Positions 1 to 64,000 of a stretch of DNA of 64,000 bases are shown here, in pieces. A program made the position numbers and the translations under genes. Positions within the stretch are counted from its first letter, which is position 1. Every line of letters starts with the position of its first letter. Origin of the DNA: Podarcis tiliguerta (lineage: Eukaryota); assembly GCA_965153285.1 (NCBI GenBank), contig OZ229111.1, one strand, 5' to 3'. The notes under the pieces are model-generated. The model made no database searches. It was not told the DNA's origin and was given only the letters and a program-made list of their open reading frames with translations.

Positions 1-794
1 GAAATGCCTGGGACCCACCTGTTTTCTGAAAGCTGCCTTCTGAGAAACCATACATGAATTACTAATAGTGGAGCATTTGTGGCAGCTCTGTTTTTGCAGC
101 ATATGGGAAACAACATCTAGACAGGTTTGTCTGGAAACAAAAGACCTTCTAGACCTAATACACAGTAGTGATCTAGCAGGCACATGCATTTTGGTTAGTA
201 GGGCCATTCCTTAAAAGATCCATATTCTAAAAATGGCAGAGAGGGTTTCTGCATTTTCTGACTTGCAAAGTTCTCTTTGCCTTAATAGCCTCTATACTAT
301 TATATAGAAGTCTTATAGCTCATTACTAGCATGTACTTACTTTCTACTACTGCTGTCAAGTACTTTCATTATGAATGAGCTTCTGTGCTTGCTTTTGGAA
401 TTAGAGTTGTCTGGCATTAAAAATATAGACAATGGTTCGGGCAATGGCTTTGATCAAGAGTTCCCCTTTGCAGGAAGGGCAGGAGTGGTGACTTTCACTA
501 CATTTGTCCTTAGCATCAGGGCCAGGAGAGGTGGCGGGAGCATTAAAGTGGTGTGTGGTCTTGGGAATGGACTAAAGGGCAGCCAATGAACTGAAGCTCA
601 GTTCCAAAAAAGTGGAGTTTTGTAGGCGGTTCCCAGGTTCAGAGAGTTGGCGTTCAGCCTGTTCCCCCTAAAGGGAAAAGTTTCATAATTCAGGGACCCA
701 AGTCTCCTCAGTAGCATGGAGTGTCTTTTAACAGTTGAGTCTGATATGCCAACTTCAGCTTCTCCTAGAAAGGGACAGTCTGGACGCACTTATC

Positions 795-1230
795 CATGGT
801 CTGATAGCTTATTGGACTGATTAAACTAGCGCAATGCATTGTAGGTGTGGCTGTCCTTGAAAATGGTTTATTACCTGTAGCTAGTGCAGAATGTGGCTAT
901 AAAACTTTTACCTGGTACAGGTTACTGGGAACATTCCTCACCAGTATCGCAGAGAACTTCACTGACTGCTAGTTTATCTCCAACATGACCATTCAATGTT
1001 ACAGTTTAAGGCTCAAAATGGCTTGGGCCTCGGGTATTTTATGGATCACCTTTGATTCATATCAACCTGCCTAGATAGCAAAATAATCTGTCCACTGGAG
1101 GCAAGGTTTGTGGTGTTCAAGAAAGGGGTGTTTTAGTTGTGCACCCCATCAGTGAAGTTTTCTCCCAGAGGGACCCACCTGACACTTTTGCTGTTTAGGT
1201 GTCGGGCAACACCTCTCTGTTGTGTTTAAT
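795..1230 (+). mobile_element. Highly degraded L2-type LINE 3' fragment
   Basis: Remnants of the RLDYCNAL..LQLVQN..LHWLP..FKA.NGLGP.YL coding pattern. Boundaries approximate. Confidence 0.55.
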
Positions 1231-1270
1231 TAGCATTCCATTTTTATGCTGATTGTATTTTATATTCATA

Positions 1271-1506
1271 CAGTGGTACCTCTAATTGCGGACTTAATCC
1301 GTTTCAGGGTGCAAAAAGTCCTCAACTAGAGCGCCACTTCTGCGCATGTGCACGGCGTAATCAAGTGCTTCTGCACGTGTGCAAAGCGTGCAGATCGCTT
1401 CTGCCTATGTTCGGGGGGTGAACCTGGAAGTAAACACTTCCAGGTTTGCCGCGTTCATAAGCTGAAAGTCTGTAACAAGAGCAGAAAGCAACACGAGGTA
1501 TGACTG
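1271..1506. mobile_element. Tc1/mariner-type MITE
   Basis: TA|CAGTGGTACCTC ... GAGGTATGACTG|TA: terminal inverted repeats with TA TSD. Confidence 0.8.
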
Positions 1507-1542
1507 TATTGCATTTTTAAAAATGTAAACCAACCTAGAACC

Positions 1543-1925
1543 AGGCCGCGGGTGGCACTGTGGTCTAAACCACTGAGCCTTGGGGTTGCTGATCAAAAGG
1601 TCGGTGGTTCAAATCTCCACTACGGGGTGAGCTCCTGTTGCTCAGTCCCAGCTCCTGCCAACCTAGCAGTTCGAAAGTAGGCCAAAAAGTGCAAGTAGAT
1701 TAATAGGTACCGCTCTGGTGGGAAAGTAAATGGTGTTTCCATGCACTGCTCTGGTTTCAGTGTTCCGTTGCACTAGAAACAGCTTAGTCATGCTGGCCAC
1801 ATGACCCCAAAAAATTGCCTGCGGAGCAGACAAACGCCAGCTCCCTCGGCCTGTAAAGTGAGATGAACACCACAACCCCAGAGTCTGGACTTAACTGTCA
1901 GGGGTCCCTTTACCCTTTACCTTTT
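1543..1925 (+). mobile_element. Sauria SINE
   Basis: tRNA-like head GGGTGGCACTGTGG..GGTTCAAATC, core CCTGCCAACCTAGCAGTTCGAAAG, (ACCTTT) tail. TSD AACCTAGAACC/AACCTAGGACC. Confidence 0.9.
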
Positions 1926-2716
1926 AACCTAGGACCTCCCCCATTCCCCAATAATGTGTGGTATATACTATACATTCTCTAAATAAAGAAATAAGGGCAA
2001 CTCCTTCCAACAAGATACATCTTTACACACAAATGAAGGCAAGCAGAATGTGTTCTTCTGTCATCCCTTTGAAAAAGGCATTTGAAAACCATCTGAGACT
2101 CCAAGGTTCATTTAGAAGTATGCTTAAACCAAGGCCGCTCGAATCTGCTAATCCCTGAAGGCCACCCAAAGATGTGGAAGTGAAATCTGCCAATTTGAGG
2201 CTCAGACTATTTTTGACCACCACCATCAAGAGGTGTTAGATGAACGTGTTCCAACTGCCTTTGCTTTATTTGTATAAAAATATATATTCCCTTGATGAAT
2301 TCTCAGAGGGGTTTAGGCAGGCCCTCCATGCTGGGTAACGGCTGGTGCACTGTGCTGCATATGTATCCATTAGAGCAGGGCTGGCTAATTTTGTAAGACT
2401 AACAACTGACCTATAGTCAACCCTTCAAGAACTGCATGTCAACATGAGCATAGTCAAATTGTCAACATGGACTTCCCTATTTGCCTGTCTATATTAATGA
2501 AAATATTTATTACATTTAGTTTAAAACTTTAATTTTCATATTTTAAATAAAGGACTTTTTTGAAGAGAGGGAGGCCACATGAACCGCCACCGCCACATTA
2601 AATTTTGTAATTGAAACATTGGGGGGAGGATCCTTTTGACATCACAGTGGAGAACCTACAGGAGCAATCATGGTTAAAAGGGGGATTAATGCCCATGTGA
2701 TTGTGCACAGTAATAT

Positions 2717-3094
2717 GGGACACGGGTGGCGCTGTGGTCTAAACCACTGAGCCTCTTGGGCTTGCCGATCAGGTCGGCAGTTCGCATCCCCGCAACAGGG
2801 TGAGCACCCGTTGCTCGGTCCCAGCTCCTGCCAACCTAGCAATTCGAAAGCATTCCAGTGCAAGTAGATAAATAGGTACTGCTGTGGTGGGAAGGTAAAC
2901 AGCATTTCTGTGCGCTCTGGCTTCTGTCACAGTGTTGTGTTGCACCAGAAACAGTTTAATCATGCTGACCACATGACCTGGAAAGCTCTCTGTGGACAAA
3001 CACTGGCTCCCTTGGCCTGAAAGCAAGATGAGCGCCACACCCCATAGTTGCCTTTGACTGGACTTCACTGTCCATGGGTCCTTTACCTTACTTT
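2717..3094 (+). mobile_element. Sauria SINE followed by (TAG)/(TAA)n
   Basis: Same head, core and tail as the other copies. Microsatellite at 3099-3135. Confidence 0.9.
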
Positions 3095-3169
3095 TAAATA
3101 GTAGTAGTAGTAATAATAATAATAATAATAATAATGTGTTGTATTTGGCCATGGTACTTAGGAAGGACC

Positions 3170-3360
3170 ATCTAAAGCTGCCTTATACTCAGCCAGGCCA
3201 CTGGTCCATTGGTCAAGCTTAGCACTGCCTACACAAACTAGCAGCGGCTCTCCTGGGTTTTGGACAGGAGTCCTTCCCAGGTTACCTTGAGAGACCTGGA
3301 TTGAACCTGGGACCTTTTCATGCAAATGTGCACTCTGTCAATGATCTATGGTCCTTCCCA
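3170..3360 (-). mobile_element. Degenerate tRNA-derived SINE (Squam3-like)
   Basis: Reverse complement reads GGGAAGGACCATAG..GCATGAAAAGGTCCCAGGTTCAATCC (A/B-box head). Related copies at ~34308 and ~44960. Confidence 0.6.
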
Positions 3361-4200
3361 CTATTTCATATTAGCAGGCCTGAGCCACACGTGTATCAAC
3401 ACTGTAAATTCTTCCACTGAGTCCTGGCCTTTTCTCATCTGTTACATTTAATTGTTTGAGAGAATTAATTTAACACTTCAAGAGAGGGGGAAATTAAGCA
3501 TTTCTTTAAAAATAAAATAAAAAATAAAATATCCAAATATGAGGGGCATTATCACTGGACATATTATGAAGCCGATGTCAAAACAAACACATTTCTAGTT
3601 AGAAATCTTGACATGTAATTCAGCCAAAACAAAACAAAATCCGGTTTGAATGATTGCTAAATTTTAGAAAACTGTTAGTAGTCCTGATGAGATTGAATGG
3701 CAGTGTAAATATTAATGCACAAGCAATTGTAGTATAAACACTTGCTAGTTTACTATAGGTCACATTGCTAGTTGTATGTGTGTGTGCTGGAAATGTAATT
3801 TGCCTTACTTTTTATATTGTTAGGGGTGATTTCAGATGTGGCCGAAACCCCTGATGTTGTTATGGTTAGCATTTGAGTATTTAGGATCCGTCACTGTCTA
3901 AACCGCAAATAGAAGGCCATTTTCTTCAGATTTGAAATAAAGCCATTGATTTACAGAGATGGTGCCTGGATAATGATGTCATTTAAAATCTGAGGCAAAT
4001 CTGGTTATAGATCCAGACTGACTTCCCTAAAAATTCTTTTGTTTTCAACCAGAAGGTTTTAGTTCAGACTGACTAGCTATATGAATAATGATCAATTTAT
4101 ATTTTCAGAAATCATGCTCTCTTTTTTTCCTCCTTCCCAGTTGGCAAGCCAGACACATAAAGGACACTGGTGGCAATTTATCAAAATACTGGGCCTTTTA

Positions 4201-4241
<41 letters not shown>

Positions 4242-4288
4242 GGTTTTGGTGTCCTCGGGTGTCTTCCCGTGTAAAAGTTGGGGTGTCT

Positions 4289-4330
4289 AGGCGACGTTTC
4301 GACGAGGTCTCACTCGTCATCTTCAGGCTG
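4289..4330 (-). ncRNA. Mirror copy of the hammerhead motif on the minus strand
   Basis: gacgtttcgacgaggtctcactcgtcatcttcag (4293-4326) is the reverse complement of 5115-5148. Confidence 0.7.
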
Positions 4331-5110
4331 GTGCTTTCGGCTTCTTGTTACTGGAACAGAGCAGGATCTCAGTGTTTGAGTTCCTATAAATACTGTTGAG
4401 GAGGTGTGGTGTATAGCCTCCAATGTTCTGGGCAGAGAGGAGGTTCCCAGGCTAGTGTGCCTTTTCTTCTTTTGTTCCTTAATTACTTGAGGGATATCTT
4501 GAGTGATTTCTTGAGTGATTTCCTGAATCCCACTTAGGTGGGTCATTAGGTGTGGATTAGTTGCTAGAGCCTTCGTGTCTTGAACTCTTGAACTTTGTGA
4601 AGAGTTTTTCTGAGAAGATGGCTGTACTGCACTTGGTTGTGCTCTGGCTTGGCTTCGTGTATAGGGGCGAGCTGTGGTTTTGTGGCCTGTGCCAGCCAGA
4701 TCTGTGTAGGGATTGCAGGGGGGTGCAGCATCTACACAGATCTGGCTGGCACAGGCCACAAAACCACAGCTCGCCCCTATACACGAAGCCAAGCCAGAGC
4801 ACAACCAAGTGCAGTACAGCCATCTTCTCAGAAAAACTCTTCACAAAGTTCAAGAGTTCAAGACACGAAGGCTCTAGCAACTAATCCACACCTAATGACC
4901 CACCTAAGTGGGATTCAGGAAATCACTCAAGAAATCACTCAAGATATCCCTCAAGTAATTAAGGAACAAAAGAAGAAAAGGCACACTAGCCTGGGAACCT
5001 CCTCTCTGCCCAGAACATTGGAGGCTATACACCACACCTCCTCAACAGTATTTATAGGAACTCAAACACTGAGATCCTGCTCTGTTCCAGTAACAAGAAG
5101 CCGAAAGCAC

Positions 5111-5152
5111 CAGCCTGAAGATGACGAGTGAGACCTCGTCGAAACGTCGCCT
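5111..5152 (+). ncRNA. Minimal type I hammerhead ribozyme motif (PLE-type)
   Basis: CTGAAGA core 5115-5121, extra T, stem II GACGAG/CTCGTC (5123-5128/5135-5140), GAAA 5141-5144, then C-G-T-C (loopless stem III, GUC triplet, predicted cut after 5148). Stem I is weak (2 clear base pairs). Confidence 0.7.
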
Positions 5153-5873
5153 AGACACCCCAACTTTTACACGGGAAGACACCCGAGGACACCAAAACCT
5201 GCATTCCTGTACCCGTGAAAATCTACGAAAGCATATATATATATATATATATATATATAAAGAGATTAAAAACAGACTGAAAAGTTCTATACCGGTTTCA
5301 TCTAGCACAACGCTTAAGATATCAGGGGAACTGGGGGCCAGTTAAATAGATTCCAGGTGAATATTCAGTACCTGACTATTTGAGTAATGCTCTGTTCACA
5401 CTGTCAGTTAGCAATAGTAGGTTATAATCCAGAACCAGAGTGGAAGATGTTTATCATGGTGTATCATGAGGGAAACAAGCCAAGCACCTGACACCCCCCT
5501 CCCCAATTCTCATGCTTCCTTCTTTCTTCCAGTGCAGCCACAATGAGAGGTTCAGAAGATTTCACTACTGTTTTTAATTTACTGTGTTTCACCATGTTAT
5601 CTAAATCTGACAAACTGTGTTTAAACTGTGTTTTTAAAAAACAAGACAATTTCAAACCATGGTTTAGGAAGCTGACTTTATTCAACCATAGTTAAGATTA
5701 ACCACAGTTTAGGGTTCAATTGTAATGCTAAATTGTGGATAACTGGATTGGAAGTAAAACCTTCCAATTTCCTCCTCGAGGCCACAGCAAAGGGAAAGAG
5801 GGGGAGAAAGTGTATGAACTGCAGGGGGAGGCTAGGCATGCTCACTTCTCACATAATAAACCATGGTTTATCA

Positions 5874-6340
5874 CAGGGGTCTGCAACCTTTAAGACAAAA
5901 AGAGCCACTTGGACCCGTTTCCAAAGAAAAATAACTGGGAGCCGCAAAACTCGTCATTATATAAATAACTTTTTTGTCCCTTTTTTATTATTTCTTTGTT
6001 TGACCCCTCAGAATTACTCCTCCTCATAGAAATAAATGTTAAATTAACAAGTTACCTTTTTTTTTGTGTGTGTGTTCTTCACTCCCCTTCAAAACAGTGA
6101 CCAGCGTACATGCCCCTTACAATGTAGCGGGCGGGCGGGCGGGAAGGTGACGTCGGGACGGTGTGTGACTAACGCACGCACCGCCCCCATGCGACGTCAC
6201 AGCCAGTACAGCGCCCGCCACAGTGGGGAGTGTCGGGGCGCACAATGCGCCTCCTCCCCTCGCTAGTATCCGCCCCGGAGCTGCGGCAAAGGTGTAAAAG
6301 AGCCACATGCGGCTCCGGAGCCGCGGGTTGCAGACCCCTG
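5874..6340. mobile_element. Non-autonomous hAT DNA transposon
   Basis: TIRs CAGGGGTCTGCAACC / GGTTGCAGACCCCTG. Perfect 8-bp TSD GTTTATCA (5866-5873, 6341-6348). CpG-rich interior suggests a young copy. Confidence 0.9.
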
Positions 6341-7744
6341 GTTTATCATGATGCCCTAATACAGAAGTCTGTGTAAATTTTTGCCATTGAAACAATTTCT
6401 TTAGAAAGCATTTTTTATGTGTTGTTGCTAAAATAATAACAACAGACAGGGTTAAATGTCTGGGGAAATCCGGATGTATGGCAACCCATTTTGGAAGTAG
6501 ATTTTGGTGAATTTCCTTAAAAATAACTTAGAAACTTCTTCTTTTGAGATCTTGCAAAAAAAAGATGAACAGCTTTGGACTAAACTTAAAACAGTTCAAC
6601 AACTTTTGTTTCCGGATTTTCAACCCTAACATCAGAGGAAAACTGAAATTTAGCAAACTGGTATTCCAATCTTTTAATATTCCAGTCTTTACATAGTTTG
6701 CAATGAGGATTCAAACTGCATTTGAAATAAGGAACAGAATATTCTAACTGTGGTGCCTGAATAGATTGTGCCATTGATTCAATTGGGCTTAAGATCAAGC
6801 AATACTTTTAGAAATGAACCAAGTAGCCCAGAAAGGAAATGAGGCCACATTCTCAAAAGAGAGAGAAATAAATGGATTCCCCCCCCCCATTTCGTTTAAC
6901 ACTAACTCTGATTTCCTCTCTCTCTTCCCCCAACCCCCACTCAACTACACTATCGTTGTCACAGTGATATATTCGTAATCAAGGTGGCTTAATCCTTATT
7001 CATTTCCATGTGTGCCTCTTTGTAGCTTGACACCTCACCTGTCCTGGGGCCAAGGAAAGTGAACATTACGATTAGGGTAGCAGTTCTAACCCTCTGGGAG
7101 GAACTGTCCCAATCACCCTGCCCAGTCCTTTCATTCTGTAGATTACATCTTGTACCAACAGTTTGTGTGTGGGAAAAATCAAATATGTCAACTGCTCCTC
7201 CGAGGACCACGCACTCTATGCAAGGTGCCCAATCACAGAAGTCCATGCTTTTGACCTTTGAACCTGCTGAGCATAATTAATTGGAGGCCAGTTTAAAGAA
7301 AACCATTGCCTCCAGCGGGTACCTGCTGTCATTATTCAGTCCTCCACATCAAGCATCAGCATTAGAATAATCACTGACATGCCAGAGCAGTGAAAGAAAC
7401 CTGTTGTTAAAAGGCTTAATAAGGCTGCTTATTAACTCAGATATGCTCCAGTTTCTTGCAATGTTTCTTAAGGGAGCTATTCCAAGCCCCCCACAAATTG
7501 AAAAGGTAAAAGATACCAGCGTGTCCTTAAACTTTTCAAGAAGGGTTGACAGAAAGCCCCGGAATGACATTCCAGAGGAGCTTCAAGCATCACAATGTTA
7601 CCAAATAAATTAAAGAAACTGCTATGCCTGAATGATTCCTAACAGACTAGAAAGATGTGATAAAGTAAATGGAATTCTCAAACTATTAGCGCATCATCTG
7701 CGTCAGATTTTACAAGTGCCCAGCATGATTTGTCCTGGGAAATA

Positions 7745-8217
7745 ATGTGAGATCCCTGCTAGATCAGGCCAAGGGCCCATCTAAGTCTAGTGTCCTAGTC
7801 TCACAGCAGACAACCAGGTACCTGTGTGATGCTCACAAGCAGGACATGAGCACATTGGCACTCCCTGACTTATGGGCATCTGCAGGGCAGGACGGGTCAG
7901 GGCGCGCCAGAATCCCAGTGCCCGAGCCACGTTCCACTCCGGCATCCTGCAGGCCCAAGTTGCTTTTTTGAGCAGCGCAGAGCCTTCAGGGAGTCTACCC
8001 ACTGCCTGCCCCTCAGCTGTAGGGTGTCTGAAGGGGAGGAAGCGGGCAGAAGTAAGCCTTACGCTGCCGTTTCAGGCAGCGTGGAGCCTGCAGGTGTCCG
8101 AGCCGCTGCACCACTCCCAGGAGAGAAATGTGGCTCAGGAGTGCTGCAGGCCCCATGATAAGTGCCGTCCCCCATGGTGTGGCGCCCAGTCCCCCCCCCC
8201 CCCCAGCTACGCCTCTG
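7745..8217. mobile_element. CR1-type 3' tail (minus, ~7745-7870) adjoining a GC-rich DNA-transposon fragment ending CTACGCCTCTG
   Basis: GATCAGGCCAAGGGCCCATCTA..CACAAGCAGGAC motif shared with 48085-48270. GC-rich block with an hAT-like terminus at 8207-8217. Confidence 0.45.
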
Positions 8218-8247
8218 CCCATTTGGACATTTTGCATTAAGCACTTG

Positions 8248-8491
8248 TGTTATGTACTAAGCTTGGATCCTAGAACAATAGGCAGGTAGGATCCTAGAAT
8301 GCAACATCTGATTGGCTTGCAGGAGGGAAGACCAATCAGGCTCCAGGAGGGAAGCAGAATCAGCCAATCAGATGGGACTCATTGTGTAAATAATGTACAT
8401 AAAGGCCTGAGGTTTGGGGGGAAATTCAATCACTGTTTTACAAGCTGCAATAAAGAGCATGAAATCACTGCAGGACTCCCAGTATATTTCA
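8248..8491 (+). mobile_element. Solo LTR
   Basis: TGTTATG...TATTTCA termini, repeated CCAATCA boxes, AATAAA near 8449, 5-bp TSD ACTTG/CCTTG. Confidence 0.7.
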
Positions 8492-9822
8492 CCTTGGAAC
8501 AGAGTAATTTTAAAGTGCCTAGGTTTTAATTCTTTTCCTCTATCTGTGGGTTGATTCTGAAAGCAATGGGGCCAGCGCCAACATGGTGGTCAGGGAGCCT
8601 AGCCCAACGGCTTTTGTAGCTGTATTGTCTTTTGCCTCGCTTGCTGGGGGCCATCTTTCACCATTCTGAAAAGAAAAACAGCCAAACCTTTGTAATAGTT
8701 TCTTTACAGAACATTTTAAACAGGGCCTATTGAATGAACTGCTTTCATAATGGCTAATCTAAGCTAAATCCCCTTGCAAAATTGCATATAGCAGCACAGT
8801 AAATAACAGCATATACTTAACAGGTTGCAGAAAGGTTTTGGCAATAACTCAGAACATCTTCAGCATGATTAAAAGTTCAGAACAGTCAGCATGAGGGTAT
8901 CATGTGCTATTGTTATTTTTGCTTAAAATAATTGTACACTGGCAAGCACATTAAAGGCTCCCTTTTCTAAGCTAGGGACTTTATTGTTGAAGGCTTCCGC
9001 AGTACTATGACTTAAAGCATTTCAAATTCAAGCTATAATTTAAGAATGATTTAAGCACCTTGTTCCAGTTTCGAAACAAAGGTTTCTTCTATTATTTCTT
9101 TGGGTAGTGAAATACCACTTAGAAAGTATCGTGTAAGAGAAATAATAATTTATTATGCTTTTTATGAGCAGCATGCTGTGATTCTATCAGTCTTTCATAC
9201 AGCGGTTCAACAGCTTCCTGTTGCTGACTTGCTAGCAGGTATTTTGAAGACTGAATGGCTTGATGTTATCAAACTGTAGTGCAGAGCTGTGCGTGTTGTG
9301 ACTGATTTGATTTACTGAAGCGCCATATTCTGGCTTCAGTGCTGAGAGAAATAATCTTCATTTTTCAGGCAGCAAACTAAAAGAAGTTGTCAGTCTAAGA
9401 TCAACAATGAAAGCAGATATTGTGCAAAGGAAATGTAAGTTTTGCCCCGCTGTTTTGTCTGATAATTCTCATGTTTTGTCTAATGCACGGTAGGTCTCTT
9501 AAAAGCAGACTATAATATATTTGGTGATGTGTACCTTAGCCATTAGACAGTTGACAGATTTGTCTTTGGACAATTCTTGATTGCCACTTTGTCACTATTC
9601 TCATGTTGAGTGGCCATGTGTCCTACTTTACAAAGGGCAAGCCTCTATTTTAAGGGGTCCTCTGTCTGAAGGACTGTCCAGTCCACATCAGGTTTAAATA
9701 GTCCAACACTTGTAACAGCTACACCACGGTGGCAGATTGGCGGGTGGGAGGAGTTCATGTATCAAACACCATGACAGATAGACAAATTCCTCCAACCATT
9801 GCATAGAAAGTTTCACTTATAC

Positions 9823-9959
9823 CAGGCATAGGCAAACTCGGCCCTCCAGATGTTTTTGGGACTACAACTCCCATGATCCCTAGCTAACAGGACCAGTGGT
9901 CAGGGATGATGGGAGTTGTAGTCCCAAGACGTCTGGGGGGTCGAGTTTGCCTATGCCTG
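9823..9959. mobile_element. Palindromic hAT-type MITE
   Basis: TIRs CAGGCATAGGCAAACTCG / CGAGTTTGCCTATGCCTG, internal GGGACTACAACTCCCAT inverted pair, 8-bp TSD ACTTATAC/ACTTACAC. Degenerate relatives near 25010, 52200, 56330 and 63550. Confidence 0.85.
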
Positions 9960-10209
9960 ACTTACACCATTAACCATAGAGCCACCATGTATTGACCAAA
10001 CAACAGGGGAATGCTATCAACTTCACATTTATCTGAGCTCCCTATAACATCTGACTGGTTCAAATTCAAGCAACCTGTACATATAATGAAGAATCAGGTG
10101 TCCTACTTACTGAACTATATTTAGAGTCTGTGAAGGTAAAAAAAAGTCTGTATTTGCAAAGATCTTGGACAGGGAAATCTAGCCCTTCACCACGGATTCC
10201 CTTGGAAGG

Positions 10210-10300
10210 TAGCTCCCTCAACCATTCCTCACACAGCTTGGTTTCCAGACCCTTTATCATCTTGGTAGCCCTCCTCAGCACACATCCCACCTTGTCAAGT
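10210..10300 (-). mobile_element. CR1 LINE ORF2 fragment
   Basis: Translates RRATKMIKGLETKLCEEWLREL, typical of the CR1 ORF2 C-terminus. Confidence 0.75.
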
Positions 10301-10582
10301 ATAAATAAAATAAAATAAAAATCCAGAAGCAACATGTCACCCTTCCTCAAACTGGATGATGCAGATCCACCAGGAGTTATGTGTTCATTATTGTGGATCC
10401 AATTTTATAGAACTCCCCTTTCAGTTGAAGTCAAGACAGGCCCCTTCCCTGTTGAACCATTTCTGCTTACTAAATATTAAATACTTTTTTCATTCCAGCA
10501 GGTATTTTAAGTGAATTCCAATTTTATAGTTTTAACTCATCTTTATTTTTATTCTATTAAGTGTCTTGTACACCACTTAAAG

Positions 10583-10938
10583 GGGAAGCAGGTGGCGCTG
10601 TGGGTTAAACCACAGAGCCTAGGACTTGCCAATCAGAAGGTTGGCGGTTCGAATCCCTGCGACGGGGTGAGCTCCCGTTGCTCGGTCCCAGCTCCTGCCA
10701 ACCTAGCAGTTTGAAAGCACGTCAAAGTGCAAGTAGATAAATAGGTATCACTCCGGCAGGCAGGTAAACGGCGTTTCCGTGTGCTGCTCTGGTTCACCAG
10801 AAGCGGCTTAGTCATGCTGGCCACATGACCCGGAAGCTGTACGCTGGCTCCCTCGGCCAATAAAGCGAGATGAGCACCGCAACCCCAGAGTCGGTCAAGA
10901 CTGGACCTAATGGTCAGTGGTCCCTTTACCTTTACCTT
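10583..10938 (+). mobile_element. Sauria SINE
   Basis: Full head, core and tail. 14-bp TSD TACACCACTTAAAG/TACACCGCTTAAAG. Confidence 0.92.
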
Positions 10939-13845
10939 TACACCGCTTAAAGATTATTGTAATAAAGTGCTATACAGATTATGGACATAAATTTTGTCAG
11001 CTGTGCTTGTTTTTCATAGAGTGCATTTTGTCACACCCAGCAATCCTGGAGTGCTACAACAAAACAAAATGAAAACAAAAAAGTGAGAATCATTGTCTTA
11101 GTGGAAAGGCTTTGTCCCGTTATTTTGTACCCTGTGGAAACCCGTCTACGTCCTCTCTCCCTCTCCTCTGTCACTGCAACCCTTGCCAAAAAGTTTCACA
11201 TTTCATGAACTTTCACATGCTATAGTTAGGATAAATTATGTTATATACATTTTTGCAGCTGTACTTAATTTGTACGATTTATTCTGATCACAGAACGTGG
11301 TGGTTAATATGTGATATTTAAGCACTAGATTGACTCTCTTATTGAAATTAATAGGGCGTAAATGCATGTGAAATCCTCCCCTGCACACTTTCTTGGGAGA
11401 AAGCCCACTGAGCACAGTAGGGTTTACTTGAGAGTAAATATATATATAAACATCAGATATTTTAATTGCCATAGCCCTAGTTTTTGATCCACATCAACAC
11501 TGAATAGATTTGTGCCAAAGAATAGACAAATAATTAAATAAGCACCCCCTCATTATGCTTTCTATTTTTAGTATAGAATTTCAGATTCCCAAATAATTTC
11601 AGGTCTGGGAAATGTGCTCAAAGAAATCATTATTGAAATCATACGGACTGGATGCAGACTCAGTCACTCATGCCCAGAGTATCAGTGATAAGTTTAGGAA
11701 GGGCTTTCTCCCCAGATTGAGCTAGCTTTTCTTCCAATAGGTCATGGCCTGGTTCATTTCCTCCATGGCATGAGGGCTAAGGCAAAGGAGATGTATTAGC
11801 TCTTTAATATTGCTCAGAATCTGAATTGTGATGGAGTAGTTAAAAGGCTTATGATAGTATCTCCAGTAAAAGTTACGGAGGTGCTAATTCTCAACAGGTT
11901 GTAATAATCAGCTAGTATTTGGTGAATGTGCTGTGCTATAAATATTTTATTAAAACTAAATTAAACCCATATTTGGAGTAAAAATGTGTTACTGAAATTT
12001 ACAAGGGTTCTTGGCGGAAAATATGTTTCTTTTAGGAACTGTGGAAAAACTTACAGAGTATTGATTTCAACATGAACCTAGTTATTATTATTATTATTGT
12101 TGTTGTTTAATTTATTTATTCACTTTATATACCACCCTTTATCTCAGGGTGGTGTATAGCCTTAGAAACACATTACAAAACATCAATGATAAAAGTATAA
12201 TAAAAACATAATGAAAAGCATACTGTCAGACAGCCTAATAGTAAAATAATCATAATAATAACAAATATTTGTTAGTTGTGAGATAATAGAAAATGTGTAT
12301 TGCATGAAAGCCGAAGTGTTGTGTCCCCCCCCCCCAGCTTTCAAATATGAATAAGATACCTGAAAAATCTTGATGTTTGAAACCAGGGCTGTGTAGGAGA
12401 GAAAAAGTTGTTCACAATGCTCAGGAAAAGCACTCAAACTCTTAAGGCAGGGTTCACCTAATAAGAACATCAGCGGAAGCCTTCTGCTTTAGCAATGGGG
12501 TTTTCTCATAGTCCTTAGCCACCCTGAACAGGCTGGAACAGGGCTCACAGAGAGGCTACCCCCAATAATCTCCAAACCACACCCCCATCTGATGCCAAAA
12601 TACCACTGAGGACATGCAGCCCTCTCAGTACATCTGCCTGCATTGCCAAACCAACAAATCTTTTGGCAACATCTTGTAGTCCTAGGAGGCCAGCTTCATG
12701 TATGGAGATGTAAAAAGATAATATAACCACGTCTGCAGTGTATACATGCATGTTCAGGAATGTTACATTTTAATTTGTATAGATTTTTAGCCCCTTGTTC
12801 AATTGCTTCAAAGATTATTTTTTATAATTTTGTACATCTCTCTCTTTTTAAAGATACCCCTGACTAAGGAATTCCTCAAAACTACATTGGCCTTTTAAAT
12901 AAATTGTTTTTCGCACTTCTGAGAACTCTTTTTCTCTTGGTTTTGTGAAAGCATAGGAAGCTCCAACAAATGCAAGCAAATGTCATTGTCAGAGAGGGAG
13001 ATGCTATCATCAGTGCTGTGGATCAACCAGGTGCCATCTAGCAAGCCTTCCAGGATAGGATACCAGATACGAATCATCTACCTGCCCAAGTGTGGGAACT
13101 TTGGGAGTGACCATGGCCCAATGTGAGAGACGTTCCAATGCACACACAGCCAGGGTCTTTTCACTACAAAGTGCAGGTTACACAAGATATTACGTTGAAG
13201 TTCAAATTTAAATGGGTAAATATTTATACGGAAACCAACTGGAACCATTTAAGTTAATTGCATGCCTAAGTCCTTGGCCCAGCAAAGTTTTTAAGTGATT
13301 GATAGAAGAGCCTTTCAGAGGCCAGCGAAAAGAAATGTGATCAATCATTTTGCCCTCATTTAGGTACCCCTGCAAGTTCATTCACACATTCCACTGCGGG
13401 AAGGACTGAAGGCATGGAATCTGGGGAAGTTGACAGAACGAACAAAGGCACGATGATGCACACCCAAATCTCAGTCTTTTCCTCTGGTAGAGAGTCTGTC
13501 AGCAGCTAAGAAACAGAGGGTGAGGTACATTTCTAAGCACAGGTGGCTATGATGAAAAGAAACACATCAGCCATGACACTACTCTAAAGGGAAACTCAAT
13601 TTCCTATTAACCACTGTAGTGTGTATCTATCAATCAGTCAGTCAATCAACTTCTTACACGCAGCACGTTCATAGTGCCACTCATGGAAATGCCAACATTT
13701 GGATTCTAGAAATTAGGTTTATATGTCATTATTGGCAATAATAATAACAACAACAATTTATTATTTATATGCTGCCCATCTGACTGGGTTCCCCCAACCA
13801 CTCTGAGTGGCTTCCAACAAATTAAAACACAGTAGATGTTTTATT

Positions 13846-14475
13846 TCACTGCAGATGGCGACAGCAGCCACAAAATTAAGAGACGCCTGCTTCTTGGGAA
13901 AAAAGCAATGACAAACCTAGACAGCATCTTAAAAAGCAGAGACATCACCTTGCCAACAAAGGTCTGTATAGTTAAAGCTATGGTTTTTCCAGTAGTGAAG
14001 TATGGAAGTGAGAGCTGGACCATAAAGAAGGCTGATCGCCGAAGAATTGATGCTTTTGAATTATGGTCTGGAGGAGACTCTTGAGAGTCCCATGGAGGTT
14101 GGACTCAATGGCCCTTGTGGTCTCTTCCAACTCTATGATTCTACGATTCTATGACTGCAAGAAGATCAAACCTCTCCATTCTTAAGGAAATCAGCCCTGA
14201 GTGCTCACTGGAAGGACAGATCCTGAAGCTGAGGCTCCAGTACTTTGGCCACCTCATGAGAAGGGAAGACTCCCTGGAAAAGACCCTGATGTTGGGAAAG
14301 ATGGAGGGCACAAGGAGAAGGGGACGACAGAGGATGAGATGGTTGGATAGTGTCTTCGAAGCTACCAGCATGAGTTTGACCAAACTGCGGGAGGCAGTGG
14401 AAGACAGGAGTGCCTGGCGTGCTCTGGTCCATGGGGTCACGAAGAGTCAGACACGACTAAATGATTAAACAACAC
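13846..14475 (+). mobile_element. 5'-truncated Bov-B (RTE) LINE
   Basis: Encodes IKRRLLLG..SRDITLPTKV..ESWTIKKADRRRIDAFELW..LEKTLMLGK..WRALVHGVTKS. 12-bp TSD AGATGTTTTATT (13834-13845, 14476-14487). Confidence 0.92.
14097..14154 (+). mobile_element. CR1-tail-bearing short retroposon nested in Bov-B
   Basis: GGTTGGACTC..CTTCCAACTCTATGATTCTACGATTCTATGA interrupts the Bov-B sequence CCATGGA|CTGCAAGAAG. Same family on the minus strand at 57053-57120. Confidence 0.8.
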
Positions 14476-16685
14476 AGATGTTTTATTAGATGCAAGAAAC
14501 AGGCATATCTCAACCCCAGCACTGCTAAGAAATATTTTTCTTTTGTAATAACCAAAAAATGTACTCCAGGTGTAGAGCACCTTAAATTGCTAGTGTTATT
14601 GTGCACTTCACTAATTAAGGGACTTACCTTGCGTTTCACAGGAAAATTGTGGTGGGTTCTCCCAACATTTTAAAAATAATATTTCTGTGCATGGTGGTGG
14701 TGGTGGTGCTACAAGCTAGATCAGAGCAGCCGCACTGGGGGAAGCAGGTCTCTTCCCTCTATGATGTGCTGCTGATTAAAACCTAGGTAGGCTTATTATT
14801 TCCCTTTCCCACAAGCCTAATGGCAGCCTTGGGCAGAAGAAGGAATTCAATAAGAATGGCAGGATGGAGTTAAGCATCTCTTTCTGAAGCATTGGCGTTC
14901 AAATCAAATAGGCAACCCTTCTGCGGCTGAATTACACTAAAAATAGAAAGTTGTGTGATTCTGTCACAGATCTCCATGTAATATGTAGTTTGGCCCTTGG
15001 AAAATGTAGGAATATGAGAACAGTTAAAAGCATCAACCAAGGAAAGTAATTTCTTGGAAAAAATATGAAGCTCTTAGTTTATTTTTTACATATTTTCCTT
15101 CAGATATGATGAAGCTTTCCACTCATGTGCAGCCTGTATTTAGATTGGCAAACATAACTTGCACATATGTGCATATTTTACTGCTTGTTGTATCAGAAGA
15201 ACCTCAGAGTCTTGACAATAAATATTGGGCTTTTTTTTTTAAGACTGCATGTTCATACTGAAGAGTCAGTGCAAGCTTTGAAAGCTCAACTTAGACTGTC
15301 ACAAAATTTATTAACACTGCTATTGACCTACTTACACCAGGTGTACATGATAGGAACATTTCAATCTAATGTTGATTGTTCTAGGCTTTGAGCAGGTGTA
15401 ACTAAAGACCAAGCCAGATATTACATCTGGGTAATCAGTGATCAGTTATCAACTTTGGAAACAAACAAACAAACAAACAAACAAACAAACTAAACCTGAT
15501 TCCTATCTTTCCCCCTATTTGTTTAAATAATACCCAACCAATTCTGTGCTCTATTAAAGGACTCACTGTGTGTCCTCCACTATGTTGCTATATAGAATGC
15601 CAGTGTTCTCAAATAAAATAAATGGACTGTCAAAATATTGAATCTGGATTTAGGAATTTACCAGCATAGGAAGATTAAGTCGATTATAGCTTAAATTGGT
15701 ACCATTTTTGACTAATTGGTTGCAGATACAGTGGAATGCTTGAATGTGTTGATTTGGAAAAGCAGCATGGTTTTATTTGGCTATTGGTAGGGCTCAAGGA
15801 CATAGGACGATAATGAAACTAAAGGTGTAGAACTGCACACATCCACTGCAACATCTGGTGTTCTTATGCTTGTTCTTATCCTTTTTCCTGATCTAAAGTA
15901 GAACTAAAGGGAATGTTGGGGTTTAGTGCAGTTCCACATGTTAGCCAAATGAGGATAACCATTGTGATTTAACTAATTTTATTTTTGCTTTGACTGGCAC
16001 ATAACCCTCTTATTCATTTCTATATGACCTGTCCTCTTAGTTGGGGGTGGGGGTGTGTCACATTTCACGTGTCTTTAAAACATTTTAAAACAGCAAACTT
16101 AAAAAAAGCCATGAATTGGCTTCAGGAAGCAGCAATGGGAGTGCAATGCTGAATTCCTTTGCTGTGCTCCTCCATTGTCTCCCAAGACTGTTGGATGCCA
16201 ACCAACAGTTCCATTTTCACAATCAAAATTGCACGCCCCGAACTTGCTATTGCCACCAATGGAAGAAAATGATAGGTATCTATATTGCCCCTGTCTATTT
16301 CCTCCCACTCTATAGAGGCTATTATAATACGGGAAGAGGCGGGTCGCCCTGGGTGTCACCCCTGAGGGAGTGACAAAATGCCGGGTGGCACTCACCACAG
16401 GGCTTGTAGCATGCCTGAGCTATGCATCTCTCCTGGGAGTGACACTGTGGCTTGGGCACCCGTCGCCTCCCTGCTGCCCCAAATGGTCCGCCCGCTGCCT
16501 TCCTCCCAGCTGTAGGGCGGCTGAGTGGGAGGACGCAGGCAGACTCCTCGGAGGCCCCACGGATTGTCCTGCCCCAGCTCGCCCCATCCCGCAGGTGGCT
16601 GGCCCCACCCCCACGGGTGGCTGGCCCCGCCCCTGGATGCAGGGCACACGCACCGCCCCAGACGCTTTCTCTGCTGCTGAATGTA

Positions 16686-16926
16686 CAGTAGCACCTCTAG
16701 TTACGAGCTTAATTCATTCTGGAGGTCTGTTCTTAATGTGGAACTGTTCTTAACAAGAGCCGTGCTTTCGCTAATGGGGCCTCTTGCTGCCTTTGCGCCG
16801 CCGGCACATGATTTCCATTCTCATCCTGAGGCAAAGTTCTCAACTCGAGGTAACACTTCCAGGTTAGTGGAGTTTGTAACCTGAAGCGTTTGTAACCTGA
16901 GGCGTTTGTAACTCGAGGTACCACTG
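16686..16926. mobile_element. Tc1/mariner-type MITE
   Basis: TA|CAGTAGCACCTC ... GAGGTACCACTG|TA. Same family as 23027, 27241 and 52942, in reverse orientation. Confidence 0.85.
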
Positions 16927-16928
16927 TA

Positions 16929-17191
16929 CAGTGGTGCCTCGCAAGACAAAATTAATTCGTTCTGCGAGTTTTTTCGTCTTGTGATTTTTTTCGTCTTGCG
17001 AAGCACCACTGTGTATTGACGGTTTCCCATAGAAATGCATTGGCGGTTTTTTAAAAAAGGCGCAAGACGTTGCGTCTTGCGAAGCAAGCCCATAGGGAAA
17101 TCCGTCTTGCGAAGCAACTCAGAAAACGAAAAACTCTTTCGTCTTGCGAGTTTTTCGTCTTCCGAGGCATTCGTCTTGCGAGGTACCACTG
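16929..17191. mobile_element. Tc1/mariner-type MITE (second family, CGCAAGACG repeats)
   Basis: TA|CAGTGGTGCCTCGCAAGAC ... GTCTTGCGAGGTACCACTG|TA. Related to 36637-36983. Confidence 0.85.
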
Positions 17192-17569
17192 TACATGGTC
17201 AGCCCCCTACCCCCATACACATCTTCACACTTTTTTCTCATGACAACCCTGTGACATATGCTAGGCTGAGAGGAAGTGACTCACCTAAGCTCACACATAG
17301 GTGGGAAGATATTTGAACCCTGGGCCTTGTTAATCCTGGTCTAACTTTCTAACTGCTACCCTGGCTCCAAAATTACACGCTGACCTCATACGTCTTACAT
17401 TTTTGGTAAGCATTGCCTTTAATTGAAATTCTAACATTTACTATGATGCATAACCTTGATTTAGGTGTTCAGCTACACTCATGAGGCAGAAGCACAGGAT
17501 TGTGCTTGCTGACCTTGCCCTCCCCATTGCACCAACACTTTTTGCACATTTGGGAGAATGCAGACCCTC

Positions 17570-17850
17570 CAAGTCTCCCTATTTTCCAGGGACGTCCCTG
17601 TTTTAGAGAAGCCATCCTGGTTTCTGATTTGATCCTGGAATGTCTCACTTCTCCTTAAGATGTCCCTATTTTCATTGGAGAAATGTTGGAGGGTATGAGT
17701 TATCCAACCCCTGAGCCATCTGAAGGCAAGTGTATAGGGACGTGTTTTTTTTTAATGTTTAATGTTTTATTATGTTTTTATATATGTTAGAAGCTGTCCA
17801 GAGTGGCTGGGGCAACCCAGTAAGATGTGTGGAGTATAAATAGTAAAATT
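17570..17850. mobile_element. Degenerate MITE (ACCCTCCAA..TTGGAGGGT) plus L2-type 3' tail
   Basis: Inverted ends at ~17573 and ~17695. Tail CCAGAGTGGCTGGGGCAACCCAG resembles 53780-53820. Confidence 0.5.
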
Positions 17851-20474
17851 ATCATTATGGAATGGTCCAAAAGCTGAGCCCCATAGCACTCCTAGAGACA
17901 GCTTAATGCAGGACTCACAGTCAGTAGGATGTCATGCTGCATACATCCAAAGGCAGAAGCAACACTGGGGAGGGACATACAACGGGTGCCACAATGGGTG
18001 GGGCAAACATGCAAAGCCCTGCTTTGCTGGTTCACATGATGTTAATTCCATAAAACTGATTAGCTCAAATCAGGCTATGGTTAGTGGGATGACCTTCCAA
18101 TCCTTTAGTACCGAGTAGGAGGTGGTAGTTTCATTTATCAGCAGCACCCTACTTTTTCCTCTTAAATTCTGAAAGATGCATATCCTGTTATGCAAACAGC
18201 TTCGTCCAAGTGTCACTTGCTGTCTATATGAGATCACAGAAGGATGTCCAAGGAAATAGTAAAGCACACAAACTGGCGTGAAGTATCGAGATTTCATTAG
18301 GATGAAGGAAGTGGGAGAGAAAACAACTGCCAATAACGTGTACCAAATCGCCTACCGTATTTGAGCAAGCTACTGAGAAACCAATGGAGGAGCTATTTAA
18401 CTAACTCTGCATCACGAATTATAAACACAGAGTACCAGGAACGCTAAACCACATTCCACACCACAACTGCAAAGGTTTGAAGTACCCCAAGTTCTTGAGA
18501 GGACAAAACACACATAAAAATAAAAATGCAATGTTTTGTTTAGAATATATGGCAACTTCATAACAAAAGTGCTGTCTGGGTCCGCAGGCTATGAGCTGTA
18601 AATCTAAATTGCCAGCTCCCCCCACTTAAAAAAAAATATTGTGTGAAAAAGTTGACAGAAACGTTTGTAATACATTAATATGTAAAGCAGTTATTGCTAT
18701 GACTAAATCCACTCATTCCATTGGTATTGCTTATGCAAGTAATTACATTCCGGTGTCATGAAGGGAATAAAAAATGGCCATTAATGATTAGGCTGAAAAG
18801 CATCTTAGGTTTAATACCAGCTGTGTCACATTCCCAGTATGTGACCTTAAGTCACCTGGTGTCCTTATGTCTCAATCAGTTTGCCCCCAAAGAAAGCAAA
18901 AACTGGGAACACACTGAAAACCAGATGTTCTATGTGAGTCTTGCTTCCTTGGGTAAATGATTCGTAAGCCATACAAATCATATGATTTGAAACCGTCTGT
19001 GAAAATGTATATTGTGAAGCATACACAAAATTCAATCCTTATTCTTCAGCGATTGGTTTATACTCTTTAAACACACAAATACATGCATGGGCTTGCTTGC
19101 ACGCACACACAAACACACACATACTGCACCAGCTGACAGGAATTATAAATGCATTACAGAAATGGAACAGCATTGTTTTCCATTTAAGGAACCAATTGGA
19201 TATAAATAACCTCTTGCTGAAATCCTTTGACTGAAAGGAGAATCCTTCAGAACTGGGAAAATTAATGTTGCTTTCAACAAAAGAGCAAATAAAAAGTCAC
19301 CATCAAAGGCAAATCTTAAGATTTAGTCATAAACTCTGTTGCATACAGTAATTAGTAACGAAGCTGATAGGCTAGGGTAGCATATGCAATAGATCGGAGC
19401 TTAAATCAAACACTACAAGTGAATAGCCCAAATGTCTGTTTTAAATCAGAACTATGCTGCTTGGATTCATCTCTGTTCTTAAAACTGGAAGGACTGTTTT
19501 CTTCTAATAGTCCTGGCTTCTGCACATGTGCAATTTAAACACATGTGCTAGATAAGCATAGTTTAGGTTGCTGCATGTGGGACAAAAATACTTTCCAAAT
19601 CATCATCATATCCATTAAGTTACTATGGTAATTGAGAAGGCATAATTTTAAAAAGATTGATGGCTTGTGGAGAAATGCTGTATATGTGTCTGTTTATGCT
19701 GGTGTTTTGAAGGGGGGGGGAAATAATCTGACTTCCGAGGCCTTGTGCTATTGCTTTGTTGCTGACTTGTTTCGTGGCAACTGCTTGGTGTCAAGTTCTC
19801 AATAGCTTTGAAAATTTATTTGTTGGGGCCTGAATCAGGTAAATCCATCCTCATTGCTCTGGGTGAAAGTAGACTGTGTCTGGAGGTTCCCATCAGTTGG
19901 GAGTTAACTGTCACTGAGGGAGACAGTTGAGATTTGAACAGCTTAGGAGTTGGAGAGGGAGGGAAGGGTTCTGGTGAAGGAAGGAGTCATGAGGAAAAGA
20001 CCAGAGAGAAAAGATGAGGATAGAAAAGGAAGCCTGAATATTGTGTTATTAGGAGCATCCCAAACTCTGAGATTTCAGGGCACGAGCCTGAAAACTAAGG
20101 GCAGCCAGTGATGCCACAGAAGTGGGCCCCAGTGATGTCATGGGAAGAACCTCTTTCACCTCAGCTACCATGCCCTTTTGTGAAATAACAGATGGTCCAC
20201 AGACAACTGGCATCAGCAAAGCCTCCCCAGGCCTGGCAATTGTAGGCACCTCAGCACTGATTTGTTTGTTGTTTATTTCTCAATGTACTGCTACAAAGCT
20301 GAGGTGTTTGTTCTTCCATTATCTGTCTTTGAAAAAAAAAGATAGAATGGACGCCACAGCTAAATGTATTTAGAAAGAAGTTGGTTTGTCTAAGTGCTGC
20401 AGTTCTCTTCACTACTTTCAGGGTTGGTCTTAAGAAAACCTCACTGACTTCAGACATGTCTTTGGGGGGGGGGG

Positions 20475-20945
20475 GTCAGTACGCCTTTGAGCCGATGCCA
20501 ATGACTGGGCTCAATAACTGGTACTGCCCCGACTGGGCTAGGTGACTGGAGCACTTCCAGAGACCTTCCACTCCTGGAAAGCAGGTCTAAGTGCACCAGA
20601 CCCGCAACTGTCCATTGTGAGCACCAAGCTCAGCAGAGTATGAACAACACGGAAGAAAGCTGTGAAGCATAACTTCTTTATTTTCTAATAGCTACTGCAA
20701 ACTAGAACTAAAGAGCTACTGGCTTGCATGAGTGTTACAGCTCTCACTCAGCCATCTAATCTCTACATAGATCACACTCAGACTCCCCACAGAGTCAGGC
20801 AGGAGCGGAAGAAGTGAAGAGCAGTTTCCGCACCCCCTCCTTTCTGAAAACATCATATCAGGAGATTCTCGCAATGGGAGGGGGTGAAAATATCCACAGG
20901 GGAGGAACCCAGAGACCCTAAGGGGGATAGCTAGCATCTGCCAGC
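20475..20945 (-). mobile_element. Probable LTR remnant
   Basis: TTTATT (minus-strand polyA signal) at ~20678 and LTR-like composition. No clear TSD. Confidence 0.35.
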
Positions 20946-22364
20946 ATCACCCAGGCAACTCCACCAGCTTCAGTTTCGTGACTTCATCCACTAATTTCAG
21001 CCTGCCAGCTTCCGTGGGTTTCATCTATTCATGAATATCCACCAGTTACCTTTTACACATCACATATGCACACATAGGCACACCTTTTGACTTGACCACA
21101 TTCAACGTCTCCACTTCACACAGGCATACACCAGTCAACATCCATGAAGCATGCCAACGGACACATCCTCTCACAATTCATTCACATTCATGCCCCAGCT
21201 TCATCCCACAAATATCCACCAGCTTCTGTTGACCAGTTTCTGAAGAGGAATTTCAACTGACTTACCAGTACATCTGCAAACATCAGCCTGCTTCAGCCTT
21301 GAGGTATTCACCAATTTCTGAATGCGACCTCCGCCAGCTTCCATCCACCAGCATGAGCCAGCTTCTGCTACATCTGTTAGCAGACATCAGCCAGCTCCCA
21401 TCCAGCTCACCTGCCTTCAAGCCACAATCCTACTCAGCAAGTGAACTTACTTTATTAGTTCTCCATAGCACCTGCAGCTGGATATTCGCCTCCTGCAGGT
21501 GGAAGAAGCCTGGGAAATGCTGGATGTCATAGCTGCTGCCTGCTGTATCCACTCAGCTGCCATCTGCTTTTGTGACATCACAGGTAGTCTGTAGCCAATG
21601 GTAACAGCTTGGAAAGCCTCACAGTTGTGGGTGCACTTCAACAGTGATTTATCTGTATGCTTGCTTATTATTAGAAATATTTATTATAGCAACCTTCCAG
21701 GGGCCACGTCAATGTTGGGTCAGAGGCAAAGGGAAGTAGAGCAACAAATGCAACTCTTATCTTTGTACAGTAGGCTCCTTTCCAGCTGTGCAAAATTCAG
21801 AGGTTTCTATGCCCACCCCCACATCTCTCAATCCATTTAAGCAAGAAGCATCACCACAGTTCAAGGAAACATTCCAACAAGGAGAAAACCTTGAGGTGGG
21901 TGTAGAGCAATGCTGTTTAGGGGCATGGTACAAAGAATGTCCCAAAGACCAGTGGCCTGGAGGGCTGCATTTGGCCAACAGGCTAAGGTTCCCTAGAGTC
22001 GTCCAAGCAGCCAACAGTATGGCCAGAGGAGTTGGGGGAGGGGGCAGGGACAGATTGTCCCCAGTAGCTGGACTGGATTATGAAAGTATTTGGCAGAGGT
22101 GGAGGTTTAGGGAATTTGGCTTGAGGTAAATGTCACATAGAGGCTGATGCCAGCAGCAGTATCTCTAGAGTCTAGTGTTAGTGTCTATCTAACAACTAAG
22201 TCTACAATACCAGCAGCTGGGGTTTTTTAAAAAGCATTCTGATCAATGGCGGATTTATGGTCTGTGGTTCCCTGTGTGCAACCCTTTTGAGGAGCCCTAT
22301 TCCTTCACCAAAATAAACATGGCTACATCCAAATCAAGGGTTTATGAGGAGATGAGGATAATAA

Positions 22365-22724
22365 TGTCATACGTCACCTCTGAGCAGTGTGAGATTCCAG
22401 GGGTTCCAGGCACTTACTCAGGGTTCAGTTTCCTTAGAATAAGGGACAGCAGAGACTGTGGTGTCTTTAGGCTATATGGTTTATTTACACATTTGTACAA
22501 CCTGAGTCAAAGATGGAGCAGCTCACAGCATTCACACCCCAAAAGGTTGTGCTCTCCCATAGTCACAGCATTGGATCTTAGCAGAAATCAAGCATGGCTT
22601 TCTCCCAGCTTCTGCCTGCCTCCAGCTCTCACACACTTGCACTCACTATTGTCCTTCTAACAGTCAGGGGACCCACCCATTTCCCCTCTGGCACAGTGCA
22701 ACCTCCTTTGTTATACTAACAACA
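22365..22724 (-). mobile_element. Probable solo LTR
   Basis: TGTCATA...ACAACA ends and internal TTTATT. TSD not evident. Confidence 0.45.
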
Positions 22725-22762
22725 GTACATAGGGTCATTAACTCACCAATAAAATGCCTGGC

Positions 22763-23473
22763 AGCAAAAATTCTAATAGCTAGAAACTGGAAAGGAGATG
22801 TGATACTGATGAAATTGGAGTGGCAATCAAAACTATTAGAATTTGCAAAAATGGCTAAAATGACGGAAAAATTAAGAGACCGGACTGAACAAACATTTAT
22901 AAAGGAATGGGACCTGTATAGAAAGTATTTCAGGGAGCATTGTCAGATTTTGAACTTGTTGGCAGGCCTGGAGTAACTTCTGTAGAAAACTAGGAAATTA
23001 TAGTAACTTAAGAGAATAAAGATGTACAGTGGTTCTTCGGGTTACATACGCTTCAGGTTACATATGCTTCAGGTTACATACTCCGCTAACCCAGAAATAG
23101 TGCCTCGGGTTAAGAACTTTGCTGCAGGATGAGAACAGAAATCGTGCTCCAGCGGCGCAGCGGCAGCGGGAGGCCCCATTAGCTAACGTGGTGCTTCAGG
23201 TTAAGAACAGTTTCAGGTTAAGAACGGACCTCCAGAACGAATTAAGTACTTAACCCGAGGTACCACTGTATTAGTATTGATAAAGAGAAGTGTGACAGCT
23301 CAAAAAATAATAAGGTATCTTGATGGGGTGATGGGAAGTTATTATAGAAGATATTTATTAGCAAATTATTATATTTACCATAGATGTATTGTGTTAATGT
23401 GCTTTTATTTGTTTGTTGTATGTTTGGTTTTTTGTTGGAAGTAATAAAGCAAAATTAATTAAAAAGAAAAAAG
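22763..23473 (+). mobile_element. 5'-truncated L1-clade LINE 3' end, interrupted by a MITE
   Basis: LIARNWK..KLLEFAKMAKMT..FIKEW ORF2 C-terminus, T-rich 3'UTR, AATAAA and A-tail. 12-bp TSD AAAATGCCTGGC (22751-22762, 23474-23485). Confidence 0.8.
23027..23268. mobile_element. Tc1/mariner-type MITE
   Basis: TA|CAGTGGTTCTTCGGGTTA ... TAACCCGAGGTACCACTG|TA. Confidence 0.88.
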
Positions 23474-25379
23474 AAAATGCCTGGCTAGTTCAACAGTGGA
23501 ATTGTTCCTTATATGTTAGCCCTTGCTGGATCCAGGACCCCAGGAATTAGAAGGGACTCAGGAATCATACAGATACCCCCAAACTCACAACAGCATAGGA
23601 GAACTCCTGGGGCCGAGGTCCCTTCGTCCCCCCCCAATAAAATATTTGAGGGGGTCCCCCAAAGTTGGCGGGCATTGCCATTCAAGTGGTGTGTGTGTGT
23701 GCTGCATCTTGTGATCGATTATGTGGGGTGGGGCTTACGTGCCCCCTTATTTTATTCAAGTAAAACAATAATGCTTCTGCCTTTGCACTGTGCTTCTCCA
23801 CTCCACAATTCCCCACTCTACTATTCTGTAATTCTTCTGTGTCTCTTTGTGTGTTTTTCTGGCTATCCAGCTTCCTGGCAGGGTTTGCTGCAAAGCAAAG
23901 CACTACACTGGCCCTCTCAAAGGCTCTAGCTGCTTGCCATTTTAATTTAAATCATGTCAACAAGCCAAGAGTGACAGCAATCACAGCCAGTCAGAAGCCA
24001 CCTTTGGAACCAGTGAGGATGGTGGAATGGTGTGGGAGCCAGCTGAGGGAGCGCAGATGATATTTGATAGGCTGGCTCTACTGCCACTCTTTCCTTGGGT
24101 AATGATTTACATTAAAATAGCCATCAGTTGGAGCACTGGAAGTCAGCATGGTCCTTCTGACATGCTGTTGCTTACTACCACCACTGCCACTGTCTCTCTG
24201 TTGGATTTGGCAGTCCTCTTAGCCGTGGGACCCCAAACCTGGTACTGACGTTCCTGTGCCACTCATAGCAGCAACTAGTAGGCATTTGAGGGACCACCAG
24301 AAATTGATCAATCCACTCCTGCCCATCTCTGGCTAAAATATTCCAGCCATGTGGGTTGCTGAACACCCATGGAGAAAGGAAACATGCCTCCCATTGGACA
24401 GCTACTACATAACTTGATACCACTTTGGTGTTATTTTAATGACAGGCAGTATGTAAATATTTAAGATAATAATAAAATAAAAGTCATGTGAAATGAAATA
24501 GCATGTGTGAAATCTAACATGAAAAACTTGGGCAATCTCATGTAAACAGGCATGCAAGTTTCTCCTTTTCCTACAGCTGGACGTTTCAAAAGGAATGTTC
24601 CATCAAAAATGTACATCATCTGGTGGAAAACAGAAACAGGCTCTTAGCAGCAAATATATAAACTTTGGCTAGTTGTGTAATAACTATCAAGTTAATTTTA
24701 ACAAGTTAAATATGTGTACTTGTCCTTACTAGGACTTTTATTAAGTGTATTATTACTTTGTCTGTTTTTATTGGCAGGATTTTTTCTAGAAATGCACTGT
24801 GCATAAATATCTGAATGGTACTTCAGGCCAGCACTCCTGTTAAGTTTTCTTATATGTGACCATTAAGGCATTCACACATGTACACACCAAAGGTCTCACA
24901 AACATCCGCCATTGTGGTATAAAACTCTGCTTGTAGATTTTCAGTGCAATGCCAAGTATGTTGTTGGGAAATAGCTCTTTAGTCTGTGTGTGTGGACTGA
25001 GGTAGTGGACAGGGCCCAACCCCAGATGTTGTTGGGCTCAACTATCATCAAGTCCAGCCAGCATGGCTGATAGTCAGTGCTGATGAGAGTTGAAGTCCAG
25101 CAAGTTCTGGAGGGCACTATGTTGGCTACTTCTGGTGTAGACCAGAGCTTGAGGTTCTGAGTGGGAGGGCAGTGGGTAAATATACCTAAATACTTCAAGC
25201 AGATTGCCCTCAGTCAGAAAGAGGAGCTTGGAAGTTTGAGCAGGTACAACCTTTAGTGTTAGAAATGGATGTATCATATATGAGAAATATATATCATATA
25301 TGAGAAATATATATTTGAGAAATCACTGGATGTTAAGTTCTAAGAACTACAGTACTTGCTGAACTGTGTGTGTGTGTGT

Positions 25380-25457
25380 GTAACTATTTTAATTCAGCCT
25401 CTAAAGGGATGCCTATATATATAGGCATCCCCTTAGAGGCTGAATTAAAATAGTTAC
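25380..25457. repeat. 78-bp spacerless palindrome centred on (TA)5
   Basis: GTAACTATTTTAATTCAGCCTCTAAAGGGATGCCTATAT and its reverse complement, with one mismatch. Confidence 0.9.
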
Positions 25458-27240
25458 TGTTTGAAATAATACTGTGAAATAAGCAAAGGTCTGGATCTCC
25501 ATTTTGAGAGTTTCGTGTTCCAAACGATTGAGATTAAGCATAATGGCCCCTGAAGAAACACAGCAGACCTGAAACCTGTTCAGCAATAACTGTGAGGGGT
25601 TGAGTCAATGTCTGCTGTTAGCTGATTACAGACATCTTGAAAGAATTGCTGGAGCAGCCCTTCTCGCAAGTCTGGAGTTAGCCTTCTGTCATTTGGGTGC
25701 TCCTTCACAATTGAGTTCAAGCGTACGAGAAAGCAGTTGATTGGAAGCTTCAAGGACCCGTGTGTAATCAAAAGCTTTGAACTCTTTGTAGTTTGTGGAG
25801 TTCCTTTACTCCTGGCTACAGAGACTATCATAATATATTACAATGACCTAAACCAGCATCTCGAGCAACAGCCGTGAGTGTAATCCATAAATTAGTTCAT
25901 TAATTCACAGTAAAATGTTTTCAGGTTGTCTTTTAGTACAGAAAAAGAAAATGTTTCTGGAGATTGGCAAAGGATAGGATTCCAGTGACATGCTATGTAT
26001 GAATGCCTTAAAATTTTAACAAGTTTATGTATGTGTTCTTCTAGCAGGTCTATTAAGCTTTCTATTTGGTCTGTATTATGGGCAGAGATTATTCAAGAAA
26101 TAAATTAAGCAAAAATATCTGAATCATACTTCAGGCCAAAAGCCTATTTCTTCTGTTCATTAGTTAATTTCAATTGACATGCAGTAAGCCTTAATTTCTT
26201 AAGCAAGGCACCAGTAGACCTAAACTGGAGGAACTGGGCCCAGGACCAAGGCACCTGCCTCTCAGTTATGTAATAAGTCAGGGGTTCATTCTCGTGAAGG
26301 TCATGCCAAAGGTGTTCATATATTACCCAGGGCCTCTAAATGGTTCACTACATCCACCATCAGAAAAGCTAAGAAGGAAGGGAAAATGCATGTAGGAAGG
26401 CTGGCAGAAATCAAGTGACCTGGAAAGGCAAAAGGAACCCATCTGGCCTTATCTATAGGAACTCCCTTGGATTTAACTACACGGGATATTAAATGTGTAG
26501 CTTTGGTAGTATGTGTATCTGGGTTTTTCCTTGTGTAAAGAACAGCTGCTGGGCTCCCCAGTCAGGACCTGGAGCTGGACCATGGGGAAGAGAGATTTAA
26601 GCTCTTCCTGTTGCTGTACAAAAAGACGAAACAAGAAAATCAAGAAAAAAATACAATAGTTTCAAACATTCACATCATTAAGATTCACTTAATGTGAACA
26701 TTAAGATTTACAACAACCTTCTACACATCTGGGTTGGGTTGGCTTGTCTAAGCGAGCATGTTTGGAGAAGTCACTGAAAATAATACAGCAAAGGCGCTGG
26801 CTTGATCTCAATAGGCAAGGAATTCCGAAGTGTAGGCACTGCCACACTAAACAATCAAGTTCTTACAAATGCCAAAAAGGTATGTGGCACCTGTAGTAAT
26901 GCCAATTCCCTGGATCAGAGCTTATCATGTTGCAGGATGAAGAGGTGAATGAACTCCTGTTGTTATTAGATGCCATAATAGTGTTAAGTTCACTGGATGG
27001 ATAGGGTTAACACCCGGTTTGCTGTAGGTTATAACTTTATTTCATGGTCAGTTTGTTCCTGGTAGCCTTTTTTAGACAGATAACAGTCAGTTAGGATAGA
27101 TCTGTTGTGCAAGGCCTGTGTGACAGAAATATCACTTATCTAGCAAAGTTATGAATATTGTGTTTTAAATCATAATAATACATTTGTTGCTATTGCTCTT
27201 AGGAACTGTGCTGCCCCTCGTATGTTTCAGTGGGAATATG

Positions 27241-27458
27241 CAGTGGTACCTTGGGTTACAAACATTTCAGGTTACAGACTCTGCTAACCTGGAAATAGTA
27301 CCTTGGGTTAAGAACTTTACCTCAGGATGAGAACAGAAATCGTGCACCAGCAGCAGTGGGAGGCCCCATTAGCTAAAGTGGTGCCTCGGGTTAAGAACGG
27401 TTTCAGGTTAAGAATGGACCTCCAGAACAAATTAAGTTTGTAACCAGAGGTACCACTG
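27241..27458. mobile_element. Tc1/mariner-type MITE
   Basis: CAGTGGTACCTTGGGTTA ... GAGGTACCACTG|TA. Body matches 23027 and 52942. Confidence 0.85.
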
Positions 27459-30400
27459 TATAGAGATCTCTCTTTCTCTCTCTGAGGGGCTGGCTGAGGC
27501 ACCACTTCTGGATAATTTATTTGCTTGCAGCTGTATTCTATTCACATGTGCAATGCGAGTTGGGAGGTCACAGAGAGTGCAGCCATAGCAACTTCCATGA
27601 TCCTAAAGGTACATCAAGTGAGGAATCTTGGGATTAAGGAAAATTGCCACAGATGAGCTCCAGGCATTTGTACATCACCCAGATGTGTTGTCGTGATTGT
27701 TAAAGGTTACTCTGAATTACAAAACTCAAGTCAACAATTTAAGAACACAAGTCACCTCCGGGCCACTCTAATTCACTTGGAGTGAGTTTGTCTGGGATGG
27801 CAGGTATATTATTTACAAACTGAGATTGCAACAAAATGTTCCAGAGATTAGTGTTTTCAGGTTATAGCCTGCCAGCCAGCCATGTCCTCTTCTAGAAAAA
27901 TTCCTTTTGTTTCTCCTCCCTAGTTTTCTTTCCCTCACCAACAGATGTTCAGTGTTCAATGGCCACTAAACATGCACAGGCCTTTTGGGGCTGTTTTGGG
28001 GTTGTATCCCCAAAAGAGTACTGATACCTCCTCCTTGTTTTGGCTACAATCCTGTTGGCATTCGGCATTTGAGCTTGCTGTTGGGGAGAGTGATGTCTTT
28101 CTTGCACATTTCATTCAGAAAAGAGCAGCTTAAATTGGGGTGACCAATATTACTCTATCCAGCGAATTCATCCAGAAAACAGTAGGTGCTCTCAAACCAT
28201 TCTCTTTGGAAACTATTTGGTCCACATACAGCCAGATCTGTCAGTTTCGGACCAGCGGAGTGAAACTGTATGAAATAAGTGCAGCATTCCATGTGAATGG
28301 CTTATCATGCACAGCAGCGCACAGTTTGCATTTCAAGCAGTCATCATATGGGCCGCTTGCTTATCTATATCAATTTGGTTTACCACAGGGAAGATTAGGC
28401 AATTTAAGGAATCTATCCTGGCTTCAGACTTGATTATGCTATTGATATCTCCTTCTAAGGAATAAAGTGCTGGTTTTCACTTTGGTACGATCCAGCAAAA
28501 TTTAATGGAACTTTCCAATCCCATTAGTTTCTATGAAAGAGGTACACATGCTTAATTCTTCTACTGAGTAAACTCCATCAATGGGATTTTAAAATCTTTA
28601 TGACACCCTGGACCATGTCTCATATTTAGTTTTCATTGCCAGGAAAAACAATGTTGCTGCGATAGATTTGCCCAAGGAGATAAGCCCTCAGCTAGGGGGA
28701 CTAGAAAACGGTAAGTTTCCAACATTTGCATTGGGTTGATTGCGATCCTGTGGTGCTTGCTTTTTGTGTCTGCATCTATGCAAGGTAATTAAAAATCTTT
28801 GGTGGCCGCTTCATTTAAAACGAAAGCAAATAAAAGCACAGCAAATAAAAGATAACAAAACATTTGCGAGAGGGGGGTCCCCCCCTCCAGCACATGTGGC
28901 AGAAAAAGTCCATGCTGTCATAGTTTGACAGGTGTGTGCTCGGGCGCTGCTGAAAGGGCTCTTGCCCAGAGTTACTCATGAAATCTGAGAGTGTTTGTAA
29001 ACAGTCTGTACTTTCTCAAAGGTGCCCTGGAGATTTGTTACAGGAAGTCAAATTGCTCAAATCTACCTAATTTGGCACGATACGTTGAAAGCACGCTTGA
29101 GTGGTCATAATTGCAGTGGGACTGACTTCATTTAGCAATCTCGGGCCGTACCTTTCCAATAACAACTGCAGGCGATATAAATTCAATCTCTTGTTTGTTT
29201 CTGAAAGTGATTAGCCTGAAAAATTTGGAATTTAAACACTCATAATTGCAAAGTGTTATTTACATTCAATTTTGATTAAGTTCAACAACAAGCAAAAATA
29301 CCTTTCTTTTTTGAGGGGAAAACTCAAAGTTGAGGGGGTACTGAAGACAGTGAATATTTGATCAATGGAAGTTGTGATAATAATGAAATGAGAATTTACA
29401 AAGGCAGGGACCATTTTCCTCATGAACGTGTGTGCTTCCGAAAGATGGGATCCTACAATTTTTTTTAAAAGCAACCTGCAAACATAGTGCAACACCAAGT
29501 AATGCTGTAGAAAGGATCACATTTTAGATATGAGGTCTGACTGAAATAACATGAAAGGCTGCTTCAAATGGCCCAGAAATAACTATTTGGTTTGAGGTAA
29601 TCTCCAGCCTTAATCCATGTTTTGGGAAAGATGATCTAATTGAATGTTGCTTTTAACTCTGAACATGATTAACGTTGGTGGCAGTTTTCAATGAATGGCA
29701 TTATGGAAGTATCTAAATATTTGTTTTAATTATATATTTAGTGACTGTTTATCTCTAGCCCCACCTTCCATCTCCATTTTTGATTTGTTTTTAATAGCAA
29801 CAGTAGCAAATTGTTATGAATGGGGTTTCCGGAAGATATCTTTAGAAAAGGGATTTTGAAAACTATGAGTTAAGCATCATCAGTTTTTCTGTGTCCATAT
29901 GATACTGAGAATTATTTGAGGGTCAGGGACTATGTCATGTGTGTGTATTTGTTGTTTTTTGTTGTTGTTGGGGAAAGTATTATATATATTCCAGTTATTT
30001 CTGTCTCCTCCTTCATCATTCGCAGATAAGTTTCTGTTCCAAAATGACGCTGTTCTATTCACTTCTATCCTATCCTTCAATACAGAAGCTGGAGTTGACA
30101 CATTTGGTTTCCCCACTCGCCATTTGTCCTCACAACAGTCCTGTGAGGAATGTGAGGCTGCCTCTATGTTACTCAGTGAGCTTTACAGCTGACCAGGGAT
30201 TTTAACCTGGATCTTCCTGCATTCTAACCACAACCCTTATCCTTGCTTTCATTCCAGTGCAAAAGTCTTCATGTTCCTCTTCAGCCTGCAATCCCCAGTG
30301 GGCGGACCCTACCATTAGAGAGAGTGAGGGGTTTGCCTCAGGTGGTGGATGCTGAGAGTGGGGTATCAATGAGCTGTTGGAGGGCAGAGTTGCATGTTAA

Positions 30401-30659
30401 GTGTAGTCTGTCCTGTGGTGTCCTCTAAGCTAGCTTCCTAGGTGTGGTGGAAGATATTGTCCCATCACCAGTGTTTGGTTAAGATTCAACTCCCCATTCA
30501 ATCAGTTTCTGTATGTGGAATGGAGGAGGAGTTACAAAATGGATGATCCCAGAATCCACAGCTTGTTGCAAAAGTCCTTGAAGGAACTGGACAGCAAAGC
30601 TGGTTTTCCACAGCTTAGAAACCAAAAACTGCATTGGCCTTGTTCCATATCTCTCAGGT

Positions 30660-31529
30660 TGTTGTTGTTGTTTAGTTGTTTAGTCGTGTCCGACTCTTTG
30701 TGACCCCATGGACCAGAGCACGCCAGGCACTTCTGTCTTTCACTGCCTCCCACAGTTTGGTCAAACTCATGTTCGTACATTCAAGAACACTGTCCAACCA
30801 TCTCTTCCTCTGTCGTCCCCTTCTCCTTGTGCCTTCAATCTTTCCCAACATCAGGGTCTTTTCCAGGGAGTCTTCTCTTCTCATGAGGTGGCCAAAGTAT
30901 TGGAGCCTCAGCTTCACCATCTGTCCTTCCAGTGAGCACTCAGGGCTGATTTCCTTCAGAATGGATAGGTTTGATCTTCTTGCAGTCCATGGGACTCTCA
31001 AGAGTCTCCTCCAGCACCATAATTCAAAAGCATCAATTCTTCGGCGATCAGCCTTCTTTATGGTCCAGCTCTCACTTCCATACATCACTACTGGGAAAAC
31101 CATGGCTTTAACTATGCGGACCTTTGTCGGCAAGGTGATGTCTCTGCTTTTCAAGATGCTGTTTAGGTTTGTCATTTCTGTTCTCCCAAGAAGCAGGCGT
31201 CTTTTAATTTCGTGAGGAACCGGCAAGCCACTCCAGTATCCCTGCCAAGAAAACTCCATGGACAAAGACAACTGGCATATAAAAGCATGGGACTAGACGT
31301 CTCAAAAGGCCACCTCCTCCAGGAGTTATTTCCCCTTCTATTTGCCATGGAGTTTTCTTGGCAGGGATACTGCAGTGGCTTGCCAGTTGCTACTCCAGGT
31401 GGATCACGTTTGGTCAAACCTCTCCACTATGACCTGTCTGTCTTGGGTGGCCCTGCACAGCATAGCTTATAGCTTCTCTGAGTTATTCAAGCCCCTTCGC
31501 CACGGCAAGGCAATGATCCATAAAGGAGG
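30660..31529 (-). mobile_element. Internally deleted/rearranged Bov-B (RTE) insertion
   Basis: 3' ORF end at 30660-31215 (HEIKRRLLLG...VTKSRTRLNN, (CAA)n tail) plus a putative 5'UTR at 31345-31529 and an inverted piece of it. 10-bp TSD TCTCTCAGGT (30650-30659, 31530-31539). Confidence 0.85.
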
Positions 31530-32439
31530 TCTCTCAGGTAGGCTAAGAATATATAGGCAAGGTTATCAATTGTCTATAGAAAGCTGCAGTAATTTCCTCT
31601 TTCCCCCTCCTCCACCCCTTGTGTGCTGTTATGGATGACAGAAGCAACTTTCCTACAGGACACTTACAAGCTGGATGAGTATGTAAAGCTAGAAACAGAT
31701 GATTTAGTCAGCCAAAAATGTGCAGATGGAGGAGTCCCATTGTTCCTTCCATGATTGTAAGTGCACGACTGTCAGCAGTTACATTTTAGAATGGCTGAGC
31801 CCATTAAGGTGATGGCTTCTGTCATCATGCTTAGTTAGAAGCCTTATTTGACCACAGCTCACTTTCATATTCTGTCTGCAGCTCATTGTCAGCCTAGCAC
31901 ATTAATGGAAAGCATGCTGGGGACCAGGCTGAGATGGACTGTGAAGCTGAGATGGACTGTGATCACTGAAAAAGGTATGGTTGGAGGGCTGAGTTTTATT
32001 TTTAAGGGAAGTCCTTCAGTGCAGAGGTATGTGTGGAATCATTTAAAATGTATGAAAATGCAATTATGTCCATGTTCATTATTTAGACAACAATGCCTTT
32101 GGGAGGGGAATAGGACAGATATGCAGTTCTCAGATTACCAAAATAGTGATGACCCTACAGTTTAATCACATTAGATTCAATTGGATATAATCATGCAGCT
32201 TCAGTCAGACTAGTGACTGTAGTATGATCTTGTAAAGTGAATACAAAGCCCAAATCTGAGATAATCTTAAAATCTGAGTTATTCCTGCAGATACCATAAC
32301 ACACACACACACCCCAATTACAATAAAAACACCCAGTAACCAAATGCAAAGACTCGTAGTATGATAGGAAAATATAATAGATCAGCAGTATATGGATGAA
32401 CACACAGTTATATCTCTATTTGTCGTCTGATATCAAGTA

Positions 32440-32670
32440 ACGCATGGCCGAATTATATCAAGACTGGATAACTGCAATGCACTCTACATGGGACTAGATT
32501 TTAAGAGTCTTCATAAGCTGCAGTTGACCCATAGTGCAGTGGCAAATTTATTAAGAAGTGATTGCTCATATCTATGGGAACATGTTGCATCTATTCTGCA
32601 ATGTCAGCGGCACTGGTGGCCAATTTGCTTCTATGTCCCATAGTCTCCATATCAGGCATTGGGTCTTTTG
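32440..32670 (+). mobile_element. Degraded L2-type LINE fragment
   Basis: TCAAGACTGGATAACTGCAATGCACTCTACATGGG = SRLDNCNALYMG, then KLQL. Confidence 0.6.
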
Positions 32671-34101
32671 ACCCAAAATGCCCTCAATGGAAAATTCTGT
32701 AAAATTATCATTTTTTAAACAAAACAAAACAAAAAAACTAAGCAGAGGACAGAAATTGTAGTCCTAATGAACAACCATTTTCGACTCACAAGAACACAAG
32801 CACAGATATCCTTTTCTCAGAATGTTTCCCCTGAGGATGATTTCATATAATCATTTATGACAGGAAAAGGTCACCCCCTGGTAACTTTCTTGCCGTCACT
32901 CTTCCATTCCCTGTCATTCTCCCTTGATTTGTTTATTAAATTGTTCTTCCGTGCATGATTAAATATAAATCTTGCCATGTGAGGTCATATTCGTATGGCC
33001 AGAGGTTATATTAACCACTATAAAAAGACAGGGGGAAGTCAGCATGTGTGATGCAATTCTAAGAACCATGAGAGTAGTCCATATGCACATCAGATCTTTG
33101 AATGTGTCTTTTTCTCCTCCTTTAACCCACCCCAAAGTCACATAAAACCCTGTCGACATAGTAGAATAAACTTACAAATAGCATTCAATAAGATCATACG
33201 TCAGCTGGACAACTAGCCAACTCATCCAACCACAAAATAATTATAACTGTAGGCAGTGGCCGACCTACATTTTGAGTTAACCACTGTTATCTTCTTCAGT
33301 GGGGTTCTTCCATGACAGACCACCACAATATATATATATATATATATTTAAGCTAGCTACTACATTTCAGATTTTGATTAAAATTGCTCTACTGGATTAT
33401 CTCATATGTCAAAGTCACTGGTGTGAATAAATATTTCCTATGCCTTATGGTTTTCAAGTTACTGTATGTGGGGGATAAAAATTAGGGAAATGTTATATAC
33501 ATGCATGAATAAGGTTGTTTCTGGGGCTCCTCTAGGATGATTAGGGACCCTGAAGCTTCCTAACTTTCACAGCAGATCCGCCCCTGATTGTAGGGCTGTA
33601 TCCAATACTGTTCCTCCGCTGATGAAAGGCTTCTGTGACCCAGCAGAGATTTCTGAGAGTGAAAGGGTGTGTGTGTTGCTTTTCACAAATTTCCCCTTTT
33701 CCCTCGGGCCTTGTACTCTACTTCCCAGGTATTCCAAGGTTCCCCCAAACTACAGCAGATTTTGTGGGGGCTGCAACAGCAGGCTGCAGAGTGAAGTTGG
33801 AATCAGTAAAACCCCTCTCCCCTGTCTGTCCTGCCTAACAGAGTCTCCTCTCAATCAAAGGTCATTCCACGAGTGAAATTAATATAATCTGCTGTTTTTA
33901 AAGTTACCTTTCATTTACTTTTGTATCAAATTACTCAAATAAGAGGTTGTTTGCATGTGGAGGAGGCTGAACGACAATGTTCAATGACGGTGGGATTCTG
34001 TGCAGTTGTTTACCTTGTTTCTAAAATGTTGCGTTCGTACCTTGGACTTCATCTTTGTATCCTGCAGAAATTTGGTTATTCGTCTCAGAACTGATGCACT
34101 G

Positions 34102-34295
34102 CAGTCACACATTGGTTTTCGAACAGCTTCGTTCTCGAACGCTTTGGCTCCCGAATGCCGCAAACCCAGAAGTGAGTGCTCCACTTTGCGAACTATTTTT
34201 GGAAGCCAAACAGAAGCCGCACTTTGGTTTCTGAAAGTTTTGGAAGTTGAACGGACTTCCGGAACGGATTCCGTTCAACTTCCGAGGTACGACTG
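34102..34295. mobile_element. Tc1/mariner-type MITE (degenerate left end)
   Basis: Right end CGAGGTACGACTG|TA and internal TTCGAA motifs. Confidence 0.65.
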
Positions 34296-34307
34296 TATAT
34301 AATTTGT

Positions 34308-34597
34308 GGAAGGGCAGTAGGTCAGTGGTAGAGCACTTGTTTTGGACATAGAAGATCCCAGGTTTGATCCCCAGCACCTCCAGGTTGAAATCTTGGCCAG
34401 CCAATGCTAGTCAGTGTAGACAGTACTTAGCTGGACTGATTTTGTATACCTCTGAACACCAGTTTCCGGGAATTTTAAGTGGGGAGTATGCTCAAGTCCT
34501 GCTTGCAAGCTTCCCATAAGTTTCTGGTTGGCCCCTGTGAGAGCAGGATGCTGGACTAGATGGGCCTAGATACAACAGGCGTCTCCTTGTGTTCTTA
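34308..34597 (+). mobile_element. Squam3-like tRNA SINE followed by CR1-type tail
   Basis: GGAAGGGCAGTAGGTCAGTGGTAGAGCAC..CCCAGGTTTGATCCCC head, and CAGGATGCTGGACTAGATGGGCC..GTTCTTA tail. Confidence 0.6.
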
Positions 34598-36636
34598 TTA
34601 TCCTTACTGCACAGGAATATTCATGGAATGCTACAACTTTAAACACAATGGGGTGGTCGAGGGTTGCACTCAAGGTAATTTTTGGGGAATGTGTAATGAC
34701 ACCCATGACTTGTTCATTCTCATTCTGATTGCCATCTTTTGAACCAAGAAGAAACGTTTGCCTTGGTCAAACTGACCCATACTTTCCACTCAGGTGTGCG
34801 TTTTAAGGTTTAAGTTGCTTACACTACAGGTGTCCCTTTGGCAGTGCACCTGTTCTCTGCTTAAAGCGCTTAAATCTGGATTATCTCCAATGGTGGCCTT
34901 TGCACAGGAAGTTGATTAGATTGCCTCACAGTCCCTGCCTAATCTATGATGCTATGTTTGTTTGCTTGACTGATATATAATTCATTAATAGGATGTTCTG
35001 CCCCCATACAGGGGCTTCCTAACATCTTTGTTATCGTATCCCAGCTATATTTCACAAACTTAGGTTTTGTTTCTCCTGTATTTTGTTGTTATAGTTTGGG
35101 CATGAAGGATCAGGGATATTATTCCTATTCCTATTCTGAGCCATTAGAAAGGTATGTATCAGCTACGACATTCTGAATCAGTCCAACCTCTTGTAAAGCC
35201 TGAGAATTAATAATGTGTGAAAGAGAAAAGAAAGTGCTGGATTTGGTCACCCCTTAAGCAGCTGAGGCATTTTTACTGAAATGGGGGAAGAAAATGAGTG
35301 TTTATGTTGTAGTCAGGTGTTTTTCGGTTCTCAACAAACCAGTCATTTTGGCCTGGAAAGTCCCTAAACCTGAATAAAAAAAATATGTTAGCAACCTATC
35401 AAGTAGCACTATAAACAATAAAGTGATTTTATGTTATCAAAGCAATAAAATGACAACATTCCACGTGCACCCCAACTTTTGAATTCACTATCCCCACCAA
35501 AAATCATTATCCCCAAGAAGTATGGACACATTTAAACCTGAATTAACAAGTGCCTGCCAACCACAGCGAAGGAGATTATGTTGCCTGACATTAATAGGGT
35601 GTGCTAGGCCCAAAACACCATAAAGGGAGAACATTAATTAGGTGTCAGAACAAGGGGATATGAAGTGGCAAGTTTGGAAGCTCCTAATAATGCCTATGCA
35701 TGTTTTTGTACACTAATATATCCGGGCGTTACATCATTATTAGGGACATAAAATTATTCTGTAATTTACACCACCATGGAAATGTATTTATTTAAGAAAT
35801 TTATATGCTACCCTTTGTCAAAGGGCCACAAAGTGGTTTACAACATAGTAAATTAACAAACATTGTAACATTCATGCATAACATAATATTCAAAAAAATA
35901 CAAATTTAACAGTTATACAGATACAATTCATAACAAGCAATTCATAATAAATACCAGCATCAAATTATTCAATTCATTCATTCAGCCACTGATACCTTCA
36001 TCCAAAAGCCCGCTGAAAGGTTTTTCTTTGCTTATTTCCAAAAAGAAAACATTTTATTTTATTTTATTTGGATTTGTTTTCAGAATTTTTATACTTCATT
36101 GATTGTAAATAAAGCCTCTAAGTGCTTTAGAAAAACAAAGATGTGGCTGGACACACCTCAGTGGGGATGTCATTCAGAGCCATCACTGAAAAGGCCAATT
36201 TGTGGTGTACGTGGGCTACTTTCAGCAGCCAGAAACATCATAGCCAGACACTGGAGAGACCTGTCAGCAGTAAGCATGGACCAATGGTACCAAATAGTAT
36301 GGGAAACAGCCTTACTAGCAAAATTAACCGATACTCTGAAACTAACATGAGGACAAATAGAAGAAGACGCCTTCACCCCGGTATGGCTCCCCTTTATCAC
36401 ATACACAGCCCAACAAGACAATGACAAAAATCTACCAACAGCATACAAATCAATGTGGCTAACCTGATCCAAAACACCCACCCACCCCACTCACACATGA
36501 AAACAAAGACCACCACAGCCAACCACAAATGAACAACCACACCCTAGGCCAACCCCAACCTCTCTCACCACCAAAGAAACACAAGTGAACAGCAGAGAAC
36601 CTGCACAAGCAATGCTGACACAAAACCCCACATATA

Positions 36637-36983
36637 CAGTGGTGCCCCGCAAGACGAATGCCTCGCAAGACAGAAAACCCGCTAGACGAAAGGGTTTTCC
36701 GTTTTGGAGGTGCTTCGCAGGACGAATTTCCTATGGGCTTGCTTTGCAAGACGAAAATGTCTTGCAATTCCTGGGGTTTTTTCCCCGCTCCCCACCCCCC
36801 TTTTCTAAGGCACTAAGCTGCTAATAGCCTTTTAGCAGCTAATCCGCTAATCCCTTAAACCTTTAATAGCCGCTAATCCGCTAATAGCGCTAATCGGCTA
36901 ATAGGGTTGCTTCGCAAGACGAAAAAACTGCTAGACGAAGAGACTCGCGGAACGGATTCTTTTCATCTTGCGAGGCACCACTG
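36637..36983. mobile_element. Tc1/mariner-type MITE with internal GCTAAT repeats
   Basis: TA|CAGTGGTGCCCCGCAAGA ... TCTTGCGAGGCACCACTG|TA. Confidence 0.85.
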
Positions 36984-37063
36984 TATTAAGTAAAATAGAA
37001 ACATCGCCATCCAACCCCACCCCCACTCATTCCCCCACCCCTCTTTCCCCCTTTTCATCCTAT

Positions 37064-38295
37064 TGCATGTTCAGACCCAGAGACCTCCCCCCTAAATAAA
37101 TTCACACATGACTCAAATTTTAGTTTTGGTTTTTGGCAGAATTTAGGCCACAACTTTATTGATTACAGAAGGTGAGTGGTTGCATATGCTCTGGTTCGAC
37201 TAGCTCCCTACACCCTTGCAGGCAGTGCTGACCCAGGGCACCAGCATAGGTCAGCCAAGGGTGAACACCTGGGTAGGCGAAAAGCTGGGAACAGACTATG
37301 TTCACCACCCAGATGCCCCCCTGGACTCAGGTACGGGCACAACCCCCTCTCAGGGGTTGACCAAACCAGTTGAGTCCCAGATTCCTTTAACGGAATAGCT
37401 TCACATAGGGATGGGGAGACCCATCCCTATCACCTGAACCAGTGCCTATCCGCCATAAAGCACCGTGCTCGCCGCCAACCACTCACACCTGTAACAAATC
37501 CCTTAACCCCGCTGACACGGAGGTCACCCAGCAAATTGCCCAAAGCCGCACCCACTGTTGCCTGGGGCCGCAATGACGTAAAAAACATGGTTACAAAGCA
37601 CGGATCCACATGGATCCTCAGGATTTTTGCATTGGGTCACCAAATTCACCATCAGATCACATGTCTGTGGCCACAGCATGAACCACAAAAATCATACATC
37701 CACTGTTTCGTTCAGAATAGTTTTTTCCTTGTTTTCCTCCTCTAAAAACTAGGTGTGTCTTATGGAGCGAAAAATACGGTAAAACCCCAAAGCTGTAGCT
37801 GCAGCCAGGACACCAGCCGCTGCAAGGAGAGCCGAGTAGGCAGAGATCAACAGGCAGCGACAAGCTCCGTAACTGGGAGCGCTCAGGGGCTGGAGCCCCT
37901 GTGGAGCAAAGCCCTGCTAGAAAGAAGGGAAGGAAAAGGAAGGGGGGAAGAGGACAACCCAAAAAAGGGGAACAATAAAGAAAGCAGTAACAAAAAAGGG
38001 AATAAATAAACGAAAGAAATCACCAAGACGATCCGTCAAAGGTAAGTCTCTCGACTGCACAGAGGACATGCTGTTAGCTTGTTCCGATTGCATGAGCCGA
38101 AAGAGGAAGCTCTGGGTCACGTGCATTGGTATATATAGGTCCCTCGATTCATTTGGACTGTGCCCCATTGGCCAAATTGAACCCAACATCGAGGGACCTA
38201 CCAATCGGGTATTGTGGCTAACCAATCCAACCCACCCACCACACAGGAGTCTCCAGGTCTTATCGCAATACGTGCCCTCTTTTATGGAGGACACG
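37064..38295 (-). mobile_element. Probable long solo LTR (ERV-like) with an internal mariner-type fragment (~37620-37781)
   Basis: Interrupts the L1 3'UTR (CTAT..ATAT flanks). TATATATA at 38130-38137 with CCAAT boxes, TTTATT at 37155-37160. Internal end CTTATGGAGCGAAAAATACGGTA. Confidence 0.55.
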
Positions 38296-40223
38296 ATATG
38301 TCTCAACAAATGAAACCAATTTGTAAAAAATGTTATGGGGGGGGGGGAATAAGAGAGAGACATTGCACATACTTTTGTAAATAAAGAAAATCTGTAATAA
38401 AAATACAATTTAAAAAATAAAAAAAGAATTACTCACACAAAAAAGGGCCCTTCAGAAGGAGGAGATTGGGAGAATGAAAAGAGGGATGAGATGGAAATGA
38501 GCTGACAAGGGAGGTTGTGGTAAAAAAAATAAATGCTTGCATACCACACACTTCCAGACCTGTTCATTGAGCATTCATCCTGATTCGTATGCAGGGAAAT
38601 TGGACATTGACTTTACCTTACCCTTATCCTAAAGTAAGAAAAATGTCTCAAAGCATCTTATGAAGTTATATCTTTCAGCTTCACACATCCTGGCCTTCAG
38701 TCCACAAAAGCTTTTCAGCATGTGATAGTACAAGGATCCTATAGGCTAGTGAGATTGCTGATGGCAGTGTTTAAGTGCTCTGCTCATTTAAGGATAGACA
38801 TGGCACCTGTTGAATGCAGTGAGATTTTCAGTTTAGAGCAAACAAATCTGTATCTGAAAGTCCGGCTGCAAGCCTAAACAGAGTTTGCTCTTTGGTTTAT
38901 GTTTTTCTGGAAACCAGGGTTGCCTCCAGACTGTCACTATTTTGCAAGAAGGATTCAATCTCATACTGGAAATGTATGCAATTACTTTTTAACAACAAAT
39001 CCACTTAAAAAGAAAACACTGAATGTTTTAGTTAGGAAAATGACTGGGAGTTGCACCGAGAAGTGTGTGATAATGATTGATTGACAGGAAGACATATAAC
39101 CCCCCTGTAAACAATTCAGGATCAATGTTTAAATGAAGATCAGACATTTCAAACCTCCCATGTGAGCTTTGAGTAAGCAGATCAGGGTGGTTGCTCAATA
39201 AACTGGTTTGTCTGGAGGAGCCTCAGCAGATAATTTACCCCACCTCTGCTGAGCAAAACAAGGTCTCTCCTCCCCACATGAAGAGTGATGTGATTCCTTT
39301 AAACAGTCACCGTGCTTCTTTATCTTGGAAAATGTTCAGATAGAGCCGCTCTGTCAGACAGAGTCGAGTAAGTGTATTAAGAGAAGTTGAGTGGAAGGTG
39401 AACATGTGAGAGCAATCCTGAGGCATGACAAAATGCAGACACACCGCCGTCCACTCAGGCACTTGTTACAAGCACATAAACACTTGCTGTTTCAAGATAG
39501 GAGGGAGAGGGTGCCACTGCAAACCGACTAAATCAGAGGTCCTCTGTGACTGTTATTTATCAACTCCTAATTAACTGTTAATTTGCTGGTCTTTGGGTTC
39601 AAGCACAGCTCTAATTTATTACAGGCTACAATGACAATGTCAAACCCAAGGGATACTCTATGGAGCACTTTAGCCAGGCACTCTTTTCATTACTTACTTG
39701 AAGAAATTCACATTCCTTGTTCAAGGAGAGAGACGACAAGCTTTATGTAAGCAAAGAAGACACATTACTCTTTGAACATGAATGTGGGGGGACTCATGAC
39801 TGAACTTCCTCCTGTTGTGACAGAATTCATATTGCTTTGCTGGAAACTAGGTCATCTGTAAATTTTGCAGTTTCAAAGTTGAGGAATCTTTGGGAGGTAC
39901 TTTTATTCAAAAAGCCATAAAACACCATTAGTAATTGTGCAAGAATACTTCTGAAGGGCTGTAATTACCAGAAATGATGGAGATAATACATTTCTATAAG
40001 ACATTTCTATAAGACAATTAAGCATGAGCACTAACCACCATAATCAGTTTGCAGTATAAGAGGAACATAAAAGCACAAGCGATATAGTCAGGAAAATTAA
40101 TGCACTATTCCCCACAACTACATGTACCCTAGTGCTTCTGTTCTTATTTCTAAAGTCCTTTTTGCACTTCAGTACCTGTTGCATTATGGAACTGCGGCTT
40201 TTTGACCAATATACCTCCATATT

Positions 40224-40559
40224 GGGTGGCGCTGTTGGTGAAACTACAGAGCCTAGGGCTTGCCGATCAAAAGGTTGGTGGTTCGAATCCCTGCGACGGG
40301 GTGAGCTCCCATTGCTTGGTCCCTGCTCCTGCCAACCTAGCAGTTCGAAAGCACGTCAAAGTGCAAGTAGATAAATATGTACCGCTCCAGCGAAAAGGTA
40401 AATGGCGTTTCCGTGCGCTGCTCTGGTTCGCCAGAAAGCAGCTTAGTCATGCTGGCCCGGAAGCTGTACGTCAGCTCCCTCGGCCAGTAAAGCGAGATGA
40501 GCGCCGCAACCCCAGAGTCGTCCGTGACTGGACCTAACAGTCAGGGGTCCCTTTACCTT
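40224..40559 (+). mobile_element. Sauria SINE (slightly 5'-truncated)
   Basis: Core and tail conserved. TSD TACCTCCATATT/TACCTCCATGTT. Confidence 0.9.
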
Positions 40560-43500
40560 TACCTCCATGTTACACTAATTTCAAATAGTAGAAAAGAACT
40601 GTATGCTGTTATATACATACCCCAAATTTCATTCTACAAAATTGTAACACAAAACTCTCATGATGTTCTGATTTAATGGGGTTGCAAAAGGGTCCCCCCC
40701 CCCCTGAAAACAATTAGCATAGAAATTAGCACTAAACCTCTGATAGATTTTCAGGAGAAGAGCGAACTTTGAAGGATACCTGTGTTTCGGTTTGCATTTT
40801 GTTTTGAAAAGTGTGAATTAAGTAGGCTCACATTAAAATCTGAATCAATCTGAATTTATCTTCTATCTCTAGCTGCAGGCCTTAATGTGACAAATAAAGT
40901 GCTCCACAAATAAAACCCTAATGTTTAATAATTGCATTTTCTTTACCTAAAATAATGTTCCTTCCATTCTCCTGCCCTCCCAAGTTTCAAGCTGCTTATT
41001 TAGATTTACAGCCAAACTGGGCACAACATTTTCTGTCAGGGCCGATGCAAGACAATGTATTCTTTTAGCTATCAAGAGGTCCTTCAGTAGCATTTAACCT
41101 AGTCCATTAAGTGTATAAAGAAATCTCTGCTGCTGGATAAGGTAACTAAGTGTGTGGGGAGCAACTTGTGGTTACATTTAAAACATGCAATTTTTACTCC
41201 CTGTTTAAGTAAAGGAAACAATAATGGGGACCTTAATTACAAAAAATTACCACTGTTCCTTTGAGTTTGACATGTGCTTAATGACAAGGCGGATGGAAAC
41301 ATTAAGGGTAATGCTGCTTGGCAGACAATTGGAGCTGATAATCACCCTCATAAAGCTATTGATAGTAATCTATGGACGTATTCTGCTAATTCCAAGCAGA
41401 AGTGGCTCGTTGTGCAGAGTGAAGATGCTGCCTGCTGCAGCAAAACAATAAAGGATACAGCGTTCACATAGTTCTAAAGACTCCTTGAGGGATGATTATT
41501 TAAAGATGCAAAATGCTAGTTCAGTCATTACCACCACCACCAGAGGTGAACGCTTTTTTTGCAACATGCGGAGTTTCCATATGATAGCATAGTATTTGCC
41601 AGGGGAGCTTGTGCTTGTCCACAACTTTGGTTAAAGATTTGAAAGCCAAGATTGCTCTGGTTGTCTGTGGCATGATCCCCACTTTCAAAGGGCTTTCCCT
41701 GCTGTGGCAAAGCGGGTTCTGCTCTTCTTCATTCCAGCAAGGGAAGCCTTGAAAAACGATGATCATGCTTGTGTTAACACTGCATGCACACTCCAGTCAT
41801 GCCCACTGTCTTGTATGCACTCAGCCACTGCTGCAGGTTGACCTCACTGGGGAAAAGGTTGCCCATCTCTGCAATAAGAACTTTTTCAGAGGGCCCAGCC
41901 AGGCAAGCGTCCTTGGTGAGTCCTGCTAGGACACTGGAACTCTGACTTTGAGGAACATTATGAGGACAGCACCCCGTGTGCAACACAGATTGGCATGGAC
42001 CCCACCATTTGTTTTCATTTTGCTTTTTTACTTCAAGACTCTTGTTGTTGGTTCTTAATATCTCAAGATAGGTTGCCTATATACCGTATATACTTGTGGG
42101 TGGCCTGAACATCTGATCTGCTCTATTAATGGTCAAAGATCGCCATGAAATACTCAATATCTTATTACTTTGTGCTCAACTATCCTTCCTGAAAAGTCAA
42201 CAGCTTTCATAGTTTTAATACTTTCGCACGCAGCATGGAGAATTGAAGCTGAACAGAAAACAGCACTTTCCACTTAATTTGGTAATCTGTAACCTCCCAA
42301 ATGCTACATTACCGGAAAGGGGGAAACAATAATTTCACTAGTAAAACGTGACTTCTTTTCTAGGACAAACTAGGCTAAGGGGAACAGCAACACGGTGAAA
42401 TTTCAATGGCCCAGAACTATGCTTGCTATATAAGGGAAGGCAAACTGGATTCCATCTAAGAAGGTATAGATTTCCATTCTGATCCAAATTAATCACATCA
42501 TAGGTGACAACTCCCTGGGGCCTGAGCACCCACAAAATCCCCCATGAAGGGGCCAGGCACCCACAAATTTTGGCGCCAGGGCCATGTATGGTGCATGGCA
42601 CCCACAGCCCCGGGCACCCACAGTCACAAGGCCAAGTTAACACTCCTGAATCACACGCAGCACTGTTTCCATGCCACTACAGTTTCACTTCCGGCAAAAA
42701 TGAAGTTATTGGGCTCACTGCTCACCACAGTGGAATTTTATGTAATCAGTTACATTATCTCAACGTTATTCCACATCATGCATTTCAGTGCCAAGGAAAT
42801 GTAATGCAAATGTGCGCGGGGGGGGGGGGGTGTCTCAACATTTGCAACTGAAAACAACTGCAGTTAAATACCAGTTGTATTGGCTGGATGTGGGAAGAGC
42901 AAATGAATAGCAGAAGTTTCCACTTCAGTTTCCATCAGAATTCTCTGACATCCATGCCACACACGTGCACAAATGTGTTCACTTAGTATGAATCTATTCT
43001 GACTTTATTTATTTAGCAGAATTTATACACTGCTTAATCATCATAACATTTAAGCAGTTTAAATAAAACAATTTAAATTAAAATACTGGGGGGAAATCAG
43101 ATGTTGAAAACAAAGTTGACCCCAAATATTCAAAATTTGAATAAAATCAGCAGGTTTTTTTTTTAAAAGAAAATGCGTAATAAAATAAATGTACATGTCT
43201 GGACAGGCTTACCTAATCAAAACAATTTTTTAGCAGGTGCCAAAAATAACACATTGAAGGTTCCTGCCTAATATCAATAGTAAGGGAGCTCCAGTGTGTG
43301 GGTGACGCCACAGTGAAGGACTTATTCCTTGCAAGCATGGAGCGAACATTATGTGGCATTTCCGACAGTGCTGGAGTTATGTGGGTCTTTGGGTCACTCC
43401 TTGGGGTGAGTAGGCCCTGCAAAATCTCTTCCAAATGTAAGTCATAAGTAATGGTTTAATGATCTCAAGGAAAACAATCTAGGCTTCTCATTTTAGTTTG

Positions 43501-44119
43501 GATTGGGTCCTAGACCTAGCATGCAGTGATGACACCACTACCTCACACCATGACTACAACTCAGGGTCTTCTGCCACTGTGCATTACTTACTGCCATGCC
43601 ATCATCTGTTTTGTAAGCTTTTTCATAAACAAATAAGGTCCCCCAGCGAAAGGCAGTTCCTGCTCCACTCCCCATTTTTAGCCCACTTGCTTTCAGGGAA
43701 GCATCTGAAGGCTCTGATTTTGTCTTAAAATGGGATTAAGTCCAAGGCTTCCCAGAAGTGTTGGTGTTGAGGAGGGATTTTGAAGGAATCGAGGTGGACC
43801 ATCTAGGTATTTTGCAAAGGTACACAATGCACAGAGACCAGAAGAGAGGCAACTGGGAAGGTCATTAAGCGAGCAGGTGAATTTCAGGTGACTATGTGCT
43901 GAATGTCACACGGGCAAGGTAATGTGGGTATTAACTTGTTTACTCCACCTGTTTGCTGAGATTTGTCCATAAAGAACTGCTTGAATCAGCATCTTCATCA
44001 AGAAATATCTGTAAATACTAAGGCAGTAGAGTTTCTGTTCCTACTTTTCCCTTTATGAGGAAAGTCTCTGCCAATACTGCCATTTTGCAAAGCCCGGAAG
44101 CACTCTATAGTTGTGATCT

Positions 44120-44230
44120 AGGTTGCAGGTTTGATCCCTGCATGGTACAGCTGCATATTCCTGCAATACAGAGGGTTGGACTAGATGATCCTCAGGGTCC
44201 CTTCCAACTCTACGATTCCATGATTCTAAG
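44120..44230 (+). mobile_element. CR1-tail SINE fragment
   Basis: B-box-like GGTTTGATCCC, then GGGTTGGACTAGATGA..CCCTTCCAACTCTACGATTCCATGATTCT. Confidence 0.65.
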
Positions 44231-44959
44231 AATGCTTCCTATAAACATGAAAAATGAATACTTCCCTCAATGCAGTTGTGTTAGAACAACACTTATGTGT
44301 TTGGTAGAAGTGCGAATTTCAAGGGTTTCATAATAAGGATAGATAACAAACAAGAATGTGAGATGTGGGTGGGTGTAATGTAAAAGCATTAAAAATGTTC
44401 CTCCAGTGATTACATTCTTTGCTTTTTTATTATACACAAAGGGTTGTATCTATAATGTTTTAAAGTAGTTATATGCACCATAGCCAAATAAGATTCATTT
44501 GGCCATTGCATTAACATTTTAGTGCCGTTTTATCTAAGAGTTCATGGTATGTTTTTAAAACCCCAGCTTAATGGAAGCCAATCAATCATCACATTTTTCA
44601 AAGCACAAATTATTTTAAATTTTTGTACTACACGGAGATAATCACTGCAGAAAGATATGCATATCCTATTGTTTTGACTGATGTCATTCATTTTTCTTGA
44701 GGCTGACCCGTCTGATGGTTTAAGTGCTGAAGTTAAGCAGGCAAATGGATGTGTTTTTCTGGGGTGTTTCCACTACAGCTGCCTTTTTAGCTCTAAAAAT
44801 GCCAAATGTCTGATAGCAATGTGCAGCTGCTGCTCCTCATAGGAACAAAATTAACTGGAGCACTGACAGCCTATGCTTGCTCCTTTTCATCATTTCTCCC
44901 ATAAATGAAGACCCAACACATTTTTTCCAGAAATGTGAGTATGGGGTACAGTCCCTGAC

Positions 44960-45150
44960 AGGAACATAATAAGTTGCTTTCTACCATGCCGGACTCTTGG
45001 ACCATCTACATCAGTACAGACCACACTGACTGGCAGTGGCTCTCCAGGGTTCAGACGGGAGATATCTAGGGCTACCTAGACAATTCAGGGTTTGAACCTG
45101 GAAGCTACTGCATGCAAAGCAGATGCTCTACCAGAGTTGCACCCCTTCCC
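44960..45150 (-). mobile_element. Degenerate Squam3-like SINE
   Basis: TTGAACCTGG..TGCATGCAAAGCAGATGCTCTACCA..CCCCTTCCC is the reverse complement of the tRNA head. Confidence 0.6.
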
Positions 45151-46336
45151 TGAAAAACTGGAAAGCTCATTGGAAATGTTTACATGCACCCACTTCTCTC
45201 CATCTTCCATCCAGGCAAGCAAGAGGCATTATGGCTGTCCAAGGGCACAACTGGACAGGGCAAAGCACCTGAGAAGAGTGCGCAGCAGATCTGAATAGAG
45301 GTGTGGTGTAGGGAGGGGGAGCGAAGTGGCAAGGGTCACCAGGGTTGAAGAGAAAGGTCTGGGAGGAGATGCACATTTGGTCCTCTGGGACCTGAACTTC
45401 CCCACTCCAGACCTACTGGGGATTATCATGGCCCTCTGATTCTCAATGGTTTAACAGTCATAACAGTGGAAAGGCTTTCTCTGCTTTTAAGTTAGGCTGC
45501 TGAAAGGGGAGCTTGGCAAGAAGCCCAGAAATGGATTTCCATGAGGAGGAACTGTGAGCTGAGCTTAGATACTTGGGCAGAAGATCCGCTCAGGGGAGGT
45601 CAAAAAGTTGAGTTGTCAAATGGTCAGCTTCACATTGCACAGAAGGGCAAGTGGTGCCCATAACTGGGGGATTTGAAGAGGAACATTTGTCCTTTAAAGG
45701 GTTGGCAGGTGACGGGGGGGGGGGGGCTGACCACTGACAGAGGGACAGTGGTGGTGTTTGCATTTGGTTGGTTGGTTTCCATTTATTTTTTCGACTACCC
45801 AAGGCAGTGACAGCAGTAGAGCTTTTCATAGTGGCTGCCATCTTCCTCCCTTGGAATACCCTGGAATTGTGCTACATCATATCATTTTGAGGAAGCTCCT
45901 GGGGATACAAAATGGCAACCCCAACTAGTCATTACATTTGATCCCAGAAGGCCCCTTAGTTCTTCATAATGAATCCTATGGTCGTGCTGGGGAGAGAAGA
46001 TGGTGGCTGGTGGCTGAAGGCTGTTGGGAAGAGCTCTGGCACTGCTTCCCCACCAAAGTCAAGATCAGCCATCAATTCCATTGATGTCCCACCATGATCA
46101 ATAAACCTGAAGGAAAGGTAGAGTATAAATGAAATTTTTAAATTCTAAAAAAAAAAAAAAAAAAAAAAGATAATAAATAAATAAATAAATAACCCTCACA
46201 GAAATATTCCCAAAGATTAACCTCCAGTAAAGTGATTTTTTTTTGGGGGGGGGAGCTTTCTCCCATCACTAGCAATGTCCTGTTTCTTAATTCTGTTTCT
46301 ATCCCTTAAGCCACTGTTTTGCACTAGACTCCAGTT

Positions 46337-46733
46337 GGGACATGGATGGCGCTGTGGTCTAAACCACTGAGCCTAGGGCTTGCCAATTGGAAGGTTGGCG
46401 GTTCGAATCCCCATGACGGGGTGAGCTCCCGTTGTTCAGTCCCAGCTCCTGCCCTCCTAGCAGTTCGAAAGCACGTCAAAGTGCAAGTAGATAAATAGGT
46501 ACCGCTCTGGCAGGAAGGTAAACAGCGTTTCCGTGTGCTGCTCTGGTTTCGCCAGAAGTGGCTTAGTCATGCTGGCCACATGACCTGGAAGCTGTCTGCG
46601 GACAAACAGCGGCTCCCTGGGCCTACAGAGCAAGATAAGCACACAACCAAGTCACCTGCTACTGGACCTAATGGTCAGGGGTCCCTTTACCTTTACCTTT
46701 ACCTTTACCTTTACCTTTACCTTTACCTTTTTA
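46337..46733 (+). mobile_element. Sauria SINE with expanded (ACCTTT)n tail
   Basis: Head and core conserved, about 7 tail units, CCAGTTGG at both junctions. Confidence 0.9.
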
Positions 46734-48084
46734 CCAGTTGGTTGATTTCAGCATTCTAGTAAAAATAAAAAAATAGATCCCGCAAGAATTAAAGTATGCC
46801 CACACTGCTGTAATTGACATTCTACTTAGCTGGAAAATAATAAAACAAACAAACAAACAAAAACCAATCAGAGGAGATAAACAGCTCTTCAATGTTTATT
46901 TTGGCTGGTAAGTCCTAGGCAGGACACTGCCAAACAAAGATCCCAAAATTGTGGTACAGTAATGCAGCATGTAGTGAGAAAGGCATGGAAGGTTATACTT
47001 TCATTCTAGAATGTATTTTATTTTTAGGTATATAGAGTTTTTGCATTGCATGTGTGGAGTCAACTTCTGAATATTCAGCTGTCATCAGACGCACACTTCC
47101 CTGGGAATAAACCTAAACATGCATAGGATTGCACAGTATAAGTCACATTCCTTTACAGCAAGCTTAGTGTCCATTTTGCTCTAAAGCCACTGAACATATT
47201 AAAGAAGATGTGATTCCTCTTTTGGAGCGGGTGAGCTTCAGAAAATACAAAAAAACAGTTGACTAAGATAAATATGGAGTTTTTATATAATGGGGGAAAG
47301 TTCTGAATTTTAAAAAACCCAGTATCCCAGTTGGCCAGCATAAAATCCACACATCTGGAAGAAATAAAATGCAATCAAAAACTCATTCCACATCTTTATT
47401 CAAACACTATCCAACTTACTTCTTTGGACAACTTGATCAAAGTATCTTACAATCCTTATTGTATTTATATTCATAACATCCCTTTGAGGTGAAGTGTTGC
47501 AAATTTTTTGCCAGGCACAGATGGTAGTAGAAGAGACCAACTTCATTTTCAAGGGGGTTTCTTCACAGGGAAGGGGGGATTTCATCTCCAAGTTGACGAA
47601 GATTGGCTTGGATCCCATTTGAGTAAGCTGTGGGAGAGGTGCATTTTGGCCATCCTTGGATGCCACCAGTGGACCAAATGTCCTTCTAATAAGGCCAACA
47701 CCTGTCAAATTAAGAAAAGGGAATCTGAAAGGAGAATAATGGAACACTTATTTCAAACTGCAGGTCTCAAGGAAGGAATTATTTCTAGTCACCTATTCTG
47801 TGAAATCAGCCCTCTTACGTCAAAGTTCCTTGGTTGAAGGAAGAAAGGAAAGCCAACTGGTTTATATCAGTTTCTATTTTTAACTATGCCTTGCATTTCC
47901 CTTTCTCCATGGAAGTCACTTTTCTGTGAGTGTCTATGGGTGGGGTATGGTTCAGTTTGAAACAGATATAATGCTTGCAGGTATACATTCCACACATCCT
48001 CTGTCACATAGATGCACATCATTTGTGTCTAGATGTCAGCGAACAGTGGCTTATTAAAACATGCTGCTAACACTGTATATGAAT

Positions 48085-48270
48085 AAGAACATAAGAAGAG
48101 CCTGCTGGGTCAGGCCACACCGACATCCTGTTCTCACAATGACCATTCAGATGCCTGTGTTCAACCCGCAAGCTGGATCCGAGCACAAAAACACTCTCCT
48201 CTCCTGTGGCTTCCAGCGATTGGTATTCAGAAGCATTACTGCTTCCAGCCGTGGAGACAGAGGACAGCCA
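48085..48270 (-). mobile_element. CR1-type 3' tail
   Basis: ATAAGAACATAAGAAGAGCCTGCTGGGTCAGGCC terminal motif. Confidence 0.65.
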
Positions 48271-48681
48271 TCACCTTTGATGTCCCTAGAATGGGATTAC
48301 TCGTGTGCTAAGCATGCTTATACATGATTGAGAGCACATGTGACTCTTATGTGGGAAAACGCTTTGCCTGGGGTTGCCATCACATCTCTTTAAATGGCGA
48401 ATGCACAGGGCCCAGTTGCGTGTGTTCTGAGCATGGAATTGGCCCCTGGCTCAGAGGAGAGGGGGGAAAGCTGAGGCCATCATGTGGATGAGCATATTGT
48501 TTGTTCGTTTAAATGAACTGACCATAAAAGAGCAGCTCCCACACTGCTATGGTAGCCTCCTCAGTTTGTGTGTGGCTGTTTTCAAGATGAGTAATCTAAT
48601 GGGTGTCTGTATAGCAGATCATATATATATGATCAGGCAGACTTGCTATGTTTTGTCAATCAGCCCAAATGAGACATAGTA

Positions 48682-48695
48682 CCACTAGATGGCAC
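48682..48695 (+). promoter_or_regulatory. CTCF-like binding motif
   Basis: CCACTAGATGGCAC matches the CCACYAGRKGGCRS core and lies in non-repeat sequence. Motif match only. Confidence 0.55.
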
Positions 48696-48959
48696 TGCCT
48701 GTTGAAAAAGCAGCAAAGAGAATGTGAGGTTTCATTCATGTTATGATGCACTCTCATCAAATTCCGTTTCTAATTCCTGACCGTTGTTGTCACTGAGTGT
48801 ATGGGGCGGTGCATATATTCTGCTGGTGCTTTATTTATAAAGTTCTAGTTTATAGAAGAGAATCAATAGATTAAATTGCAAGTAAAACGGGGAGGGCAAG
48901 GAAAAGCCTGTAAAACATAAACAGAAATAATCAGAGGTAAGATGCAACAATTTGCATGA

Positions 48960-49510
48960 AATAGAATCATAGACTTGCTGAGTTGGAAGGGGCCCTGAGG
49001 GTCATCTAGTCCAACCCCCTGCAACGCAGGAATCTCAACTAAAGCACCCAAGACAGATGGCCATCCAGCCTCTGATTACAACCCTACAAGGAAGGTGAGT
49101 CCACCACCTTCTTAGTTTGTTCCACTGTTGAACAGCTCTTACCAGCAGAAAGATCTTCCTGATGTTTAGTAGTCAGAATCTTCCTTCTTGTACCTCCCTC
49201 AGGAAGTGGGGGACTATCCTTCATTGGAGGTTTTTAAGCAGAGGTTAGATGGTCATCTGGTCAGACTAGATAACAGTTGGCATCCCTTCCAACTCTACAA
49301 TTCTGTGATTGGTTTGAGTCCTACCCTCCAGAGCAGGAGAAAACAAGTTTGCTCCAATTTCCATGTGACAGCCATTTAGATATTTGAAGATGGCTAACAT
49401 ATCTCTTCTCAGTATCGTCTAATCCAGGCTAAACATACCCAATTTCCTCAACCGTTCCTCATAAGGCTTGCTTACCAGACCCCTTATCATCTCAGTTGCC
49501 ATTCCTCTGT
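48960..49510 (-). mobile_element. CR1 LINE 3' end with an opposite-strand CR1 3' end nested at ~49192-49310
   Basis: ATAGAATCATAG terminal repeat and GGCTAAACATACCC..CCTCAACCGTTCCTCATA ORF2 end on minus. The inner piece translates SLEVFKQRLDGHL on plus. Confidence 0.75.
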
Positions 49511-52500
49511 AAATACATGTAATATATTTACAATGTGTTGTAGATACTAACATCTTCATTTTAGTCACAGCTACTGAAATATGCTCTTTGAAATATTATT
49601 TTCCAAACAATAAATGAATGAGATTTGTTCTGCTTAAGAAATAAGAGGGTTGGAAAGAATTGGACATACCTCTCAGAAATAAATGCAGAGTGTGTGTGTG
49701 AAAGCGTGCATAAAATCATGCTGGGTTCATGTGTGTGTGCATGCTCTGTTGAATCAGGAGCTGCATGTTCAAAAGAGTATTGTGGGCATGATGCTGATAC
49801 AGACTGATGAACCCAGTGCTTGCAGCTTCGTGTGCAGATTTTGACACTGGATGGGCAGCTTTGTGTATAGCTTCCAAGCAGGTGAATTGTTCCACCAAAC
49901 TTCACCACTCTGATAATGTCCCATAGTCAGGTGTGTGCTGATGATACACATAAGCTGATACTATGCTTGCATGCACATGTCTCTTAACGGGATCTTTGTC
50001 TTTTGCTTTTTATTAATCCCAGTATCACACCTGCAGCTTGAAATAATCATTCCATCCTTGAACCAGCCATTGGAATAGTTGAGGTGTGCCACACGACTAC
50101 TTTTCAAACTCCCTGAGAGTGTGAACATAATGGTGGTTGACATATAGCTAACATGAACTAAGTAAATTTGGAATAACGAAACCTCTCCATTAAATCTTTC
50201 ATTATCTATGATCCCTCTCAGGTTTAGCGGGGTGTACAATATGGACTTGATTTTAAACTGCAATAGGCCCCATCCTTTGAAAGGGACTGGAAAAAGTTCT
50301 TTTGTTTATGCAATCTTTCTTATTCTCCACCCGCCCCCTTTGGTAAATGGCAATAAACATTCTCTGACTGCAGTCCTATAAAAATGTCATTGTAAATAAG
50401 CACATGTTTTGAGCTCTGTTTCTAGTCATTAACTCATTTGTACACACTGAGTAACACTTAATAAATGATTTTGCAAAAGGGTCTACATAGCTGTGATTTC
50501 TTTAAAGCATTGCACCTTCCACCAAAGGGATTTTGTTTTTCAATTGCACTTTCTTCAGCAATGGGGGCATGTTTTTAAAAGTAGGACACAGTGGCAGGGG
50601 AAGGGGTTGTATGTGACTTGTACTGGCTCTGATGGGAGTTTTGTTGATGAGTTCCTAAATATCACTTTGAAAATGTATCCATGGGTGTCTTATAAACAAA
50701 TTTGTGAGGGGACTGGCTTCCTTTTTTTGTCCACACACATAAAACCGCTTTTGAATTTAATGCAGGGCCAAAGGAGGTTAACAGAAAGACCTTTTAGTCC
50801 CCCACCAAAGCTGAAAATGAGCTATCAAAACAATTAACTCTGCTAATTAGTATTTGATTTGGTAATTATGCAGCTTCATAAATCTCAGGGAGCATTTGGT
50901 CATAGCAGTGCCCTTCCCCATCATGCACAAATAAATACCCAGTGCTTTATAATGGTAATAATTGATTTGGCTTTTAAATAAATAATGTTGTGACAAAGAA
51001 TTTTGGGAATAAGCCAGAACACTAAATCACTATTTCAATTTTGAAAATCATGACAGCTTTAGTACAAACATTACGTCGTAAAGAGGTGCAATAGCATAAT
51101 GCCCCGCATTCTGCCTTACTGCTTCGCTTAGGAAGGTGGTGATGAGAAGCAGTTTATTTGAAAAATGGTTTATTGAAGTAAGCTGGAGAGATAAAAAGAA
51201 AACAGGAAGAGACCGTAAACCTAATATTAATTCCATTACGAGAGATTTCCAAAATGTCTGCCATTATGGGACAGATTATGGCACCTTTCCTAATGCATAC
51301 AAGCCCGTGATCAATGGGAGTTTATACAAAGTGAGGTACTATTTCACAGACCTGAACCAGCTCCTCCTCAGCTGCTTTTCAGATTGATTTCCCCAGTTTT
51401 CTCTGTTATGAAACCATCCCTATATGCTAGAGAGATTCTAAAGGGACTTAAAGCAGCATTACACACACCAGCAACTAGGGATGAGGAAGAAAATGGATTT
51501 ACCTAATTTGCACTCTAATGCAAATCTAACTATTTTACACTCTCAGAAATGATGCATAAACTCAGATGCATCTCTCCTTTCAAAATTCAGACATCTCCAA
51601 ATTTTGCAATACAATTCTCACACAAAAAATGTTTGTATGCATAAAAAAATCTATGTATAAGTCAAAATAACTAAAAATGCATCATACTATACAAAAATAC
51701 TTGCAAAAATCTGTACACAAGGCAAGCTAGCATTTTAAAAAGCGAATGTTAGGAGCAACATGCAGTAATATTTTGATGAATTTTCATGAGAACCATAGAA
51801 TTGTAGGGTTGGAAACGACCACAAAGGCCATTTAGTCCAACCCCATGCCATGCAGAAATGTGATTGAAGTGAACTTGATTGGGAAAATGAGAAATCAAGA
51901 TGAAACAAAACTGAGATATTTGTCAGCCCCTACTATTAGCATTTAATCGCTGGGAGTGGGGAGGAGTTCAGTCCCCGTACTAGGAGACGGGAGAAGCTCA
52001 GAGAACAATGGAAGGGAAGGAGAAGGAAGGTGGGATTTTGGAGTTCTTCATGTTGGGGGAGGGAGGATGAGTCAGACTGAGCAACTACTGTTAACGAGAG
52101 CAGGTGGGAGGGCCGTGCTCTGGGTGTGTTCTTCTTGTAATTAAACTTACATAAAACTGACGGAGAGTCATTGCTGCTTATCAGGCTGCTTGCTTGCCAG
52201 AGATCGTTATACCACCATCCTTGACCTTTGGCCACGCTGGTGGGAGCTGAGAGTTCAACAAAGTCTGGGGAGGCACCAGGTTGGAAGTCTGCCCTATGAG
52301 GATTCCCTCTCTGTGCAGAAAACTGTGTGTGTGCATGGAAGGGAATGAATAGAGCACGCTTTAAAAATAATAATTACACTTCTCTTTTTTAAGTACAGTA
52401 AATCTTTCTGATGTAGAGGTAATGATCACAATCATGACCAGAAAGCCATGGTTGGTCCTATTGTGATTATTCTGGGTAAGAAGAAAATTAGGTGTGAAAA

Positions 52501-52759
52501 GTTCAGTGTTTTGTTTTGTTTTACATTACGTGCTGGTCACCTAACCATAACTAAAGGAACTTTATTTTCACACCTATGAACTAAGCTCAAGGAAACTATG
52601 TAAGCATTTATGGTATTTCTAATTCCTGGAGTTATAATAAATGAAACTTCGCTGTTGAGAGAAGAGCATGAAGACAGGCATATAAATCTCAGTTTATGTA
52701 TAGGATTATCCATGTGTGCCATTCAATGAGGGAATTGTCAAGACTGCTGCACCTTTAAA

Positions 52760-52760
<1 letters not shown>

Positions 52761-52805
<45 letters not shown>
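52761..52805. repeat. (TA)n microsatellite
   Basis: Direct read. Other simple repeats: (AAAC)n ~15459-15490, (TA)n ~33328-33347, poly-A ~46147-46168, CT-rich ~57597-57677, (AAAT)n ~61449-61503. Confidence 0.95.
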
Positions 52806-52813
<8 letters not shown>

Positions 52814-52941
52814 AAAGTAAGAATGTATGCCTGGCTTGTCAGCATGTAAGTAAAGGGTGCCTCAGGGTAACCTTTACTTAACCACTTTGCTTGGTCTCCA
52901 TTGCTAATATAGGGTGCTTTTTTTTGCACTGAAATACAATA

Positions 52942-53162
52942 CAGTGGTACCTCGGGTAACAGATGCTTCAGGTTACAGACTCCACTAACCCAGAAATAGT
53001 ACCTCAGGTTAAGAACTTCAAGATGAGAACAGAAACCATGCTCCGGTGGTGCAGCGGCAGCAGGAGGCCCCATTAGCTAAAGTGGTGCTTCAGGTTAAGA
53101 ACAGTTTCAGGTTAAGAACGGGCCTCCAGAACGAATTAAGTTCCTAACCCGAGGTACCACTG
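52942..53162. mobile_element. Tc1/mariner-type MITE
   Basis: TA|CAGTGGTACCTCGGGT ... ACCCGAGGTACCACTG|TA. Confidence 0.9.
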
Positions 53163-53375
53163 TACAGGTCTACTTTATGAACTGATTTCTTCTTCTTTTG
53201 GATGAAAGAAAACAATTTAGACATAGAGGAAGTATCACCATCTCAACTTCAGATTGAAAAGACCCTAGCAAATATGCATGCTGAAACTTCATCTGGGTTT
53301 TCGCCTGTGTTGCTACACCAAAATGTTATCATCAAGATAAAAATGAGCATATGATATCAATACCGTATATTGAAA

Positions 53376-53829
53376 GGAGTGGCTGCCGAGACCATGTGAC
53401 ATGGGTCCTGAAAGACCTACATTGGCTCCCAATACATTTCTGAGCACAATTCAAAGTGTTGGTGCTGACCTTTAAAGCCCTGAATGGCCTCGCCCCAGTA
53501 TACCTGAAGGAGCATCTCCACCCCCATCGTTCAGCCTGGACACTGAGGTCCAGCGCTGAGGGCCTTCTGGCAGTTCCCTCACTGCGAGAACTGTGGTTAC
53601 AGGGAACCAGGCAGAGGGCCTTCTTGGTAGTGGCACCCACCTGTGGAACGTCCTCCCATCAGATGTCAAGGAAATAAACAACTATCTGACTTTTAGAAGA
53701 CATCTGAAGGAAGCCCTGTTTAGGGAACCTTTTAATGCTTGCTGTTTTATCGTGTTTTTAATATTTTGTTGGGAGCCGCTCAGAGTGGCTGGGGAAACCC
53801 AGCCAGATGGGCGGGATATAAATAACAAG

Positions 53830-53874
<45 letters not shown>
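53376..53874 (+). mobile_element. L2-type LINE 3' end with (TTA)n tail
   Basis: VLKDLHWLP..FKVLVLTFKALNGLAPVYLKEHL..LRSS..RAFLVVAP, then 3'UTR and (TTA)n at 53831-53874. Confidence 0.85.
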
Positions 53875-53876
<2 letters not shown>

Positions 53877-55104
53877 CTAGTAGCTTCCAGTTAATCTAGC
53901 AATTGAACTGGTCTCTGTGGAAAGGAACATGCTGCCAGGGTGGGAGGGGAGGGGAGAACATCTCCTGATCGTCCACCAAGAAGCTTGCCATGCTAGTTTT
54001 ACAGCATGAAGATTAATAAACCTCTCAGCCTAGATGAAGGCACTTAAAACAGATCACCTTCCCTTCCCTGCCAGGTTGGCTCCAGAGTAGCCTCATAGAC
54101 TTCTGCAACTGTCCTGGAAGCATCCAGTAGGTAACAGGGAATTTCCTCTTACACAGAGGAACCTATGTGATCACCTAAAAGACTGCCTCATCCAATATAA
54201 CCACCCTGTGCTCTTCAGGCGCGTTTCTTCCTTCCAGAGATGAGCGAGACCTGTCCTGCCTCCATTGTGTTTTGACTGTGATGCTGGGTGCCCAATCAGA
54301 CTGCAAGTAACACATCAGTCACATAACCACCTGGGTTGTTAGTCGGGGGCATCATGCTCCTCCAAAGCTATTCCAGCCATAAAACTTCATAGAGTTTAGT
54401 GTAAACGTCCCATGCAGATGATCTTTCCTAGCTAGATAAATTCCTATTTGTAATGAACTCTGTTTCTATTTATATCAGCTAAGGGTGTTTATTAGAGACA
54501 CAGAATGGCCACAGATGTTTGGCAATATTCAGTGCTGAATTCACTACGCAGGAAGTTAATAATCAGTTAAAATAGTGTGGTGACCATGCCATATTTACAC
54601 ATTCAGCTGAAAACTCAGTGCCTATATTATGCTAGATTTACCATTATTAGTGATGTAAAAATCAAGTCTGCTGCATGTAAGGAGCTGCTATGCTTTGAAA
54701 GCTTTCCATACCCACAAATTCAACACTATTCCAGGGATGTCAGTGGCCTTGCTTATGCAAAGGCTACTTGTTCGCGCCAAGCTCTTTAGTGGTGCAATAT
54801 GGCAAATGTCCAGGGGGAATGTATTTGCAGCCAAGGCCATCAATGCTAGATTAAAACTTGGGTCTCCCGGGGCAAGAGCCTTGACTATATAAAACAACTA
54901 TGCTCTGTGATTCCCAATGAAGTCTTTGAAAGAGGAAATATTCATTAAATGCAGCCAAACCCAAACATACTACTAGCAGGCACTTTCGAAGTGCATGAAT
55001 CTAATTAGGCAGAACTCCACTTTAGTACACCTGTAAAGGAAATATAATATGTGGACAAACATCTGAATCAGGCATTCAGATAACACAATGAATGAATGTA
55101 AATC

Positions 55105-55385
55105 ATCATTATTATTTATTAAACGTACATACTGCCCTTCATCAAGATATCCCAGGGCGGTTCACAGAATAAAATACAAGTAAATAATTAAACCAAATGC
55201 ACACAAGTAAATAGTTAAGACAACATCAAAACAACCCCTCTTCCCACAGACACATTTAAAAGGCTATAGGATATTCATCAGCCAAAGGCCAGGTTGAAGA
55301 GGAATGTTTTCGACTGGTGCCTAAAAATATATAACAAAGGCACCAGGTGAATCTCCACGGGGACAGGACTCCACAAATGGGGGAG
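55105..55385 (-). mobile_element. L2-type LINE 3' end
   Basis: TTTATTAAA..CCCAGGGCGGTTCACA tail and AAAGGCC..TTTTCGACTGGTGCCTAAA..CCACAAATGGGG, the reverse complement of an L2 3' end. Confidence 0.6.
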
Positions 55386-55773
55386 GGGCAACAGGATTAA
55401 TCCCTTATGTACATTCATTGAACATCTGAATGGAAACCCTGTGCCTACTGTATGCTCAGCACATGATCAAGATCCTGATCGTATAGACAGAGCTCTCTGC
55501 GTCATAATCTTGGACTCCCTTCGGGTGTTCAGTGAACATGTGCAGGTAGAAGGGTTGAGCCTGCTATCCTGCACTTCCCTACGGTCAACAATTGTACAAT
55601 CAGAACAGAGCTAAGGTTGTGGGACGTTGGCATCCTGCAGTTTCTTTCCTTTTTAGATTTCCTGAGGAAATTTGTATTGCATGCCCGCACTCCCCACGAG
55701 GAAACTGGCCTTGCACCAGGTTAGGCTATTTGGCTACCTGGTCCAGAATTATTAGACTGCTAGCAGTTCTTCG

Positions 55774-56130
55774 AAGGGACGCGGGTGGCGCTGTGGGTAA
55801 AACCTCAGCGCCTAGGACTTGCCGATCATATGGTCGGTGGTTCGAATCCCCGCGGCGGGGTGCGCTCCCGTCGTTCGGTCCCAGCGCCTGCCAACCTAGC
55901 AGTTCGAAAGCACCTCCAGGTGCAAGTAGATAAATAGGGACCGCTTACCAGCGGGAAGGTAAACGCGTTCCGTGTGCTGCGCTGGCTTGCCAGATGCAGC
56001 TTGTCATGCTGGCCACGTGACCCGGAAGTGTCTGCGGACAGCGCTGGCTCCCGGCCTTTAGAGTGAGATGAGCGCACAACCCTAGAGTCTGGCAAGACTG
56101 GCCCGTGCGGGCAGGGGTACCTTTACCTTT
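55774..56130 (+). mobile_element. Sauria SINE, distinct young subfamily
   Basis: CpG-rich, with diagnostic AAAACCTCAGCG and GGCCCGTGCGGGCAGGGGTA. Perfect 13-bp TSD TAGCAGTTCTTCG. Confidence 0.92.
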
Positions 56131-57605
56131 TAGCAGTTCTTCGTGGTCTCACTCAGGCCAAAGTCTTTCATTCCTGCTGTTGGATCTTTCCACCGGAGGT
56201 GGCAAGACTGAACCTGGGACCTTCTGCATGGAAGGCCAGGATTTATCACTCAGCTCTAGCCTTTGCTCAAGTTGACATACCCAAATGTAGGGGGGGGGGG
56301 CTAATTTCTTGGTCTGTTAACTGTCTGCCTCAGGGGTAGGGAAGCTGTGGCCTTCCCAGGCATTCTTGGACTATGGCACACATCTTCCATGCCATAGATC
56401 ATGGGGCCTCAAACTGAAGGGAGCTGAAGGCCAGCCATCTCTGGAGGGTCACTGCTTCCCCACCCCTGATTTATATGGTTCAACCCTAAGGATGTTTAGG
56501 CTGGTCTAGAAGTTTAGGAGAATGCATGGCACAGCCTTTCTGTGACATTACTATCCGAATATGTGGAGTGCCAAGAGTAAGAGAAAATAATTCACACTTT
56601 GTCTAGCTCCCTGATCATTAAGTACACTTAGACGTGACTGAAGAGGGTAGAAGAATATAGGATTGAATTCCCTCAGGGCAAACATTTCTGCTGCCAGATG
56701 GAATGGTGTCCCCTCTCCCAGGCACTGATATTTTTCCAGCAGATTTGGGGAGGGCATGAGAAGGTACAGGGGAAAAGCAGGGAGGAAAGTCCACTAGCAC
56801 AACAACTTACTGGAATCTGTCCCATAGGCTTTTAAACAATTTTAAATGGTATAGAAATTGTGTGTGTATTTCTTGAGCAAGGTCATTGTGACCTATTTTC
56901 AGGAAGAAATGTATTTTTACACTCTCTCTTAAGCTTCTCTATTTAGTGAAGCTGGGCAGAAAGTCAAACATCTGCCTTTGGGTGGGGAGAGGGGGTTATA
57001 GTGCTGTAATTTCTCATGCCCTGCTGCTACTAGCTGCTATGAAAAGATCAAGGAATCATAGAATCATAGAGTTGGAAGAGACCACAAGGGCCATCGAGTC
57101 CAACCCCCTGCCAAGCAGGGAGCCTGTATTCTGAAGATGCCCTCCATACGAAACATTAATCAAGGTGGGTGGGTGAAGGAAAACAGCAAGCATTTGGACT
57201 CACCAATCATTTGACACCGCTGGCAATAAACAGCCCAGGCTACAGCTTTGGCTTCTGTAAATGGGTTCTTGTAAGGTTCTACACATTCTGGCTTACCACA
57301 GTCACCCTATCATTCTGTGTTAATGGTAATTGCATGCATGAACCATTTTAATGGATCTGAAAGAATTTTAATAGGGGGTTACTATTAAAATACTGTGGTG
57401 CAATACTTAACGTTATGTTTTAATAGCCTTCCAAAATAAAACCATGCTGTATCAACACTGTCTCATGGGACAACATGGGAAACAAGGAACGTAAGATAAT
57501 CCAAGTGGCTGTAAAGATTCTAAAGGGAAACAAGATCCATATTTTAACGCAGCAACTTCAATTATACTATAAAACCTGCTATAGTAAAAGACAAGCTCTT
57601 TTCTT

Positions 57606-57637
<32 letters not shown>

Positions 57638-57825
57638 CTTTTATTTCTTCTTTTTCTTTCTTTTCTTTTTTTTTTTTGCAACTGATGGCTTTTTTCAAGA
57701 TTACTTTTTATTTTTGTGTGAAAAGCTAACTTTCAAAATGCCTATGGCATGCTTCCCACCCTTACAATTCTGGAATAATCAATGCAGCCTGTGGTGAAGT
57801 AAGTTGTCCTAGTGCAGAAAACATA

Positions 57826-58186
57826 AGGTATAGGTAAAGGGACCCCTGACCGTTAGGTCCAGTCGTGACCGACTCTGGGGTTGTGGCGCTCATCTCGCTT
57901 TATTGGCCGAGGGAGCTGGTGTACAGCTTCTGGGTCATGTGGCCACCATGACTAAGCCGCTTCTGGTGAACCAGAGCAGTGCATGGAAACGCCGTTTACC
58001 TTCCTGCCAGAGCGGTACCTACCGTATTTATCTACTTGCACTTTGACGTGCTTTCGAACTGCTAGGTTGGCAGGAGCTTGGACCGAGCAATGGGAGCTCA
58101 CCCCATCGTGGGGATTTGAACTGCCGACCTTCTGATCAGCAAGTCCTAGGCTCTGTGGTTTAACCCACAGCACCACCGGGCATCCA
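57826..58186 (-). mobile_element. Sauria SINE
   Basis: Reverse complement of the consensus seen elsewhere in the window. Perfect 12-bp TSD GCAGAAAACATA. Confidence 0.92.
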
Positions 58187-58582
58187 GCAGAAAACATAGA
58201 AGTGGGTTATAATCAACTTGTTCCACTATTTTCAATGGTATTGGGCCTTTGGGTACAAACAATGGTTTGGTCCGAAGGACATATTGTTGAGGTACCTGCA
58301 AAACAACTAGGAAGTGGATTGTGGGAGATTGGGAGAGGAATATGCACAAAGCCACCTTTGCCCCAGTTTCATTCATAAAACCCTCTGCTGAATCCAAGCT
58401 CCTTTACTTTTCTACCAGATTTTGACAGCAGCCTCAGATCGCCGTTTACTACACATTATTCCCTGATCATTTGACTAAGCAACTGATCAGGTATATTATA
58501 CATTCCATCAGTTAATAATGTGGAAAGAGTTTGGAAAACTTGGAGAGCTAAAGCTCAACAGACGTAAAACAGATCTCTGATA

Positions 58583-58675
58583 CAGTGGTACCTTGGTTCT
58601 TGAACTTAATCCATTTCATGAGTCTGTTCGACTCCCGAAACTGTTCGAAAACCAAGGCGTGACTCCTGATTGGCT
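58583..58675. mobile_element. Truncated Tc1/mariner-type MITE
   Basis: TA|CAGTGGTACCTTGG left end only. Confidence 0.6.
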
Positions 58676-58684
58676 CAGGGAAAT

Positions 58685-59186
58685 TGTCAGGCTTCAGGGA
58701 ATCTGATCCCTCCCCCAGTGGGGAGCCAAGGAGTAGATAACAAGAAGAATTCTTACCAAGTCCTTTATTCAATATTCACAGAGAGAGGCTGTGAAAAGTG
58801 CCTCTACACTGCAGCAATGGCATAGTTCCGAGTAATCTCCTTCCCCCTTTTGCTCTCAGTCGTCAGCAGCTCCACCCCCATATGGTGGCTGCGTAAGGCC
58901 CTTTGTCTGTTTGCTTTCTGCTCTCCCACTTTCACAGCCCTCCTGGTTCTAGGAGAAGGGGGGGTCGGGAATGCTGTCTAATGATAACATGTCAGCCAGC
59001 TGTTCTGGCTCTGCTACTTCCCCCTCCTCCCCTGCCATTATCTCCCAGCTCTGTCCTTCTTCTGTCTCAGAGTCATGACCTTCTGCAAACCACCGTTGTA
59101 AATCTATACTGTCCCCCTCTTCTGGGGAAGGTTCAGGAGGAGTGGGGGGCGGCCTCCACCATTCCTCTTCAGTTCAGTCCCTGACA
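58685..59186 (-). mobile_element. Solo LTR (502 bp)
   Basis: Inverted termini TGTCAGG...CCTGACA, TTTATT near 58764, 5-bp TSD GAAAT/GCAAT. Confidence 0.75.
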
Positions 59187-59578
59187 GCAATATTGTAACA
59201 TAACCCAATGACAAAAATAGCAACATAACCTCCCATATCCTCCAACATTCCTAAGATGAAGATAGGGACATTTCTCACTCCCACCCCCAGTTGACCCCTC
59301 GTTTTTGTCCTTCCCCCTTCTCGCAGAGCATTTCCACCACCACTACTCCAATGGGACACAGTACACAAAGCCTCCACTGCCCTGAGAAAACCCCTGAATC
59401 CTGATTTGATTTTATTCTTTGGTAGATTTACAAAAAGGAAATCAGTTTTAGAAAGGGGCAAGATTAGACATGGATGCACAAAACATTTTTTTTAAAAAAA
59501 ACAAGACTCCTTGTTCTCTTCTCTTCTCCCCCTTTCTTCCCATCCAGGGCAACCCTGCCCTCTGCCTGCACCTCAGGG

Positions 59579-59701
59579 TAAGGTTACCAAACGTCCCCGT
59601 TTCCCGGGGACAGTCCCCGGATTTACAAATCAGTCCCCATACAAAATCCATTGAAGTTGAAAAGTGTCCCCGGATTCATTGAAAAAAATCTGGTAACCTT
59701 A
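59579..59701. mobile_element. hAT-type MITE (123 bp) nested in an older element (~59232-60026)
   Basis: TIRs TAAGGTTACCA/TGGTAACCTTA, perfect 8-bp TSD CCTCAGGG, internal GTCCCC repeats. Confidence 0.88.
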
Positions 59702-61447
59702 CCTCAGGGCCAGTGTGTCACACGAGGCTGAGGCTTGTTGGTGGTAGCCTCTCCTCTTCACCTGCTCCCCAGCAGCCACTATGAGCTGTCCAAGGGAGGA
59801 AGGAAGCAATGGCAGTCATGGAGAAGCCATAGAGAGGCAATAGGTTGCTTCCATTCTGCCACCACTGCTGCCACTCAGAACAAGCACCGGCTCTCCCTCC
59901 TCCCCTAGCTTAGTGACAGCAGCACTGGTGGGGGAAACAGGGACATTCCAAAATAAAATCAGAAGGCGGGATGGCTTTTGTAATTCTGGGACTGTCCATG
60001 AAAAATAGCGACACTTGGCGTGTATGACCTCCTCATATTCATTTCTTTTATATTAATTGATTAATTCAGCCTGTGTTGCTAAACTAGCTGCGAAGCCGTT
60101 CCTAAAGGTTTTTCAACTGTTGTTTCACCTGACCAGATTAATACATTTTCCACTCACTGGTGTGAAATAACTCTATGACATAAGGTCAACGAGAAATCCC
60201 AAGTTGAGCATAAAGTTAAATATAAAATATTTGGAAGTTTGTTACACTAAAGTATGAAAACACATAATTCCATCAAGTGGTAAGGAATGGCTGTCAGAAA
60301 AAGGGAAACCCAACATGCATAGTGCAAATGAAACGGCCGGTCTGCTTTTTTCAAGCTTGAAACATTACAGTAATCCTTTTAAGGACTTAAAAAAAGAAGA
60401 AGGAGTAGATTAGGCTGAACTAACTGGTGGTGTTTATCGTTGCTTTGCTTTGGGGTTTCAGGAAATCGTCTGGCAAAGCTGACATTTTACAAATGGGTTT
60501 CAAGTTAATCAACATCTATTTATGAGAAAGTTCTAAACCATTATTAATTCACTACAAATATGGCTCATTTTCTGTAGAACTCACCCTTAGTGTCTAGCAT
60601 CTGCTGAATTGTTGTAATCACATTCTTATAAAGCACCGTCATACTTCTTGGGATAAGAGAATTGTTAAGTACATTAGCAACATTTTAAATTCCACTCATG
60701 TAATGCTAGAATTTCCTGCTGCTCTCTGTGAAAGAAGACTAGGGAAAAGGCAGGTCCATATGTTTGTGACTTGAAAGCCAGTTCAGCAATGCCTGACTCT
60801 TAAAAATGTGGTACGGTCTGTGGACATTTTGTTTTAATCTACGACCCTGACTGTAAATATTAAAATAAAAAATAAACACTAACACTCGCTTTCCCAAAGT
60901 ACTTGAAAGTGCTTGATCTTCTAGCATGCATGCAGATGACATTCAAGCATAAACACAAAAGTTTCATTAAATTCAGGGTTGCGATACACAGGAACTGAAG
61001 TGTTGTTTTAGGAAAGGCTAATCAAATATAAGTGTGTTCGCTCACACACGCACACCCATTTTAATTTGTGATACCCTGAAAAAACAAGCCTTAGGTTTTC
61101 AAATTACTCGATTTTATTGGAGCAATCTGCTGGTCCTTCGTTACAGAAGCAGAAACATGGAAACTTGCTATCCGTGATTATTCCTTTCAGCCTCTTCTTA
61201 TAGATCCTGAGGCTGCAATCCTGCACCCACTTACCAAGTAGTAAGCCCCATTGAACTCAGTGGGACTAACTCAGACATGTAAAGCAGTGCCTAAGATAGC
61301 TAATATAAACAAGGCAGAACCATAATCATCATAAAACAAATAAAATGATCAAAAAGGTTCAGAAGATGAAATATGGAGCAATCATAAATCCCTGGAATGA
61401 ATTGATTTTCCATGCCTGCAAAGGGACTTTGCCTGAATAATGTGGGT

Positions 61448-61487
<40 letters not shown>

Positions 61488-63158
61488 ATGATAAATAAAT
61501 AAAGCTCTCAGAATTTCCACATACGGATTGCGGCATCATTAAAAAATAAATTTGAAAATATCTGACATGTCACAATTTCTTAGGCAGCAAATTTTGATGC
61601 TGTTGCTGTTTTTAAAAGCAGCCAAATTCTGCCAAGAGATATTGTGCTACTTCAGTGTCACTTCTGTGGAGTAGTTTAGAATGAAGAACTGGCCACTTTG
61701 TCCACATCATAAGGAAACAGCCAATCGGTTTTGTGAACTGCAGCACACAAATTGCTTGGAGTGGGGAACTAGCCAATAAGTGGAATGATTGAAAGTGACA
61801 GCCTCTGCCTAATAGCCTTAATGTGTGCATTGGGTCTCAGAATGACTGAAGAGCCTATTTATGTAGAAATGGTCCCCCCCCCCCCAAAAATACATTTAAG
61901 CAAAAGAAATGTCTGCTGTTTCTTCCATAAATGTACCAAAATATTCTCCTACAGATTAAATAATGAGGCACGATATGAAAAATGTCAGAAATCTAAATAT
62001 ATGTTTTATGTAGTAATAACGTGAACCTCTCTTTGACTCCAGCATAGTACATTGCCATGCACTATGAAGGACATCAAGCCTTGCTTTTCTCAGTTCAGTA
62101 ACAACAACAAAAGCACTATTAAGTACAGAGTTAAGGAACAAAGATTGGCCAACCATTGTACTGAGCGAATGAGAGTTTCTTAACCTGTGATGTTGATGCA
62201 TTGAATAGGCTTCTGTCCTTAGAAGGGGGGGACCGGACAGAGAGAATCCTGCAGATGCACAACTGAAATGCTGTCATTGTGGTCTCTTAAGCACGCATAC
62301 AAAAAGCCATAGATGTTCCTATGTGTTCTCTCAATCAGTTATGAAGGTATTTTTTTAATATATATTTTGTGTTTTTTTAAGCTCAGAAATGTGTCTGTTT
62401 TCAGATAGTGTGACAAAGAAAGGGCTAGAAAGGAAAGTAGTACAGTTTGTACCATTTCAGTTGCAGAAAGAACAATTGGTGATTATGCGACGGAGGAGCA
62501 TTACTGACAGGCTGGTGGTGGTGGCACATTCTTGAAATGTTTACAGGGCGCAACATTAACGACAGCAATACTAAGAGCATATCGCTCTTTGAAATTTGAT
62601 AAGGTTTGTCTGATGTTTGCAATGAGACTAGTTGATTGCTCAAAAGTGATCTCTTACCCTGCATGATATTTTTCCTAATATTACTGGCTAATATTCAAGA
62701 CCAGTCCGGGTAGTGGTGGTGTGGGGGTTAAGGAGAGCCATTTGACCTTGTGCCTCAAAGGGTCCTCAGATTTAGACTGTTATTAATTTTATGAATTTGG
62801 AGTAAAATGGTAAGACACCCTGTCAGCTTAGAGCTGTAAGTTCAAGCCAAGTAAGAGTTGTGATTTGTGAGGGGTTTTTTGTTAACTCGTATAGTGTTTT
62901 TCATGCTTATCATCAATAATGGCACTGTATGAAAGTTCTTTCCTAGTGCGTTTGCACAGAAAACAGCTAGAAAAGCCACTTTTAATTATTATTTTTTAAA
63001 ATGACTTATGTTCCACTCTTCTCCTCCTGCTCTGCTTTATTTTGCTTTTATGTGTCATGGCTGCATTTATTACAACTGAAGCTTCAAAAGCCAGAACTGG
63101 CCTGGGCATCTCTAGCTCTTTATGTCCATGTCAGGTTTTGAATCTGGCCTCTTATATA

Positions 63159-63425
63159 GAAGAAGAAGAAGAAGAAGAAGAAGGAGAAGAGTTTGGATTT
63201 GATATCCCGCCTTTCATTCCCTTTAAGGAGTCTCAAAGCGGCTAACATTCTCCTTTCCCTTCCTCCCCCACAACAAACACTCTGTGGGGTGAGTGGGGCT
63301 GAGAGACTTCAAAGAAGTGTGACTGGCCCAAGGTCACCCAGCAGTTGCATGTGGAGGAGCGGAAACGCGAACCCGGTTCCCCAGATTAGGAGTCTACCGC
63401 TCTTAACCACTACACCACACTGGCT
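63159..63425 (-). mobile_element. tRNA-derived SINE (Squam2-like) with (CTT)n tail
   Basis: Reverse complement starts AGCCAGTGTGGTGTAGTGGTTAAGAGCGG..GGGTTCGCG (A/B boxes). (GAA)n at 63159-63183 on plus. Confidence 0.8.
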
Positions 63426-64000
63426 GAATATAACATTCATGCACATTCTTTACACATACAACCTAGTCGTCTGAAAAAGGTTTTCCCCACCCTCTCATTT
63501 TAAAAGCAGTTTCTTACATTTAAAATGGTAAGGTCAATGTTGTAACCAGCAGGTGCTGCTGGACTACAACTCCCATCATCCATGATCACTGACTTCACTG
63601 ACTGGGGCTGATGGGAGCTGGCATCCAAAACATCCCCCCCCCAAAAGGGTTAGCCACCTCTGTTCCTATTAGCATATCTATAGAAGAAGTAAAATAATTA
63701 TCTCCAAAATGGTTCCATTCACAACTAAATAGCACAGCTGTCGTTTCATTTTCTCTGTCATCTCATGCGTGCGATGCTGACACATCAGGTCAGAGGGAGG
63801 GAGACTAGTGTGACTTGAGTTGATATTTACACAACCAACAGATGGTGAAGTGACCCCTCTTCAACAGTATTAGAGAGCCTCAACAGAAAGCCTGAACATC
63901 TTGGATGGAAGAGTCCAACTAGGAAGAGAGGTTACAATTCTAATTATCTCCCATGATTAGGCTATTCCTACCCCCACATTTACACCTGTGTTTGCTCATA

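What the first reader, a model, noticed from the sequence alone, without database searches (positions are those of the whole stretch)
4237..5233. Near-kilobase fold-back Penelope-like element with identical arms, inserted in a (TA)n tract
Seen: two 473-bp arms that read as exact reverse complements, a 22-nt spacer, a 29-nt extension on one arm only, and (TA)n on both flanks. Known: PLE insertions often have an inverted pseudo-LTR at the 5' end and a short 3' tail, and some PLE lineages favour microsatellites. Inference: this is a very recent or gene-conversion-homogenised insertion with no RT/endonuclease. Transcription from either strand gives a ~470-bp dsRNA hairpin (possible endo-siRNA/ADAR substrate able to silence the parent family), and the DNA could extrude a cruciform. 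It may represent a non-autonomous fold-back PLE family.
Basis: partly seen in the sequence, partly recalled or inferred. Interest (0 to 1): 0.8.

Follow-up and report, generated by a model that had tools for sequence, protein, structure and literature searches.

The report
Head-to-head truncated Penelope retrotransposon insertion
This is a young, dead-on-arrival insertion of a Penelope-like (Poseidon-type) retrotransposon: two truncated copies joined head to head in a (TA)n microsatellite, a layout already described for this class, so it is ordinary.

Summary
Arms 4237-4709 and 4732-5204 are 473 nt and 100% complementary, with a 22-nt centre, a 29-nt one-sided tail (5205-5233) and (TA)n on both flanks.

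The Penelope-like reading also holds.
- Each arm has a minimal hammerhead core with an ATG inside it.
- The arms end at +84 and +113 of that ORF. These match the two internal reverse-transcription start sites that define the "tail" of Anolis Poseidon_Ac.
- The 37 codons after the ATG are 68% identical to the start of protein P0002. By eye, P0002 aligns with the Poseidon_Ac N-terminal domain.
- Public runs show a very high-copy, 3'-biased family that ends in (TA)n in three species.

It is not a "fold-back family". Other copies of the family read through the 22-nt centre and continue upstream, and other head-to-head junctions break at different points.

The insertion looks young. It differs from the family majority at one site, and both arms share that difference.

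Not tested: reads spanning the locus, an empty site in other individuals, and transcription of this locus. Contigs break in the (TA)n tracts. The scan has noted the same layout on other DNA of this genome; one follow-up called it well described. Interest is low.

The parts
4206..4238 (.). Left part of the (TA)n target microsatellite, (TA)16.5
   Evidence: Tandem Repeats Finder; sequence
4237..4732 (-). Left PLE copy, sense on the minus strand, 5'-truncated. It covers about -411 to +84 relative to the element's ATG and has no tail. Its outermost AT is shared with the TA tract (2-nt microhomology).
   Evidence: Family contigs align on the minus strand through 4664-4732 and go on upstream (tables 7 and 8, X15 record 10).
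4710..4731 (-). The 22-nt 'spacer'. It is not filler: it is the extra 5' element sequence of the left copy.
   Evidence: table 7: 13 (X1), 18 (X5) and 1 (X15) contigs and 34 reads (X23) match up to 4732, then diverge with one shared continuation.
4732..5233 (+). Right PLE copy, sense on the plus strand, 5'-truncated. It covers -389 to +113 and includes the tail. Base C4732 is shared by both copies (1-nt overlap).
5205..5233 (+). The 29-nt 'tail', +85 to +113 of the ORF, present at this end only
   Evidence: The Poseidon_Ac tail spans about nt 85-119, between two RT start sites (PMC11167929).
5115..5148 (+). Minimal hammerhead motif: CUGAAGA, extra U, 6-bp helix II with G10.1-C11.1, GAAA, palindromic ACGU with no loop 3, cleavage site after C5148
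   Evidence: 2 matches in the window, 0 in 100 shuffles. The features match the min-HHR of PMC4209133. No Rfam hit.
4293..4326 (-). Mirror copy of the hammerhead motif in the left copy
5121..5231 (+). First 37 codons of the PLE ORF. The ATG overlaps the hammerhead core, as in Poseidon_Ac.
   Evidence: 68% identical to residues 1-37 of P0002. P0002 aligns by eye with Poseidon_Ac_1p.
4237..4320 (-). First 28 codons of the same ORF in the left copy
5233..5259 (.). Right part of the (TA)n target microsatellite, (AT)13.5

Best explanation
One retrotransposition event of a very abundant, recently active Poseidon-type Penelope-like element hit a (TA)n microsatellite. It left two 5'-truncated copies of the element's 3' end joined head to head. 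Neither copy has the RT or the GIY-YIG endonuclease, so the insertion was dead on arrival. Most likely mechanism (inferred): the element's endonuclease cut both strands of the AT-rich target and both 3'-OH ends primed reverse transcription. The left end started at the inner RT start site (+84, giving no tail) and the right end at the outer one (+113, giving a tail). The two cDNAs, 496 and 502 nt long, were then joined at their 3' ends with 1 nt of overlap (C4732), each serving as template for the other's second strand. The 22-nt 'spacer' is simply the extra length of the left copy. The arms are identical because the event is recent and both copies came from the same template variant. Shown: anatomy, family abundance, (TA)n targeting across the family, spacer identity, matching end positions. 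Inferred: double-ended priming and the joining step.
For: Anatomy. Spacer is element sequence: family contigs and reads run through it from the left arm only and continue with one consensus (tables 7, 8). Family: summed word depth of 1.7e5-6.8e5 on the arms against about 80 on the flanks, rising toward the 3' end. Many copies end at 5204 directly followed by (AT)n in organisms A, B and F (tables 2, 7). PLE identity: min-HHR with the ATG inside it as in Poseidon_Ac, where the unit ends ...CTGAGG and the next copy starts ATG...GAAACGTC. Ends at +84 and +113 against a PAc tail of about 85-119. The 37-codon ORF start is 68% identical to the P0002 N-terminus (pairwise E 1e-13; library-wide E 4.2e-4). 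By eye, P0002 is about 47/110 identical, without gaps, to the Poseidon_Ac_1p N-terminal domain. Known architecture: an inverted 5'-truncated copy adjacent to the unit, a 30-40 bp tail at one end, microsatellite bias (PMC8557442). Mechanism: PAc protein cleaves and extends both top and bottom strands in AT-rich DNA, and starts RT at two internal sites that bound the tail (PMC11167929). The two outer junctions differ, and each sits at one of those two sites. Single event: both arms share G4567/C4874, while about 99.9% of family depth in X1 has A/T there (table 3). Youth: 1 difference in 473 from the organism-A majority. If the insertion predated the A/B split (flank divergence 0.88%), 4.2 arm-to-arm differences would be expected, P(0)=0.016.
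Against: No read or contig spanning flank-arm-centre-arm-flank was obtained, because contigs break in both TA tracts. The link to Poseidon_Ac rests partly on a by-eye alignment. Two independent cDNAs ending within 22 nt of each other is not predicted by simple double-ended priming. Of 11 other head-to-head junctions seen, 3 are also within 27 nt of symmetry, which hints at a coupled or snap-back step. Rfam hammerhead models do not score the motif, and helix I has only about 2 bp by inspection.
Confidence: 0.8

Rival explanations
1. Same single PLE insertion, but made by snap-back. One cDNA folded back on itself near its 3' end, leaving a 22-nt loop, and was copied back. This would give a perfect palindrome by construction.
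For: Arms are exactly equal with a small loop. The spacer can form a 4-bp TGCA/TGCA mini-hairpin. Three of 11 other head-to-head junctions of the family are within 27 nt of symmetry. Other notes in this genome list more small-loop fold-backs (unchecked).
Against: Copying back along the same cDNA should give mirror-image outer ends. Here one end stops at +84 and the other at +113, each a canonical RT start site next to the target (TA)n. Most other junctions are asymmetric by 80-408 nt. Almost no terminal complementarity is available to prime at 4709/4732 (sequence).
Confidence: 0.15
2. Assembly artefact: a fold-back chimeric long read, or a mis-join, turned a single truncated PLE copy into a palindrome.
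For: PLE tandem and inverted structures are known to trouble assemblies (PMC8557442). No spanning read was obtained. Perfect identity is what an artefact would give.
Against: A fold-back read would retrace the left flank in reverse complement. Here the right flank is different, single-copy sequence, and both flanks are found in independent runs of two species (tables 2, 8). The two ends are asymmetric in the biologically expected way (+84 against +113). The centre is element sequence with a 1-nt overlap. Head-to-head junctions of the same family occur in short-read contigs of two species (table 5). The locus's rare allele (C4874) is present in X1 at about 327 word depth, roughly four single-copy equivalents (table 3).
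Confidence: 0.05
3. An older insertion whose arms are kept identical by intrachromosomal gene conversion between palindrome arms.
For: Gene conversion between palindrome arms is well known (general knowledge). Presence or absence in sister species could not be read.
Against: The arms are also 472/473 identical to the present majority sequence of the family in organism A, and they differ from the organism-B majority at five mirrored sites (table 3). Conversion between arms would not keep them close to the family consensus.
Confidence: 0.06
4. Two independent insertions of the same family, in opposite orientation, into one (TA)n hot spot.
For: The family targets (TA)n widely (table 7).
Against: No TA remnant lies between the two 5' ends. 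The two truncation points are only 22 nt apart. Both copies share a variant carried by about 0.1% of family depth (table 3).
Confidence: 0.03
5. A member of a distinct non-autonomous fold-back family, or a Foldback/MITE-type DNA transposon with long terminal inverted repeats.
For: Long inverted arms; no coding capacity.
Against: Other copies of the family are not palindromic at this point: they read through the centre and continue upstream. Depth rises toward one end, as for 5'-truncated retroelements. The ends are asymmetric. Other inverted junctions have different break points, each at about single-copy depth.
Confidence: 0.03

Closest known systems
Poseidon_Ac (PAc), Penelope/Poseidon-clade PLE of Anolis carolinensis (Arkhipova 2006; Frangieh et al. 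2024, PMC11167929)
   Same: The hammerhead core lies immediately before and across the ATG, with GAAACGTC about 20 nt into the ORF. Insertion ends lie at about +84 and +113-119 and bound a roughly 30-nt tail. The target is AT-rich. Copy number is high and copies are near-identical. N-terminal domain motifs (LYGE..FQ.TR..EKL, FL..CRD...IP) are shared through P0002.
   Different: A different family. Helix II and most of the first 37 codons differ. The distance from the nearest upstream in-frame stop to the ATG is 243 nt here, if frame 1 is the ORF end, against 126 nt in PAc. This copy lacks the whole RT-EN body. No formal alignment could be run.
Generic PLE insertion architecture: pLTR, inverted 5'-truncated partner, one-sided tail (Evgen'ev and Arkhipova 2005; Craig et al. 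2021, PMC8557442)
   Same: An inverted 5'-truncated copy abutting the unit, a tail at one end only, 5' truncation, microsatellite (TA)n bias.
   Different: Here there is no full-length unit at all, only the two truncated ends. The result is a clean 473-bp perfect palindrome.
L1 twin priming (Ostertag and Kazazian 2001; own knowledge)
   Same: Both 3'-OH ends of a staggered break prime cDNA synthesis, and the two cDNAs are joined by microhomology, giving an inverted segment.
   Different: In twin priming the two cDNAs cover different parts of one RNA, which gives an inversion with no duplication. Here both cover the same 3' region, which gives an inverted duplication and implies two templates or template positions.
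Rearranged Penelope copies with long inverted repeats that yield siRNAs in transformed Drosophila melanogaster (PMC3681739)
   Same: Inverted PLE copies able to form dsRNA; siRNAs map to the inverted regions.
   Different: No small-RNA or locus-specific transcription evidence here. The host is a vertebrate.

Membership tests
Penelope-like element (Penelope/Poseidon clade) | [quoted passage not shown] | tested here: inconclusive
   Absent from this copy, as expected for a 5'-truncated one (Pfam empty). The parent's RT and EN could not be retrieved (look-up of encoding contigs closed). Only the first 37 codons are present. They are 68% identical to the P0002 N-terminus, which aligns by eye with the Poseidon_Ac_1p N-terminal domain.
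Penelope-like element (Penelope/Poseidon clade) | Minimal type-I hammerhead motif in the pLTR, at the pLTR-ORF junction | tested here: met
   CUGAAGA, extra U, 6-bp helix II, GAAA, palindromic ACGU without loop 3, ATG inside the core. This matches the min-HHR description and the PAc layout. Catalysis was not tested. Helix I has about 2 bp. There is no Rfam hit.
Penelope-like element (Penelope/Poseidon clade) | [quoted passage not shown] | tested here: met
   A 29-nt tail at +85 to +113 on the right end only; the left end stops at +84. The PAc tail is at about 85-119. Tail-less ends followed by (AT)n are common in the family (table 7).
Penelope-like element (Penelope/Poseidon clade) | 5' truncation with partial tandem and/or inverted adjacent copies | tested here: met
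   Head-to-head copies here. Other head-to-head junctions and one head-to-tail junction of the family appear in public contigs (tables 5, 5c).
Penelope-like element (Penelope/Poseidon clade) | AT-rich or microsatellite target preference | tested here: met
   (TA)n on both sides here and at family ends in three organisms (table 7).
Foldback / MITE-type DNA transposon | Symmetric terminal inverted repeats reaching both element ends, fixed-length TSD, whole unit repeated in the genome | tested here: not met
   The ends are asymmetric (tail on one side). Family copies continue past the centre. The centre junction is not shared by the 13-18 family contigs that reach it.
Fold-back assembly artefact | Sequence beyond the hairpin retraces the first flank in reverse complement; no independent support | tested here: not met
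   The flanks differ from each other and are single-copy in runs of two species. Direct spanning reads were not available, so this is not fully excluded.
Hairpin-RNA (endo-siRNA) locus | Transcription through both arms, and 21-23 nt small RNAs mapping to them | not testable with these tools
   The RNA run laid (X23) is from another organism. Its reads carry other alleles and leave the flanks at zero depth. No small-RNA data were available.

The most novel reading that the evidence does not exclude
Near-symmetric head-to-head PLE insertions such as this one (cDNAs of 496 and 502 nt, each begun at one of the two canonical start sites) may record synchronous, coupled reverse transcription by a dimeric PLE ribonucleoprotein acting on both ends of one double-strand break. 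The resulting perfect palindromes could then act as hairpin-RNA sources that feed back on a still-active family in a vertebrate.
Probability: 0.12. Interest if true: 0.5.

Novelty: new member of a known kind. Interest (0 to 1): 0.2.

Why it matters
This is a textbook-clean example of how Penelope-like elements integrate. Both outer junctions sit at the two internal RT start sites that were mapped biochemically for an Anolis element, and the centre shows how the two cDNAs were joined. Insertions like this are natural records that could be counted genome-wide to test double-ended target-primed reverse transcription. In practice, a 473-bp perfect palindrome is a likely site of assembly trouble, replication instability and, if transcribed, dsRNA. 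It adds no new kind of element or mechanism.

Tried and rejected
- Rfam at gathering and at E<=10 gave no hammerhead hit. It gave only generic miRNA-hairpin matches on the palindrome centre, which I take as artefacts of any perfect hairpin.
- Pfam on the three sense frames of the arm and on other window ORFs gave nothing.
- A word search with the 140-codon open sense frame gave nothing. That frame is improbably open (P about 0.0024), but family variants show no third-codon bias, so I do not claim it is coding.
- In the big HMMER search, P0001 (830 aa) was a repetitive false positive. P0002 was a true relative.
- P0002 follow-ups were all empty: PDB, Atlas, cluster members and a word search.
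- The metagenome scan for the 34-nt hammerhead gave 0 hits. The scan with P0002 gave four loci that share only the word DLYGEETF and are unrelated.
- A formal alignment of the arm or of P0002 with Poseidon_Ac was left out, because that sequence exists only as paper text without a reference id.
- The search of earlier findings by sequence was blank.
- Presence or absence in sister species, and the junctions to the flanks, could not be read because contigs end in the TA tracts.

Full report
**1. Observation**

The sequence at 4237-5233 is as described.
- The repeat finder reports arms 4237-4709 and 4732-5204: 473 nt, 100% complementary, 22 nt apart. A string comparison confirms exact reverse complementarity.
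- The right arm is followed by 29 nt (5205-5233) that the left arm lacks.
- (TA)16.5 lies at 4206-4238 and (AT)13.5 at 5233-5259.
- The outermost AT of each arm cannot be told apart from the TA tract.
- No other copy of the arm lies in the window, and no other long close inverted repeat does either.
- As RNA, the 997 nt fold into one hairpin of -1002.6 kcal/mol, z = -93.

**2. What the arms are**

Each arm carries CTGAAGA-T-GACGAG-TGAGAC-CTCGTC-GAAA-CGTC, at 5115-5148 on the plus strand and 4293-4326 on the minus strand. A loose descriptor for it matches only these two places in 64 kb, and matched in none of 100 shuffles.

The motif has the features listed for the minimal hammerheads of Penelope-like elements (PMC4209133):
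- an extra nucleotide between A9 and G10.1;
- a long helix II closed by G10.1-C11.1 (folded);
- a palindromic 15.1-16.1 stretch (ACGU) with no loop 3, which implies that it works as a dimer.

Rfam models do not score it. By inspection helix I has only about 2 bp. I therefore call it a motif, not a proven ribozyme.

An ATG (5121) lies inside the core. In Poseidon_Ac of Anolis carolinensis the arrangement is the same. The unit ends ...CTGAGG and the next tandem copy begins ATG..., with GAAACGTC about 20 nt into the ORF (GenBank file in PMC11167929; text).

**3. The ends match known reverse-transcription start sites**

Relative to the ATG, the arms end at +84 and the tail at +113. Frangieh et al. 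showed that the PAc protein starts reverse transcription at two adjacent internal sites. The roughly 34-nt genomic tail, about nt 85-119, is the stretch between them. The one-sided 29-nt extension here is that tail.

The RNA around it can pair UUUU-A-CACGGG (about +45 to +56) with CCCGUGAAAA in the tail. This encloses an AC-rich loop that holds the +84 site. The fold is not statistically distinctive.

**4. Protein-level link**

- The 37 codons after the ATG were searched against 1.84 billion representatives. One true hit came back: P0002, 189 aa, from an unnamed Logan contig.
- P0002 aligns residue 1-37 to 1-37 at 68% identity, pairwise E 1e-13. The other hit is a repetitive false positive.
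- Read against the Poseidon_Ac_1p translation printed, P0002 aligns without gaps over about 110 residues with about 47 identities. Shared blocks include LYGE..FQ.TR..EKL, FL..CRD...IP, KTP and LL.LH.
- That last step is by eye.
- The parent's RT and endonuclease could not be reached.

**5. The family in public runs**

- Word depth is about 80 (X1, organism A) and about 73 (X5, organism B) on both flanks. On the arms it is 1.7e5 to 8.1e5, rising toward the element's 3' end. This fits a very abundant, mostly 5'-truncated retroelement. Summed depth is not a copy number.
- Many family contigs and reads match from the left arm through the spacer up to 4732, then continue with one shared sequence: 13 contigs in X1, 18 in X5, 1 in X15 and 34 reads in X23. 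X15 record 10 matches 4664-4732 on the minus strand with no differences. The spacer is therefore element sequence. The left copy reaches about -411 and the right copy -389, and they overlap by one base (C4732).
- Many copies end at 5204 followed directly by (AT)n in organisms A, B and F. Tail-less ends in (TA)n are therefore a property of the family.
- Joints at about single-copy depth link left-arm to right-arm positions at other break points. These are other head-to-head junctions, with offsets of 2 to 408 nt. One joint is head to tail. Their short sides (21-29 nt) make each one individually weak.
- Together these points reject a dedicated "fold-back family". Each fold-back is made anew at insertion.

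**6. Age and single origin**

- In X1, all family depth at 4567 reads A, and 99.9% at the mirror site 4874 reads T. Both arms here have G/C (table 3).
- The two arms thus share a rare variant and otherwise equal the organism-A majority (472/473). The organism-B majority differs at five mirrored sites.
- Flank divergence between the window and organism B is 9/1023 = 0.88%. If the insertion predated that split and no conversion occurred, 4.2 arm-to-arm differences would be expected, P(0) = 0.016.
- The insertion is therefore probably younger than the A/B split and came from one template variant.

**7. Mechanism**

*Inferred here:*
- The left target end primed at +84, with a 2-nt AT microhomology.
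- The right target end primed at +113.
- The cDNAs grew to 496 and 502 nt.
- Their 3' ends were joined with a 1-nt overlap, and each cDNA then templated the other's second strand.

This is like L1 twin priming (own knowledge), except that both cDNAs copy the same region.

The main alternative is snap-back self-copying of one cDNA. It explains the near-equal lengths, but it predicts mirror-image outer ends, which are not seen.

The near-symmetry remains partly unexplained. Four of the 12 junctions known to me, counting this one, are within 27 nt of symmetry.

**8. Artefact rival**

I could not get spanning reads. Contigs stop at 4194 and resume at 5273 in both X1 and X5 (table 8).

Against an artefact:
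- The right flank is not the mirror of the left.
- Both flanks are single-copy in independent runs.
- The two ends are asymmetric in the way the biology predicts.
- Short-read contigs of two species contain head-to-head junctions of the family.
- The locus's rare allele is present in X1 at about 327 word depth.

I put the artefact at about 5%.

**9. Function**

- No RT or endonuclease is present, so the insert cannot move by itself.
- The RNA reads on the arms (X23, organism F) come from other family members. None of 15 reads has G at 4567, several other sites differ, and the flanks have no depth.
- Those reads are mainly oriented with the first mate antisense to the element, which in most stranded libraries means sense RNA (tables 2, 3). 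Whether this library is stranded is not on record. They show that the family is transcribed in a relative, not that this locus is.
- A hairpin-RNA role is possible and has precedent: siRNAs map to inverted Penelope regions in transformed D. melanogaster (PMC3681739). It is untested here.
- Inside such a duplex the hammerhead could not fold.

**10. Comparison and verdict**

The architecture is the one described for PLEs: "an inverted 5'-truncated copy ... immediately adjacent", a 30-40 bp tail at one end, and a microsatellite bias (PMC8557442). The scan has noted the same layout at other places in this genome. One follow-up (s1-827643) called it a well-described arrangement. A nearby BovB note gave a lead that the host is a squamate, which I did not test.

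This is a new copy, perhaps from an undescribed family, of a known kind. Its interest is low, apart from its value as a clean record of PLE integration.

Noticed in passing
window 52761-52806: An uninterrupted (TA)23 microsatellite, the same kind of target as the PLE site, is unoccupied.
   Followed up: no
window 55784-55939 and 58022-58177: A 156-nt inverted repeat, 85% complementary, 2082 nt apart. Probably two copies of another repeat in opposite orientation.
   Followed up: no
window 5617-5758: A moderately repeated stretch just right of the insertion. Summed word depth reaches about 1279 against about 75 nearby. It is also hit by RNA reads of organism F, with the first mate on the minus strand only (tables 2, 7).
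   Followed up: no
window 5619 and 5635: Contigs of both X1 and X5 carry TTTAA after 5619 and A after 5635, which the window lacks. This is either individual variation or small assembly indels in a low-complexity stretch (table 4).
   Followed up: no
window 4313-4732 (minus strand; mirrored at 4733-5131 on the plus strand): One sense frame of the arm stays open for 140 codons and stops at a TGA inside hammerhead helix II, overlapping the next ATG. By composition P is about 0.0024. It has no homologue, and family variants show no third-codon bias. A second frame ends 243 nt before the ATG and has an IWL motif, like the Poseidon_Ac C-terminus.
   Followed up: partly
window 30672-31271: Long ORFs on both strands (199 and 179 aa) with no Pfam hit and no inverted repeat.
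   Followed up: partly
window 4482-4526 and 4915-4959: A 12-nt tandem repeat (3.8 copies) inside each arm, belonging to the element's pLTR region.
   Followed up: no
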